Of a stretch of 64,000 bases of DNA, positions 1 through 64,000 are shown piece after piece. This DNA is from Zygnema circumcarinatum SAG 698-1b (taxonomy: Eukaryota; Plantae; Zygnematophyceae): positions 558,001 through 622,000 of the forward strand of contig CM074810.1 in assembly GCA_037447605.1 (NCBI GenBank), written 5' to 3'. Within the stretch, counting starts at the first letter, position 1, and every line of letters begins with the position of its first letter. The notes beneath the pieces are model-generated. The model saw nothing but the letters and a program-made list of their open reading frames with translations, was not told the origin of the DNA and did not search any database. The translations under genes and the position numbers were made by a program.

Positions 1-108
1 CCAACTTCATAATGAACCCTTCTCTAACTTACCTATCTTAAAACGCCTACTCTTGAATTCCCCCCATTTGAATTCAGTCCCAAACCCTAAACCCTAACCC
101 CCCCTCAC

Positions 109-336
109 CTGCAACCCCAATGACGCAACGTGGGTGATCCCAATCCCCCACAGACTCTGCGCCTCCTCTTCCAATGTCCGCACAACATTGCCCCCCTTTG
201 TGCCCCCACCGCCATGCACTGGCAATGCAGCCACTCCCGGATAGACATGTGTCACCACCACAGGCCCCTCCCCGGCCGCCATGGCTCCCATCTTCGCCAC
301 CTCCCCCTCGCGGACGGAGCTCTCCCTCTCTCCCAT
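109..336 (-). CDS. First coding exon of a gene running off the left edge; product uncertain, weakly resembling a dual-specificity phosphatase N-terminus
   Basis: ATG at 336 (alternatives 291, 282) opens M..AAGEGPVVVTHVYPGVAALPVH..EEEAQSLWGIGITHVASLGLQ, followed by the donor CAG|gtgagg at 109/108. GITHV recalls the DSP GITHI motif, but the match is short. Confidence 0.4.
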
Positions 337-399
337 GGCTGCTCTCTGCGGGAGGGAGACGCCGGGAAGGGGAGCATAAAGAGACAGAGGGATGCCACG

Positions 400-1210
400 T
401 GACAGAACCTGATTGGGTGTGCGAGGTTGGTGCCGATGTGGCAGACGCTGATTGGCAGGGAGCAGGTCGGTGGGCGAGCGGCTCCGAAAGCCGACAAAGT
501 ATTGCCACGTGTGATCATATGATTGGACGAAGTTTACTTATGATGACGTGGCGGGTTTTGGTTCGCTAATGGAGTAGGGCGTTAGGCAGGGCTCGCACTG
601 GCGGGAAGTTCGTATTCTCGATTCGGTACATCAAAGCGATCTATTTCTGGAAAAACATGGTATTGATTCTTTGTTTGTGTGCGAGGTCGCAGCGCCGACG
701 CCTCTGATTGGCTGAAAGCGGCGCGACCGAAGGCGCTGATTGGTGAATTTTCGTTGACGTGGCAGAATTTTGTCGGTAGCACGTTTTCTTGACACTTGCC
801 AGAAACCACTCCCATTGGCTCTCTATCTCGCACAACTTCCAATGAGAACACGCCACGTCATAATTTCCACGTGTCATTTTTTGATTGGATAACACTAGCC
901 GTTTTTCGGTAGGCAAGAAGAACTCAAAAATTTCGGTTTGCCAACCTGCAGAAAAATTCAAATTGTAAAATATTATTTTTGTGGGAAATTATTTTCACAG
1001 TGTCAAATTTCTTTGTATTTTTAATTAAAAAAATGGACGTTACGGAGAAAAAATCACCCATACAAACTGGTGGCCATTCTGGTTTTCCAGTTTTTAAGGC
1101 AGGTTTGTTGCTCTAGTGAGGGGGTTAAATGCGATAGGCGCCAGCTGGCGCTCGCCGATTGGCTGTATAACTTCCCACACGTGTTACGGCGCAACGCGAT
1201 TGGCTGTCAG
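400..1210. promoter_or_regulatory. Promoter-like region rich in CCAAT boxes and ACGT (G-box/ABRE-like) cores
   Basis: About 8 (T/C)GATTGG or CATTGG copies (near 410, 448, 522, 706, 737, 882, 1156, 1198) plus CCACGT/GACGTGG motifs, upstream of the minus-strand ATG. Function is inferred from position only. Confidence 0.4.
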
Positions 1211-1307
1211 GATCTGCGCGCGCGCGCGCGGCTGAAGTCCGAAGGCTCGAGGAGAACAATGTTGTTGTTGCTTAGGATGGTGTTTTTCGCCAGCTTTTCT
1301 AAACTCT

Positions 1308-1800
1308 AAACCCTGAACCCTACCGTTCACTCTAAATCCTAACCCTAAAACCATGAACCCTGCCCTAAACCCTAAACAAGCCCTACCATAAACCCTAAAC
1401 CCTAAAGCATGAACCCTTAAACCCTAAGCTCTGAACCCTAAACCCTAAAAACTAAACCCTGTACCCTAAACCCTAAAACCTGGACCCCACCCTAAACCCT
1501 AAACCCTAATCCCTAAATCCTAATCCCTAAATCCTGGACACCACCCTAAACCCTAACCCCTAAACCCTGAGCCCTAAATCCTGAGCCCTAAATCCTGAGC
1601 CCTAAACCCTGAACCCTGAACACTAAACCCTAAAGCCTGTGCCCTAAACCCTAAACCCTGAACCCTAACCCGAAATCCTAAACCCTACACCCACCCCTAG
1701 ACCCCTAGACCCTGAACCTATAACCCGAACCCTAAACCCTAACCCTAAACTTCAACCCTAACCCTAAACCCTAAGCCCTAAACCCTGGGTTTTAGGGTTT
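1308..1800. repeat. Degenerate interstitial telomere-type array of (CCCTAAA)n with CCCTGAA/CCCTAA/CCCTAG variants
   Basis: Directly visible for about 480 bp; it ends with a short switch to TTTAGGG near 1790. Confidence 0.9.
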
Positions 1801-2275
1801 CAGAGGACCCAAAAATGCTTGTATTGGGGCTTCAAAACCAGAGAAACTGTGGAACTTAATACCGAACTTCCTTTGAAGAAAAGAGTGAGAGAAGGATTGG
1901 CATTGGTCTCATCAAATGTGCAGAAGGGGACAAAAGCAACATGGAACACCAATGTGAATCGGTCGCAAATGACATATTTTTTTTCTAGAAAGAAAGGTTA
2001 TGAGCCTTCAGACTTTCGAGTTTAAACTAATCTTTAAGAAAAGAATGAGAATGTGATCAAATCTGATTGGTACAGCCATACATATCTATGCAGCAAAAAC
2101 ATCATCCGCGTTTCTACTGTGAAACTGCTATCATGGAGCCGGGATTTCTGTAGCAGAAAAAATAGGGTTCACTGTGAAGTGACATCAGCGAGTCAATGGT
2201 GAATTTCTCCGCCCCAGTTGAACAGGATCCAAGTTTTGAACCTCCAAAAGTATCCCTTTTATCATCTCTCCTCCC

Positions 2276-2306
<31 letters not shown>

Positions 2307-2488
2307 CTCTCTCTCTCCTCTCCCACACGAAGTCTTCTTCAACCAAAGAGCAAACAGAAGCCAAACCACAACTTGGGTCCCTTAAACTCATATCATTAGA
2401 CCCAAAAAAAAAAAGGCTTCACGCACCCCATTCAAAAACTTCCTCGGTGAACCAAATTTCCATATTTTAATGCTCCAAGTAGTCAGCC

Positions 2489-3947
2489 TTATCCGACCCC
2501 CTCATTGCCCTCCCCCCCTCCCTCCCCCCTCTCTCCCCCCCCTTCTTCCCCCTCTTCTTCAACTGAAGGTGGCTCTGGAGGAGGAGGGAGAGTCCTCTGT
2601 ACAACTTCTACTAACTGTTCCACCACCTCCGGAGGAAGCCTTTCTTCACAGTCCTCCACTACCTATATCACGCCAACAAGCCCTATATTATTATGCTTTC
2701 AAACCTCGGTAAAGTTACACAGAATCTACACAGAAAACAGTTTATCTGAACACTCGCTTTTTTCAAAAGTTTCATACCTCACGTGAGGAGCTCAAAGCAA
2801 AGCAAGGTAGTTTACAAAAGATAGAGTTGAAGAAAGCAAGTTTGAGATTCAAATCTTGCTTGAGTGAGCAGTTAGTTTTGTTCCATGCAATGAAAGATGA
2901 TGATGGCCCATGTATGAGTCTCTCACCAAGTGAACCTCCACAGCCGAAGTTGGACGGAGATTAATGGCTTGAAGACGCTCCGCACGTGTGAGAGAGAACC
3001 CCTCACTCTCTCTCACAAATGCGGAAATTGCTTCCTGGCTTTGAGTCGCAGCAGGGGTCCCCTTCAAGTACTCATAAACCTACAAGCAATCAGCCCAATC
3101 GAATTAACATTTCCCCTGTATACTTCATCCTCTCCCACTACCACTCCCTCTCCGTAGGTCTCTCCCTCTCCCACTCCTCGCATCAACTTTTTATTTGCAA
3201 CTCAGCCCCTCACTGACTCCTGCACCCTCCTCCTCCGTTCTCCGCCCTCTCCCCTCTCCCCTCTCTTCCATTTCTCCCTCCTTCCCCTCTCTCCCTCCCT
3301 CCCCTCTCTCTCCCTCCCCCCTCTAAGCCTCCCTCCCCTCTCTCTCCCTCCCTCCCCTCTCTCTCCCTCCCTCCCCTCTCTCTCCCTCCCTCCCCACTTC
3401 TCCCCTCCTCCCTCTGCTCCCTCCCGAAAATCCCACCATCTAGAAAGTACAAAAAGATAAGATTTAAACTCTTAAACATTAAGACCTAAACTACGCATGA
3501 ATCATGCAGACCTCAAAACCAGGAACAACAGATTCATGTTAAAAGTTAAACACGCACCTTGAATTCCGGCAGAACAGCTCCCACTTCCACGTTTCCTGCT
3601 CCTCTCTCTTCCAAAAGCTTAAGGACTTCATAGTTTGTCAAAAGCCCAGCGTTTGCTTCTAATCTGCCCGCAAATTTCAGTAAAAATTCAACGATGAAAT
3701 CATAGAAAAGACGTATACAATCTACAAAAGCATGCAGGTAAAGCGTCAAAAGACTCCTCTACACCGGGCGTTAGAAAAAGAAGAACCTGAAAACGAAGGC
3801 ATGAAATAGAAGGAAGAGCAATTGCAGGGAGAAATCGCATACATAATTTTACAGATCCTCATACAGAAAAATACAGAAGAACAAAAAAATTAAAATATGG
3901 CCCCAACATGGGTCCAACCTGTGCATACCTCCTGCTTACATTTTCAT
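2489..3947 (-). CDS. RPC9: RNA polymerase III subunit RPC9/C17 (Rpb4 family)
   Basis: Exons 3947-3940 (ATGAAAAT|gtaag), 3663-3558, 3079-2927 and 2662-2489 join in phase: MKILEANAGLLTNYEVLKLLEERGA..EFKVYEYLKGTPAA..AERLQAINLRPTSAVEVHLVVEDCEERL, matching plant RPC9 motifs. Confidence 0.92.
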
Positions 3948-4952
3948 GGGAGCCTCTCCCCGCCTCCTCCGTCGAAGCCAACTGATTCCGTTGGGACCCA
4001 ACAACGAAACCCTAAAAAGAAATTAAGGGGCGCTTGCTTGGTCTACATATTTCATTCAAAAATAAAAAATTTAAACACAAATGATATGATATTTCCCGCT
4101 ATAATATTTCTCAAATATCATAGCGGGAATTTCACTATTGATTTTTTTTTTTTCAGGAAGTCCCTCCAATCCCTCACAGGAAAGAACCCTTTAGGGCGCA
4201 AGCAGGGCATTTGGGGTTCAAAAACAAAAAAAAAAAAACGTACCGAGCCGAGTCCCAGCGTGCGACGCGACGGAAGCCAAACTTTTGGGGTCCCATCGAA
4301 GGCTACAGGGGGCACAGATTTGAAAATAGTTTGCAGCAACTTCACCTTTGACTTCCTGAAAAGAATTCAGCTTTTCCCCGGCCCTGAATCTCCCGAGCCG
4401 ATATATCGTTCCTCGATATGGAAAAGACATATCGTCATACTGACGATATGGCAATTTGATTATTTACCGCACTGTACCGAGTTTGGCCGCGTGCGACTTT
4501 TTGTGAGCTAATGGCCGTTGGATGTGCCACGTGGACATACATCCACGACAAAGTGACCGTCGGATACGCCACGTGTACACCCATAAGAATCTGACCTTTG
4601 GATTCTAGCGCTGCTCATGCATGCAGCAAATTGTTGCCCATCAGTACTGCTAGAAGTTGGTTCTCCAGGTTGTTTTGGTTCATGGGCATTTGATGGGGCA
4701 TCCCCATCGTGGGGCCAATGTCCAATCTAGCTTCGTGCTTAAATGCTTGCCAAAACCGCCCCAATTTCCAGATTTGTTCAACGCCAATTCATCCTTCTTT
4801 CTTTCTAGAATTCTCATGCGATGGATGACAGAATGTCAGTGTCAATGTTGGCCTTCATCCATCATGCAAACAAACTCTGCTTGACCGTTGATCCGTACGA
4901 CACGGACCGCCTCTGCTCGTCCGTACCATACGGTACTGGAGATACTGCAGTA

Positions 4953-6019
4953 CTGTAAGGGGTCCTCATATTTTCGCCATGGTTTTGGCAAATATGGGGC
5001 GAAAATCTTGATTTTGCAAATAGAAGGTTCGTGTTACCAATAGGGCGTGTCAGACTTACGAATATCGAGTTTTTAGTATTACGAGAATCGAGGTTACTAA
5101 GTACTAAAAATCATCGCGCCCCCGAACCTAAACCGAACCGAACGGAAGTCAACTGTACTAAGTCAACGGGTCAACGTTGCGAAGATTGACCCGTGGGGTT
5201 TACTGAAATTGCATTTCTTCGCACGATTTTGTTCGCACCCAAAAGGGGCGCCGAAATGGACGTGCGAAGAAAATACTGGCGATAATCGCGTCAACGTGAC
5301 GTCATGGTTGTTTTCCCGGCTTCCCGCCCGCGCCCGCGCCCGCCCGTGACGCGCAACACGACACAACGACAAGCGGTCTCCGCGCGCCGCGCCGGCGCTG
5401 GTTCTAAGTCTGAGGGCCCCGCGCGAGAGCGAAGTTGCGAAGACGGCGTTTGGAGAAGTGCGAAGACGGCGATCGCGGAGTGCGAACAGGACCGCGCCGC
5501 GAGTGCGAAAAACTAGGCTCGGGAATTTTAGTTTTACTGACGTTGACTCGAAATGTTACGAATATCGAGTTTTTAGTATTACGAGAATTTTTTAAGTCTG
5601 ACACGCCCTAATAGGCGGACGTTATTATGTTAGAGTTCATGTAGGTTTGTACGTATCGTACCGTACCAATACCGTACCGTATAGTACCATATCGCAAAGT
5701 ATCGTATCGTATCTTTCCGTATCGAAGCCAAGATGAAGGGGAGAGGAGCGAGCGCCTCTTACGTCGGCCCGTGCGGGAAGATTCGGTGAGTTTTGCTTAC
5801 CCAGCACGCGGGTTTTGTTAAGCCCGTAACGGCTAGTACAGCAAGTACGGCCAGTACGGATAGTACGGCTAGTACGACTAGCTTAGTACGGCTAGTACGA
5901 CCAGTACGAATTGTACGGCTAACGCAGAGTTACCGTACCAAAAAGTGGTTTCGGCAAAATCAGCGCGAATTTCTTGGGGACGCACTGTACAGGGTGGAAA
6001 ATATGAGGACCCCTTACTG
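4953..6019. mobile_element. Non-autonomous Tc1/mariner (pogo-like) element with TA target duplications
   Basis: Left end TA|CTGTAAGGGGTCCTCATATTTTC and right end GAAAATATGAGGACCCCTTACTG|TA form a 23-bp TIR with one mismatch. No transposase ORF. Internal 9-bp TAGTACGGC-like tandem at about 5830-5920. Confidence 0.7.
5042..5609. mobile_element. MITE of about 570 bp nested inside the previous element
   Basis: Perfect inverted ends TAGGGCGTGTCAGACTTA (5041-5058) and TAAGTCTGACACGCCCTA (5593-5610). The TSD reads as AAT (element 5042-5609) or TA. The GGGCGTG end recalls PIF/Harbinger (Tourist). Confidence 0.75.
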
Positions 6020-6940
6020 TACAGTACTGTACAGTAGTGCTGACTACTGGCCCACCCGGATCTGGAACAGATCTCACGTCCGTACGGGTATATCATTTCA
6101 ACGGTCCAGATCGGTACGTACACCAAATTCGCAAATCGCAGCCGTCCGATGTCCTTTGCTGTTTAAACGTGCGATCGACGGATTTCCTCGCTATTCAACA
6201 CCACGTGGTGTAACCTCAGCCGTCCATTTTCCTCCTCATAGCCTTTGAAGGTCTTTTGCCAGTTTGCATGTGTGATCGACGGCTTCCCTTGCACCGAGGG
6301 TCCACATGGCGTGATCACTGCCGTCCGTTCACCTCCGATGGCCCCTTCACGACTTCTACCCTCACCGCATAGAAGTGGCGCGGGCGAGGGCGAGGGCGGG
6401 GAAGGCGGGGCACAGAATGGCAGGGTGTCGGCCCGCGGAAAATTTAGGGTTACGGCTGCAGGAGCAGGAGGGAGAGGGAGAGGGAGAGGGAGAGGGAGAG
6501 GGAGAGGGAGAGGGAGAGGGAGGGAGAGGATATGGCGGCGGGAAGGAGGGAGCAGGGAAGGGATGGGAAGGGATAAGGAAGGAGAGGGGAGGGGGGGCAG
6601 ACAGGGAAGGGAAGGGTAGGTTTGGATTAGGGTTAGGGTTTGAGAAATGTTTAGAGGTAAGGCTAGGGTTAAGGTTGGAGTCAGCTTCGCAAGCCTTGGG
6701 GCTAGCAGGAAGCGGAGGGCGGGGTCTTTTTTGGGCGGACGGTGGCGAGAAGCGGGCGGAGTTTGGAGGTAGGTGGAGGCCAGTGGTAGTGGTAGTGGTA
6801 GTGGTATTGGTATTGGTAGTGGTAGTGGTAGCTGCTCCTCTTTGGAAGGAGGGAGGCGTGCGGTTCGTCAAGGAAGAGCGTGCAGGGGGTGAATGTAGTG
6901 AGTGAAGTGAAGCTGCTCTCGGCGAAAAGATCAAAAGAAA

Positions 6941-9900
6941 ATGGAGAAAACTCGCTGGATGTACGGAGCGGCTCTCCTCGGCATCTTGCTATCAGGTTTG
7001 GTGCAGAAAACTAGTTTTTGGTCCTTGAGCATTGTTTGTGGGGCGTTGTTTGCGGCTCCACGTGGCATCATTCCATGCAGTCTCTCCCGTTTGACAGGTG
7101 GCTTCATGCTGGTATATATGTCAACTGCAGTTCTGTTACGCCCGACTGTAACAGTGACATGCTACAGTCGCATGTAGAGTGTTGCTTTCAGTTGCGTGTG
7201 CCGTTAGACGCAAATAGCTTTACGGTACCGTGCATTGCAGGGTATGTCGTTGACTGTTAGGAGTTACGATACCCGTAAAACCGAACAGGCTGAGAATTTG
7301 AGAAACCAGTAGTTTCTTAATTCTCAATCTTATTGAATAGGGTTGAACTTTGAACTCTCGAGGTCGAAACTTTTTCGATTTAAGGAAGCGGAAAGTTTTA
7401 AACAAAAAATTCTAAACTCAGTTGGTAATGTCGCACGTGTGGATTCCACTTTTTGCCACGTTGGTTCCGTGCGATTCGAGGGATCCGGTTAACCCGGACC
7501 CCAGTTTTGCCGTACGACTCTTCCCGTGAGAAGATCAACAATTTCTCTACGGAACTCTGGGTCCACGCGTTTTGCGATCCGCTTAAATCTCATTGTTGAT
7601 CGGTGAACCCAAGGAAAACTCAAATTGAACACGAACGATAATTTATTGTTCAATGTGTAATCGGTTCTCCATAAAAATTGTATCGAGAATAATAAATAGG
7701 AATTCATTTCTCAAATGGAATCGTGTTCACAAACATAGGGTTTTTTTTGAGAAATTGATTCTGAAATTTTTTTTTGGCGAAGCCAAAATCTTCAATTTTT
7801 TTTTCTCAACCTGTTCGGTTCTACGGTAGTGCATTTTCTATGCTGGCATGGGACGTTTTGATTTTCGATTTTCTCGAAGCTGACACTGTTCTCTTCCTCT
7901 CTCAATTCTCTTTCCCTCTCCTCTCTGCCTCTGCAGCGGCAGCAATCAGCTCCCATGGGGCTCTTCAGATGCCGGTTCTTAAGGCCGGGGATAGTTCCTC
8001 TTTCGGCACGCTTCAGGCGACGAAGACTATATACCTGCAGCTGGATTTATCCGCCTGCACCCCACAAATGATTCTTAATGTTGAGGCTTTGGATGTGAAC
8101 CGCAAAAGTGAGCTTGTCGGCACGGATGTGAAGGGTTCGGCGACTCTCATGTTGATGGCAAATGTGCTCGGGGAGAGGCCGGTAGCCATTCCGCTCGGAA
8201 ACGGACTCTGGTCTTATAATAACGGAACGGTAACGGACAGTGCAGGTGGGTATTGTGGAGCGAATCCGCTTTGCTTTGCAGTTCTATTTGAAAATGTGTG
8301 TTGGGGGCTTTGCTGATCTCCGCTCTGTATGTCACTTTTACCTGATTACGGTTCGAGCCCAGTGGTCTTTTATACTTCAAAAAAATTCTAATCTCCAAGA
8401 GCTTCAACACGGATCTCAAAGAATTCAATGGAGCTGCAATCCTTTTGCAGAATGCACAAGCCTGCAATTTCAGGAACATTTCGGCACATGCATCATAGGT
8501 AGTAGTTGATTGTGTTTTGCATTCAGCTTGGTAGACTCTCTCGCGCTGAGCCAAACTTGTTCTGTTGATGGAATCGTGCTTAATTGTTTTATCTTCTTTC
8601 CAATATCTATGTCTATTCTTATTCCCATACGTTCCTTTTCTCGTTTGCACCTTGGCTGAAATTTTGTATGGTCTGTTTGCTGCAGCGTACAAATTGGCAA
8701 GGGCTTACCATCTCCTTCACCTCAACCTGTCGCAGTACACAGTCAGCGCTCCGTGGACAGTTGGCCTCCTTAATGATGCGACCTGGGCGAAGCGAGATGT
8801 CAATTATTCAATGAGGGCATGGTGTACTGGTTAGTGCCCCATTTTGTGCAACTTCCTTTGCATCTTGATTGTTTGCATCTTGATAGTTTCAGAGCTCCAA
8901 CGATTTGTGTTAATGAGTATCCTACATTGTGTCGCTACTTTTCAGATACTCCCTCCTGTCCAAGGGACTGTAGTGGTCTCGGAAATTGCTCGATAACGGG
9001 AGTCTGTGACTGTGAACTTGGACGCGGTGGTAAGGGCTGCGCTTCAAGTAAGTTTTTTCTGCGTAAAGTCCTCATTTTCCCAGCCTTTTAGGCCCTTGCT
9101 GCTCACTTTTGTCCGTTTCTATGGCCTTAGCGCTGGTTTTTGGAATCGCTCGCTGTAAAAGAGAGCAAACCTTCTGCAATGGAAGGTCTGTTCGAAGGAG
9201 GATTGTCAATCGTTTGCGGCCTGTAAACTGAAGCACTTGTACCGCAATTAATCACAAAACTGTTGTCTTAAATCGTTTTAAATTTCAACCACCAACTTTT
9301 TTACGGGTTGTGTTGACTCAGTATTTCTCATGATTCTCTTGTTGCTTTGTGTTTCAGCTGTGGACGCTTTACCAGATGGAATGGTCTTTGACAGAGTTCT
9401 TGCAGTTGACGAATGGAACTACTTCTCATATGATGTAGGTCACCTCCCTCCCCTCCCCTCCTCCTCCCCTCCTCCCCTCCCCTCCCCTCCCCTCCCCCTC
9501 CCCCCTCCCCTCCCCTCCCCTCCCCTCCCCTCCCCTCCCCTCCCCTCCCCCCTCCCCTCCCCCTCCCCCTCCCCTCCCCTCCCCTCCCCTCCCCTCCCCC
9601 TCCCCCTCCCCTCCCCCTCCCCCTCCCCCACCCCTCCCCCTCCCCTCCCCTCCCCTCCCCTCCCCCTCCCCTCCCCTCCCCTCCCCTCCCCTCCCCCTCC
9701 CCCTCCCCCTCCCCTCCCCTCCCCCTCTCCTCCCCCTCCCTCTCCCCCTCCCCCTCCCCTCCCCTCCCCCTCCCCCTCCCCTCCCCCTCCCCCTCCCCCT
9801 CCCCTCCCCTCCCCTCCCCTCCCTCCTCCCCTCCCCTCCCCTCCCCTCCTCCCCTCCCCTCCCCTCCCCTCCCCGTTTACTGCATCGTCTGCATCTTTCA

Positions 9901-12900
9901 TTTCACCTCCTCTCTCAGTCTGATTCCCATCTCGATCTCTCCTGCTTTGTTCCTTTTGCAGCTTGGAGACGAAAACCAGTCCCTCCTTGTGGAGCTGTGG
10001 AGAGAGCGTGGCGATTCTGTTCTCTTTGTAAAGAGGCGAGATGAGGGCTTTGTGCCGTATGGGGTGCCGAATGTGTTCGATTTTGCGGCGCATGCAGACG
10101 CAGTCAGTTTCAGGGAGCGGTTGGATTACCATCACGTGCTTGTGAACGAAGCAAGCAGCGATATGGTGGTGGGAGTTTATAACTATGGGGTCGAACTACA
10201 GGAAGATGCGGTCTACAGCATCAGTGCACGCTCAGCTCCAAGTAAGTGATTATTAAGTCATTATTTTTATTTATTTTCTTATTTCTTCTCGTAGCTTTCA
10301 ACCTTTTGTTCGTATGTAGTACTGTTTGGCTTAGCAAGGGATTCTCAGACACGGCACCCAATTTAGTTCCCAATTTCAGAGCATCAGGCATTTGGGGTTA
10401 AGCTGAAACCAAATTTCAAATTTGTGGGTGTATGGATTTTTCTAGAAGGTGATGAGAGGATGCATTTAGCATTTTTAATTTTTCTTTTATGCTTGTGAAA
10501 ATAAGAAAGAAAAAAAAAAGGAAAAAAAGTTGTCAGCGATTTTCTCAGTCCGCTCTACGCATTAATACAGAAAGCCGCTAATGACACAGAATTGTTGTTA
10601 TCATTATGTTTATTTCATTATGGAATCCCTTAATGCAGGCGGTGAACTGGGTATTCTATGTCCCAAAAACTGTTCTTATCCCAATGGCGAATGCGGAAGT
10701 GATGGGAATTCAACCCTTTGTTTCTGCAATTCCGGCTATGCTGGCCGATACTGTGAAGGAAGTAAGCAGTCCTAAACTCGGCGCACTTTGTATGGCTAAT
10801 GCCCTGAAATAAAAAATGAGTAGTGAGTTTCTGGAGGGATTATGCACTGTGTTGAAAAGTTGTACTAGTTTTGTTCGTACTTCGAAAAAAACAAGTGCAA
10901 CAAAGTAATTTTTTTCTCAGATTATGGGAGGGCATGCAACTTCTTTCATGTTCTTATCATTCCTTTTGTATTTTTTTGTACTCATGTTTGCAGGCTACAC
11001 TGTGGCAAGCCTTGACACTCCTTTTGAGGGAGTGTTGCAGCCTGGGGAATGGATGTATGTGGAGTACACATTCAACGAGCAGTCTAATACAGTAGTCATT
11101 GGGTGGGTCTTGTTCCCACTCCCTCTCTCCTCCCTTTCCTTTCTCCTCCTCTCTGCTCCCTTACTTCTCCTTGATCTCCGCATCGTATCTTATTGGCCGT
11201 CTCCTCATCCCCAATTTCCCTCTCCCGCTCCTCTCTCCTTGCTCTCCTTTATCTCTTTTAATCTGAAGAGAGTGAATCTGTGGGTGCCTTTCTTCGGCCT
11301 CTCTTTCTAAGCAGTATTGAGACACCTCCCTCGGCCTTCATCATTTCCACATTTTCTTGTCAGATTCTGTTAAATTAGATCTCATTCTATCCCCATCTTT
11401 CGGAGACTATTTATTCTACTGTTGTTGTAGGTTCTATTCTATTTTGGTTATTTGATAGCTCCCCTGTTCACATGTGCAGGTTTGAACGCGAAGGGGGGCA
11501 GGCCACCCTTGTAGCAAAAGCAGATGGAGTTCCGACTTTCTCCGATAACTTGTACCGGCTTGCATCCCCTCCAAGCAATGCTTCACAGCGCAGTATTTTT
11601 AGCTTAAATTCAAGCGAACCCTTGCATGGAAAATTCGTATTTGGGGTCTACAACAAAAACTACCGTGCACATGGGCCCTGTCATTTCTCTCTCGACTTCT
11701 CTCTCCAAGAAGGTACGGTCTAAATAAAAGTCAGCGTACCCAATTCGCTCCTTTCAAACCTGCAACTCAATTGTGCAATTTTCAGTCTTTTGTAGTTTCT
11801 TACGAGGTGCTTAGAAGTCTTCCGTACTTATAGTCTCACTTATTCAGGGCTTGGGTTTTTTTTTTTTTTTTTTTCCTTACTCCAGGTGAGCTGAGTCTAT
11901 TCTCCAGCGGCCTTTTTATAGCTGTTTTCTTGACAGTTGTGGCCTCCCTCTCCATCTGTCTATGTCTCGGAGTTTCTCGAATTGTTATCGTTTATCGTCG
12001 CCATGTGGAAAGCAGGAATCCAGGAAATGTGAGTGAATCAGCAGACTATCCCCTAATATACTAAATGTGCCTCTTAATTATAGCCCAAAAATGAAAAAGC
12101 TCAACACTCAGTTCTGCAATTAATAAACAACTCTTGCTCACACATGGAGCGGAGGACTTGCAAGTGATATGTTATATGGTCCCAAGATTCGTCTTTGCAC
12201 CCGTAAGACTATTGTAGTTTTGAAGCTCTATTTTGAGCTGACATGAAAAGCAGATCTGGTCTATGCAGGGCGGTGGTGGAAGTGTGGGTGAGAAAGGCAT
12301 CGATGCTTCTATTATTGCCGCGTTTCCACTTGTCACATATGTGAAGGGCGGCTCTACAACCCCAGATGATGCACAGTATGTACTCTACATCACATCACTT
12401 CCGCACTATTTGCTGCATTTTCTGCGAACGATCCGGCTAATGCTTCATGTTCACCGTTTGAGGAGTTCTTGGGAGTGGAGAATTATCCGTGGGGTAATCA
12501 TGCATTTCGTTTTCTTTCGTCGTTATTGTCACTCTTTGCAGTTGTGCGGTATGCTTGGGAGACTATGAAGAATCGGATATTCTTCGAAAACTGCCAAAGT
12601 GTGAGCATCGATTCCATGTGGACTGCATCGACGCGTGGCTACGCTCCCATTCTACTTGCCCCTTATGTCGACTGTCCTTACAATCAGCCGCAGCTTCAGA
12701 GAGCCCTCAAGTAGGGCTTCCAGTTGAAATTCCTCATATTCTAACTGTTATCGCACCCCTTTCCTCTGAAATCTCTTCACCTGACGTCCATCCTTTGAAC
12801 CGCCCCACATCTGCACTAGTTTCGAGCTCTATGGGTTCTTTTGAAGGAAGGGAAGAAGAAGGTGAGAGGATTGTATCAAGCCTGGAATGCATCTCTGCTG

Positions 12901-13148
12901 GAGATGAAGAGGAGAAGTTAAGGTTTTCACTTCCCACTGGATTGGGATCGTTAGGGTTTCTCCGAGAGGGAGAAGGAAAGAAAGTTGAACTTGTAGCGTT
13001 GGGAACACATCAGTATGGAGAGCCGCATGCGGAGGAGATGAAGGGTGGTGTGGAGGGCTCATCCGCACCACTAGAGAGGGAGGAAGTGAGGGAGAGGGAG
13101 AGGGAGAGGTTGAGGGAGAGCGAGAGGGAGAGGGAGCAGACGAGGTAG
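6941..13148 (+). CDS. Type-I membrane protein of 762 aa: signal peptide, beta-rich/EGF ectodomain, one TM helix, ATL-type RING-H2 E3 ligase
   Basis: 12 GT-AG exons with all phases consistent, 2289 nt in total: 6941-6995, 7937-8245, 8686-8829, 8946-9047, 9358-9434, 9962-10241, 10639-10761, 10994-11102, 11480-11712, 11886-12028, 12269-12375, 12542-13148. EGF1 [28 protein letters not shown]; EGF2 [32 protein letters not shown]; [24 protein letters not shown]; GLD-like [12 protein letters not shown]; [38 protein letters not shown]. Confidence 0.9.
9441..9875. repeat. (CCCCT/CCCCCT)n microsatellite in intron 5 of the EGF-RING gene
   Basis: Directly visible; it explains the spurious Pro-rich and Gly-rich ORFs here. 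Confidence 0.95.
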
Positions 13149-13398
13149 CCCGGGAGAGATGTGAAGACTGTAGGAGAGAGAGGTGAGCCTCCTTGGATCT
13201 GCTTCTTGATCACGATTTGGATGTCGACGATTCGGTAGCTGAGGATGAATTTTTGTCTACTTCATCCTTTAATGAAGGAGGAGGCTCCCTAATGAGAGCG
13301 TGTATCTGTAAATTGTAGTTCCGTTTGCAGTTTAACGGGTACAGGAAGGATTAGGGTTGATATATAATTCCATAAAACTGATGGTCGAGGAGAAGCCG

Positions 13399-13795
13399 TT
13401 CCCTGGAAACTGTCGGTGGGGCCTCACTCTTCCGACACGTGACTTCTTAAGCAAGAATGACTGTTCCACGGGGATCGCGTTTTCAGTGTTACCGTTTCAG
13501 TTCAGGGTACTTTGCGCGTTCTATGTTTGCCATTGATAGCGTTTATCAACGGTGCCTTTGGGGCTCAGAGCTTTCGAATATTCTAGGTTGTTGGGTTTTC
13601 CCTGGAAACGGTCGGTAGGGCCTCACTCAACCGACATGTGACTTCTTAAGCAAGAAAGACTGTTTTCCATGGGGATCCCATTTCCTGTGTTACCGTTTCA
13701 TTTCAGAATACTTCTACCTTTGCAAATTATTAGCGGTTATTTAACGGTGCCTTCGGGTTCGAGCTTTTGGATGTACTAGGTTTTGGGGTTGTAGG
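13399..13795. repeat. Diverged tandem pair with a unit of about 199 bp, downstream of the EGF-RING gene
   Basis: Both copies begin TTCCCTGGAAAC(T/G)GTCGGT and share GTGACTTCTTAAGCAAGAA, GTGTTACCGTTTCA and AACGGTGCCTT, with many substitutions between them. Confidence 0.85.
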
Positions 13796-14489
13796 GTTTT
13801 AGCACTTGAAGGTTTTTTAGGGTGCGAGAAATAAAGGTTTCATGTGAACACGTTGAAATGGAAAGAAGGCATTCTCCTGCAATTTCCTTTTCAGGCTCTC
13901 TTCCTCCCCCACCTCTCTCTCTCTCTCCCCCTCTCTATCTCCCCCCTCCCTCGCCCTCTACACCCCCTCCCCCCTCCCCCTCCAATCCCTCGCCCTCTGC
14001 CTCTCCCACTCCATCTCCCACTCTAAACATTTATCATGATTGTGAGCGTCTAAGAATTCAAGGCAACAAGGGTTTGGTCTTGTTTCCCGGTTATCTGAAG
14101 ACATCCGAGTTCTTAAAAAAATATCAACGCGCTCAGCAGTACAAGGGTTCCCAATGTGGAACTCCCCATGACACTTGTTTCGAGGTCTATGAAGGGCGTA
14201 CTGCTTTCAACCACTCCAGTTCTTACCTATGAAAACTTCTAGGGTTTTTATGGCTTGCAACACTCAAATTTCAGAGATTGCAAGGTTCTAAGTACTATAA
14301 GAGTTTGCAAAAAATAAAAGCGGTAAAGAAAAGAGGGTCAAGCACTAGCAAAGATAGGCGGCTCCTCAAATTCTGCGCATTCTGCTGAACCCCAACTATT
14401 GCATATCCTCTTCACCTACTCGAAGAGGGTTCTGTGAAACCTCTGAACACCCATTGACCAATCCGGTTTTGCTGCTCTGCCATGTCAGC

Positions 14490-14765
14490 AGCCAATGGTT
14501 GCAACCATTGGCTCTGGACCTAGCCAACCATTGCAAATGGCTGCAACCATCGGTTGGTGGATCCAGACAGCCATATACATGTCGCACCATTGGATCGGCA
14601 ACCATTGGACAACCATCGGATGGCAATGGTTAAACTTTCCAATGGTTCGCAACCATTGCAATGGTTGATCCAATGGTCCAGTGGTTGCAACCATTGCTTG
14701 GCTGACAGCCAGCGACGGCTAATGGTTGCAACCATTTCAACCATTGTCTGAACCAATGGTTGGAC
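14490..14765. repeat. Array of AATGGTTG/CAACCATT half-sites and palindromes
   Basis: 24-bp perfect palindrome at 14490-14513, 16-bp perfect palindrome at 14721-14736, and more than 10 further half-sites. Confidence 0.85.
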
Positions 14766-15477
14766 CGCTGCAGTGACGAAATACCGTACAGTTTCGAACA
14801 CACTCGAATTTGCCGGTGCCGGCACACATTCTGCCGGTCATATCCGATACGATGGCGATATGCCGATACTGTCTTCAGGATATGTTCACACTTCAAATGT
14901 AGAATTATAATCCAAAGCGACATTCGTAAAGCTAACGGCTTCAGAGCCTTACACGTGACAGCGCTGACTTGTAGTCGGTGGCTTCTGATTGGTTGTGACC
15001 ATCTGCATTGTAAGAAGTGCGGTTTGTCGATGTGATTTTAACACTCCCAGCCAATAGCGGTGTGCGTCCTGCTTCATCCAATACGAAACAGTCACGTGTC
15101 AGCCCATAGCCGCCTTCAATAACTATCGACCAATGAGCGCGCGCGGTAGAGTGGATTTGGATCCACTGCTGCATAGATTATGGTAGATCCATAGGTTGAC
15201 CTGTAAGGGGAAGCTGCTGTCCGTACACTCCCTCTCCTCCCACCCTCTCCTCCCTCTCCCTCTCCCTCTGCCTCTCCCCCTCGGCCTCACTCGCTCTCCC
15301 TCACCCTCTCCCCTCTTATCTTAATTTTTAACCCAATACTATAAAAAAACACGCACACTTTCAATTTGTCTCCTCCAGATTAAACTTTAACAATATACTT
15401 CGATTTAGAATAAGTTTTTTTTTTAAATTTAATTTTGAACGTTTTTATCTGGCCTCCTGAATTCCCCACTTGATCCA

Positions 15478-17248
15478 ATGAGGCCCATTTTTTTCAAAAA
15501 ACTTGATTCTACTTTAACTTCCGCCGCTAAAAGCATCTTCTCCCACCCCGACGCCGCCAAGGACTCGCAATGCGGGTCCGAAATTACAAATTATTCGAGA
15601 GAAGAGGGGCAAGCAGATGATAGGGATCAATCTAATAATAATCAAGGAACAACCGAGACGGAAATTGATCCTTATTTCAAATCTGATCCGGCTCTTAATC
15701 TTGAGCGGAATTCCCTCGGTGGGGAGATCCAATCGCTGCTCAGTATAGCTGCTCCCCAGATTCTGGCTGCAATTTTTCAGGTGAATTTTAAACAGATAAA
15801 TGAATTATGCGAAATGAATACGTTTCGGCATCAAAGTTGTCAATAGCGGTTCAAATTTCAGGTTTAATGAACTGAGATAGATGAAACAGAATGCGGAAAA
15901 CAAGCTGGTACTTGATCAAACGGCGGAGAGATATGGGAGCAAGAGAAGTGGCACAATGGGGAGGGAGAGGGCGACAGAGAGAGATGAGAGGGACAGAAAG
16001 AGGAAGGGAAGCATGAAAGAGAGGGAGAGGAAGAATACGGTAAAGGAGACGGAGAGGCGAAGGGATAAAGACGGAGAGAAAGAGGGTAGAGAGAGAGGAG
16101 GGAGGCTGGGAAGGCGAGAGGCTCTAGGGACACTAGGGATGGAGGGAGAAAAAGGAAAAAACTTAGGAGGCGGATAGCAGATAGTGGAGCAACGAGAGGA
16201 GAACAGGAAGAGTGAGAGAGCGAGAGGGAGAGGAGGGGGGGATGGGGGGAGGATGGGCGGGGAAGAGGGAGAGAGACAGAGACAAGGGACTTGAGACCCT
16301 GCGCCCTGAAATTGCTGATTTTGGAATTGGTGGTTTAGCCGTGTTTTTGACAGCTTATAAAGTTTTAAAACGTTCTATGCAGCTCCATTCATTACCTTGC
16401 CTTTGTTCGCCTATTTGATTCTTGATTTTGTCCCTTTGTGGGCAGGCCATGTTCGGCATCATCAGTTTGAGCTTCGCAGGGGGGCTCTGCGACATCGATC
16501 AAACCGCAATCTCTCTGGGCGTGAGCATAGCGCAGAGCACGGGCTTCGCTTTGCAGGTAGCTCTCTCTCTCTCTCTCTATCACTCGCACCCTCCCTCTCT
16601 CTCTAGCTCTCTCAGAAGCTCTCTCTAGCTCTCGCTCTCTCTCCCTCTCTATCTCCCACACTCTCGCCCTCTCTCTCTCCGTCTTCCTCAATCGCACACA
16701 CACAACATTGCATCATCCCACTCTCGTTCCCGGCTTTCAGAAAAAAGAGCATCATGGAGGGAAGGTGGCAGATTTCCCTCTCCTCCCCTCCCCTCCCCNN
16801 NNNNNNNNTCTTGGTGCTCCTATTGGCGCTGCCGACCGCCGCGCTCTTTTGGTTCAGCGCCGACATTTTGGTCAGCTTCGGTCAAGACCTGGCCGTCGCC
16901 CAATCAACGCGCTTCGTCCTCCTTTGGATTCTTCCGGGAATGCTCGCATACGGATGTTTTCTATGCATTTCGCACTTTTTACAGGCAAGTTGAATATATG
17001 TTATTTCTTCCTCTCTCTCTCTCACTCTTTCTCTCTCTCGCTCCACCTCCCTTTTTTCTTTTCTCTTACTCCTCTTAGTGTTTCCTGCATCTCTCTTTCC
17101 GTGTAAAGATGCTCTTTGTATGTCATTCCGTTCCTCCCTGGTGTCAACAGCCATATCTCCTGTTCCATGTGCACCAGAACCCTCAGTTTCACAGGCTGAA
17201 CCGTTTTACCTCTCCCCTCCCCACCTCTCTCTCTCTCTCTCTTTTTCC

Positions 17249-17288
<40 letters not shown>

Positions 17289-20200
17289 GGCACAGCGCCG
17301 CGTGTTGCTTACGTCGCTTTCGTCAGCAGCCGCCTTGGCGCTGCAATATCCGCTCACCCTCTTTTTTGTGGAAAGGTAAGCCTGTTGGCTCTACCAAGTA
17401 AGGAATGTGGGAAAGGGAGCGAAGGAAGAAGGGGCAAGAGAGCTTAGTGGTGGGGAAGAGAAGCGAGTGAAAATGTTTCTCTATCTCACTCTCTCTCTCT
17501 CATACACTCACTCATCCTCTCTCCCTCTTTCCCCCCCCCCTTGTTTCTAATTTTCTTCCTTGCCGTCCTCTCCCCCCAACCACTCCACCTTCATCCTGCT
17601 CTTTGTATTCTCTATTTATTTCTCCCTCCTCTCTCCCCGTTTCTCTGCCTCCCACTCTGTCTCTCTCTCGTTTTGTCACCTCCCTCCCCTCACCTCCTTC
17701 ACTCTCTTTCCTGCCCATCTCCTCTCCCCCTCTCGCCTGTCTCGTCCCTCTCACCCTCTCTCCTTTGCTCCTCTTTCTTCCCCTCCACTCCACTTCCCTC
17801 TCCCACCTCCCTCAGTGCTTGCTCACGTGCCACTCCACCTTTCCTCCCACCTCCCTCTCACTCCCTCTCACTCCCTCTCCCCCTCTCTCCCACTCTCCCT
17901 CTCTCTCCCTCTCTCTCCCTCTCTCTCCCTCTCTCTCCCTCTCCCTCCCTCCCCCTCCCTCTCTCTCCCACAACCCCGTAGTCTTTATAACCTTCATGCT
18001 TTCCGTATTTCTTACCCCCCCCCCCCCCCACATATGTTATTCGCAGATTGAAGCTGGGGTTGTTCGGCGTGGTGTTGGGGTACTCCGGCACGTACATAGC
18101 GATGCTGGCGGCGATGCTGCTCGGCCTGCGCTGTACGGCCTATTGGCGCGACGCGTGGGGGGGGTGGGACAGCGCCGCGTTCACGCGCATCGGACCGTTC
18201 ATCAAGATCGGAGCGCCCTCCATCATCATGACATGGTGCGTGGGCTTCTAGAAGAAAATAGCGAAGGAGAAAAAATGCATACTCGAGATGTATAGTATTA
18301 TACGGGGCAGGCATACTCGATATGTAATGTATGTTTTTATTTATTATTTTTTTTTTGTTTGAGAGGGCGCAGCGCCGAAGTGGGGCCTTGGGCATCTGTG
18401 GTGATCGTCGCGGGGCTGTTGCCCAACGCTGAACTGGAACTGGACGTGCTTTCCGTGTGGTAAATTTCCGTTATAACATTTCTCTTCGCCTTTTATTGTG
18501 CTTAGACTTAATCATGTTCGATTTAGTGGTATGCAAAGAAATGCAGGCATTTTTTTAACCTCTTTTGAATTAAGTCAGGTTTCTGACCTAATCTCTAACT
18601 TTGTGTCATTTTTCCAAAGGGGAAAAGGCGAAAGACTTTCCAGCTTACTAGCTTTGTTGTATTTCCGTTTTTTTTGTTTAACTGAAAACTGACGTGTTCC
18701 ATGTAATGCTTGAGCAGTAACGTCGTAACGTCAATCTTCCTTTTGCCTGCGCTCGCCTTCAGCAGTACTGTGAGGTGAGAACAGTGTGGAAACAACCATG
18801 AACTAGGGAGGAAAGGAGTGAGAGGGAGGGGAGGAGAATGAGCGAGAGAGATAAGGAGCGGGAGTGGTAGAAATAGGGAGGGCAATAGAGACGGAAAAGG
18901 AAGGGGGGGGGAGCGGCCTGGAGCGGATAGCGCGAATGAGAGAGAGAGAAGGAGGGGCACTTGAAATGTAGGCGACAAAGAAATTCTCTCGAGCCACACC
19001 TCTCGCTCCTCTCACTCATCCCTCATTTCCCTCCTCACAACCCCTCTTAGCGCTTTTGCTCCGTTCCTTCTCCCTTCCTCCTCCTTCCTTCTTCCCCCTT
19101 CCTTCCATCTCCCTCCCTCAACTTCCTTCTTTCCTCTTCACCCCATTCCACTTCCGTCGCCCTCCCTCCTCTTCCTCCCCCCCCATCCCTCCTCTTCCTC
19201 CCCCCTCCATCCATCTCCCTCCCTCCTCTTCCATCCTTCGCCAACCGTCTCTATCCCTTCTCTCCCTGCCCCCCCCAATCCGTCTCCCTCCCTGCCCTAC
19301 CTCCCCCCCCCAATCCCACCTCTTCCTCCTTCCCCTCCCATCCGACTCCCTCACTCCGCTTTCGCCTCCTCCGCCTTCCTTCTCCCACCCTCCTCTTTCT
19401 CTTTCCCCCCTCCAGCCCTATTATTCCCCCGACCCCCATCCGTCTCCCTCCATCCTCTTCCTCCCCCCACCCCCCATCCCTCCTCTTCCTCCCCCTAATC
19501 CCACATCCCTCCCCTTCCTCCCCCTCCCCCCCATCCGTCTCCCTCCATCCTCTTCCTCCCCCCACCCCCCATCCGTCTCCCTCCCCCGTCCTCCCCCCAC
19601 CCCCCATCCCTCCCCTTCCTCCCCCTCCCCTCCATCCTCCCCCTCCCTCCCCGCCTCCCTCCCTCCCTCCCTCCCTATCTTTATGTAACCCTTGTCCTCC
19701 TCTCGGTCCGGTTGGTGCGCAGCACGCGCGTGGGCACGGAGGTGGGCGCGGGGCGGCCCGCGGCGGCGCGGTTTGCGGCGCGCGTGGCGGGGGGCGTGGC
19801 GGCGCTGTGCGCGGCCGCGCCGGCGGTCTCGTTCGCGTGCGCGGCGCGCGGGTGGGCCGCGCTCTTCGCGGAGGACCGGACCGTGCAGGGCGCGCTGGCG
19901 AGGGCCGTGCCGCTGCTCGCGCTCACCTGCATGGCCTACGCGCTGCAGCAGCCCATGTCAGGTGCAACACACTNNNNNNNNNNCCCCCCCCCCCCCCAAC
20001 TCCCTCGCCCACTCCCTCTTCCTCTACCTCTCTCTCCCTCTTCCTTCCCCCTCCTTGCCTTCCCCATTCTCTCCCTTACATTCTCTCGCTCCTTCTCCCC
20101 CGGCAGGGGTACTGGCTGGGCCTCACGTTGGGTCTGCTCGTTCTAGCGGTCGCTGAGGTCCTTGTCGTGCACTTCACCGATTGGCCCGCGCAGGTAAGAC

Positions 20201-20575
20201 CTTCCCCCCCCAAACCCTAAAGAAAATAAGTTTTACCTAAGGGGCTGAAAAGGAACAAGCCGAAGATGTTTAAGCCCAGATAGTGGTTACTTTTGCAATA
20301 ATTATGCTCTTTTTAAGGGGATATAAAACGCTTAGAAGTGAAATTTGGAACTGCTCCGTTTGCTTAGCCCGTAATGGAGATTTCAGGAAATGCGTTTTAA
20401 CTCGATCGGGTGAATGATCTTGCTTCATTTTCATTTTCAGTTTCAGTTTCGGTTTGATTCTGAAGAAGCAAAACTTTTGTTTGGGGTGTAGGTCATAAGG
20501 GCTATAAAAATTATTGACTCTGAATTTCCCCAAGAGGTAAATAATGAACAACGACGACAGATGGAGGAGGCGTAG
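15478..20575 (+). CDS. MATE/DTX family efflux transporter; some exons lost in assembly gaps, 3' end tentative
   Basis: Exons encode GEIQSLLSIAAPQILAAIFQ, AISLGVSIAQSTGFALQ, FGQDLAVAQ..LPGMLAYGCFLCISHFLQ|AQ, IGPFIKIGAPSIIMTW, AGLLPNAELELDVLSV, STRVGTEVGAGRPAAARFAA and GYWLGLTLG..TDWPAQ, all typical MATE motifs. N gaps at about 16799 and 19974. Confidence 0.88.
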
Positions 20576-20849
20576 CCGCTCTGCTCGAACGCGTCTTATG
20601 GATATTTATCCACCACTTGCATTTTCTCTTCCAAAAAATAAAACAAATCATGTGTAAATATTGGGAACGTCATCGTTCCTTTTTTTTGTCCCCTTCGTGT
20701 AGAAAAAAAAAACTTGTTTATATGTTACCTTTATTCGAAGCAAGCTTTTTGAAAGGTTCTTAGTTCTTTGCTTTAGGGTTAAGCTGTGCGTTCAAAGCGT
20801 AGGGATGTAAATAGCGGATATGTTTTGTGAGGAGCTGATGTAGGCATGT

Positions 20850-21172
20850 CCCCTCTGGCTGTTATATGTAGATTTTTTCTCTCCGGCTGCTACATGTAAA
20901 TTTTTTCTTTGAGGTCCCCAGAAAGGAAAGTAGTCTTGATGTCCAACTAGTGGATGTGCATGCCATCTTTAGCTATGATGGAGATCAACGCTTAGAGTGA
21001 GTTGAACTTGACCACGGGTGCAAAGGTCTCAAAATAGTCTATCCTGTACTATTGTGAGAACCCTTTGGCCATTAACCGCGCCTTGAATCTGTTTACGCTC
21101 CCATTTGATTTCCTTTTAACCTTGAAGATCCATTTGCAACCTATAGCTTTTTGTCTTGGGGACAGCGTATAT
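20850..21172 (-). pseudogene. Ty1/copia reverse-transcriptase relic
   Basis: Reads KAIGCKWIFKVKRKSNGSVNRFKARLMAKGFSQ*YRIDYFETFAPVVKFNSL*ALISIIAKDGMHIH*LDIKTTFLSGDLKEKIYM*QPE, the RVT_2 signature with in-frame stops and a short duplicated EKIY.*QPEG end. Confidence 0.93.
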
Positions 21173-21344
21173 TGAAATGGTATAAATGTACTTGTGCCTT
21201 TTTTTTTGCGGTTGCCTTTTGCCTTTTGCAACCGAGAAGAGGAGAGAAGAGGAGGGCAGGGGAAGGGCCGGGGCAGGGAGGGGCGGAGAGGGGAGAAGAT
21301 CTCTTCTCCCGAAAGATCCAAAGAGGGGGTGGGGGGGGGGGGGG

Positions 21345-24300
21345 CAGTCATTAGCCAAAATAGGGGGAGTCAGACCTTGACCATCGCTTACGAAATTGAA
21401 AGATTCCCTATACGGAAAGGTATTGATTTCGATTCCAGGTTTCGGGTCGGAAACCGCGGCTCTGTCATGTCCCCCAAAATACTGAATTCCGCTCGCCGGA
21501 GGCCCTGCGTTTCGGTTTTGTTGAAAAGGCAGCAAATCCGCCGATGAGGAATCGTGCCCCGCCTTGTCGCCATGCGCGTCACGCACGTGCGAGCGCCTCA
21601 CCGCCGCCGCCCGGACGCCGCGACCGGCGCCGGCCGGGAAGGGGTGTTTTGATCCAAAAAAGGGGTGGAAATAACACTTCCCCGAAAATATTAGGGGAAG
21701 TGTTATTAGGGGGTTAGGGGGGGGGGTTTATTAGGGGGGTTATTAGGGGGGGGGTTATTAGGGGCTTATAATTCTTGTTGTTAGGGGGGTTTACTGTACT
21801 ACTTCCGTACACTCGCATCTCTAACCTCTGCAAGATACATCTAACCTCACTAGAGAGTCTATGGCCCACAAAACGTTGTACAGTCTCTAGTGTTGTACAA
21901 CACCCTCCACTCTCCCTCTCCTTTCCCTCCCCCCTCTCTCTCCCCCTCACCCTTTCTCTCCCCTCACGCTCCCTCCCCTCCTCCCTCCCTCTCCCTCTCC
22001 CTCTCGTAACAGATGCACAGAGAGAAGCTTGGGTCCTTTGTGAGCGGTTCCTCGTGGTTCCCCATGTTGCTGTTTCTGTGCGTGCACATTGAAAGAATTT
22101 GAATGGGTCGGAGCAGTGAGCGAAGCGAGCGCTGAGCTGGCTCACCACAATGGCTACGACATGAATGGGACATGGGCAACAACAACAACAACATGGGGAA
22201 CCGCAAGGAAGCGGTCACAAAGGACCTAAAGACAAAAGAGAGAAGCGCTCTAAGCGAGAACATGCTTCTAGGCCCAACAACGAAACATGTACAACAACAA
22301 AAACAAGCTTGATGTCCAATATTGTACATTTGGTGACCCATGTTGTTGTTGTTTTCCATTTTCATTTCATGCCCTCGCCATCGTGAGACCCATGCCAAGA
22401 CCATTTCTTCCCACCAAAATTTCATACTCCATCCAGCCGATCCTTGTGCGAAATTTGTACGGTAACTTCCATTAACACGGAACACCGCCGTTCAGTATCC
22501 GTGGAACTGCCCGTTGGAACGCTACTGCGACATGTGACTCCGTGCCCTGAACCCTCAAACTTGGCGTCCCCGCACTGAGCCCTCCTCTCCCCATCTCCCC
22601 CATTAGGGTTCAGAGCAGGAGGCCCTTCCGCAGGCCACGTGGCGCGCGGAGGTTGGCTGGGTTTTAGGGATTAGGGTTTAGCGTGGGGTTCAGGGCCGGG
22701 GAGGAGGAAGGGTACGGACGAGTGCAGCAGGCAGCCATGAAGCTCGTGAGGTGGGTGAGCAGGAACAATGAAAAAAGTAATAGTAATAATAATAAATTAT
22801 GAGGAGTTTTTAGTTTCTTTTAATGTAATTTCGTTTTTTGCGTATTGTGTAGAGGGATATTATAATTTTTTTTGTATTTTGGAAATTTTTGGAGATGGGT
22901 TTGAAGGTTTGGGGGGGGGGGGGGGGNNNNNNNNNNGGGGGGGGGGGGGGCAGTCATTAGCCAAAATAGGGGGAGTCAGACCTTGACCATCGCTTACGAA
23001 ATTGAAAGATTCCCTATACGGAAAGGTATTGATTTCGATTCCAGGTTTCGGGTCGGAAACCGCGGCTCTGTCATGTCCCCCAAAATACTGAATTCCGCTC
23101 GCCGGAGGCCCTGCGTTTCGGTTTTGTTGAAAAGGCAGCAAATCCGCCGATGAGGAATCGTGCCCCGCCTTGTCGCCATGCGCGTCACGCACGTGCGAGC
23201 GCCTCACCGCCGCCGCCCGGACGCCGCGACCGGCGCCGGCCGGGAAGGGGTGTTTTGATCCAAAAAAGGGGTGGAAATAACACTTCCCCGAAAATATTAG
23301 GGGAAGTGTTATTAGGGGGTTAGGGGGGGGGGTTATTAGGGGGGTTATTAGTTATTAGGGGCTTATAATTCTTGTTGTTAGGGGGGTTTACTGTACTACT
23401 TCCGTACACTCGCATCTCTAACCTCTGCAAGATACATCTAACCTCACTAGAGAGTCTATGGCCCACAAAACGTTGTACAGTCTCTAGTGTTGTACAACAC
23501 CCTCCACTCTCCCTCTCCTTTCCCTCCCCCCTCTCTCTCCCCCTCACCCTTTCTCTCCCCTCACGCTCCCTCCCCTCCTCCCTCCCTCTCCCTCTCCCTC
23601 TCGTAACAGATGCACAGAGAGAAGCTTGGGTCCTTTGTGAGCGGTTCCTCGTGGTTCCCCATGTTGCTGTTTCTGTGCGTGCACATTGAAAGAATTTGAA
23701 TGGGTCGGAGCAGTGAGCGAAGCGAGCGCTGAGCTGGCTCACCACAATGGCTACGACATGAATGGGACATGGGCAACAACAACAACAACATGGGGAACCG
23801 CAAGGAAGCGGTCACAAAGGACCTAAAGACAAAAGAGAGAAGCGCTCTAAGCGAGAACATGCTTCTAGGCCCAACAACGAAACATGTACAACAACAAAAA
23901 CAAGCTTGATGTCCAATATTGTACATTTGGTGACCCATGTTGTTGTTGTTTTCCATTTTCATTTCATGCCCTCGCCATCGTGAGACCCATGCCAAGACCA
24001 TTTCTTCCCACCAAAATTTCATACTCCATCCAGCCGATCCTTGTGCGAAATTTGTACGGTAACTTCCATTAACACGGAACACCGCCGTTCAGTATCCGTG
24101 GAACTGCCCGTTGGAACGCTACTGCGACATGTGACTCCGTGCCCTGAACCCTCAAACTTGGCGTCCCCGCACTGAGCCCTCCTCTCCCCATCTCCCCCAT
24201 TAGGGTTCAGAGCAGGAGGCCCTTCCGCAGGCCACGTGGCGCGCGGAGGTTGGCTGGGTTTTAGGGATTAGGGTTTAGCGTGGGGTTCAGGGCCGGGGAG

Positions 24301-24507
24301 GAGGAAGGGTACGGACGAGTGCAGCAGGCAGCCATGAAGCTCGTGAGGTGGGTGAGCAGGAACAATGAAAAAAGTAATAGTAATAATAATAAATTATGAG
24401 GAGTTTTTAGTTTCTTTTAATGTAATTTCGTTTTTTGCGTATTGTGTAGAGGGATATTATAATTTTTTTTGTATTTTGGAAATTTTTGGAGATGGGTTTG
24501 AAGGTTT
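21345..24507. repeat. Near-identical tandem duplication (21345-22910 and 22951-24507) across a 10-N gap, containing the SmD1 promoter and first exon
   Basis: By eye the copies are identical except for a 9-bp difference in the TTATTAGGG tract. Each copy is bounded by poly-G. Confidence 0.9.
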
Positions 24508-26265
24508 GGGGGGGGGGGGGGGGTGTGTGCGCAAAGATTTTTTTTGGAAGTGCAGACATGGAGTGGTTGGTGGGGAGCAGATATTAGGATTCGACAGTTT
24601 TGTTTTTTAGTGTTTTAGAGGGGGGGGAGTGAGGCAGTCAGACAGGGAGAGAGAGAGAGAGAGAGGTGGAGAGAGGGAGAGACAAGAGAACCGGATTGAA
24701 CACAGCCTACTTTCTACTGTGCAGGTTTTTGATGAAGTTGACGAATGAGACGGTGACAATTGAACTGAAGAATGGAAGCATTGTGCATGGCACCATCACT
24801 GGTACGCCCTCCCTCTCCCTCCCCTCTCCCTCCCCTCTCCCTCCCCCTCTCCCTCCCTTTCCCTCCCCTCTCCCTCCCTCTCCCTCCCCTCTCCCTCCCC
24901 TCTCCCTCCCGCATCATATCCCTTTTGTTCCTCTCCACCTCCTACACCTCCTTCCTCTCGTCCCTCTGCCACGAGTTCTCTCCCTCCCTCCCCCTCCTCT
25001 CTCCCTCTCACTTTCTCACTATTTCTGCAAACATGTTTAACATCCCTAACATGGGCCAGCTGAAATGGTAAGTTAGATCTTTCAATTTTGTTAGAAGGAA
25101 AACGCGTCTTCTCCCTCTAATTCTGCTGCTGTCACATGAACAGCGTGAAAACAAGCAGAGCTGAAAACCTTACCCAAAAAACTAAAATAGACTTAATCAT
25201 CGTCGTTACTTCCTTCAAAAAAACAAAAAAAACAAGTTACATGTGAAATGCAGGCGTTGACATCAGCATGAACACGCACCTGAAGACGGTGAAGCTGACT
25301 CTCAAGGGCAAGAACCCCATCGCGCTGGACCATCTGAGCATCCGCGGGAACAACATTCGCTACTTCGTGCTCCCCGACAGCCTCAACCTCGACACGCTCC
25401 TCGTCGAGGACGTGAAGCGCCCGTCCAAGAAGCCTACGCCAGGTGAAGCCGGGAAACCCTAACCCTAGTACTGCAAACCCTAACCCTAGAACTGCAAACC
25501 CTAACCCTAGAACTGCAAACCCTAACCCTAGAACGGGGAACCCTAACTCTAGAACTGCAAACCCTAACCCTAGAACTGCAAACCCTACCTCTAGAACTGC
25601 AAACCCTAACCCTATAATTGCAAACCCTAACCCTAGAACGGGGAACCATAAGTCTAGAACTTGAACCCTAACCCTAGAACTGCAAACCCTAACCCCAGAA
25701 CTGCAAACCCTAACCCTAGAACTGCAAACCCTAACTCTAGAACTTGAACCCTAACCCTAGAACTGCAAACCCTAACCCCAGAACTGCAAACCCTAACCCT
25801 AGAACTGCAAACCCTAACTCTAGAACTGCAAACACTAACCCTAGAACTGCAAACCCTAACCCTAGAACTGCAAACCCTAACTCTAGAGCTGCAAACCTTA
25901 ACCCTAGAACTGCAAACCCTAACCCTAGAACTGCAAACCCTAACCCTAGAACTGCAAACCCTAACCCTAGAACTGCAAACCCTAACCCTAGGTCTGCAAA
26001 CCCTTACACTAAAATTGTTAACCCCAAAGCTGTTAACCCTAACTGTTAACTTGTCAATCCTAACTCCAAGTTTTATAATTACCAAGATGTCGATTCTAAA
26101 GCTGACACCTTTACGACCTTAATGATTAGCACTGTTAATTTCAAAGGTTAACCCGAAGACTTTCACCCTAACCTTTGAGTACGTTTGGGGTTAACAGGCA
26201 GAGCAGTGGCGGTGGGAAGAGGGAGAGGCCGAGGCCGTGGGAGAGGACGCGGCCGTGGGCGGTAG
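24334..26265 (+). CDS. SmD1: Small nuclear ribonucleoprotein Sm D1
   Basis: Four exons: MKLVR|[26 protein letters not shown]|[55 protein letters not shown]|[22 protein letters not shown]. Confidence 0.97.
25454..26000. repeat. 21-bp minisatellite AACCCTAACCCTAGAACTGCA (about 25 copies) in SmD1 intron 3
   Basis: Directly visible; each unit carries a telomere-like (AACCCT)2. Confidence 0.95.
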
Positions 26266-27156
26266 TGAGAGCTTTACAATGGAGCTTAAGCATTTTGTGT
26301 TTGAATCCTGCCTGCCCCCCTCCCCCCTCGTTCTCCCACCCTCTCTCGCCTCCCTCTCCACTCCTCTCTCTCTCTCTCCCTTGCTCGTACTCCTTCTCCC
26401 TCTATCCTCCAACTCTCCCCACTCTTCGCCTCTCCCCTTTTTTCTCCTTTTTCCCCTCAGTGCCATGCTCTCATGGATGGAGCCCTTTTATTTTTTTTCT
26501 CCAATCGTAGACGCTGTTGGATCAGGTTAATTTGAAATTTTGCGGCCAAAAAGAAAAAAAAAAAAAAAGGGAGATGGAAGACTTTTGAATCTGTCAATAG
26601 TGCGGCCATTGAAGAATGGGTACGCCCTGAGGGGGAAGGGGAGGAAGGTAGGAGCAGGCTCAGGTGCTTCGCTAAGGCCCTCTGTGTTTTATTCCTTGGA
26701 AGGCGTTCAGGCTTTTGAGTATGCCTTTGCAATATCTCTCTCTCGGCCCCTCCCCCGCCCCTCCCTCTCTCCCTCTTGCCCCCCACCCCTTCCCCCTCCC
26801 CCTCCTCCCCTCCTTTCCCCAATTCTTATTGAAACCATATTTCACCATGTTTCTTTTTGAAAGCACCCCCTTCGCTAAAGTGCCATTTCACGTGTTTATC
26901 CCTAAAAGGCGAGGCTTTGGATTCCAGCATGTCGTGTCAAATTTAACAATCACCTAACTGAACTTCACTTTATTCCAAATTTCGCAACTCCTAAAACCAA
27001 AAAAAAATCATGTTTCCAATATAAAACGTAATGTTAATGTTGAGAAAGCCTTCGGATTATATACATACTGCACCGTGCTCTGTATAGAGCGATGTAATTT
27101 AAGAAGACAACAACCCTTCAAAGGCGCCGCGTCCCACTACCGACTTTGACATACTT

Positions 27157-28038
27157 TCAAGGGTGCACGTAACAGGCCTCGGAGCCACTACCGAAAAAGC
27201 TAAAGAGACTTAGGATAAGCCCCCTAGAAAGTGGGGCTAAAAGGTGGAGTGCTATCTTCGAATCCCGGTGAAAAGGACCCTCGTTAGCGTTCAGAATTCC
27301 GTTGCCCTCGGGGCTAGAAGTGAAGGAGAGTAGGCCCCTACGGGAAAGGCCGAGGGAGAGGGAAAGGGAGAGGGAGAGGACGAGGGAGAGGTCTGGTTGA
27401 GGAAGTCCCTTGCTACCACAGAGAGGAGGAGGACGAAGCCTGCAGCAGTCATGGCTCCGAGAATCTTTGCCCCGAAGGAAGCTGCTCGATTCTTTCCCCT
27501 GCTCTGGAGGGCCATCTGAGAACATTGAAAATAAGACATAAAAATACGAATAGTGAGATCAAATTTGAACTTGAACTCGAAACCCAAAAATCAAGAACTT
27601 AAAAACGAAAAACCCAAGATATTTTAGAACTGTGGCTGCAATGTTGGTGGCCAATAAGGACTCCCTTTTCCTAGCGGGATTTCGCTAGCCGTTAGCAACG
27701 GTCAAATGACCGCACTCTTGGTCATTTCGTGTGCTTAGGATTCTGTTCGTTAGCAGTTAACCATGTATTGCATTCGAGGAACTTGCCCTGGTTAGGAATT
27801 CACTATTTCGGAAGAGGGAAGTCCAATTAGGAGTGTTCTAGTTTAGGTTACTCAGCCGATGAAGTGTTTATAAATTTTGATTTTGTTATCTTGTTCAACC
27901 TTGGAAACATTCACAGACATCAATTTTCCTGACTAATTTGCCACCACTACTGCAATGGGAGTATTGAGGGAAACAAAGGTCTGTCCCTTCCGTCGCTTGT
28001 GTGTAAGCTTGATGGGCAGAGGGAGAGTTGGGGGGGAG

Positions 28039-28074
<36 letters not shown>

Positions 28075-28594
28075 TGGGCTGAGAAAGGGCGAGAGAGAGT
28101 ACCTGGAGAATAGTAGCAGAAAAAAGCCGCCCCAGAAAGAAGGCGACGAAGCACAATACAACAGTAACGTACCACGAAATCATGTCCCAGCCTGCAGGGC
28201 AGCCATACGCAAGAGAGAGAGGGAGAAAGAGAGAGAAAGAAAAGAGAGAGAGAGAGGAGAGGAAGAGAGAGAGAGAGGGATGGAATGCAAAGAGGGAGTG
28301 TGAGAGAGAAAGACAGAGTGTGAACATGCACACCATGGATCGAAGCATAAAGAACAGCACGTGTAAAGCGGATTCTTAGCAGACGATGGGACGGAACGGA
28401 ACAAGAAATCACAGAGACAAACACAACGGAACATAACGGAAGGGCATGGAAAGGGCGCTAACCGACAAGGCACCAGCTCGTGACCACGAGCATGGTCCCA
28501 ACGGAACTTTGAAAAAGCTCCGCCAGCGTTAGGTCCGACTGTTCCATGGAACCGCCCAGAAATTCCCAGAAAACAGGAGTTGTTAAAGAGTTAC

Positions 28595-28665
<71 letters not shown>

Positions 28666-30624
28666 TTCAAAGAGTTTTTCATTGAAGATTTATAGAACTG
28701 GGAAGGAAGAGGGAGGGGAGAGAGAGGCGAGAGGGAGAGACTCACCCGATGCAGGAGAGCTCGCAGCGATGATAAATCTGGTCCAAGTTTCATTTTCCGC
28801 ATTAACCGACGGAGCCATGGAACAAGCCACGCACTGCATATCCTCATTGCCTGCATAGAACCCAAAACCCACTTCCAGTTTCAGTCTATTTGTACCCCTT
28901 TTTGAACCCCCAAACGGCGCCTTATTTACCAAAGTTGAAAGCCAAAGTTGAAAGCGAAAAACCTGATCAGAGCAAACTAGATCAAATCGACTAAACTGAA
29001 TCTGTAACAGCAGATAATAATCCGACTTACCGCCATGACTAGAAGTTTTAGCCATCCTTGTCGAGAGCAGGCAGAAGCAGCCAAAGCCCCCTCTTTCCAT
29101 AGGACGGCAACAAATTTGTGCTGCCCGGAGATAGCTTCCAGTGCAAACACACCCGAATATAAAAGGACGCTGCCTGGGGGGTTCCATGTAGCCAGTTCAA
29201 CAGAACGCAACGGAATCAAAAAAGAAGCATAGAAGAAGCATTGAATCAGGTAGTGTTAATACTGGGAATGAAAAGCATCGAATATAAAAAATATGCAGCT
29301 GCGGAGGTAGGGATCTCGTTGCAAAGTGAAGTGGTTTTTTTTTTTTTTTTTTTGGGTATATAAGTTAATTGAAGTGATGAAATCAGCGGAAGCCAATCAA
29401 GAATCTCTCTCTGTCTCTCGCTCCTATTCCCGCACTCCTCATTTCCATTACGCTCCCCATCCCGCTCCCTTCCTCCCTCTCTTGCCCTTTCCCTTTCCCT
29501 CTCCCTCTCCCTCCCTCTCCCTCTCTCTATCCATCCCTCTCCCACTCCCACACTCCCCCTCCCCCTCCCGCTCCCTCTCCCTGCCTCTCCTCTCCCTCTT
29601 CCTCTCCCTCTCCCTCTCCCTCTCCCTCTCCCTCGCCCTCTCCCTCTCCCTCCCCCTCCCTCTCTCCACACTCCCTCTCCCGCTCCCTCTCCCGCTTCCT
29701 CTCCCTGCCTCTCCTCTCCCTCTCCCTCTCCCTCGCCCTCTCCTTCTCCCTGCCTCTCCCTCTCCATCTCCCTCTTTCTCTCTCTCTCTCTCTCCCACCT
29801 GCCAGGAGATCAAGGCGGTGCATAATGCGCGGCACGCAGGCGACCACAGCGAGCAGAAGGACACTGCGCGCCCACAGCCGCCGCCACACTCCGCCACTCC
29901 ACCCCTCCGTGTACACGCCTGGGGGAGGGAGAGAGAGAGAGAGAGAGAGAGGAAGGTGGGGAGAGAGACAGAGAGAGGGAGAGCGAGAGAGAGGACGAGT
30001 AAAGGGAGAGAGAGAGAGGAGAGAGAGAGAGTGAGAGAGAGAGAGAGTGAAATAGGGGAGAGAGTGGCAAAGAAGAGACCGAGAGAGAGAGAGAGAGAGA
30101 GAGAGAAAGCACCGGGCAGATTGGGTGGGCAAACAAAAGTGCAGTCATCTGAATGAGTATGGGAAGTGTGGGCCTACCCAAACAGAGCAGCGCGAGCCAC
30201 GCTGCCTTCACAGCGGGGCCCGCTTTGGGCGCATAGAAACGCCAGTTGCAGGCAACGGCCAGTTTGGCTCTCCAGTCGCCAGCTGGCAGCTCGTGATTGG
30301 TGGAGACGTCGCAGAGGAGCAGCGCGACGCGGCTGACGATGTCCGGCGAAGTGGCCTCAACGAGGAGGAGGGGGAGCATGAGGAGGAGGGACTGTACGGA
30401 CGTGAGAGAGGGGAGGGAGGGAGGGAGGGAGGGAGGGAGGGAGGGGAGGGAGGCCGGCAGGGGAGAGGTGGATGGGGATGGGGAGGGGATGGTAGGGGAG
30501 AGACGAAGTGCGAAAATAGGGGGAGAGTGAGGAAGAAGAAGCGGATGAGAGAAAGGCAGACGAGATGGTGGAAGAGAGGCGGAGAGAGAGTGAAGAGAGA
30601 GAGAGAGGGAGAGAGAGAGAGAGG

Positions 30625-30663
<39 letters not shown>

Positions 30664-31287
30664 GCTGTACGTGGACAGAAACAGACCGCACCTGAAGCCA
30701 AGCAACGTTGAAGGAATGGCGCCAAAAGTCTCTGCTGCTCTCATAGCTCTCAGGCCTCCAAAAAACCTAGTAAAATATAACGTTCTTAAATAGTCAATTC
30801 CTCGCTATTTCACACAATCACGGAAAAATTGCTTATCCGTTGATTTCACTACTCTAATCCATTAGCCACGAGAACAAAAACGCATAGAGGAACCCTAAAA
30901 AAACACAAAAAAAAGGAAGAGAAAATGTTTCACCAGCCACATGAAGGCAAAATAGTGCTCGAGACGATAACTGTGCAGGGATCGCAGGTCCTGTGCCCCA
31001 TTTATACCCCATTGAAACTCAATAGAAAAACAATAAACCCACATGATATTAGTCAAACTAGTCAAACTTAACAAAGCTAAATATTGAGTTAGCTAACGGA
31101 AATGCGGTGTTATGAGTGCAGTCAATAGCCCAAGTCAAAACTAAAGTCAACTCTAGTCAATTGTTCTGAACAAACTCACAAGTATTAGAGAATTTTGGTG
31201 ACGGATCGTCTGCTCCAAACTTGATACTTGTTGCTGCATGAAAGAGAAAGGGAAACAACAAGATAAAGGGAAGAGTGAGAGAAGAGC

Positions 31288-31343
<56 letters not shown>

Positions 31344-33367
31344 GAGGGGGAGAGAGAGAGAGGGAGACCCCAAGTTGCCAACAAACCCTAAATCTAAAGT
31401 GAAGATGCCCTTGGAGGCTCTTTAGGGCTACCTGGAGGCGTTCTATGCGTTCGTTTGTCGCCAAAATAAACGGACGGAGCCGTCCATATGCACAGTCCCT
31501 GGCATGCGCTGGAACGGTGTGACGTGGCATGTGCATGTGACAGCCAATGGCGTAGTGCCAGCAAGGCGCCTCCGCATGAGGACAAAACTCCTGGTGCCGT
31601 TTCCATTCGCTTGCTTGAATGTTGTCAACGGAACAGCCAGCGTTACTGAACAGCATAGAGCACCGCATGGAACGGGTGGCTCAGAGAGGGGACCAATGCA
31701 GGCGGAGTTTCGGGTTTTAAGATTTTTGGGTTTGTTGAGGTTAGAGAATTTTTTGAGATGCTTAGACAAGGGGTTTTGGGGGGGTACTAGAATTTTGATT
31801 TGAGAAAGATACATGGTATTGAGTTATGCCTAACATCATTTGAACAGCATAGAACATTGCATAGAAAGGTTAACGGAGAATGGAACGGAACGGACCCACA
31901 TTGCACGTGAAGCGAGGCCAATTCCTGACTGAGTTCCTCATCTTCCACAATTTCGTTCACAGAATTTATCTCCGTTCGGCATATGGGACACCGTCTGGGA
32001 TTACGGAACAGGACAGAACACAGTCACATAGAAACAAACAAGGGATTGAGCAGCTGGTGATAAAGGAGGATTGGTATGGTTGAATAATGGATATGGTCAA
32101 GATAAAAATGGAAAAAACGAAAAGAAAAAGGACTTACTTTGGTCGAGATATAGATTCTGCCTCCGACTGTGAATTTTGACTAAAAGTTTTTTGGAGACAT
32201 CCTTGGCAGAACTGATTCCAAGGGAAAAAGAAATGGTAAGGAGAAAAGCCTCAATTAAGCAAGATCTAACGCATGCACACATGAATACCTAGAATACTAC
32301 AAGCAATAATGAATAAGTTATAGCTCACATTGGAGTTGTGTAATTTAAAGAAGGGCAAGCAGTGGTAGGTCGAGTCAATAGACAGCACGGGGTGCATGCT
32401 CTAAGAATTAGTTTGAATGTGATTACCTCTATAATATGGAAAAGTAAAGACACAACGAGAAGAGTGGGAGAGAGAGAGTGTTGGGGGGACAGAGAGAGAG
32501 AGGAAAGGGAGAGAGGGAGTGGGGAAGGCGAGGCGGAGGGGAGGATCACAAATGATACGAAAATTCTGCACATACCCGATGTCTGCAGGGGGTCATCATC
32601 GGAACATCGATAATCTGTCACCTCGTTGACCCGTAAACGCAAAAAGTGGATTATTGTGTGCACATAGATGGATAGGAGGAGCGGGAGGGGAGGGTGAGAG
32701 AGCAAAAGGGAGGGAAGGGAGGAGAGACAGAGAAGAGGGGTTGGAAGAAAGGTCCACGGAGAAATCAAGAGGGAACGATAATAGAGAAAGGGAGGGAGGA
32801 AGACGGACAGAAAGATAAAGCTATTGGCCAAGGGGAGAGGGAGACAGAAATCGAGAGAGAGAGAGAGAAAGCGGGGCAGATATTGAGAAAGAGAGAGTGA
32901 GAGAGAGGCAGAAACTGAGAGAGGGAGGCAGAAATTGGACGAGGGAGATGCAGAAGTTGGGAGGGAGAGGCAGAACTTGAGAAAGGACAAGAAAGATGCA
33001 GAGAGAGAGAGAAAGAGAGATATTTCAAGCTAAGCACAAGCTATTAAGTCTTGTTGCACCCATATATCCCCCTGACCTCATGGCAGACAGGACAGAGCCA
33101 ATGGTCCCTCGCCTCCACAGCATCGCCCGAAGCTCTCACAAGTCCGGCCGGTTTCAGCACACCAGGAGGCTTCAATACGCCCTCCCACATTTCAACCTCT
33201 CCTTCCTCTCTCCCACCACCACTACCACTACCACTACCACTACCACTACCAATACCAATACCACTGCTGCCAGTGTCTGATGCCAAAGTAGCCTTGCTTC
33301 GCGTAGTGGTGTCTCCCACAGAAACCCTAAAAACTCGGCCGAGATGCCCTGGAAGCTTGTCCTTCAT
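27157..33367 (-). CDS. RING-HC + TRAF-type zinc finger + coiled coil + helical (ARM-like) protein; probable E3 ligase
   Basis: Phase-consistent exons rebuild the RING CPVCHE|IIDVPMMTPCRHR|FCQGCLQKTFSQNSQ|RCPICR, then LHVQCGNAGCS..WKRHQEFCPHAEAPCWHYAIGC..HARDC, the coiled coil NERIERLQ|QQVSSLEQTIRHQ, and Leu-rich helical exons. Exons below about 28460 are less certain. Confidence 0.7.
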
Positions 33368-35242
33368 CTTTCAGGAACCCGCTCTGGTTTTTTTCGGCCT
33401 CATTCACCGCAGCAGTATAGTGAGGAGGAAGCCATGAAGCATTCTCTTTACCTCCTTCTTGCGGTCCCGCTTTCCTTCTAGCCACATAGCTCTGTCTGTC
33501 TCACGCACTCTCCCGCTCTCCCCTTTCATTTACTCGGGAACTCTCTCCAGCTCTTTCTGCCAAAGCTCCTTCTCTCCCTCTCACTATCCCTCTCCCCCTC
33601 CGTCCCTCTCTTTTGCAACACTCCCTCCCCCCCCTTTTTCAGCTCCCTCACTCACTCCTTCCCCCCCTCACTACTCAACCAGCTGCTCCCGCTCTCTCTC
33701 TCTTCTTTCTCCCCGTCTGGAACTCTCCCACTCCCAGCTCGTTCCCTCTCTCTTCAGCTCCCTTCCGCCCTCCCTCCCTCTTTCCTTTCCGCCCTCTCAC
33801 TCGTCCCCTCTCTCACAGCCGTGCCCCCGCGCGCTCCACACACCCGCCATGGCGGAACACCGCTCGGCTCTCGCGCTGAGCGCCGCTTCCGCGCCGTGGA
33901 GAGACGCGAGAGGGGGACGGGAGAGAGGGAGAGAGCGAGAGTGGGAGAGAGGAGGCAGTGGGAAAGAGGCAGAGAGGGAGGGAGGGAGAAGGGACAGAGA
34001 GACTGGGAGAGAAAAGAGAAAGTGGGAGTGAGGGAGGGAGAGGGAGACGGGGAGGGAGAGCTCTCAGACCTTAATGAGCATCTGCTGCAGTGCAGGAGCA
34101 ACACGTGGCGGCTTCAGAGTTCAGACAGAGCATGTGAATGCCTGAAGCCGATATTAGATTGGAATGAATAAGTGTCTGAAACGATGACTGCAACAGCATA
34201 AGCTTCTCCGAATGTTGCAGATTGGAGGAGGAGGAGGAGGTCCTGGAGCCTATTGACTTATTTCTTGTTCCTGGCGCTTTACCGCCTTAGTATGGACGTA
34301 ATTTGAGTCTTTAATGGAGCATGTTTGGTGCTGAACCGATCAGGAAGCCTTACAGTTTTGGCTGAGCAGCGGAGCGACACTTGCTGCAAGAAGAAAGAAA
34401 ATGTCGCCAGGTATGAATGCTGACTTCAATCTCGTACAGCATATTGTATGGTTTGTTCTTGTATTGTATTGTATCGTTTGTTTGTTTTAATCCTTCACGA
34501 CGCTACTTCCAGTGTTTCTTGGAATGTTAACCTTTCTACATGTGTTTGTTTGAAATGCATTCTGAGCGAACTCATATGTTTTATCATACCCCTTCCTGGT
34601 AGGTCCAAAAGCTGCTCAAAAGTGAATGTTCAATTCCGTAATCTGTCAGAGTGACGAATGGTTGTGTGGTTGCAGATGTTGCAAATTTTGTAGCGTCCGC
34701 CTTGAAAAATTCAAGGATTTGAATAACAAGAAAAAATGCCCCTTCTTCACAAGGTATAGTTTTTCAGCAAATTCTCTATCACTGTACCGAATTGTGAAGC
34801 AGACCTGTACAATTTCAAACAGAAGCTTTACTTGAATGCTCGAATCCTTTCCTTTTCAGCCAGAGATTGTGTTTCCTCCCATCATCATCGCTGGTTGGAT
34901 AGATCTTGGTGCACAATTTATCCAAACGTGCAAATACTGCATGATGAATTTCTGCTTTCTCTCTCTCTCCTTCTCTCTCTCCCCCCCCTCTCCCTCTCAC
35001 TCCCTCTGCTACCTCGCCTCCACGCTCTCCCACCACTTTTGTCTGCCTCTCCCTCGTGTGCTCCCTCCTTTCGCCTCTCACTTTCCTCTCTCTCCCCCTC
35101 TCCTTTCTCCTTCCCTCTCCTTCTCCTTGTCATCCCTTGCATTGCCCTCCTTCCCATCTCTTCCCCCTTCCTCCCAACCTCTCTCTCTCCCTCCCTCTCC
35201 TATGATGTGCTGACACGTGTTGTATCCCCTGCAGGCGCAAGC

Positions 35243-36136
35243 ATGGATGTCTCCTCCTTTGTCACAGTCATTCTCACGACGAGTCCTGTACGGTCTAATC
35301 CCTCCACAGACCTCATCCAGCAAGTGTTTGAAAGTTTCGACTTTGTACCCGGCCTCGTCAAATGTCCCAAAATCATTGTATTTGACAACTACGAGATACA
35401 CTCTCAAAAATCGGAGAAACGGGGGCGAATATCTTCAGAAATGGAAGCAAATTACTTGGAATACATCGCTGCCGTTCAACGGCTCGTAGAACAGAACCCT
35501 AGATTCTGCAACACGGAAAGCCTGATTTTGAAGGAGAGGCACGGATTCGGACACGCTGTGAAAGCCGCTTTGTCCAAAGTTCAAACAAAGTATGTCTTCA
35601 TTCTGCAACATGACTTCGCTTTCTGCAACTTTGTGGACCTCCCAGCCCTAATTCAAGTCCTAGAGAACCACGAGTTCATGCACTACATAGGCATGATATC
35701 AGCCTCCACAGAAAGGTATGCCGACTCCCGTTCCCATGGTCCGCAAACCCACATTCCGTTAGAAATTGAGGTTTACAACGACCAGCCGTTTGTGAAATTG
35801 ATGTTTTGGTACGATAAGGATCACCTTGCGCGAACAGATTATTATAAAAATGTGGTCTTTGGTCAATGGAGTTGTGTAAGGAGAGGGGATTTTATCGAAG
35901 ATAGGTTCGGTCACTGGCAGCTGAAGAGGATATATAAGGAGGGTATGAGTGCGCATGTGAGATTTGGGACCTATCTTTGGTACCCCGGAAATGGGGTAAA
36001 GCGATGCATTCAGCACCTTGAGGGCCGGCGGTTTCAATTGGAAGAAGTGAAGGTGGCTCGATTTCCGGCCCGCAAGCCGCAGGCGGAGGTTGTGGAGAAG
36101 CAGGCGAAGAGAATCGAAGAAACTCGGTGGGGCTGA
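35243..36136 (+). CDS. Intronless 297-aa GT-A fold (GT2-like) glycosyltransferase
   Basis: ATG follows the acceptor cctgcag|GCGCAAGC. Motifs VILTTSP..KIIVFD, GFGHAVKAALSKVQTKYVFILQHD (DXD-equivalent) and WYDKDHL. Upstream splice signals (donors near 34410 and 34753) suggest 5'UTR exons. Confidence 0.8.
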   Translation: MDVSSFVTVILTTSPVRSNPSTDLIQQVFESFDFVPGLVKCPKIIVFDNYEIHSQKSEKRGRISSEMEANYLEYIAAVQRLVEQNPRFCNTESLILKERHGFGHAVKAALSKVQTKYVFILQHDFAFCNFVDLPALIQVLENHEFMHYIGMISASTERYADSRSHGPQTHIPLEIEVYNDQPFVKLMFWYDKDHLARTDYYKNVVFGQWSCVRRGDFIEDRFGHWQLKRIYKEGMSAHVRFGTYLWYPGNGVKRCIQHLEGRRFQLEEVKVARFPARKPQAEVVEKQAKRIEETRWG

Positions 36137-36254
36137 CCGTTTATGAATGATTTTCTTCATTTTGCACTGGATTTGCGCCAAATGAGGGGAAGAATGGTGG
36201 GAGAAAATGTGGGTGTACATGTTACTTGTTCAGTTTGCTTTGACTGATGTGTGC

Positions 36255-36405
36255 ATCTGATAATGATGATGATGATGACAGCGATGATGAGGAGGAGGAT
36301 GGATGACGACAATGTGCGCATGCATGTGATGATGATGTTGATGCTGGTGCTGATGCTGATGTTGATGTTGATGTTGATGGTGATGGTGATGGTGATGGTG
36401 ATGAT
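36255..36405. repeat. (GAT)n/(GATGGT)n microsatellite between convergent 3' ends
   Basis: Directly visible. Confidence 0.85.
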
Positions 36406-36531
36406 GAGGGAGACAACATAAATGACATCATAACCAACAGCCACGACAGTCGCAGTGTACGAATCATCTTATTGCAAGTCCCAAAAGTTGTCCCACACGG
36501 GGTCCAGCAGTGCAGTGAGCAGTAGCCCCCA

Positions 36532-38826
36532 TCAGAACAGCGCCCGGAGAACCGCCGCCTCCTCCGCCATTTCTTCGATGCTGCGAACCTTCCTCTCCTT
36601 ATCAAGGTCGAGCTGCTCACCCTTTTTTGCAAGTGCCTCGGCGTTCTCACCAATCTGCACTGGAAATACGTCAGAAAGTATATCTCTCTCCCGTCCCTCC
36701 TCTGTCCCCCCTATCCCCCTTCCCCTCCGTCTCCCTCTCCCCCTTGCCGCCCCGCTCCCACTACAGTACCTACTGCATCCCCTCACTCCTTCCTCGCTCA
36801 TCCTCTCCCACTTCCGTTTTGTTGTCTCCGTCTCCCTCCTCCCTCTTCTCCCAAGCACTTTTCCTCCTATTTCTTCTCCGTCCCCTCTCGATCCCCTTCC
36901 CTCTCTGCTTCTCCCCCCCTCCCCCCCTTTCCCCTCCCCACCTTCCTACAGTACTTCTTTCTCCCACTCCTCCCTCCGCTCTCTGCTCCCTCACCCTCTC
37001 CTCTTCACCTTTTCCTGCCTCGCTCCTCTCCATCTCCCTCCCAATCTTCTTCTCTCAACCTTTCCCTTCTATCTGCTCCCTCCTCCCCCACACTCTTTCC
37101 TTTCAAACTCGCCCACTCACTCGCCCACCCCACCCCGCGCCTCCCACCTTCGTGCTTTACTTGAGGAACAGGACGAAGACCAGCCATTCTGAGAAACACA
37201 CTAACTCCCTTCAGAAAAAAGAGAAAAGGAAACGTACCGCATCATAGACGTCATCATTTTTTTTGAAGTCGCCAGTTTTCCGCGGCAAAATATGAATATG
37301 AACATGGGGAACCGTTTGACCAGCTTGCGGTCCATCCTGCCAAAAAGAAGCGTCCCAACCCTAATCAAAATACTTCAAGACAGGCACAAAAGAATGAAGG
37401 AAGAAGGGGGTGGGGGAGGGGGAGGGAACCTTGACACGTTGAATTAAGGTGGGGATGATGCTATCCCAAAGCCATTCATTGAGAAAGTAAAAGACAATGA
37501 ATAAACATGTGATCAAAGACCTAAACAAACTAAAATAAAAACCTACCATAAATAGGGAAAAAAGCGTATTCAAACATAAACAGTAAAACTAAACTAAACG
37601 AAAAACATTGAATGCAACTACATTCTTGAAGAAAACTGACCTGAATTGCGAATGTGAGCGAAGTCGCCCCATAGTGCGGCTCTATCACTTTCCCGACTCG
37701 CTGCGCGACCAGCCACAGGTCCGCCGCCTCCTCCGCGCTGAGGTCCGCAAAGCGCGGGGCCAAACGGCGGGACATCACTAACACATGTGCGCGCGGATGG
37801 GTCAAGGAGGCCTCGGGGATTGCATTGCACGCCGGGGGGGGGNNNNNNNNNNGAAGGCGGGGAAGGGAGACGGGGGAGGGGGAAGGGGGGAGAGGGGGGG
37901 TGGGGGAAAGGTGGGGGCGGGGAGGGGGGAGGCAGGGATGGGGAGGGGAAAATTCTATACATTTCAAAACCTTAACTAACTTGAAACTCATGAAAAATGA
38001 AAAATGCGCAATGTCCCCATAAAATTAAAACGTTAAAATTTAAGAAAAAGGTGATTTAGTGATGAGGATATGGCCTGCATGAGAAAAGCACAAAACGAGG
38101 GATGAGCGAAAAAAATGGGGGAAAAAAAGTAGGGGTGGGGGGCGAGGGGAGGATGGGGGGGTGTAAAAATCCCAAACTAGAAAACAATCCTTTAAATATG
38201 TCTTGAAAGGTACCAGAAATGAAATTAAAGGGGTCCTAGAATTCGCAAAACCAAAATTCACAAAAGCTGAGTTTCTCGAAGAAAACCAGTTTTTTCGAAC
38301 CAGTTTCCGAACAACCCACCGGGAACAACGGGCTTTTCGTTCACAATGGCCACCGACAATGGCGTCTCAAAAAAAGCCTCCCTCGAATCCAACTTCCACT
38401 TCCCAAAGTAAAGCTCCGTGGAGGTCGACGCCTTCAAAAGAAAATTCCCCCCCCTCCCCCCCCCCCTCCTCAAAAAAAAAAGAAAACAAAAAAAAAATTG
38501 AACAATGCAGTAGCAAACTATTCAAAAAGAAAGAAAAATTAAAATAAATAAACAGAGAAGAAAAAAAGGAATAGAATACAGAGGGGTTCGAAAGTAGAGC
38601 AAGACAGCGTCAGTACCTCGCCCGCCATAGCGCGCGCTTGCAGGAATTTGACGTGATACTGATTTGGGATGCCACGTGTCAGCCTGCAATTGCGTATGTG
38701 CCAGCTGGGAGGCACGAGCTGGGCGAGCGCTAATAGCTGCGAGCCACGTGGCAGTAGATGAGTGGCGGAGAGAGGAGCTCGCACGAGCGGAGTCACCCTG
38801 GCGACGAGAGCTCCCGAGAGGGCCAT
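36532..38826 (-). CDS. FHIT: Bis(5'-adenosyl)-triphosphatase (Fhit, HIT family) with an N-terminal transit-peptide-like extension
   Basis: Exons give [114 protein letters not shown], including the HVHIH triad. Confidence 0.96.
37787..38071 (-). other. U12-type AT-AC intron in FHIT
   Basis: 5' end ATATCCTC at 38071-38064, branch site TCCTTGAC at 37808-37801, terminal AC at 37788-37787. No AG is available directly before the HVL codons. Confidence 0.88.
38072..38074 (-). other. 3-nt microexon (GCC) of FHIT
   Basis: Preceded by gttttgtgcttttctcatgcag and followed by the U12 donor. It joins G|GC C|AT to restore the conserved P-G-H-V-L. Confidence 0.85.
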
Positions 38827-40199
38827 GGCAGCCAATGGGAGGCGGCGAAAGGGGACCGAATTTCTTAACGGGGAAATTTGGTCGCAGTTTTACTGGATGT
38901 CGTTTTAAAAGAATGATCAACTGTCAACTCGGTTTGTGGGGACAAGAGATGTTTGTGGAGTACTTAATTTTTGTTTCAGAATGATGGCAATTCCAGTTCC
39001 AATGAGACCATAGTTTTTTTTTATGTACAGTAAAATTTCTATCGAAGTGGTGAGAATATTACAAATTTTAGGCCCCCTGAACTCGGAATGTGCGCCAATC
39101 CATCGTCAACCGTTGAAACAGATCTCCACCGTTCAATTACGCTAGAGTTAATCGGTAAGCGCACCACAAAACGTCCTTCCCTGTGTCCTTAACATTAAAA
39201 GGTACACTGATCTGTGCGTATAATGACCGTACATCATTTGTACAGTCTACAACACGCTAGTTCAAGTGGTAGAGTTACAGTCAACTGCGCACATGGCGCT
39301 TCGTTACAGAGGACGGAACAAGTGAACATGGAAATCGGGATCGCGCCGCCACCCGCGAACCAACGGTTGCCATTCGTTGGCTCAAGTGAACGGTTTGGAA
39401 GATGTTGATGCGACAATGTTGAGTGGAAATGTGTGGAGTCAAACTTGTTCTTGTTGTTGTTATTCTTGTAGCTATGTGAGTTATGTGTTGTGTGTTGTTG
39501 TATGTTAGCTATGTTAGCTATGTGAGTTGACGTTGTTGAAGAAGGCGCGGCGGTGAAGTGAAGGCCGCGAGCTGCATCCGAAGCGTCATGTGGTGATCCC
39601 CATGATGAGAATGTGCTCATGCAATTGTGGTGGAGTTCATGGAGTGAGATTGTCCTAAAGTGGAATTAGGAAAAGTATTTTAGAAAAACTTTTAGAAACC
39701 CTAAAAATTAAAAGGTTGAGAGAGAGACAAGCAGAACTGAACACGGAACTGCAACAGCAACACGAAGACGCAGTTCAGAAGATTGCAGAGAGAGATCGAG
39801 GACGGAGATCGAGTGATTCCCGTGGAATCGCAGATCTACTAGGCAGCATCCACATGGATCCGCACGATCGTAACCGCTCCTTTGATCCAGATCGACCATT
39901 GATCGGACCCTTCCCGATCGCCCCCATTCGCCGTACGCCGTAACAACCGTTCGTCCGTACTGTTCGTACTTTTTATTGTTGTACAGTACAGTACAGTACA
40001 GTACTGTATTTGATTCGTACATACTAACGGTTAACGGTTTTTATACATCCCGTTTAACTGGTTACATGGAACCGTACCGTTTGACATGACAGCGCTCAAC
40101 GGCCACATGGAGACTCTCTGAGCCTCTTCCTCTCAATGACGCTCGCACGTGCCAAGGGTGGCCAGGATTGGAGGAGGAAGGCTAGGCGCTGCCGTCACC

Positions 40200-43100
40200 A
40201 TGGCGAGAGTGGAGGGCGCAGGGAGCAGCGATGACGTCAATCCTTTGCCGCGGTATGAGCGTGGAATTTGAATTTTGGTGATTTTGGATTACAGTATGTG
40301 AGAATTTAAAAGATGTTTGTGAGGTTTTTTTTTTTTTTTTTTATTTTGAATTAAAATGTAAGAGGGGAAAGTTTTTCTCATCCACTTTGGTTTAGATCTT
40401 AAGAGGGTGAGGAAGGCAGGGCGGGGGGGGAAGGGGGGTTCTTGAATTTCTTTCCGTTCACTGTCTCTCTATCTCTCGCGCTCTCTCTCTCCCCCTCTCT
40501 CTCTCCCCCCCTCTCTCTCACCCCCTCTCTCTCTCTCCCCTTTTTTTCGCTCTCTCTAACCCCCCTTTTTCTCTCTCTCTCTAACCCCCCTTTTTCTCTC
40601 TCTCTCCCCCTCTCTCGCTCCCTCCCTCTCTCGCTCCCCCTCTCTCTCTCTCTCTCCCTCTCCCTCTCTAACCCCCCTTTCTCTCTCGCGGTGTCTCCGT
40701 ATGTTTTTTCCTTTCTTGATGGAAAGTAATTACATCATGGGGCCCCAAATTGCGTCGGTTCCCTTCAGTTTCCCCAATTTTCTGTTTCCATAAAATAAGA
40801 TAATCTGCGATTTATCAATTTAACGAAATCCCGCCCAATTAATTTATCGAAATACCAAAACCTCATTTAATCGTGTACNNNNNNNNNNCCCCCCCCCCCC
40901 CCCCCCCTCTTTTTTTTTTCTTAATTGCAGAAAAGAAGTTATTTTACTCGTGTGAGTACTCCTCTCACTTCCCACCTCAAAAAGTTACTTTCGAACTTCC
41001 ATCATTTATTCTAATAGTCAATTAATCAACGCTTACGCAAACAATATGATATTGCTCTTGCAATTCTCATTCTTTATCACTCTCTCTCTCTCTCCCTCTC
41101 TCCCTCTCCCTCTCTCATTCCTTGTGATGGGTTTTCGCAATTGATGACGTCAGATTGATCTTCACCGGCCAATCGGTGCAGCACTACACACTCATAACGC
41201 TGGTGAGATGACGTCACGTTCCAGTGATGTCGCCGCTGCTGGCGTCAGCATCGCCATACTTTTCATAACATCTAAATCCCAAAAATAGAATTTTGAGTTG
41301 ATCCTTTTTAATTCCTATTTTATGTAATCCTTTTTTTATCGTATGCCCAGCTTTTAATCCCCTCCTTTTTTTTCCACAATTGTAGTTAGTTCCAACCTTC
41401 TTATTATTCCTTTTCTCTAAATTTTGATCCAAATTTTTTTATTTTTCATTTTTCAGATGGTCTTCATGGTTGGATCGTACGACATTTCCGCAGATAAGAC
41501 AACTCTCGGACAGTACACCGGTTTAGCGGTAAGGCCCAATTTGGTAATTTTTTTCTACAAATTTAAACAGATAAAACATGAGAAAAAAATAGAGAAGGAA
41601 CATTGCCGCCAAAAGAACATCAATCCATGGTCTGATCTTCTCGTCATTTTTTTTCTTTCTTTGGTGGCCGTCTTTTTTTTTTGAAGGGTTTTTAGGAAGG
41701 TACATTTCTTTCTTATTCGTGCCATTCGATTTTCATTTATGGGCCTCACTCTCTCTCTCCCTTTCTCTCTCTCACTCTCTCTTTCACTCTCGCTCTCTCT
41801 CCCCTCTCTCTCTCTCTTTCTTTCTCTCACTCCCTCTCTCACTCTCGATCTCTCTCTCTTTCGCTCTCTCTCTCTCCCCATCGCCCTTCCCCTCCCCACT
41901 TCCCCTCGCACTCTCTGCTCTCTCTCTCGCTCTCTGTCCTCTCTCTCCTCTCTCCTCCTACATCATTCTGCAGCTTGGCATGTTCTTCTTCGCTGCATGC
42001 GCTACATCACTTGTGTGGGGATGCATCTCCGACATTATGGGTCGAAAGGTATGTAACGCATCCATCCCCACATACCTTTCTCCTCTTTTCTGAACATACC
42101 AAGGCTTGAACTCAGAACCTAAAGAACACAAACATCAACTTCAAACAAAATAAAACGGAGAAAAAAAAGGCGATTACGGATTACGGTAATTTCTTCTTGC
42201 TTTCCCATGTTTGTCCTTCCGATTCCGTTAAACGGAGAGGCGGTGTTCCATGTGTTGCTGCAGCCTTGCCTGGCCGTTGGGAGCCTGGTCTCCGCCGTGT
42301 CCATGTTCTGTTTGGCGTTTTCACGGAACTATGTGTTCACATGTGCGGTGCTTCTCACGTGCGGCGTGTTCAACTGCACGTTCGGAGTCATAAAGGCGAT
42401 CATGGGGGAGCTCTGCGACAAGTGAGTGGTCCCTAAAAGCCCAACACTTTCATGTTGCTAAGACCTTAACATTATGCAGGTTGACCCATTTCGGTTGGCA
42501 TTTAAAATTTGGGTAATTTCGGTAAAACCTACAAACTCTAACTCTAAACTCTCAAACTCTAAAAAAACCCTTAAAACCCTAAAAAGAAACCTAACAACCC
42601 TAACATAAGAAAACCCTATAAACAACCCTAAAAATCCCTAACAATCCTATAAACCCTAAGCAAAACCCAAAAAACCCTAAAAACCATAAAAACCAAAACC
42701 CTTTAAAACCCTAAAAACCCTCAAACCCTCAAAAACTTAAAAACCCTAAAAACATTAAAACCTTAAAACTCTATAAACCTTAAAAGCCATAAAAACCCTA
42801 AAAACCTTAAAAACCCTAAAAACCTTGAAACCCCTAAAACCCTAAAACCCTAAAACCTTAAAACCCCTAAAACCCTAAACATCGTGTTCCGTTTTCGTTC
42901 CGTTTCCGTTTCCGTTTCCGTTCCGTTGTGCAGAACCAACCAATCCAACGGCTTCGCGTACCTGACCGTGTCCCTCGGGGTGGGCCCCATCGTAGGGTCC
43001 CTCGTAGGGGGGCTCCTGGCGCAGCCCTGCACCCAATACAAGACCGCCACGTGTCCTCTCCTCCTCGAAAAATTTCCTTTCCTTTTGCCGTTCTGCTTCG

Positions 43101-44373
43101 CCGGAACGCTCATTTTTGGGACCTTTCTATGCGGGCTTTGTATCACGGAAACGAACCCACATGTGAAGCCACGTGGCTACGTCCGATTGGAGGATGAGGG
43201 AGACTCCCAACGACTGCCACGTGGCGGTGTGGGAGTGGTCAAAGAAGTTAACCTTGAACAGGGGGCGGCCGACATGGCTCTGAGGAGATCTTCGTCGTTT
43301 GCGGCACTAACGGACAAAAACGTGATTTTGGCGTGCTTTCTGTACGGAGTGGAGCAGTTCTGCGTGATCTATGCAGGTGCCGCTCGCTCCGTTCCGTTGG
43401 GAATAGGGCCTCATCTGTTATTTTTTTTTTTTTTTCCTTTGTCAATGGTTTTGTATTTTCACTAATTGACCTCAGGATTCTCTCTCCCTCTCGCTCTTCC
43501 TCTCCCTCTCTCTCTCCCTTTCCCTCTCCCTCTCGCTACTTCTCTTTCTCTCCCTCTCCCTCTCCCTATTTCTCTTTCTCTCCCTCTCTCTCTCGCTCTC
43601 CCTCTCCCTCTCGCTACTTCTCTTTCTCTCCCTCTCCCTCTCCCTATTTCTCTTTCTCTCCCTCTCTCTCTCCCTCTCCCTCTCCCTCTCGCTACTTCTC
43701 TTTCTCTCCCTCTCCCTCTCCCTATTTCTCTTTCTCTCCCTCTCCCTCTCCCTCTCCCTCTCCCTCTCCCTCTCCCTCTCCCTCTCCCTCTCCCGCAGAC
43801 ACCATCTTTTCGCTAATCTGCGCAACTGAAATCGCGAAAGGAGGCTTCGGCTACTCCTCCTCCTCCGTCGGCACCGCAATGGCGTTCTATGGCTCCGTTA
43901 TGTTCGTCTTCACGCTCGTTATCTACCCCGTTATATGTCGCCAGTTCGGCCCAAAACTGACCTTCACATGTGTCTTCGCCGCCTTCGTCCTCCTTTGGCC
44001 CTCCCTCCCTCTCGCCTCCCTCCTCCCTCTCTCCCCAAACCTAAAATGGCTCCTTGTCCTCTCCTATGTGAGTGGGAGAGCCATGTTTGGAGGGACGGGA
44101 TTCTCTATTGCTCTCATGTTTGTGAGCAACTCCTCTACCTCTCTCACTATGGGCACAGTGACAGGGTTCAGCGACACCTTTGGGAGCATTTTGAGGGCTT
44201 TAGCTCCCACAACGGCGGGGCTCATGTGGTCGAGTTCTATGCATTACGGATTTCCGTTGCATCCGTTCGCGCCCTCTCTGTTCGTGTCAGCTATTTCTCT
44301 CGCGGGATTCGTTGGGTCCATTTTTATCTCGCCCGGACTTGCCTCGCCTAAGCGAGACGAAACTGTTTTCTAG
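40200..44373 (+). CDS. ZIFL (zinc-induced facilitator-like) MFS transporter
   Basis: Exons 40200-40252, 40931-40951 (21 nt), 41154-41202 and 41457-41528 are in phase. Later exons give WGCISDIMGRK|PCL, VIKAIMGELCDK|TNQSNGF..GPIVGSLVGGLLAQP..KFPFLLP, GGFGYSSSSVG, and GTVTGFSDTFGSILRALAP. Confidence 0.88.
42525..42880. repeat. Degenerate AAAACCCTAAA telomere-like array in a ZIFL intron
   Basis: Directly visible. Confidence 0.9.
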
Positions 44374-44464
44374 GTAAATATGTAAATAATTTGAGGGTTC
44401 TAAAATAAAGGTGTGTGAGAGAAAGGTGGAGGGAAAGAGAGAGAGAGGGAGAGGAGGGAGAGCG

Positions 44465-44519
<55 letters not shown>

Positions 44520-45139
44520 AGAGGGAGAAAGAGAGAGAGAGAGAGGGAGGGAGATGGAGAAAGAGAGAGACAGGGAGAAAGAGAGAGGGAGAGCGATGTA
44601 TAGGGGATGTTCGTGTAGGGAGGGGAGGGGGAGGGGGAGGGGGAGGGCTCCATTAATATTTTATGTGCATATAGCCTCCGTTGAATGGTGTATGTACGGA
44701 GTCACATGTATAGCTAGGCTAGAGCAGGCTGTAAGTATACCGCTATATGTCAATATCTGAACCATTTTTTTCGCTAATTAGTTTTTGGCGAAAATCAATA
44801 AATGTGAACGGTGGTTCTCTCTGTACAACACTACATTTTTCGATTTTTCATTGAGAGAAGGAAAGGACGAGGGAGTGCGAGAGGGAAAGACGCCAAATAG
44901 AGAGATCGAGAGAGAGAGAGTGAGAGAGGCAGGCCGTTAATCATTCAAACTTAATTTACATGGACGTCAAACTGAAGAACCTGTAAGAAAAACCTTTTAC
45001 GCCCCAATGTTCAAAAGAATATTAAAAAAAATAAAAGAATGCCCGTACAGAAAACGAACCACAAAACTCATGTCGCCAAGAAAAAGCAAAAAAAAAAATC
45101 TGAACCCTAAATCCTGAACCCTAAACCCTTACCCTTGCC

Positions 45140-46705
45140 CTAATTTTTCCTCCGCGGCTTCTCCAGCACGCAGTTGAGGTACACATGCTCTCCGTCCCGT
45201 TCCGGGGCGTCAGTTTTGGGCGACATGTTCCAGTAGAGCTTCTTGTAACTGAACAGGTCCAGAACGGCGACATATAACGGCATCTCCGTTACAGGCGCAT
45301 AGAACAGTTCGAACCATAGAACCCCGCCAGGTCTCAGCACTCGATCCCACTCAAAAATGAGCTCCTCAAATTCCGCATACTCCAAATATTTGATGCTGTT
45401 CATCGAATGAATAATATCAAGCGTGTTATCAAAGAACGGTAACCGCGCTCTATGTGGAACGTGTAACGGAACTAAACCCCGTAAAGCGATCGTTTCCATG
45501 TACGGCAGTCCAGCATTGGCATCCCAAAGAGTCTCAATATTCATCGCCGTTGTAAGAATTGTGCAATTAAAAGCAGCCATTTTTGCAGCAAAACTTCCAG
45601 ACCCCCCCCCTGCATCGAGCCCTATCCTTAAAGCTCCCTTTTTCATAGCTGCAACTTTTTTAAGAGCTATGGTTCCATGCCGCTCTTTGACCCATCTCGT
45701 GTCTTCTAAAGTTAAATTGAAGCAATTTCGACAATCGCCCAAATTTCTCGTATTTATCGCGTTAAATGATTTATAGTGATGCAGGTCCCACCTCACATTT
45801 TCATCAATTAGGGCTGACGTGTCCCACAGGGAGCGAGGAAAAGGGAGGGGCTCCCTATAATTCGGGGGAGAGCGAGCAAAGCAGGTCCTTTTTGGGAGAC
45901 AAAAGCAATTTTTCACAAAAATTAGGGTTTGAACAAAGTACCAATCGTCGGGGCAGTCAGCTCTCGAAGTGTAATTTAAATACTGAGAAATTTCTTCATC
46001 AGTCGCTTGACAGATGGGTCCAAAACCTTTCACTTCTGCCCCGCCCCCTTTCGACTCGAAAGTTTTCTTGTACTGCTCCCCACAATTCAAAATAGCCTTT
46101 TTCGCCGCTTCAACCGCTTTTGGGGTGAGAGTTTTTTCGTTCCATTTATTCGATTTTTCGACTTCTATCATCATATTCGCCATCTTCACCTTCTCCTCCA
46201 TTTGCCGATCGAAGGCCATCTGAAGTTTGTGGAGCTTTTCCTTCAACTTTTCGACCTCTGCATCACCAGAAAGTGATGTAGCCGACGCTCCTGCATCACT
46301 CCCTCCTTCCCTATTACATACCTCTGCCAATTCCACCTTCAATTTCTTCTCGCATTTATCCAAAGCTTCAGTCTTCTCCTTCAATCTTTCCGAAATGCTT
46401 TCCAGCTCCGCTTTGAGCCACTCTGAGCCTCCGTCTCCTGTAGCTCCATTTTCCGTATTTTCCGTTGAACTAGCTGCATGGAACGGCTGCTCCTTCTCCG
46501 TCATCGTGGCCTTCGCCGCCTTCAGTTCGCTCAACAACCGGTCGAGCTCGTTCTGCATTTCTATGTGATCTCTGCGTGCCGCCGTTAAACTGAAATGCCG
46601 CTCCAGCACCATTCCCAAACTGAGCAGCGTCGCAAAAATTAGGGCGACAGTAACCACCTGGCTGATGTTGATCCCTCGGAAATTCGAGTTCGATTTCGAG
46701 TCCAT
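45140..46705 (-). CDS. Type-II membrane SAM-dependent methyltransferase (plant Methyltransf_29/DUF248-related), 521 aa, intronless CDS
   Basis: N-terminal TM and coiled-coil stem, then RIGLDAGGGSGSFAAKM, IALRGLVPLH, RLPFFDNTLDIIHS and FEWDRVLRPGGVLW. Confidence 0.93.
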   Translation of the reverse strand: MDSKSNSNFRGINISQVVTVALIFATLLSLGMVLERHFSLTAARRDHIEMQNELDRLLSELKAAKATMTEKEQPFHAASSTENTENGATGDGGSEWLKAELESISERLKEKTEALDKCEKKLKVELAEVCNREGGSDAGASATSLSGDAEVEKLKEKLHKLQMAFDRQMEEKVKMANMMIEVEKSNKWNEKTLTPKAVEAAKKAILNCGEQYKKTFESKGGGAEVKGFGPICQATDEEISQYLNYTSRADCPDDWYFVQTLIFVKNCFCLPKRTCFARSPPNYREPLPFPRSLWDTSALIDENVRWDLHHYKSFNAINTRNLGDCRNCFNLTLEDTRWVKERHGTIALKKVAAMKKGALRIGLDAGGGSGSFAAKMAAFNCTILTTAMNIETLWDANAGLPYMETIALRGLVPLHVPHRARLPFFDNTLDIIHSMNSIKYLEYAEFEELIFEWDRVLRPGGVLWFELFYAPVTEMPLYVAVLDLFSYKKLYWNMSPKTDAPERDGEHVYLNCVLEKPRRKN

Positions 46706-47004
46706 TGAAACAGATGATGATGTTTAACTTTTTAAAGTCCTGCTGAATTTAGAACTGACAAATGCCTGCATAAGTTTTTGGGGAAATGAAGGAATGGGTT
46801 GGTTCGAGTGCTCAGGATATGGTTGATCGTTTCAATATTTAGTTGGGTTTTTGTTTTCTGAAAAGGAGGAGATGTGACTCGGGAACAAACAGGCGCTGTG
46901 AGCCCATGATTAGGTTGGGAAGGAGAGGAGGGGAAAGGAGTGAAGGAGGGAGAGAGAGCGGAGAGGAGAGAGTGCGCCGGGAAGTGGCCAGGGGAGGAGC
47001 GAGA

Positions 47005-47035
<31 letters not shown>

Positions 47036-47944
47036 GGGAAGAGAAAAGAGTACCTCTTCAGCTCACTCCCACCTCCCCGCAGTAAAGTAGGCAGCATATC
47101 AGCCACGTGGCGCCTTTCCCATAGGCTCTTCATTGTGCCCTTAACCAGTCCCACTTCGCGCACATTTCAGAGTGTGGACACAGCGCAGTTCGCTCTGAAC
47201 CCCGAGCCCTGCCCGGCTACGACCACAGCGGTTCAGCCTCCCGCCCTTCCCAGAAACTTCCGACACGAGGTCGAACCGGGCGGCAAGGTTTTGGGTTCAG
47301 GAGGTTTGTACGGACGGCATTAATGAGGGGTTAAGGGCCAGGTTTGGTAGGGATAGGGATTTATCGTTTTGTGGAGTAGGGAAGGAACATGGAACGGAGA
47401 GTTCAGTTTTACGGGACACGGAACGGAGGGAATTAGGGTTTGGTTGAACGGAAATTTGAACACGAATTTTCGACGCTGTTTGGCCATGGAACTTACGGAA
47501 CTGGTGACTGTTCCGTGGAGCGTGAAGCATGGAAAAGGTGGGCCCCACGTGGACATAGTTTGACTTCAAGTTTTTGTGTTCCATTGCAAAATTCTCCTTT
47601 TTTCTTTCCCTTTTTTTTTTTTGGGTTTGTTAAGTACTGTTCAAATAAAGACTGTTTTGATCTCTGTTGTTTAAACAGTTTAGTTTAGTTTAGTTTTTCA
47701 TATCTACGTGTATGAGAAACGTACTTTCACACAATTTGATACCTTAGTTAATTGATTCTTGGCCACACGGATAAAATGTACAAGGAAGAAGCCGTCCAAC
47801 AATATTAAGTCAATCACAAAAAAAATATTTATTTACAATTGTGCGCCCTTTCTTTCACTCACCACTCTCGGAAGCATTAAACCAAAACCACCCTCCATTA
47901 AACCCTTGCCTTAAACCCCCTTCCCACCTTAAACCCATCACTCG

Positions 47945-50177
47945 TCACCTCTCTAATTTGCTGATCACATTGTCAAGCGTTGGAAGCTCCCGGACCAATT
48001 CGACCCAGTCAGGCATTCCCTGCAAAATACACATTTTTTCAGTGTAAATTTTAACCATTTAAAAAGAAAAATCGATAGTTTAAGTTGATCTGAATCCCTT
48101 CTTTCTTTTTCTTATTTTTTCATTTCAAAAATAAAGAAACTTATTTCACTTTAAACTGTTCAGAAGCCAAAAGTGACCAAAAAAATAAGGTATTTCAATT
48201 TGGGTCCGCCCCTTACCCTTCCAGATTTCCGTAAACGGCCGTCCAAACGGAGCACAAGGAACACGTCCTCTCCGGCCCTCAGCCCCTCCGCCTGCTGCTG
48301 CTCGCGGACCCATCTGCATATCCCAAAAATTTGGAATTAACAAAAAAAGCGAGAAAAGGGGGGGGGGGGGGGGGGNNNNNNNNNNTGGAATTAACAAATA
48401 AGTTAAATAATAAGGTAACGTTAATAATGGTGAAGAAAAAAATATATTGAATAAAAGCGGGCGTCCCCAAGAAGAAAATTTTGACTATCTGACCGCTTTT
48501 TCAACGGAGCGATCTGATTGGCTGCCGGCCGGGCTTCGGCTTACTTACTGCTGCCACTCCCCCGGGGAAACAATTTCCGCTCGAAATTTTTTTTCAACTT
48601 CGATGGCGCGGCGTAAAGCCGTCTCTTTCGCCTTCCTCTCAAATTCGTCCTATCGTTTCAGAGAGGGAAATACGAAAGGGGTTTTAGGGTTGAGGGAAGA
48701 GGGGTTGCTTGGAACGATGAGACGCAGAGAGGGAGGGTGAGAGAGCGGGAGAGTGAGGTAGAGAGGGGGGAGCAGAGGGAGGAGGAAAAGGAGGAGGACA
48801 GAGAGGGAGGGTGAGAGAGGGGGAGAGGAAGAAATAGAGAGTGGGGAAATAAAGAGGAAGGGTGGGGGAAGGGGAGAGGGGGGAGAGAGAGCGGCAGAGA
48901 GAGGGAGAGGAAGAGGCGGAGACGGAAACGGAGAGAGATGGGCTGCGGAGAACAAAGAGAGGGAGATAAGAAAGGGAGTCGGAAGAAAGAGGCAGAGAAC
49001 AAGAGACGAGGGAGAGAGAGAGAGAGAAAAAGAATGGAAGAACGATGAGGAGGTCACGAGTTCAAACCCCTTCCTCGTCCAGGTTCAATGAATCTGTGGC
49101 AGCTCCAACATTTGAAGGCGTTTTTGGGCCAAACCCTCTCTTTGGGGGAGGGGGCCCCCCCTTGGGAATTCCTTTATACTCGTTCCAAATAAGAGGAATT
49201 AATAAAATCCCTCTTTCCAAAAGCTCCGTTCTAAATTTTTCAGCTTTCGCCAATGCCCGTTCAACGGTTTCTTTGCTCCCTGCCAGTATTAACTGCGCCA
49301 GGTCAACCCATTCCCGTTGACTTTGACGTTGACTTTTCCTTCTTCAAACATGAATATGAAAACATTTCTTTCCCCAACACAACAATAGTATGACTGCTCC
49401 GCGCAGCTAAGTTCTGAGTTTTTGGGCTCGCTTTGAATGGAGCATGAAGGTGAAGTTTGATTCAAACATAAACACCAAAACTAGGGATTTATAATAAGTA
49501 GAGGTTAATCCAGGATCAAGTGTGAACACCCCAAAGTGGATCCCTCACCGGTCGGGTAAACTCTCGAAGTTGACACAATTCCACCACTCGATTGGTTGGA
49601 AGCCGCAAAGGAAGACGTGACAGTGTCTCGTCACGTGACACTCTCGCCATTTGCTCCTCCTCCTTCCGCTGCTCCCATAGAAAAAGAGCCACTAAAGCAC
49701 CGCCACCTGGCACACACCCATTGCCCCAAAAAAAAAATTGAAACTCATCATCGCTGCGAAACTGAACATCATTGATAATAAAGCAAAGGTAATTAATGAT
49801 GAACGGAACGGAACGGAACCGAACTGAACTGAACTGAACGAAGCTTTCCATGTTCAGGGCTGTTTACCTCCAACATTAATCCCCAGATTTCCAAGCGTTC
49901 CCAATAGGTCCGGCGCCCCCTCTCCTCCTTGCAGAGATCGAACCAATAGGGGCACAGTGAAAAATGTGGAAATTCCCGCCCCCATTCCGAATGCAACATA
50001 AAGAAATTTCCGAACTCCTCTGAATGGGGCCTGAACCTCACTGATCAGCTTCAGGTCACGGCGGAAACTCGACCCGACTTCTGCGCTACCTTCTCGTGCC
50101 TGTGTGAAGGCAGAGGGAGGGAGAGAGAGAGAGAGAGAAAGAGCGAGAGAGAGAGAGGGGGGGGGGGNNNNNNNNNN

Positions 50178-50217
<40 letters not shown>

Positions 50218-50223
50218 AAAAGC

Positions 50224-50257
<34 letters not shown>

Positions 50258-51760
50258 GAGGGGAAGTGTGAGAGAGAGGGGGGGAGGGGGGGAAGGGGGA
50301 AAAGGGGGGAGGAAAGGGGCGGCAAGGATAAAAAAAAGAGGTAGCTTTAAAAACGCGCAGTGGACAGAGATGGAGGTCTCGGGGAGAACCAAACGGTGAA
50401 ATACATGTGCGTAAGAGGATTGTATTTGGGGTTCATTCTCATTAGAACTGTGATCAAGTTTCGGTTTTCGGATACCATTTTTCTGATGAGGCAAGGACTT
50501 GACAAGCCACGAGGACTGAGAACAGGCTAATCATGACGAAAGTTATTCTCGCTAGTTTGTCATGGCCTTTCTCTCTCCCTTCCTCCCTCACCGCTTCCCT
50601 CCCTCCCTTTCCCCCCTTCCCCACCCCTTTCCCCCATCCTCCCTCCCCCATCTCCCCTCCCTCCCAGCCCCCCTACCCTCCCCTCCACCCCCCTCTCTCC
50701 ACCTCCACCTTCCCCCTCTCCCCCCTCCCTGTCCTCCCCCCCTCCCCCTCCTTCCTTCCCTTCTCCCTCCCACCTCNNNNNNNNNNTCTGCAGCTGCACG
50801 AACTCGGGCATGGCCCTGAAGGCCGCCATGTCCGGGTCCGTCAAAATGACCGAAAATTTCAGTCCGTGCCCGCCCAGCGCCTCTCGCAGCGCTGCCAAAG
50901 CGCGCGGCCCGTCCTCCCTGCGCCGCCGCCGCCCTCCTGTCAGCTGACGTCAGCAATGTGTCGTCGCGCCGGGTGATGACGTCAGCGATGTGCTCCACAC
51001 CGAACATCGCGCCACCGCAGGGCGTGATGGTTTAGGTTTGGGGGTTTTAGGGTCAGGGTTTGAGAGTTAGGGTTAAAGGTTTTGGGGTTTGACCTGAAGG
51101 CATAGCAGCAAGCCTTGTTATAGAGAGCCGCCTTTGCCTCTTCATTTGTAGGGTTCAGGGTCATCGCCAAATTGAACTGAGAGAGGGCCTCTCTTATCTG
51201 AATAAACAAACCATATCTAGATTAAGAAAACATAAATTAATGATGTAAATTAACTAACTGAGCAAGTTAAAGATGAAAATCTAGCAGGATGAAATCTAAG
51301 TTTACTTTGTCAGTTTCGAGCTCACAAGGCTGTACTGGTGAGGTAACAGTTGAGGCCCAAAAAGTGAATACTTCTTCAGCCCCAATCAAAGTCAATTCAA
51401 TCCCCCAAATTAGCCCCAGGAAAAAATTCCAAATAAATAACAAATTGGACCCACCCTCCCCTTCTTGTACAGTTGGAGCCCCAAATTGACCGCCTCCGCC
51501 GCAGTCGCCGGACCGACAGCTGTCTCCGCCTCCCCCGAGGAGCTCGCACGTACTGCCACGTGGCGCCACGTGGCGCCTGCGCAATGGCCACGCCTCACTC
51601 TAGCCACATTGCTCACACGTGTCAGGGGCCCAGTAATGGCCCTACGCCCTGCCACGTGTCCACATTGCGCCCACGCAACAGCCCGGGGCGGGCCCAAGGA
51701 CGGGGCGGGAGACGACGAGAGAGCGACGCGTGGCAGGGAAGCTGCTGACGTGGCAGCCAT
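47945..51760 (-). CDS. LPA1: LOW PSII ACCUMULATION 1 (TPR + DUF3493, chloroplast)
   Basis: Transit peptide, then LGLQLYKKGR, ALYNKACCYAFR, LKFSVILTDPDMAAFRAMPEF, FRRDLKLISEVQAPFRGVRKF, RDETLSRLPLRL, AEKFRTELLERGILL and GMPDW..SKLER*. Confidence 0.96.
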
Positions 51761-52971
51761 TTGGGAGATGACGCTGTTAGGGACTTGCTACGCGGCGTGC
51801 GAGAGGCGAAGGGAGGGAGGGAGTGAGGGAGTGAAAGGGAAATAAACGAGTAGGAGAGGGGTAAGGAGAGGGAGAGGGCGATAGGACGAGGGCAGGACGA
51901 ATGGAGTCCATTGCGAGCTACTGTAATAGACTCAAGTATCCACCAATGACGAGTCGCCACGTAAACAATTTGGCCACCTTGGCGTGCTGTGTTGGCTGAT
52001 TTTCCTCGCAGTTCACAGAGGATAACGGGCTTTTGGCCACATGGAACCGTTCGGGGATGCCGAACGGTTTTATGTGGCCGGCGAACGGGTCGTTGAACTA
52101 GCTCACACGGGACAGTCAATATCGTATCGTATCGACACTTAATGTATGTGTATCGTAACGAGATATTTCATAACACACAGAAAGCAGACGTTGAATTGAC
52201 GACGAGAATCACGGAATGCACATGTGAGTTCGTACAGTTTTTTTAAATTTCGTACGGTACGGTCGGTCGTCTGTCGGTCAACGGCAGAACAAGTCCAAGA
52301 GTCGATTGGTCAACACTTTGGTTTGATGGAAACTACATAAAGTCAACGCCCTCATAGCTAGAACAATGTTGTTGTTCAACAAGAGGCCAACTTTCCCGAG
52401 TGTGTGGTGCTCATACTATGACTGAACAACGACCACGGCTCGATGACTTGGGCCATGCTGACGCTCTCTAGCAACAACGTGAATGCAACATGGGACATGA
52501 AAGTACAGAGCCATCCATTATCCACACATAAAAATTGGCCGATTTTTTCTGCTGATTTTGTCCATGTACATTTGACGGCATCGCCATCGTGACATCAATG
52601 CCACATCCTTTGCAATTTCACACGAAAAAGCCATGCATGCACATGCGACCTCTGATTTCTAAGTGTAGAAATCATTAACACATTGTTCATGAACTTATAA
52701 TCAAAACATCCCTCTCTCTCATATACACACCTGCCAACCATTGGCACTGCCAAGTCTGCCCCGACGGCCTTGTTACTGTACTCCCAACAGCTCTTTACCC
52801 ACTACGCTTAACTTCCCCACATGGAAACCCACGAGATGTGTGCTCCCATGCTACAGATTTCCATACAAATGCCCAAAACCATGGATCTCCGGAGCTTCCT
52901 AGAACCAATTTCAAACCCTTCCTAGAAGAAGTTCCGTCAATTTGTCGACCGCCCCACGTTGCATTCATGAC

Positions 52972-53441
52972 CTACCTATCGCCCCGACACGCGCTGTAGA
53001 GATGCACGCTCTCCGGTACGCCGCGAGCATACCCAGTCAGCATGCTCACAAGCTGACACCTGGCACCCTCCTCTCCCACTCTCTCTCCCTCTCCCTCTCT
53101 CTCTCCCTCTCCCTCTCCCTCTCCCTTCGTGTCCTCCCACAGCGCCGCCACGCAGCTCCCTTTACTCGCAGAGCACGCCTTGACGCACTCCCCCGCGCTC
53201 GCGACAAAAGCCGCCGTCCAATCCCCTCTTGGGAAGAGGCCGATGTTGCGCTCATAGCCGCCGATGTCCTTGCCACACCCACCTGCTCCCATGAACCCCT
53301 CAGTTTCAGTTTCAGTTCCACAAACCAGCCCCACCATCCATGCATGGAACGTCTCCGTTCCAGTTTAACTGACCATTCCCAGAGCGAGAGAGAGAGAGAG
53401 AAAGAGAAAGAGAGCGAGAGAGAGAGAGAAAGAGAAAGAGA

Positions 53442-53519
<78 letters not shown>

Positions 53520-54197
53520 GGGGGAATTGGCAAGGAGCCGTACCAGAGCACGGAGTGAAGAAGGACCAGCCCGACGGAACGGCTTTGGTGATCCCTGTGA
53601 GTTCCGTCACAAGCTGACACTCGGAGGGCCCCTTTTGGCCGAGGAAGGGCCTCTCCTCCCACAAGAAGGCGGCGCAGCGGGCGGGCCGGGCGGCACATAG
53701 AGCGGCGCATTCCGACGGATTTGAGGCTGTAACGGACTCCAGAACGGCCACAGGGAACGCCATCGCGTGCATCTCCCAGCCGGAAATTTCAGCGCCGCAC
53801 GCACCTGAGGGCATGGAGAGACAGTTAAGAGTGATGTGGAACGGAGGGAGGGGAGGGGGGTGGTTGGAGAAGGAGAGGCAAGGGAGGATTTGGGGCGGGG
53901 AGAGAGAGGGAGGGAGGGAGGGTGAAAGAGAGAGAAAGAGAGAGGGATAGAGGAAAGGAAAGAGAAAGGGAGGGATGGAGGAGGGAGGGGGAGAGAACGA
54001 GAAAAGAGAGAGAGAGAGAGAGGAGGCGCTCCTCACACACTAACTTTCTCACCTAAATTTTTTAGCGGCGATGACGGTTTCTTTGCACCCTTCTGAACTG
54101 CTTTCTGTCCCAGTTTACGGTGCTTGGCCGCATAAGAAGGCTCCAAGAAACAGATCATAACGAGGAGAATAAAAAATGGAGTCCGCATTGATCCCAT
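52972..54197 (-). CDS. Secreted protein with two PAN/Apple-like six-Cys modules (paralogue A)
   Basis: Exon 54197-54053 encodes a signal peptide (MGSMRTPFFILLVMICFLEPSYA). Exon 53804-53544 and the last exon ending at 52972 each encode CG..G(W/Y)E..EC3xC6xC..WE..CQL..LTG..C. Introns are phase 1. Confidence 0.85.
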
Positions 54198-55308
54198 CTT
54201 GGCAAAACGTGCTCACTCCGGCGCCCTCAGTTCCTTCCTTGCTCTCCCTCTCTCCCTCCTCCCAATTCACCAAAATTTTCTCCCTCTGTATCCGTCTCCT
54301 GCTTTTCCCTCTTTCACACTTCCTGTCTTAATTTATCCCTCTCCCTCTTTCTCCCTTTCTGTCTCCTCTCTCTCCTTCCCTCCTTTTCTCTCACTCTCTC
54401 CCTTCCTCTCTCTCTCCTCCCCCCTTTATCCCTCTTTCCCCTCCTCTTTCCCTCTCGTTCCTTTACTCCCTCCCTCTCCCTCTCCCTCTCTCTCCCTCTC
54501 CCTCTCCCTCTCCCTCTCCCTCTCCCTCTCCCACTCCCTCCCACTCCCTCCCCTCCCCTCCCCTCCCCTCCCTCTCCTCTCCCTCTCCCTTCTCCCTCTC
54601 CCTCTCCCTCCCTCTCCCTCCCTCTCCCTCTCCCTCTCCCTCTCCCTCCCCTCGTTTACGCCAAGTCGTCCCTCATTGCCCCGTCCGTACAGTCCATCCC
54701 CCCAATCATACAAGTACGGACCAAATCTCGTTCCGCAAAAAAGGCTCTTTCCTGCTCTCTGGTTGGCCAATGTCGAAACATTCTCCAAATAATTAACAAA
54801 CCCTCCACCGACAAATTCCGGCAAATGAGATTTCGTCGTATGAATCCGGCGCCTTTCGGAGCTCTTTGATTGGTCCACGTCATCATACGGTACGGCGTCG
54901 ACATTCCCAATCTGCCACGTCGGACTTTTTGACTCCAAATCTCGGCATTATTCGCCGTGGAAGTGTACGAACGGTCATAATGTGGTCGGTGGGATTCTCT
55001 CCCCGTCAATCGGCGGTTTCTGATTGGCTGAGAGTCCCGGAATTTCTCCGAGAGTCCCACCGCGGCGGACAGCCAATCGGAAGCCTCCGGGCGGCGCCTC
55101 CCTTTTAGGGCCGAGCTCCTCCCACTTTTCTAGCGCCCCTCGTCCCCCCGAAAGGTTTGCAGGGGCAGAACAGAAACATTTTAGGCTGACCGAAAAGTTT
55201 TTTGGGCAGCTTTGGTTCCGTCCCAGGGAGGCCGAAGTCGATTCCGGCAGCCCGAAATTCCTTGGCGGGGAGGAAGAAAGGCTTTTTGGGCAGCCCGTTT
55301 CTCACCTG

Positions 55309-57032
55309 ATGGAGGGCCTCCACCGCGCCATGGCGGCTACGCTGCTGCTCCTCCTCGCTCTGCCGGCCACTCTCGCGCTGCCACGTAAGCTCGCCATGAC
55401 GGAGGCCATGGCGGTCTCTCCCTCCTCAGAACTAGTGCGAGCTGTGAGGGTAGGAGAGGGGGAGGCAGTGAGTGGGGAGAGAGATAGAGTGAGAGAGGGA
55501 GAGAGTCTAGAGGCGGAGGAAGACTCAGAGCTTCTTGAAGCCATTCGTCTCGTCGAGAGGGCCAGTCTGGAAAGTAAGTTCCTCCGAAACCTCTCTCAAA
55601 TTTTCCTCAAAAACCCAACAACCAGAAACTGGAACTGGAACTGAAACTGAAACTGAACCTCAGCTACAACTTTAACCTTAAACGACCCTTTAACTGGAAC
55701 TGGAACTGAAACTGAAACTGGAACTGGAACTGGAACTGCAACTGAAGCACAGCTGCAACTTTAACCCTAGACGACACTTAAATTGAAACTGAAACTGAAA
55801 CTGGAACTGGGCACCACATGTGCCCTCTCAGAGCTGTGTGGGGCCCACATCCCCGGGTGGGAGCGGCGGAGCGACCTGGCCCCTGTGGGGCGGTGGGAGG
55901 GCGTCCCGGCGGAGAGCGCGTCGGCGTGCGCGGGCGCGTGCGCGGCGCAGAGGGAACAGTGCGCGGGCGCGCTCTGGGAGGAGGGCGCCCTGGCCAATGG
56001 GACGGGCTGCCAGCTCATACGCGAGCTGACGGGGCTGGAGCCGCGCATGCAAGGGACCGCCGATGTCTACATTCCATGCAACGGTACCTCTTACTATAAT
56101 GGCCCTTTCTCTGTCCCGCACCCCTCCTATTTTTGTGTATTTTTTGTGTGTTTTTTATGATGAAAGCATTTACTTGGTTGATGTTTGTAAGATTTTATCG
56201 TTTATTTAGGTATTTCTGTGGTCAGTTTGGTGAAGAAGAGATTGGCTCAACGTTGGTTTCACGGCGGGCATTTGCCATCGAATGTCGAATGTTTCTTTGT
56301 TTATTTGGGTAGCCGTTCATTTGCTTCTGTAGTGATCTCTTACCGATAAGAATAGAGAGAATTCGCTCCTTGAGCTTCAAACCCTGCATCCCGTCAGCAG
56401 CAGTCTCCTCAAAGTAATGCATTTTCCACTTGTGACACATTCGCTCTCACATTGCACAACCCAAAACCAGTCAAAAGGCTGCATCAATGCACCCCGTGTT
56501 CACGTTGTGCATGTATTCACGTGTGGTCTCCTATCAACCCATTGTCCAAGAAACAATATTCCATAGTTCCTGTTGTCCAACATTGTCCTAGAAACAAAAG
56601 CTCCTGTTGTCCAACATTGTCCTAGAAACATTGTTCCATTCCATGTTGTTCATGCATGCAGACGGGTGCGGCGCCCTCGTGTGGGGCTACGAGATGCACG
56701 GCGCCGTACGGCCTATGGGCGCGCGCGAGCCCTCCCCCGCGGGCAGCCTCCCCGAGTGCGTCGCCGCGTGCTCGGCCGCGCCCGCGCGCTGCGTGGCGGC
56801 CTTCTGGGAGGAGGACGAGGCCGCGGGGGGCGACCGCCTGGCCGACACGTGTCACCTCGTGGGCGCGCTCGCCGGGTACGCGCACGCCACGACGGGCGCC
56901 ATCTCCACGCTCTATGTGGCCTGCGTAGCGTCGAGCAGTTCCACGGAGATGGGGGGGACTGGGAGCAGGGGAAGGGGTGGGCAGGGGGAACTGAAGGAAG
57001 TGAACGGGACGCAGTTGAACGGGGGCAGTTGA
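55309..57032 (+). CDS. Secreted protein with two PAN/Apple-like six-Cys modules (paralogue B)
   Basis: Exons 55309-55573 (signal peptide MAATLLLLLALPATLA plus acidic linker; second ATG at 55330), 55832-56083 and 56662-57032. Phase-1 introns and the same Cys spacing as paralogue A. Confidence 0.85.
55625..55810. repeat. (AACTGG/AACTGA)n hexamer tracts in intron 1 of paralogue B
   Basis: Directly visible, as two related blocks. Confidence 0.85.
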
Positions 57033-57135
57033 ACGTGGGGCTGTTGGACGGAAGGAATTGAACGGGAGGCAGTTGAACGGGAGGTAGTCGAACGGGAGGC
57101 AGTTGAACGGGGGGCAGTTGAACGGGGGCAGTTGA
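57000..57135. repeat. About 15-bp minisatellite GTTGAACGGGRGGCA spanning the stop codon of paralogue B
   Basis: About 9 degenerate copies are visible. Confidence 0.85.
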
Positions 57136-57892
57136 ATAGAGGGAGCAGGTAGGGGCTCCCTTATTTTTTTCTTTACTTTTTTGGGTTCATGACACCTCGT
57201 CGTCAGCCGGAAAACGGAAGAGGTTTTTGTTTTTATTTTTTATGTACATTATATCTCCTTTATGGGATTGTTCAACAGGTTCAGGGATTTGAAGGGTTTC
57301 GAGGTTCTTAGGTTTGTAAGGGTTTTAAGGCTAGGAAGGATAGGACCCGTTCGCTTTTCTCGAGCTGATCTATGCTCTTAACGAGCAGACTGTTTCAGTT
57401 TCAGTTGAACTGTTCAACAAAGAGCATTAGAGATCAATGCCGTGCATACATCCAAACTTGTGTACATTTTCAAACTACGAAAATTGTCGACCACTTACCT
57501 TTCGATCCTTGGCTAGTTTTCTGAGCTCTGTGCATATTCAGAACTTGTCAGTATCTTCCGTAATTCACTACTCAAACGCTTTTTTTTTTTTAATATTCAC
57601 ATCGTGGATCAAATTCCAAGAACTTGGACGTGGGGGAGAGAAATTCTTCACATTTTCCAAGGGACCTGATCTGCAACCTAAAATGTACACCGCCAGACTC
57701 CCCAAAAATGTCCCCTCCTCCCCCAGCCCTGATCTGAACAGCCTATCCGTACAACTCCCCTTTCCATTCCCCACCCTCAACCTCACAACCCCAAAAAAAA
57801 ACGCCCCATATAGACAAAACCCACAAACCCAAAAACCCACAACCCCCAACCCCAAAATTCTCTGCCTTTTTTTTTTTTTTTTCAGTTTTCTT

Positions 57893-60800
57893 TTAGTACG
57901 ATTTTTGTTCTTCCTCCCCCACCTCGTCGATCAGTCCCCGCCCGCTCGTCTCACTCGGAAAGAAGAGGACGGCGGCGGCGGCAAAGAGAGGGAGAGCCGC
58001 AAAGAGGGACACGGCCAAACGGGTTTCGGAGCAGTTCCGTGTCAGTCCCACGGCCACAAAAGGACAAAGAATGCCGCCCAGACGCGAGAAGGAATTCGCG
58101 ATCCCGAGGCCGGTGGAGCGTGTGGAGGTAGGGTAGACCTGCCCCGAAAAAAGGATTTCTCGCTGCCCGTAAGGACATGTTTTCAAGACACGTCTTGTAT
58201 GTACACACACACATACTTGAATTCCGTAATTCTCTCCTTTCTTTTTTCTTTAGAGAGAGAGAGAGAGAGAGTGGGGGGGGGGGAAGAGAGAGAGAGATAG
58301 ACGAGAGACAGGTGAGAGTGGTAGAGCACGAAAATGAGAGAGACAGAGAGGGAGAGAGAGAGCGAGAGAGGGAGAGGGAGAGAGAGAGAGAGCGAGAGAG
58401 AGAGAGAGAAAGAGAGACTCTTCTCATTTATATGTTTCAGTTTTTTTTTTTTTACCTCGGGTGCATATAAGAAGAGAACTTGGAAGGAGCCCATGATGGC
58501 CGCACGTGCTAAGAAAAGGGAAAGAGTGGTTGCAGCTTCGCCCTGCGGGTACAAAAGGGGTATAAGTGAAAACCCCGTTATAGAAAGGAGGCCGGACATT
58601 GTTTTTTTCCGACCCAACCGGTCGACCACAAGCGCCGCCGCACCTATTCCGGGCAGCTCTGGAAAAAAGGTTGAAAGCCCCACCAAAAAAGAAAAACAAG
58701 GTGAGGGGAATGGATGAGAACGGACAAAGAAAAGGTATTAACGAAAGATTAACTTAGAAAGTTTGTTAAAAGCAAAGAGCAATAGAGAACAAACTTAAGG
58801 AAATATTGAAAAACAAAGAGGGTGATAATGAAATTACCTGCAAAACTGGTCACAAGAACATCCCGATAAAAACTTTCGTCTGGCAAACTATTTACATCTC
58901 CAGGACCGGGACAATGGGAGCCTCCAGTAAGCCGAGAAGTCAACAGAACAAGTCCGTAATACGTAAAAGCATTCGAAAAAAACACTCCCCATAGAAGCGC
59001 CGTTGACTTTAATAGAGGGGGCGAAACTAGTGTCAAAAGTACGGAAAACGGGCCTTTTTCATCGGGGATACTTTCATTTTTTTCCGTATCTTCAACGACC
59101 ATAACTTCATTCTCAAAAGACCCATACTTTTGGGGCATTTTTTCGACCTTGGATGGGGCCAAATGGGGTTCCGTGGAGTCCACAGTTCTACGGAACAGTT
59201 CCCAGTTTGCAACTAAACGGCCGGACGGAAGTGGTTTGTTGTTCGTAACGGAAATCTGTTGCAGGACACGGAACGCATCGTTGGGCCTATTTTTTACCAT
59301 GTAATAGCGTGGAGACTCGGGGAGAAGTGGGTAGAAGAGGAGGAGGAGGAGGAGGGGGAGAGAGGAGAGGAGGAGGAGCCACCTCCATCCGAGAGTCGGC
59401 ATTACTGCCTGAAAAAGAACAAAAAAATTACATAATTAGACTCTCAGAAACTTCCGATCTTGTTCCAGCATGCACGCCTAAGTGGGTTTTTCGTTTAAGC
59501 TTTCATTTAGTCGAGAAGTGAAAGACCCCCATTCTATCTCTTTCAGTTTGCTTTACATTACTGATAACCTTTTTCCCAAAAATTCGAGCCTCTCAACTCC
59601 TTCGTAATTTCATTCCATACATCTCAAACTTTATCCATTTTTTTTTTTTTTTCCTCCTCCCAAAGTAAAAGCACTGACCCATGCAAGCGCTGCCTCCGCG
59701 ATGGACCCAAAAGTCCAAAAAACCGAAATGAATATCAACCAAAACCCTCGCCTCTGAGTGGGAACAAACTCAAGGAAGAGGGAGAATACGACCGGTGCCC
59801 CCCCCAGCCCCGCCCCCACAAGGGCACGGAAGAGGAGGAGGAGGGGGTAGGAGGGGGCCAAGGCGCTGAGCACACTCGCTACAAAGGTAAGGAGGGCGGT
59901 AACGCCGAAGCCAACTCTGCAGCCGGGTGGGAGAGGGGGGTGAGAGAGAGGGAGGGAGGGAGGGAGNNNNNNNNNNCCAATCCTCTTACCTAGTTTGCAA
60001 GCGGAAGGGGAGGGGGAGGGGGAGGGGTGGGGTGGGGTGGGGTGGGGGGAGGGGAGGAAGGAAGGCAGGGAAGGAGGGGGAGGGAAGGGGAGGGAGGGAG
60101 GGATAAGGGGGAATGGGAGCGGGAGGAGAAGGGGGCAAGGAGGAGGGCACGGGGAGGTACGCAGGGGGAGGACATGGAGGTTAGAGGCACGGATAAGGGA
60201 GGTTGGAGGGAGGCACGGGTAAAAAGGGAAGGGGGATGTAAGCAAGGACCTTAAAAAATGTAGAACCCTGGTATCTCCTTTCCTCTGCATTTCCCCCTCT
60301 TTCCAGCACCGCAACTCTACAAACAAAACGTCCCCAATCTCTCTCTTCCTCTCCTCCCTCAATCCTCCCTGCCAGTCACTTTCTCCCCTTGCCGTCTCCC
60401 CTCCTCTCCCATCGCCACTTCGCTCTCCCCCCAATTCCTCTCTCCGGCCCTCCCCCCTTCCCCCCCCCTCTTTCTCTCCCTCCCCCTCTCCCACCCTCCC
60501 CTCCCTCCCTCCCTCCCTCCTTTCCTCACCTCCTTCCGCGCGCGTCCGCCAGCACCCCCCAGGAGTAGGCCCCGATCAGCATCCCCGTGAAGACGGCTGA
60601 CGTCAGCAGCCCCTCCTCCCTCGCGGAGAGGCCCCACTCTGGCGTCAGCGCGGGCCCCACCACGGCGAGCTGGAGGGCCTCCATGGCCTCCGCCATCCAC
60701 GCGAGTCCCGCGTACGCGCCGACCGCCGCCTGGAACCGCCCGAACCCCGCGCGATCTATGGCCTCGTCCACCGTGAACACCGCCGCAGTTTCAGTTTCAG

Positions 60801-61535
60801 TTTCAGTTGCAGTTGCTGGTGCGGTTGCAGGTGCGGTTGTGGCTGCGGTTGGGAGGAGAGGGCTGCAAGGAAAGGGTCATTGTTGGTGTGGAGGAGGAGG
60901 GAATTGGGGGGTGGGGGGGGGAGGGGGGGTGGAGGGGGAAAAACCCTATAAACCCTAAAACCATAAAAGCCCTAAAAAACCCTAAGTTTCAATTGCAGTT
61001 TCAGTTTCAGGATTGGGTTTGGGTTGCAGTTTCGATTCAGGGGAGCGGGATTTGCGAGAAAGGGAGGGAGGAGGGAGAAGCATGATCATGGAGAGGTGGG
61101 TTCTGTTGCAGTTTCAGGTGCAGTACAGGTCACAGTTTCGGTTGGGCTTGGGGTTGCAGTTGGGCTTTTGAAGGGTGGTTGGACCTTTTAAAAGTTTAAA
61201 AGTATTTGCGGTTTTGTTCGTATTCAAGTGGGCTAAACTCTGCAGGACCTTCCGTGAAATTTGAGACCTAGGAAATTGTCTAACTAGAAATAAAATGCAG
61301 GATTCTAAGGTCGGTCGATTTTTAGGGCGTTGGGTGTTGCACCTTTTTTTATGGTTTCATGGTACTAAATTTCAAAACAAAATAAGATTTCTAATTCAAA
61401 CGTAAAAATAATGAGCTAAAGACAAAAAAAATAAAGATTCTTAATAAATCATTATAATAAAAAAAATATATTGAAGTAAAAAAGGGTCGGTTCCCCTTAC
61501 GATATCTCCTGCGTGCTCTGCTCCCCGGCCCCCAT
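57893..61535 (-). CDS. SV2-related MFS transporter, OCT7/NiaP-like (organic cation/nicotinate)
   Basis: MGAGEQSTQEIS|PLLP..FTVDEAIDRAGFGRFQ..LAWMAEAMEALQ..GMLIGAYSWGVLADARGRR|VGF, GAPVVFSLFLEFVPTQRRG, LPESPRY, FSNAFTYYGLVLL, VVDRLGRK and YPTSTRSTGLG. An in-frame upstream ATG at 61802 could add 89 aa. Confidence 0.92.
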
Positions 61536-62281
61536 ATCAACCTCCGCCCTGAACCCTCCCTCCCTACCTCCACTACTCAAAACCCTAAACCCTGCCCGCT
61601 CTGCACCACCCCTATCCTCGCCCCTGAACCCTAACCCTAACCCTAACCCTAATCTCTCCCGAGCTGATCTTCCTTCATACTTAAACCCGCAACCCCGTCT
61701 GCCGCCCTTCCTTCCCCAGTGAAGCCCACCTCCTAACCCTAAACCCTTCACGCTCTCGGCCACCAACCCTCCTCCGCCCACAGCGCGAAGGCTGGCGGCC
61801 ATGGCGGCCTTCCTCCCTCTTCCCGTCCGTCTCCCTCTCTCCACGTGGAGGACGCACCGCAAAAGGCGGGAGGGGGAAATAGTACGGACTCCAAATTCAC
61901 GGAAACCGACATTCATAGTGTACGGATATCCCGGCTTTGTCACGTCACTGACTGACGTGGAGAATCGGAGGGTTACAGATGGATTTTATCTTGTACGAGG
62001 TGGCAGATCTAACGAATTTAATGTTGTCACGTTGCTTCAACATGCCACGGAGGACGGCCGTGAGTCCTAACCGTTGCTTTGGCGGATAGCCATCTGAGCC
62101 CTAACCGTACCTATGTACGGTTAATGTACGGATTTCATGTCCTAGTGTCCGAATTGTACGGTTTTCCATCTTTGCTGACGTGGATGATCGGACGGCTGGA
62201 GTCGAATCGATTTATCCAATGATCTGCTCCCACATAGCCCTACATGTCCGAAATTTTTTGCCCGGACTCTCCTGAACCGTA

Positions 62282-62472
62282 CAGTAGACCCCCCCAATAT
62301 TTTCGCCCCTCTTATTTTCGCTCCCCAATATTTTCGCCCTGAATTTGCCAAAACCCCTTTTTAATATAATACTGCCCGCCTATTGTTAACACGCACCCTT
62401 ATATTTTCGCTACCCAATATTTTCGCCCAATATTTGCCGAAACCATGGCGAAAATATTGGGGGGGTCTACTG
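62282..62472. mobile_element. 191-bp Tc1/mariner (pogo/Tigger-like) MITE
   Basis: Perfect 26-bp TIR CAGTAGACCCCCCCAATATTTTCGCC, TA on both sides, and several internal TATTTTCGC subterminal repeats. Confidence 0.88.
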
Positions 62473-62647
62473 TAACGGTACTGTGTTGCCCGTACGTACA
62501 ATGTGGACGATTCGTACAAATTCGTACGAATATCGTACGGTCGAAGCTTGCCGAACCTTCCATTTGGGACGCCCTTGAAAGCTTGGCCCTCCCTCCATGT
62601 CGCTTCCTTCCCCGTACTCTGAACCCTAATTCATCCTCGCTGCTGCC

Positions 62648-63880
62648 ATGGCGTGCGCTTCCCCCGCGGCCCTCACTTCTATCCGCCCCTCTCTTCGCCA
62701 TGGTCGTCGCTGCGCGTCGTCCCCACTCTCACCAGCCGCATCTCTCGCACTCTCCTCCTCCCCCTCCCCCACCAACTCCTTCTCCCCCTCCCTCTCCCTC
62801 TCCCCCTCCCCCTCCGTCTCCTTCCCTCTCCTCTCTGTTCGCCGAAGCGCCCTCGTGGGCGCGGCGGGAGCACGGCGGGTGCCCGGCGCTGTGACATGTG
62901 CGGCGACGCTGCCTCCGTTAGCGGAGACGGAACTGGTGGCGGTGCGCACGGAGAGCGGGGCCCTGGCGGCGCTGCCTGCGGGCGCGGGTCTGTACGCGGT
63001 GCACGACCGCGCGGGGCGGCTGCAGTACGTGGGCCTCTCGCGGCGCCTCGCCGCCTCCGTGCACGCGCTCGCGCAGGACCTGCCGGACCTCTGCCACGCG
63101 GTCAAGGTGAGGGAGGGAGGGAGGGAGGGAGGGAGGGAGGGAGGGAGGGCGAGGCCTCAACCCCGCCCGGGTTTTGGCGCTTGAATTCTGAACGCTGAAC
63201 CCTAAAACCTGAACCGTGACCGTTGAGCTTTGAGCACTAAAGCGTGAACCATAACGACCATTGAACCCTGAACCTCTGAACCCTAAAACCTGAACCGTAA
63301 CCGTTGAGCTTTGAGCGCTAAAGCGTGAACCATATTGACCATTGAACCCTGAACCCTTAATTCTGAACCCTTAACTCTAAAACCTGAACCGTGACCGTTG
63401 AACTTTGAGCCCTAAACCATGAACCATAATGACCATTGAACCCTGAACCCTTAATTCTGAACCCTTAACTCTAAAACCTGAACCGTGACCGTTGAACTTT
63501 GAGCCCTAAACCATAAACCATAATGACCATTGAACCCTGAACCTCTGAAATCTGAACCCTTAAACCTTAGCCTTAGGGAACCGTGACCCTCGAACGCGTG
63601 AACCTTAAACCCTAAACCCTAAATCCTGACCCCTGACCCCTCACCCTGTGCTCCTGCGCCTTCTGTCAGGCAGGTCGCTGTGGTGGAGTCCCCGAGCCGC
63701 GATGCGCTGACTGCCGCGTGGCAGGCGTGGATGGAGGAGCATGTCCAGGCGGGCGGGGAGCTGCCACCTGGCAATGAGCCCGGCAACGCTACCTTCACCG
63801 CCCGCAGGGCCCGCCCCGCGAAGGCCGATCTCCGCCTCACGCCCGGAGGGAACAAGGAGCTCAACATTTCGTTGATTGAG
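62648..63880 (+). CDS. GRXS16: Chloroplast GIY-YIG/monothiol glutaredoxin GRXS16, 5' part; the Grx domain lies beyond the window
   Basis: Exons 62648-63106 and 63674-63880: transit peptide, LAETEL..GAGLYAVHDRAGRLQYVGLSRRLAASV..LPDLCHAVK|VAVVE..AWQAWMEEH..PPGNEPGNATF..DLRLTPG. Confidence 0.93.
63195..63620. repeat. 81-94-bp tandem repeat (4-5 copies) in GRXS16 intron 1, containing CCCTAAA/CCCTGAA motifs
   Basis: The unit CTAAAACCTGAACCGTGACCGTTGA... recurs at about 63202, 63283, 63377 and 63471. Confidence 0.9.
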
Positions 63881-64000
63881 GTTGGGGGGGGGGTGGTTCC
63901 ATGTCTCCGTTAGCATGTGCGGTTGAATGTTGAGGAAACCGGGGAAAGGGGGAGGGGGGTCTCCATGTCTTTTGGTTGTGTCCGTGAGGGGAACGGGGGG

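What the first reader, a model, noticed from the sequence alone, without database searches (positions are those of the whole stretch)
6941..13148. Receptor-like E3 ligase: modular EGF/beta-sandwich ectodomain fused to an ATL RING-H2
Seen in sequence: a 12-exon, phase-consistent 762-aa ORF with the order signal peptide, beta-rich module, EGF, beta-rich module, EGF, beta-rich module, TM, GLD-like motif, RING-H2 with ATL spacing (LPKC-x-H). Modules 2 and 3 resemble each other ([10 protein letters not shown] / [10 protein letters not shown]; GVYNY / GVYNK), pointing to internal duplication. Established knowledge: most land-plant ATLs have only a short N-terminus before the TM, and known ectodomain-bearing membrane RING ligases use PA or WAK-type domains. 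Inference: this could be a cell-surface sensor that couples extracellular ligand or target binding directly to ubiquitination, analogous to RNF43/ZNRF3, or to the MEGF8-MGRN1 pair in one chain.
Basis: partly seen in the sequence, partly recalled or inferred. Interest (0 to 1): 0.88.

Follow-up and report, generated by a model that had tools for sequence, protein, structure and literature searches.

The report
Receptor-like ATL ligase, jelly-roll/EGF ectodomain
This is a real, intact gene for a single-pass membrane ubiquitin ligase with a large outward-facing part of three related beta-sandwich modules and two EGF repeats; the layout is conserved from marine green algae to liverworts but no paper I could search describes it.

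Summary
A 12-exon, all GT-AG gene at 6941-13148 (+) encodes 762 aa: signal peptide, module 1, EGF, module 2, EGF, module 3, one membrane helix, GLD-like motif, and a 42-residue RING-H2 that meets every published ATL spacing and residue criterion.

All three modules are homologous (profile-profile E 6e-21 to 2e-9). They fold with high confidence as PPC / collagen-binding-domain-like jelly rolls (Z 11.9, 2.2 A).

The one-gene model has independent support:
- Colinear full-length relatives, each ending in a RING-H2, occur in about a dozen green lineages (Cymbomonas, Pyramimonas, Bryopsis, Botryococcus, Mesostigma, Chlorokybus, Spirogloea, Closterium, Marchantia, Riccia).
- Three of them come from intron-free contigs or transcriptome-derived records.
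- All nine introns of the Marchantia gene Mp1g22670 coincide in place and phase with introns here.

The family is therefore old and widespread, yet annotated only as hypothetical, and seven literature searches found no description.

Cell-surface location, ligand and ligase activity remain inference. It could equally be an endomembrane sorting receptor like the plant RMR proteins.

Verdict: a new ectodomain variant of the known membrane RING-H2 ligase kind. It is moderately interesting and testable in Marchantia.

The parts
6941..6995 (+). Exon 1: start codon and signal-peptide-like segment ([18 protein letters not shown]), ends in phase 1
   Evidence: The N-terminus aligns with P0001 (alignment starts at residue 1). 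The Marchantia orthologue has its first intron at the same place and phase.
7937..8829 (+). Exons 2-3 (7937-8245, 8686-8829): module 1, residues about 29-170, jelly-roll beta sandwich, bounded by phase-1 introns
   Evidence: hhalign to module 2 gives E 3.5e-13. The AF2 model of the P0001 equivalent has pLDDT 85.7. Structural matches: SIDT2 ectodomain Z 11.2, ColG CBD Z 9.9.
8946..9047 (+). Exon 4: EGF-like repeat 1 (six Cys: 174, 178, 184, 190, 192, 201), phase 1-1 exon
   Evidence: Pfam EGF_Teneurin E 0.022 on the exon alone. The family profile hits mastigoneme EGF repeats at E 3e-12.
9358..10241 (+). Exons 5-6 (9358-9434, 9962-10241): module 2, residues 204-325, PPC/collagen-binding-domain-like jelly roll
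   Evidence: phmmer with exon 6 found 50 relatives. AF2 pLDDT 90.1. 5sv5 PPC domain Z 11.9, rmsd 2.2 A, 99 aligned.
10639..10761 (+). Exon 7: EGF-like repeat 2 (Cys 330, 334, 341, 350, 352, 361), phase 1-1 exon
   Evidence: Pfam EGF E 0.012. The family profile hits Notch1 EGF at E 2.3e-7.
10994..11712 (+). Exons 8-9 (10994-11102, 11480-11712): module 3, residues 364-478, jelly roll homologous to module 2
   Evidence: hhalign module 2 against module 3: probability 99.4%, E 5.8e-21. Shuffle z 9.7. Structural matches to PirA and GOLD at Z 8.9-9.6.
11886..12028 (+). Exon 10: single membrane helix (about residues 485-513) followed by the basic stretch YRRHVESR
   Evidence: Kyte-Doolittle 19-residue mean up to 2.76. 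Text after the helix is shown.
12269..12375 (+). Exon 11: glycine run and GLD-like motif [15 protein letters not shown] (residues 536-550)
   Evidence: The motif lies between the helix and the RING, as PMC3161093 defines it. Conserved as GL/GI-D/E...P in relatives.
12543..12668 (+). RING-H2, C562-C603, 42 residues, canonical ATL spacing
   Evidence: Regex match. Pfam zf-RING_2 E 2.5e-14 and zf-rbx1 E 6e-10. All eight ligands plus F, W, P and the Arg after the last Cys are invariant in 18 relatives.
12669..13148 (+). C-terminal tail, about 160 residues, poorly conserved. The last about 25 residues (RERERE...) are encoded by a GGGAGA-type simple repeat. Stop at 13146-13148.
   Evidence: the tail does not align among relatives.

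Best explanation
The locus is one intact gene for a type-I, single-pass membrane RING-H2 ubiquitin ligase.

Shown:
- The exon structure.
- The order signal peptide / jelly roll / EGF / jelly roll / EGF / jelly roll / helix / GLD-like motif / ATL-type RING-H2.
- The common origin of the three jelly-roll modules.
- Their PPC / collagen-binding-domain-like fold (modelled on a 49%-identical relative).
- Conservation of the whole layout across green algae and liverworts.

Inferred:
- The signal peptide and the basic residues after the helix put the roughly 460-residue glycosylatable part outside the cytosol and the RING in the cytosol.
- The outer part binds a partner, either a wall or matrix component or the outer part of another membrane protein.
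- The RING recruits an E2 to ubiquitinate itself or a co-bound membrane protein, setting that protein's endocytosis or degradation. This is how PA-TM-RING ligases such as RNF43/ZNRF3, GRAIL and plant RMRs work.

Whether the working membrane is the plasma membrane or an endomembrane is not decided.
For: Gene model:
- All splice sites are GT-AG and the frame is open for 762 aa.
- The gene is colinear end to end with 9 relatives, with no breaks at exon joints.
- P0001 (49% identity, E 0 over residues 1-658) is an uninterrupted 801-aa ORF on 3.7-4.4 kb contigs from four sequencing runs. It matches exons 2-12 in order.
- Pyramimonas (MMETSP) and a Trinity assembly give further transcript-derived full-length members.
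- 9 of 9 Marchantia introns coincide in place and phase with introns here.

Ligase half:
- Pfam RING hits.
- ATL spacing and residue patterns (checked against the criteria read).
- Ligands, the E2-contact Trp and Pro, and the Arg after the last Cys are invariant.

Ectodomain:
- hhalign among the modules.
- AF2 pLDDT 90.1 with pTM 0.85, and pLDDT 85.7 with pTM 0.82.
- Structural matches at Z 11-12 and 2.0-2.9 A covering whole PPC/CBD and SIDT domains.
- EGF profile hits.
- Nine N-x-S/T sequons in the ectodomain (residues 1-480; the cytosolic half was not scanned).

Descent: the gene tree puts the window with Zygnematophyceae and liverworts at 96/96 support, apart from Chlorophyta, Mesostigma and Chlorokybus. 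This fits vertical inheritance.
Against: - There is no transcript from this genome itself.
- No signal-peptide or topology predictor was available, so topology rests on hydropathy and charge.
- The fold was modelled on relatives' sequences (P0001), not on the window protein.
- The jelly-roll fold is common, and its matches (protease C-terminal domains, SID-1 ectodomain, GOLD, lysozyme inhibitor PliG) share no single function, so no ligand can be read from it.
- Pfam PPC is below threshold (best E 0.02 in one relative).
- Ligase activity is untested.
Confidence: 0.7

Rival explanations
1. This is an endomembrane sorting or quality-control receptor rather than a cell-surface sensor. The jelly-roll/EGF part faces the lumen of the ER, Golgi or a prevacuolar compartment and binds cargo, as the PA domain of plant RMR proteins or the GOLD domain of p24 proteins does. 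The RING controls trafficking of the receptor-cargo complex.
For: GOLD domains of p24 cargo receptors are among the good structural matches: Z 10.2 and 9.8 for module 2, Z 9.2 for module 1. The overall SP-ectodomain-TM-RING-H2 layout equals that of RMR, RNF13 and GRAIL, which are endosomal or vacuolar by established knowledge. The family is present in wall-less or scaly unicellular prasinophytes, where a wall-sensing role is less obvious.
Against: The GOLD matches are tied with or below PPC/CBD and SIDT. No sorting motif was identified in the tail. EGF repeats are more typical of surface and matrix proteins. Nothing in the sequence decides between compartments.
Confidence: 0.25
2. This is an adhesion or wall-anchoring protein. 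The three jelly rolls bind a polymer of the extracellular matrix, in the way clostridial collagen-binding domains bind collagen helices. Possible polymers are hydroxyproline-rich glycoproteins or a polysaccharide. The RING only tunes the protein's own turnover.
For: The closest single-domain matches are collagenase PPC and collagen-binding domains: Z 11.5-11.9 at 2.0-2.2 A, and Z 9.6-9.9 at 2.2-2.5 A. The arrangement of modules 2 and 3 around EGF2 is predicted rigid (pTM 0.85), as in tandem binding domains. A porphyran-binding carbohydrate-binding module also matches (Z 8.5).
Against: Sequence identity to these domains is 9-14%, and no binding residues were compared. The invariance of the E2-contact residues across the family argues that ligase output, not mere anchoring, is selected.
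Confidence: 0.1
3. The 762-aa product is an artefact of joining two neighbouring genes, a secreted EGF/jelly-roll protein and a short ATL.
For: There is no RNA evidence from this genome. An in-frame ATG inside intron 1 (about 7841) shows that alternative starts can be imagined.
Against: The gaps between module 3, the helix exon, the GLD exon and the RING exon are only 173, 240 and 166 nt, with matching phases. Relatives carry the same fusion on intron-free contigs or in transcriptome-derived records. The annotated Marchantia gene has introns at the same places and phases across the ectodomain-helix-RING joins. 17 of the 18 full-length relatives scanned end in a RING; the exception, Spirogloea P0010 at 559 aa, looks truncated. 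A 1327-aa Closterium model that joins a lipid-kinase domain to a module copy is set aside.
Confidence: 0.03

Closest known systems
ATL family of plant RING-H2 ligases (Arabidopsis Toxicos en Levadura; criteria from PMC3161093)
   Same: The 42-residue RING-H2 has identical ligand spacing. It also has Leu after ligand 2, R-x-LP one residue before ligand 3, Phe before ligand 5, ID-x-WL after ligand 6 and Pro after ligand 7. A GLD-type motif lies between the helix and the RING, and the membrane helix is N-terminal of both.
   Different: ATLs were described as having no other recognisable domain and at most some tens of residues before the helix. Here about 480 residues, with a signal peptide, three jelly rolls and two EGF repeats, precede it. 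The ATL surveys I read covered land plants from moss upward and no algae or liverworts. Whether this RING branches inside the ATL tree was not tested.
PA-TM-RING ligases (plant RMR; animal RNF13, GRAIL/RNF128, RNF43/ZNRF3)
   Same: Signal peptide, extracytosolic binding domain, one helix and a cytosolic RING on one chain. The inferred working principle is also the same: outside binding directs ubiquitination inside.
   Different: No PA domain is present (no Pfam hit; the fold is a PPC-like jelly roll). The ectodomain is three times larger and repetitive.
Bacterial pre-peptidase C-terminal (PPC) and clostridial collagen-binding domains (5sv5, 1nqd, 3jqw)
   Same: The same eight-stranded jelly roll, matched over nearly the whole domain (Z 11.5-11.9, rmsd 2.0-2.2 A, 96-99 residues).
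   Different: Identity is 9-12%. Pfam PF04151 is below its cut-off. Here the domains sit on a eukaryotic membrane ligase and carry a conserved helical insert (GVP..D[FY]..AD..SFR.R.[ND]YH) absent from the bacterial domains. Calcium and collagen contact residues were not compared.
Reelin repeats (subrepeat A - EGF - subrepeat B) and CUB1-EGF-CUB2 of MASP/C1r/C1s
   Same: Two beta-sandwich domains with one EGF repeat between them. Foldseek finds both (E 3e-7 and 2e-6).
   Different: TM-scores are only 0.22-0.33, so the domain arrangement differs. No sequence relation exists outside the EGF part. These are secreted proteins without a ligase.
MEGF8 or Attractin with MGRN1
   Same: An EGF-containing surface protein coupled to a RING ligase that ubiquitinates membrane receptors.
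   Different: That system uses two chains, with other ectodomain modules and a different RING protein. The resemblance is one of logic only and was not tested here.
SID-1/SIDT ectodomain
   Same: Tandem jelly rolls. It is the best match for module 1 (Z 11.2, 2.7-2.9 A, 116-119 residues) and covers both modules 2 and 3 at about 190-200 residues.
   Different: The two-domain superposition is poor (rmsd above 9 A). SIDT proteins are multi-pass channels or lipases without EGF or RING.

Membership tests
ATL RING-H2 ligases | RING-H2 of 42 residues with exactly the canonical spacing of six Cys and two His | tested here: met
   The regex C..C.{15}C.H..H..C.{10}C..C matches residues 562-603. The criterion was read in PMC3161093. 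That text says only 'same spacing as the canonical domain'; the numeric spacing is from my own knowledge of ATLs.
ATL RING-H2 ligases | Conserved non-ligand residues: Leu after ligand 2, R-x-LP one residue before ligand 3, Phe before ligand 5, [I/V]D-x-WL after ligand 6, Pro after ligand 7 | tested here: met
   CAVCL, RKLPKC, RFH, CIDAWL and CPLC are in the sequence printed. The patterns were read.
ATL RING-H2 ligases | At least one membrane helix N-terminal of the RING | tested here: met
   Hydropathy maximum 2.76 over residues 487-505. TMHMM itself was not available.
ATL RING-H2 ligases | GLD motif of 12-16 residues between helix and RING | tested here: met
   [15 protein letters not shown] lies 26 residues before the first RING Cys. 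It begins G-I-D instead of G-L-D. It was compared by eye with the description, not with the published logo.
ATL RING-H2 ligases | No other recognisable domain, and an N-terminal region absent or of some tens of residues (descriptive, from PMC3161093) | tested here: not met
   About 480 residues with two EGF repeats and three jelly rolls precede the helix.
ATL RING-H2 ligases | RING/GLD cassette branching within the ATL clade in a phylogeny | not tested
PA-TM-RING ligases (RMR, GRAIL, RNF43/ZNRF3) | Protease-associated (PA) domain in the extracytosolic part | tested here: not met
   There is no PA hit in the Pfam scans of the exons or of 18 relatives. The fold is a PPC-like jelly roll.
PA-TM-RING ligases (RMR, GRAIL, RNF43/ZNRF3) | Signal peptide, one helix and a cytosolic RING on one chain | tested here: met
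   The signal peptide was judged from hydropathy only.
PPC domain (Pfam PF04151) / collagenase collagen-binding domain | Sequence match to PF04151 above the gathering score | tested here: not met
   There is no hit for the window exons. The best hit among relatives is 16.2 bits against a cut-off of 25.9 (P0020).
PPC domain (Pfam PF04151) / collagenase collagen-binding domain | Jelly-roll fold superposable over the whole domain | tested here: met
   5sv5 Z 11.9, 2.2 A, 99 of 105 residues. 1nqd Z 11.7, 2.0 A, 96 of 111 residues. The comparison used a model of relative P0001.
PPC domain (Pfam PF04151) / collagenase collagen-binding domain | Calcium-binding and collagen-contact residues | not tested
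   No residue-level superposition output was available.
EGF-like domain | Six cysteines in EGF spacing and a profile match to EGF repeats | tested here: met
   Family profiles hit Notch1 EGF at E 2.3e-7 and mastigoneme EGF at E 3e-12. Pfam EGF_Teneurin is above its cut-off in relatives P0016, P0010 and P0004 and below it on the window exons alone.

The most novel reading that the evidence does not exclude
The helix-GLD-RING-H2 cassette that defines the large land-plant ATL family may be older than land plants and may first have served as the cytosolic half of this receptor-like protein. The hundreds of short ATLs of vascular plants would then descend from such a gene by loss of the ectodomain. 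This would give ATLs an origin as surface or lumenal receptors. It would also make the liverwort orthologue Mp1g22670 the surviving ancestral form.
Probability: 0.15. Interest if true: 0.8.

Novelty: new variant of a known kind. Interest (0 to 1): 0.55.

Why it matters
Plants have hundreds of membrane-anchored ATL ligases, yet almost none has a known way of sensing anything outside the cytosol. In animals, ligases with ectodomains (RNF43/ZNRF3, GRAIL) are key regulators of receptor abundance.

This locus belongs to a conserved green-lineage family that joins an ATL-type ligase half to a large, structured ectodomain. That gives a concrete candidate for direct outside-to-ubiquitin signalling in algae and early land plants. 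It has an orthologue in Marchantia polymorpha, where knock-outs and localisation are routine.

The gene also shows domains bounded by phase-1 introns: each jelly roll and each EGF repeat sits between phase-1 introns. This is the exon-shuffling layout known from animal extracellular proteins.

Tried and rejected
- BLASTP of exon 6 against exon 9 gave no alignment. The module similarity appears only with whole modules or profiles.
- Pfam on single exons found nothing for the beta modules.
- Profile searches of PDB sequences hit only the EGF parts.
- Three word-index protein searches were nearly blank. The 18-sequence alignment and P0001 residues 40-490 returned only P0001 itself. Marchantia residues 60-560 returned only Marchantia and Riccia. 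These blanks reflect the method and do not show absence from mosses or vascular plants.
- The window's own protein was not found in the protein collections, so it could not be folded or looked up as a whole. Folding used the 49%-identical P0001.
- Literature searches on EGF plus RING-H2, ATL in algae, RING repertoires, the Marchantia gene identifiers and the run accessions gave no description of the family.
- I considered an alternative start at an in-frame ATG in intron 1 (about 7841) and rejected it. The Marchantia gene has an intron at the same place and phase, and the P0001 N-terminus matches exon 1.
- I considered the alternative splice pair 9438/9969 (761 aa). It has weaker sites but removes a one-residue gap against P0001, so it stays open.
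- Reelin-repeat or CUB-EGF-CUB membership is rejected: TM-scores are 0.22-0.33.
Full report
**1. The observation**

The region reads as eukaryotic DNA with introns. I anchored the twelve coding blocks and enumerated every GT/AG pair within 15 nt of each boundary. Many combinations keep the frame open. Taking the strongest donor and acceptor at each intron gives these exons:
- 6941-6995
- 7937-8245
- 8686-8829
- 8946-9047
- 9358-9434
- 9962-10241
- 10639-10761
- 10994-11102
- 11480-11712
- 11886-12028
- 12269-12375
- 12542-13148

The one slip is the quoted [10 protein letters not shown], which runs one codon into intron 5. With the donor GAT|GTAGGT the text is FSYD|LGDE. A weaker pair (9438/9969) would give SYDVDE and 761 aa. 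It fits relative P0001 without a gap, so it stays open.

**2. Anatomy of the product**

- A hydrophobic N-terminus ([26 protein letters not shown]).
- Module 1 at residues 29-170.
- A six-cysteine EGF repeat at 171-203.
- Module 2 at 204-325.
- A second EGF repeat at 326-363.
- Module 3 at 364-478.
- A helix at about 485-513, followed by YRRHVESR.
- A glycine run, then [15 protein letters not shown].
- A RING-H2 at C562-C603.
- A poorly conserved acidic tail.

The ectodomain (residues 1-480, the only part I scanned) carries nine N-x-S/T sequons. Pfam gives zf-RING_2 at E 2.5e-14 for exon 12, and only weak EGF hits for the short EGF exons.

Every structural unit lies between phase-1 introns: module 1 = exons 2+3, EGF1 = exon 4, module 2 = exons 5+6, EGF2 = exon 7, module 3 = exons 8+9. 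No second copy lies in the window. The open frames on the other strand are by-products of simple repeats.

**3. Is it one gene?**

- phmmer with exon 6 alone against 1.84 billion representative proteins gave 50 relatives. The long ones are colinear with the model from the N-terminus to the RING, without breaks at exon joints.
- 17 of 18 full-length relatives scanned end in a RING-H2. The exception is Spirogloea P0010 (559 aa, apparently truncated). A 1327-aa Closterium model (P0006) that joins a lipid-kinase domain to a module copy is set aside as a probable merged gene model.
- The nearest relative, P0001, is 49% identical over residues 1-658. It is an unbroken 801-aa frame on 3.7-4.4 kb contigs assembled from four sequencing runs, and it matches exons 2-12 in order at about 70% nucleotide identity. 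Since the window gene has eleven introns, these contigs are most simply transcripts.
- A Pyramimonas MMETSP transcript and a Trinity transcript are further full-length members.
- I rebuilt the exon structure of the annotated Marchantia polymorpha gene Mp1g22670 from its locus and projected both genes on one alignment. All nine Marchantia introns coincide in place (within three alignment columns) and phase with window introns, including those joining module 3, helix, GLD and RING. The window has two more introns.
- The introns that would have to hold a promoter in a two-gene reading are 173, 240 and 166 nt.

I put the two-gene artefact at about 3%.

**4. What the ectodomain is**

The local score is 70 against 26 +/- 4.5 for shuffles, with 0 of 500 shuffles reaching it. 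BLASTP on the larger exons alone saw nothing.

With family alignments, hhalign gives:

| Pair | E-value |
|---|---|
| Module 2 vs module 3 | 5.8e-21 |
| Module 1 vs module 2 | 3.5e-13 |
| Module 1 vs module 3 | 1.7e-9 |

So the ectodomain is one module repeated three times. The internal introns of modules 2 and 3 are not at matching positions, and the triple layout is shared by all relatives. The triplication is therefore old.

Pfam and PDB sequence profiles recognise only the EGF parts: Notch1 EGF at E 2.3e-7 and mastigoneme EGF at E 3e-12.

I could not submit the spliced window protein by reference, so I folded the equivalent parts of P0001 with 24-sequence family alignments:

| Piece folded | pLDDT | pTM |
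|---|---|---|
| Module 2-EGF2-module 3 | 90.1 | 0.85 |
| Module 1-EGF1 | 85.7 | 0.82 |

An exhaustive structural comparison puts module 2 closest to these:

| Match | Z | rmsd | Aligned |
|---|---|---|---|
| PPC domain of a Bacillus collagenase (5sv5) | 11.9 | 2.2 A | 99 of 105 |
| ColG collagen-binding domain | 11.7 | 2.0 A | 96 |
| ColH collagen-binding domain | 11.5 | 2.0 A | 99 |
| PliG | 11.2 | 2.8 A | 102 |
| C-terminal jelly roll of Tk-SP | 11.2 | 2.5 A | 95 |
| p24 GOLD domains | about 10 | 2.3-2.6 A | 89-96 |

Module 1 matches the same set, headed by the SIDT1/2 ectodomain at Z 11.2 and 2.7-2.9 A over 116-119 residues. Foldseek also lists Reelin repeats and CUB1-EGF-CUB2, but at TM 0.22-0.33.

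The fold is common and does not name a ligand.

Modules 1 and 2 share a conserved insert. In module 2 it forms two short helices with the consensus GVP..D[FY]..AD..SFR.R.[ND]YH. In module 1 the equivalent is T..D..G[YF].L.RPYH. Module 3 lacks it. I take this as the likeliest functional site, by inference only.

**5. What the cytosolic half is**

I read the ATL criteria in PMC3161093:
- a 42-residue RING-H2 with fixed ligand spacing;
- Leu after ligand 2;
- R-x-LP one residue before ligand 3;
- Phe before ligand 5;
- [I/V]D-x-WL after ligand 6;
- Pro after ligand 7;
- a helix towards the N-terminus;
- a 12-16-residue GLD motif in between.

The window protein has [22 protein letters not shown] and CPLC, a helix, and a G-I-D variant of the motif 26 residues before the RING. 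All of these criteria are met.

The descriptive part is not met. ATLs were reported to have no other domain and at most tens of residues before the helix. That survey covered land plants from moss upward only, so this family would not have been seen.

Across 18 relatives, all eight ligands, the Phe, the Trp, the Pro and the Arg after the last Cys are invariant. This fits selection for E2 binding and ligase output.

**6. Distribution and descent**

Named members:

| Group | Members |
|---|---|
| Chlorophyta | Cymbomonas, Pyramimonas, Bryopsis, Ostreobium, Botryococcus |
| Streptophyte algae | Mesostigma, Chlorokybus, Spirogloea, Closterium |
| Liverworts | Marchantia polymorpha, M. paleacea, Riccia fluitans |

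Many unnamed metagenome and sequencing-run contigs also carry members. All names are 'hypothetical', 'RING-type domain-containing' or 'EGF-like domain-containing'.

A maximum-likelihood tree groups the window with P0001, a Trinity transcript, Closterium, Spirogloea and the liverworts at 96/96 support, apart from the rest. This fits vertical descent and places the source organism among or near Zygnematophyceae, as other agents of this scan judged from other loci.

I found no member from mosses or vascular plants. My searches there were of low sensitivity (the E-value for Marchantia was already 8e-4), so absence is not shown.

**7. How it most likely works**

Shown: the gene, the layout, the folds and the conservation.

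Inferred from the signal peptide, the sequons, the basic residues after the helix and the need of a RING for cytosolic E2s: the protein is type I, with jelly rolls and EGF repeats outside the cytosol.

By analogy with PA-TM-RING ligases (established knowledge of RNF43/ZNRF3, GRAIL, RMR), the outer part would bind a partner. The RING would then ubiquitinate the protein itself or a co-bound membrane protein.

I give 0.7 to this general mechanism. The sorting-receptor rival stands at 0.25 and is supported by the GOLD matches and the RMR precedent. A mainly adhesive, wall-binding role is a third reading at 0.1.

**8. Novelty**

Seven literature searches found no description. The terms covered EGF with RING-H2, ATL with algae, RING repertoires including Ostreococcus, the three Marchantia identifiers, and ATL with Marchantia and streptophytes. 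The main RING repertoire paper does not mention EGF. The library lacks most subscription journals, so this is not proof.

The proteins themselves are already in public sets. I class the finding as a new variant of a known kind: a membrane RING-H2 ligase carrying an ectodomain, of ATL type on the inside.

The most novel reading left open is that short ATLs descend from such a receptor-like ancestor. I give that 0.15.

Noticed in passing
window 9440-9875 (intron 5); also 6500-6560 and 13090-13140: Intron 5 holds a simple repeat of about 430 nt of CCCCT/CCCTCC type. Its complement (GGGAGA type) occurs just upstream of the gene and again at the 3' end of the coding sequence, where it encodes the RERERE tail. 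The last 25 or so residues therefore look like translated microsatellite.
   Followed up: no
window 7841-7936 (inside intron 1): An ATG in frame with exon 2 would give an alternative hydrophobic N-terminus ([31 protein letters not shown]...). I rejected it as the main start because the Marchantia intron 1 lies at the same place and phase and P0001 matches exon 1. An alternative promoter is not excluded.
   Followed up: partly
window about 16800 and about 19970: Translated frames show runs of X, meaning short runs of N (assembly gaps or masking). They lie in a stretch rich in proline-coding simple repeats.
   Followed up: no
P0006 / P0073 (Closterium sp. NIES-65), P0005 (Closterium sp. Naga37s-1): Closterium gene models of 1204-1554 aa join a copy of this family's module to a PI3/PI4-kinase domain, or to about 400 extra N-terminal residues. 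These are probably merged gene predictions rather than real fusions.
   Followed up: no
window 6941-11712: Every ectodomain unit (three jelly rolls, two EGF repeats) is bounded by phase-1 introns. This is the layout associated with exon shuffling in animal extracellular proteins. Other agents noted the same for receptor kinases of this genome.
   Followed up: partly
L005 6703-7047 (Marchantia polymorpha chromosome 1): The Marchantia orthologue Mp1g22670 lies next to an inositol polyphosphate kinase (IPK) gene on the other strand. I did not check whether that neighbour is shared with the window.
   Followed up: no

Follow-up and report, generated by a model that had tools for sequence, protein, structure and literature searches.

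Ultra-short coding microexons of 1-15 nt have been described in plants, the 1-nt exons of APC11 and VPS55 among them (Yu et al., 2022, PMC8831610; MEPDB, PMC12409088). The FHIT exon that is the subject of this work resembles them in being tiny, coding, included in the main transcript and framed by strong splice signals, and also in being conserved to early land plants or beyond and often mis-annotated. It differs from them in having a minor-spliceosome site at its downstream border. Introns of the U12-type AT-AC class provide the second point of comparison. As in that class, the FHIT intron carries ATATCCTY at its 5' end and TCCTTRAC 10-15 nt before the terminal AC, does not depend on a long pyrimidine tract, and occupies a position that is conserved in distant species and lost in some lineages. 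Unlike the usual U12-type intron, it follows an exon of 3 nt, so that the usual exon-definition contact with the upstream U2-type 3' splice site would have to span 3 nt or be absent.

Two further systems bring the sites of both spliceosomes together. In the USSE of SNRNP48 and RNPC3, as in FHIT, a U2-type 3' splice site is closely followed by a U12-type 5' splice-site sequence; in the USSE, the binding of U11 activates this upstream U2-type acceptor (PMC8329584). The U12-type sites of the USSE are left unspliced and lead to a regulated, non-productive isoform (PMC8329584), whereas the AT-AC intron of FHIT is removed to give a normal mRNA. In U2/U12 twintrons and in nested or competing introns, sites of both spliceosomes likewise lie close together in one gene; such introns overlap and compete, and one or the other is used (PMC8329584), whereas the two FHIT introns stand side by side and both are removed in every mature transcript seen.

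We report here on a window of 64 kb of Zygnema circumcarinatum SAG 698-1b, this term designating the whole stretch of DNA that was analyzed, to which all positions refer. We consider it highly probable that the FHIT pre-mRNA encoded there contains a 3-nt exon, GCC (38074-38072), between a U2-type GT-AG intron and a U12-type AT-AC intron. This reading is carried by the mRNA sequence, by the unique genomic source of the three bases, by the splice signals and by the conservation of the arrangement in other plants.

Materials and Methods

Transcript evidence was taken from Logan contigs of four runs from four studies, all of the same organism; seven runs match part of the stretch. Contigs were used rather than raw reads, and rare isoforms (exon skipping, cryptic sites) would be missed by them. 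In run X3, the piece of the AT-AC intron was deeper than the other intron pieces; depth was not used as evidence.

Homology searches were run exon by exon. A word search with the stop-free ORF around exon 4 returned two candidates and no match, too few 5-residue words being shared, and a full HMMER search with the exon-4 peptide returned 422 relatives. JGI metagenomes were scanned with the profile of the exon-5 alignment (A2), which gave 80 loci, the exon-4 alignment (A1) being insufficiently conserved. In these loci, exons were placed by tblastn and the splice layout was then read by a motif scan. A caret marks splice borders in the sequences below.

Results

Structure and identity of the gene

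The minus strand of the window carries, from about 38950 to 36450, a FHIT (HIT-family) gene of six exons (Table 1). Exon 1 contains in-frame ATGs at 38826 and 38628 and ends in GGC GAG, followed by gtactg. Exon 2, which matches the N-terminal part of FHIT orthologues in tblastn, ends in GTT GTT CCC G at 38320 (...KPVVP and the first G of a Gly codon), followed by gtgggt. Exon 4 opens with AT GTG TTA at 37786 and encodes VLVMSRR...FAIQ after a split His. Between them, the microexon GCC completes the Gly codon of the P-G-H motif (its bases 2-3) and opens the His codon (its base 1). Among the other introns, the first (38432..38616) contains a long G run, and the last (36655..37237) is of low complexity and purine-rich.

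Table 1. Features of the FHIT gene in the window, in the order of transcription.
Feature	Length	Position	Strand	Evidence or content
Exon 1		38617..38950	-	contigs over 38616-38887 (X1), out to 38950 (X6), 0 mismatches
GT-AG intron 1	185 nt	38432..38616	-	single contig runs 38616 -> 38430 in 4/4 runs
Exon 2	112 nt	38320..38431	-	37 residues + first G of Gly codon
U2-type GT-AG intron	245 nt	38075..38319	-	gtgggt ... pyrimidine tract ... cag; absent from transcripts
Microexon GCC	3 nt	38072..38074	-	mRNA sequence, flanking splice signals, orthologues
U12-type AT-AC intron	285 nt as assembled	37787..38071	-	signals read; absent from transcripts; orthologue signals conserved
Exon 4	146 nt	37641..37786	-	AT of His codon + 48 residues; transcript-covered
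GT-AG intron	304 nt	37337..37640	-	joint 37335/37640 in 4/4 runs
Exon 5	99 nt	37238..37336	-	33 residues with histidine triad HVHIHIL
GT-AG intron	583 nt	36655..37237	-	joint 36654/37238 in 4/4 runs
Last exon		36450..36654	-	40 residues, stop 36534-36532, then 3' UTR

Matches to the Pfam HIT family were above the cut-off for both exon 4 (E 1.1e-4) and exon 5 (E 1.1e-6). The best PDB matches of exon 4 were Fhit / bis(5'-adenosyl)-triphosphatase chains (E 8e-10 to 4e-8), and this exon aligns to residues 37-83 of solved Fhit structures, which makes the split His the counterpart of His35 of human Fhit. Judging from its sequence, i.e. from the HxHxHxx triad, from Fhit as the best match and from relatives annotated as FHIT, the gene is a member of the FHIT branch of the HIT superfamily.

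Transcripts contain three bases between exons 2 and 4

Each of the four runs yielded one spliced contig, made of five exon blocks that match the window with 0 mismatches. As these contigs skip the remaining introns at GT-AG borders, they stem from spliced RNA. From 38320 to 37786, the mRNA reads CCCGGCCATGTG in 4/4 runs, exactly the junction that the first-pass annotation, made from the genomic letters, had predicted. In all four runs, an additional letter, a G on the plus strand, stands at the joint 37787/38319, the aligner having taken in a flanking base from either side; read along the coding strand, CCCGG + C + CATGTG thus equals CCCGGCCATGTG. The assembled DNA supplies at most CCCGG on the left and CATGTG on the right, and therefore no single intron yields CCCGGCCATGTG, which needs one further base or more from another place. 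If the ends are canonical, G^gt after exon 2 and ac^AT before exon 4, the insert is a GCC flanked by ag and at, which is the triplet at 38074-38072. The mRNA thus contains bases that are contiguous with neither neighboring exon and that have a genomic copy with an acceptor and a donor of its own. The contigs of the four runs (...GCC^ATGTG...) also indicate that, in vivo, the AT-AC intron is cut out precisely from its AT to its AC.

A regulated skipping of the microexon, giving either a Fhit without the Gly-His pair (P-D-V) or a frameshifted target of decay, was weighed against constitutive inclusion, all the more so as a regulatory switch of this kind had been proposed by the first-pass annotation. 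Minor introns are generally slow to splice, and the AT-AC intron is retained in one angiosperm transcript (L005, see below). Alternative splicing of microexons, moreover, is frequent, as is, in plants, the detention of the introns that flank them (PMC8831610). Against this, a single spliced form, including GCC, was found in each of the four runs and four studies, contigs being known to drop rare variants, and mRNA devoid of GCC was not seen in these contigs. Skipping would replace CCCGGCCATGTG by the junction CCCGATGTG, which is unlikely: an exact skip needs a GT...AC hybrid that joins a U2-type donor to a U12-type branch site and acceptor, and we know of no established case of such a hybrid. 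The nearest AG acceptor, after ccgag at 37812, shifts the frame; joined to CCC G it is out of frame with HVL, and the protein product formerly ascribed to this acceptor does not hold. The P-G-H motif, finally, is invariant among correctly predicted orthologues. Regulated skipping is accordingly improbable, and these contigs give the proposed switch no support.

Splice signals designate a single genomic source

The microexon stands in the context cag^GCC^ATATCCTC, the cag ending at 38075 after a pyrimidine tract. The 5' splice site of the AT-AC intron, ATATCCTC, occupies 38071-38064 and agrees with /ATATCCTY precisely at the exon border. At the other end, the branch site TCCTTGAC spans 37808-37801; its branch A, at 37802, is 15 nt before the last base of the intron, a distance in the upper part of the range that is functional for U12-type introns. 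The intron closes with AC at 37788-37787, the border AC^ATGTGTTA falling at 37787/37786. All the elements that had been listed from the genomic letters (end of exon 2, cag, GCC, AT-AC signals, AT GTG TTA) were thus found in place, and it is equally correct that no AG acceptor lies directly before the HVL exon.

The sequence AGGNCATATCCY occurs once in the 64-kb window, both strands included, for 0.07 copies expected from shuffles. The pattern TCCTTRAC-N8-14-AC alone is common enough, with 2 occurrences in the window vs. 1.84 expected; the copy of the branch site plus AC that ends exactly at the exon 4 border is not due to chance. No snRNA gene was found in the 64-kb window, where Rfam gave no match of any kind.

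Three bases cannot be mapped uniquely by their sequence; what places GCC at 38074-38072 is the signals around it, together with conservation. The possibility that the bases come from elsewhere, i.e. from another GCC in the interval or from an element within the assembly gap at 37843-37852, draws on this very property, on the presence of six GCC triplets between 38319 and 37787, and on the unread content of the gap. It is nevertheless very improbable. Only the triplet at 38074-38072 is preceded by AG and followed by AT or GT; the other five lack usable splice sites, including the one at 37811, which follows AG but is itself followed by tc and overlaps the branch site. At the 38074 site, by contrast, both the U2-type acceptor and the U12-type donor are complete, and the microexon of the orthologues stands in the same context. 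The placement at 38074-38072 was thus adopted.

The gap itself, a run of N in a C-rich region of low complexity, lies within the AT-AC intron, with the 5' splice site on one side and the branch site on the other. None of the contigs in the runs examined bridges it, so that the length of this intron (285 nt as assembled) is uncertain. It has no effect on the coding reading, since the transcripts join the flanking exons in order, orientation and frame.

Conservation and loss across plants

In many of the relatives that were mere ORF translations or faulty models, the translated intron end before H-VLV points to a border of the type ...ac^AT or ...cag^GN CAT. The first-pass annotation had suggested that orthologous FHIT genes of other streptophytes be inspected for the same AT-AC intron and microexon, and the complete layout was indeed found in 17 further instances, about 14 loci, which with the Zygnema window makes 18 instances and about 15 distinct loci. 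All 18 share CCN G^gt, (c/t)(g/a)cag, G(T/C)C, ATATCC(T/C), and a branch motif followed by AC^AT(G/T)T. The branch motif, CTT(A/G/T)AC, lies 10-15 nt before AC in the 18 instances, and 10-14 nt before it in the orthologues alone. The 5' splice site reads ATATCCT(T/C) in 17/17 orthologous instances. Intron lengths in these instances range from 79 to 1800 nt for the GT-AG intron and from 87 to 4672 nt for the AT-AC intron. The microexon is GTC in all 17 other instances, GCC being confined to the Zygnema window; the variation falls on the wobble base of the Gly codon and leaves the protein unchanged, a signature of coding constraint.

Three cases illustrate the range of these loci. A metagenomic relative (L001/L002) has CCT G^gtgagt, an intron of 287 nt, ccgcag^GTC^ATATCCTTT, the branch motif TTCCTTAAC and AC^ATGTG. 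On a chromosome of Solanum pennellii (L010), tcatgcag^GTC^ATATCCTTG is followed by an AT-AC intron of about 4.7 kb, by TACTTAAC and by AC^ATGTG. Coffea arabica (L091) has CCN G^gtaatt, ttttgcag^GTC^ATATCCTTT and AC^ATGTG, and the product given by NCBI for this species reads PLLPGHVLV, a sequence that requires the microexon in order to be encoded.

These loci also bear on a reading with a single non-canonical intron, the extra bases being due to an assembly error or a polymorphism at an exon border (e.g., ...CCATGTG or a longer exon 2): no DNA-type contig covers 37787-37870, just upstream of exon 4, and the assembly gap is 56 nt off, but such a reading is scarcely credible, as CCCGG and CATGTG leave the mRNA one base short, the tg...ca ends that it implies are non-canonical, and both the AC^ATGT border with its U12-type branch motif and cag^GNC^ATATCC are conserved in the independently assembled sequences of about 14 other loci.

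The GT-AG intron, in phase 1 within the Gly codon, occupies the same position in all orthologous loci that have introns here. Four Arabidopsis-like loci (L006-L009) have one GT-AG intron of 68 nt that ends in tttcag^GT CAT, and no AT-AC intron; their neighbors are a CAF1C/WD40 gene and a transthyretin-like gene. This neighborhood corresponds to Arabidopsis At5g58220-58240, and these loci are probably from Brassicaceae. Five eukaryotic loci (L051, L066, L077, L079, and L080) also have the GT-AG intron only, at the same phase-1 Gly position, and 47 loci have no intron at this position. Among the loci examined, the AT-AC intron was seen only in Zygnema, in the one metagenomic relative and in land-plant-like loci.

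The Arabidopsis gene AT5G58240 was considered as a possible AT-AC intron case. It is down in drol1, a mutant of AT-AC splicing, yet it is missing from the table of AT-AC introns of that study, and the Arabidopsis-like loci devoid of an AT-AC intron at this position also rule it out.

As far as these sequences indicate, the simplest history would be that of an old and widely shared GT-AG intron, with an AT-AC intron placed 3 nt downstream of it and precisely lost in some lineages. A precise loss of the AT-AC intron would fuse the microexon to the next exon.

Gene models and published record

It had been expected that standard annotation would miss the microexon, which turned out to be true in part. 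Three models are wrong at the junction, namely those of Solanum pennellii (XP_015086942.1), Glycine soja (KAL5170624.1) and Spirogloea muscicola (SM000131S26693), which contain spurious sequence up to the His. Some NCBI models, on the other hand, are right (PGH-VLV), as in the products of Coffea arabica, Benincasa, Herrania and Amborella.

No paper dealing with FHIT together with U12-type introns was found in the literature searched, nor did that literature yield a microexon with a U12-type intron at its border. The text of the plant microexon survey mentions neither U12 nor FHIT, and FHIT is absent from those of its supplements that were checked (PMC8831610). The survey and its modeling tool cover GT-AG and GC-AG introns only, and an exon bordered by an AT-AC intron could therefore not be found by them (PMC8831610). 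Within the bounds of this search, a conserved microexon with borders belonging to two different spliceosomes is new in print.

Discussion

The transcripts and the unique genomic GCC support the claim, first made from the genomic letters, that a 3-nt microexon between a GT-AG and an AT-AC intron builds the P-G-H motif. From a mechanistic point of view, the major spliceosome would use the cag acceptor, while the minor spliceosome (U11/U12) would remove the AT-AC intron. Once both introns are out, CCC G, GCC and AT GTG are joined, giving the Pro-Gly-His-Val common to FHIT proteins. The U11/U12 di-snRNP reads the 5' splice site and the branch site together and draws almost exclusively on intron sequence; a U12-type 5' splice site is suited to intron definition, because its recognition sequence is almost wholly intronic. 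Most likely, the two introns would be recognized as introns and taken out one after the other, since three bases leave no room for U2AF on the acceptor and U11 on the donor at once. The same steric point applies to small exons, and detained flanking introns have been reported in plants (PMC8831610).

The order of the two steps may be approached through L005, an angiosperm transcript at a partly processed stage, with exons 4, 5, and 6 joined and the AT-AC intron still in place. Set against the genomic locus L017, to which it is 94-97% identical, L005 lacks L017 1333-1906; this segment opens with GTGAGA, and its last bases are the cag that precedes GTC. A cryptic GT donor within intron 1 has thus been joined exactly to the cag^GTC acceptor, and the microexon acceptor was usable before removal of the minor intron. 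This transcript, a single and aberrant one from a different species, suggests that the U2-type step can come first.

The spacing of 3 nt may itself have a function, although we hold this view only tentatively and consider it rather doubtful. By analogy with the USSE, U11/U12 bound to the AT-AC donor could serve as the exon-definition partner of the upstream acceptor; the order of removal would then be obligatory, and the output of FHIT in most streptophytes would be tied to the activity of the minor spliceosome.

An exon of 3 nt with a major acceptor and a minor donor is a natural extreme case for exon and intron recognition. As both machines cannot sit on three bases, ordered, intron-defined splicing can be tested directly on this gene, as can the crosstalk between the two spliceosomes. 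The arrangement is common to a streptophyte alga and to flowering plants and absent from Arabidopsis-like loci, which provides both comparative material and a natural control. Surveys that omit introns other than GT-AG and GC-AG, together with the several models that are wrong here, point to a concrete and searchable class of annotation errors. The layout has been kept from streptophyte algae to coffee and wild tomato, and the role of U11/U12 as partner of the upstream acceptor, if true, would explain why a streptophyte alga and flowering plants have it in common.

Minor-intron removal and a possible transcript intermediate

One of the four transcript contig runs compared with the window (X3) yielded a contig lying entirely within the AT-AC intron at a depth of 28, as against 0–6 for contigs of other introns and 169 for exons, which would fit slow minor-intron removal, contig depth being unreliable evidence. 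Alignment of the partly processed angiosperm transcript L005 with the genomic locus L017 revealed a cryptic GTGAGA donor, within the first intron, spliced to the cag acceptor of the microexon. In this transcript the AT-AC intron was retained and the downstream introns had already been removed; this RNA may represent an intermediate that is detained or destined for decay.

Gene models and copies in other plants

Published FHIT models of three species (Table; handles L010, P0089, P0120 and P0008) have wrong N-terminal parts, which include the last stretch of the AT-AC intron as coding sequence, right up to the His codon. Among the predicted relatives, six (P0057, P0060, P0054, P0055, P0100 and P0107) display PGN-VLV, PGY-VLV or D-VLV in place of PGH-VLV; these may reflect additional modelling errors at the junction, or an AT-AC intron that has become AG-ended in some lineages. 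Two FHIT-like copies, NLRPLLP and NLRPAVP, were found on a single metagenomic plant contig (L029), both with the complete microexon and AT-AC layout, and this pair is probably a tandem duplication.

The FHIT introns of the window are rich in long C-rich or G/A-rich low-complexity runs, one of which contains the 10-N assembly gap; nine gaps of this kind occur across the window.

Table. Positions and accessions of FHIT features and models
Feature	Sequence	Position	Remarks
Exon 1	window	38826–38617	minus strand; counted from the first in-frame ATG
Low-complexity intron runs	window	37850–37960, 38125–38170, 38440–38470, 36700–37130	CCCTCCCC-type, G run >20, GGGAGG-type
Intronic contig, run X3	window	37885–38049	
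Partly processed transcript	L005 vs L017	1–1058 vs 241–1906	
Solanum pennellii model	XP_015086942.1	chromosome HG975448.1 (L010)	wrong N-terminal part
Glycine soja model	KAL5170624.1		wrong N-terminal part
Spirogloea muscicola model	SM000131S26693		wrong N-terminal part; 901 aa, fused with upstream gene

N-terminal extension

Exon 1 contains two in-frame ATGs; initiation at the upstream one places about 66 residues, many of them Ala, Leu, Arg or Ser, before the second Met. This predicted extension looks like an organelle transit peptide, and N-terminal extensions are also present in FHIT isoforms of Coffea, Herrania and Benincasa. Alternative use of the two start codons may result in dual targeting of FHIT.
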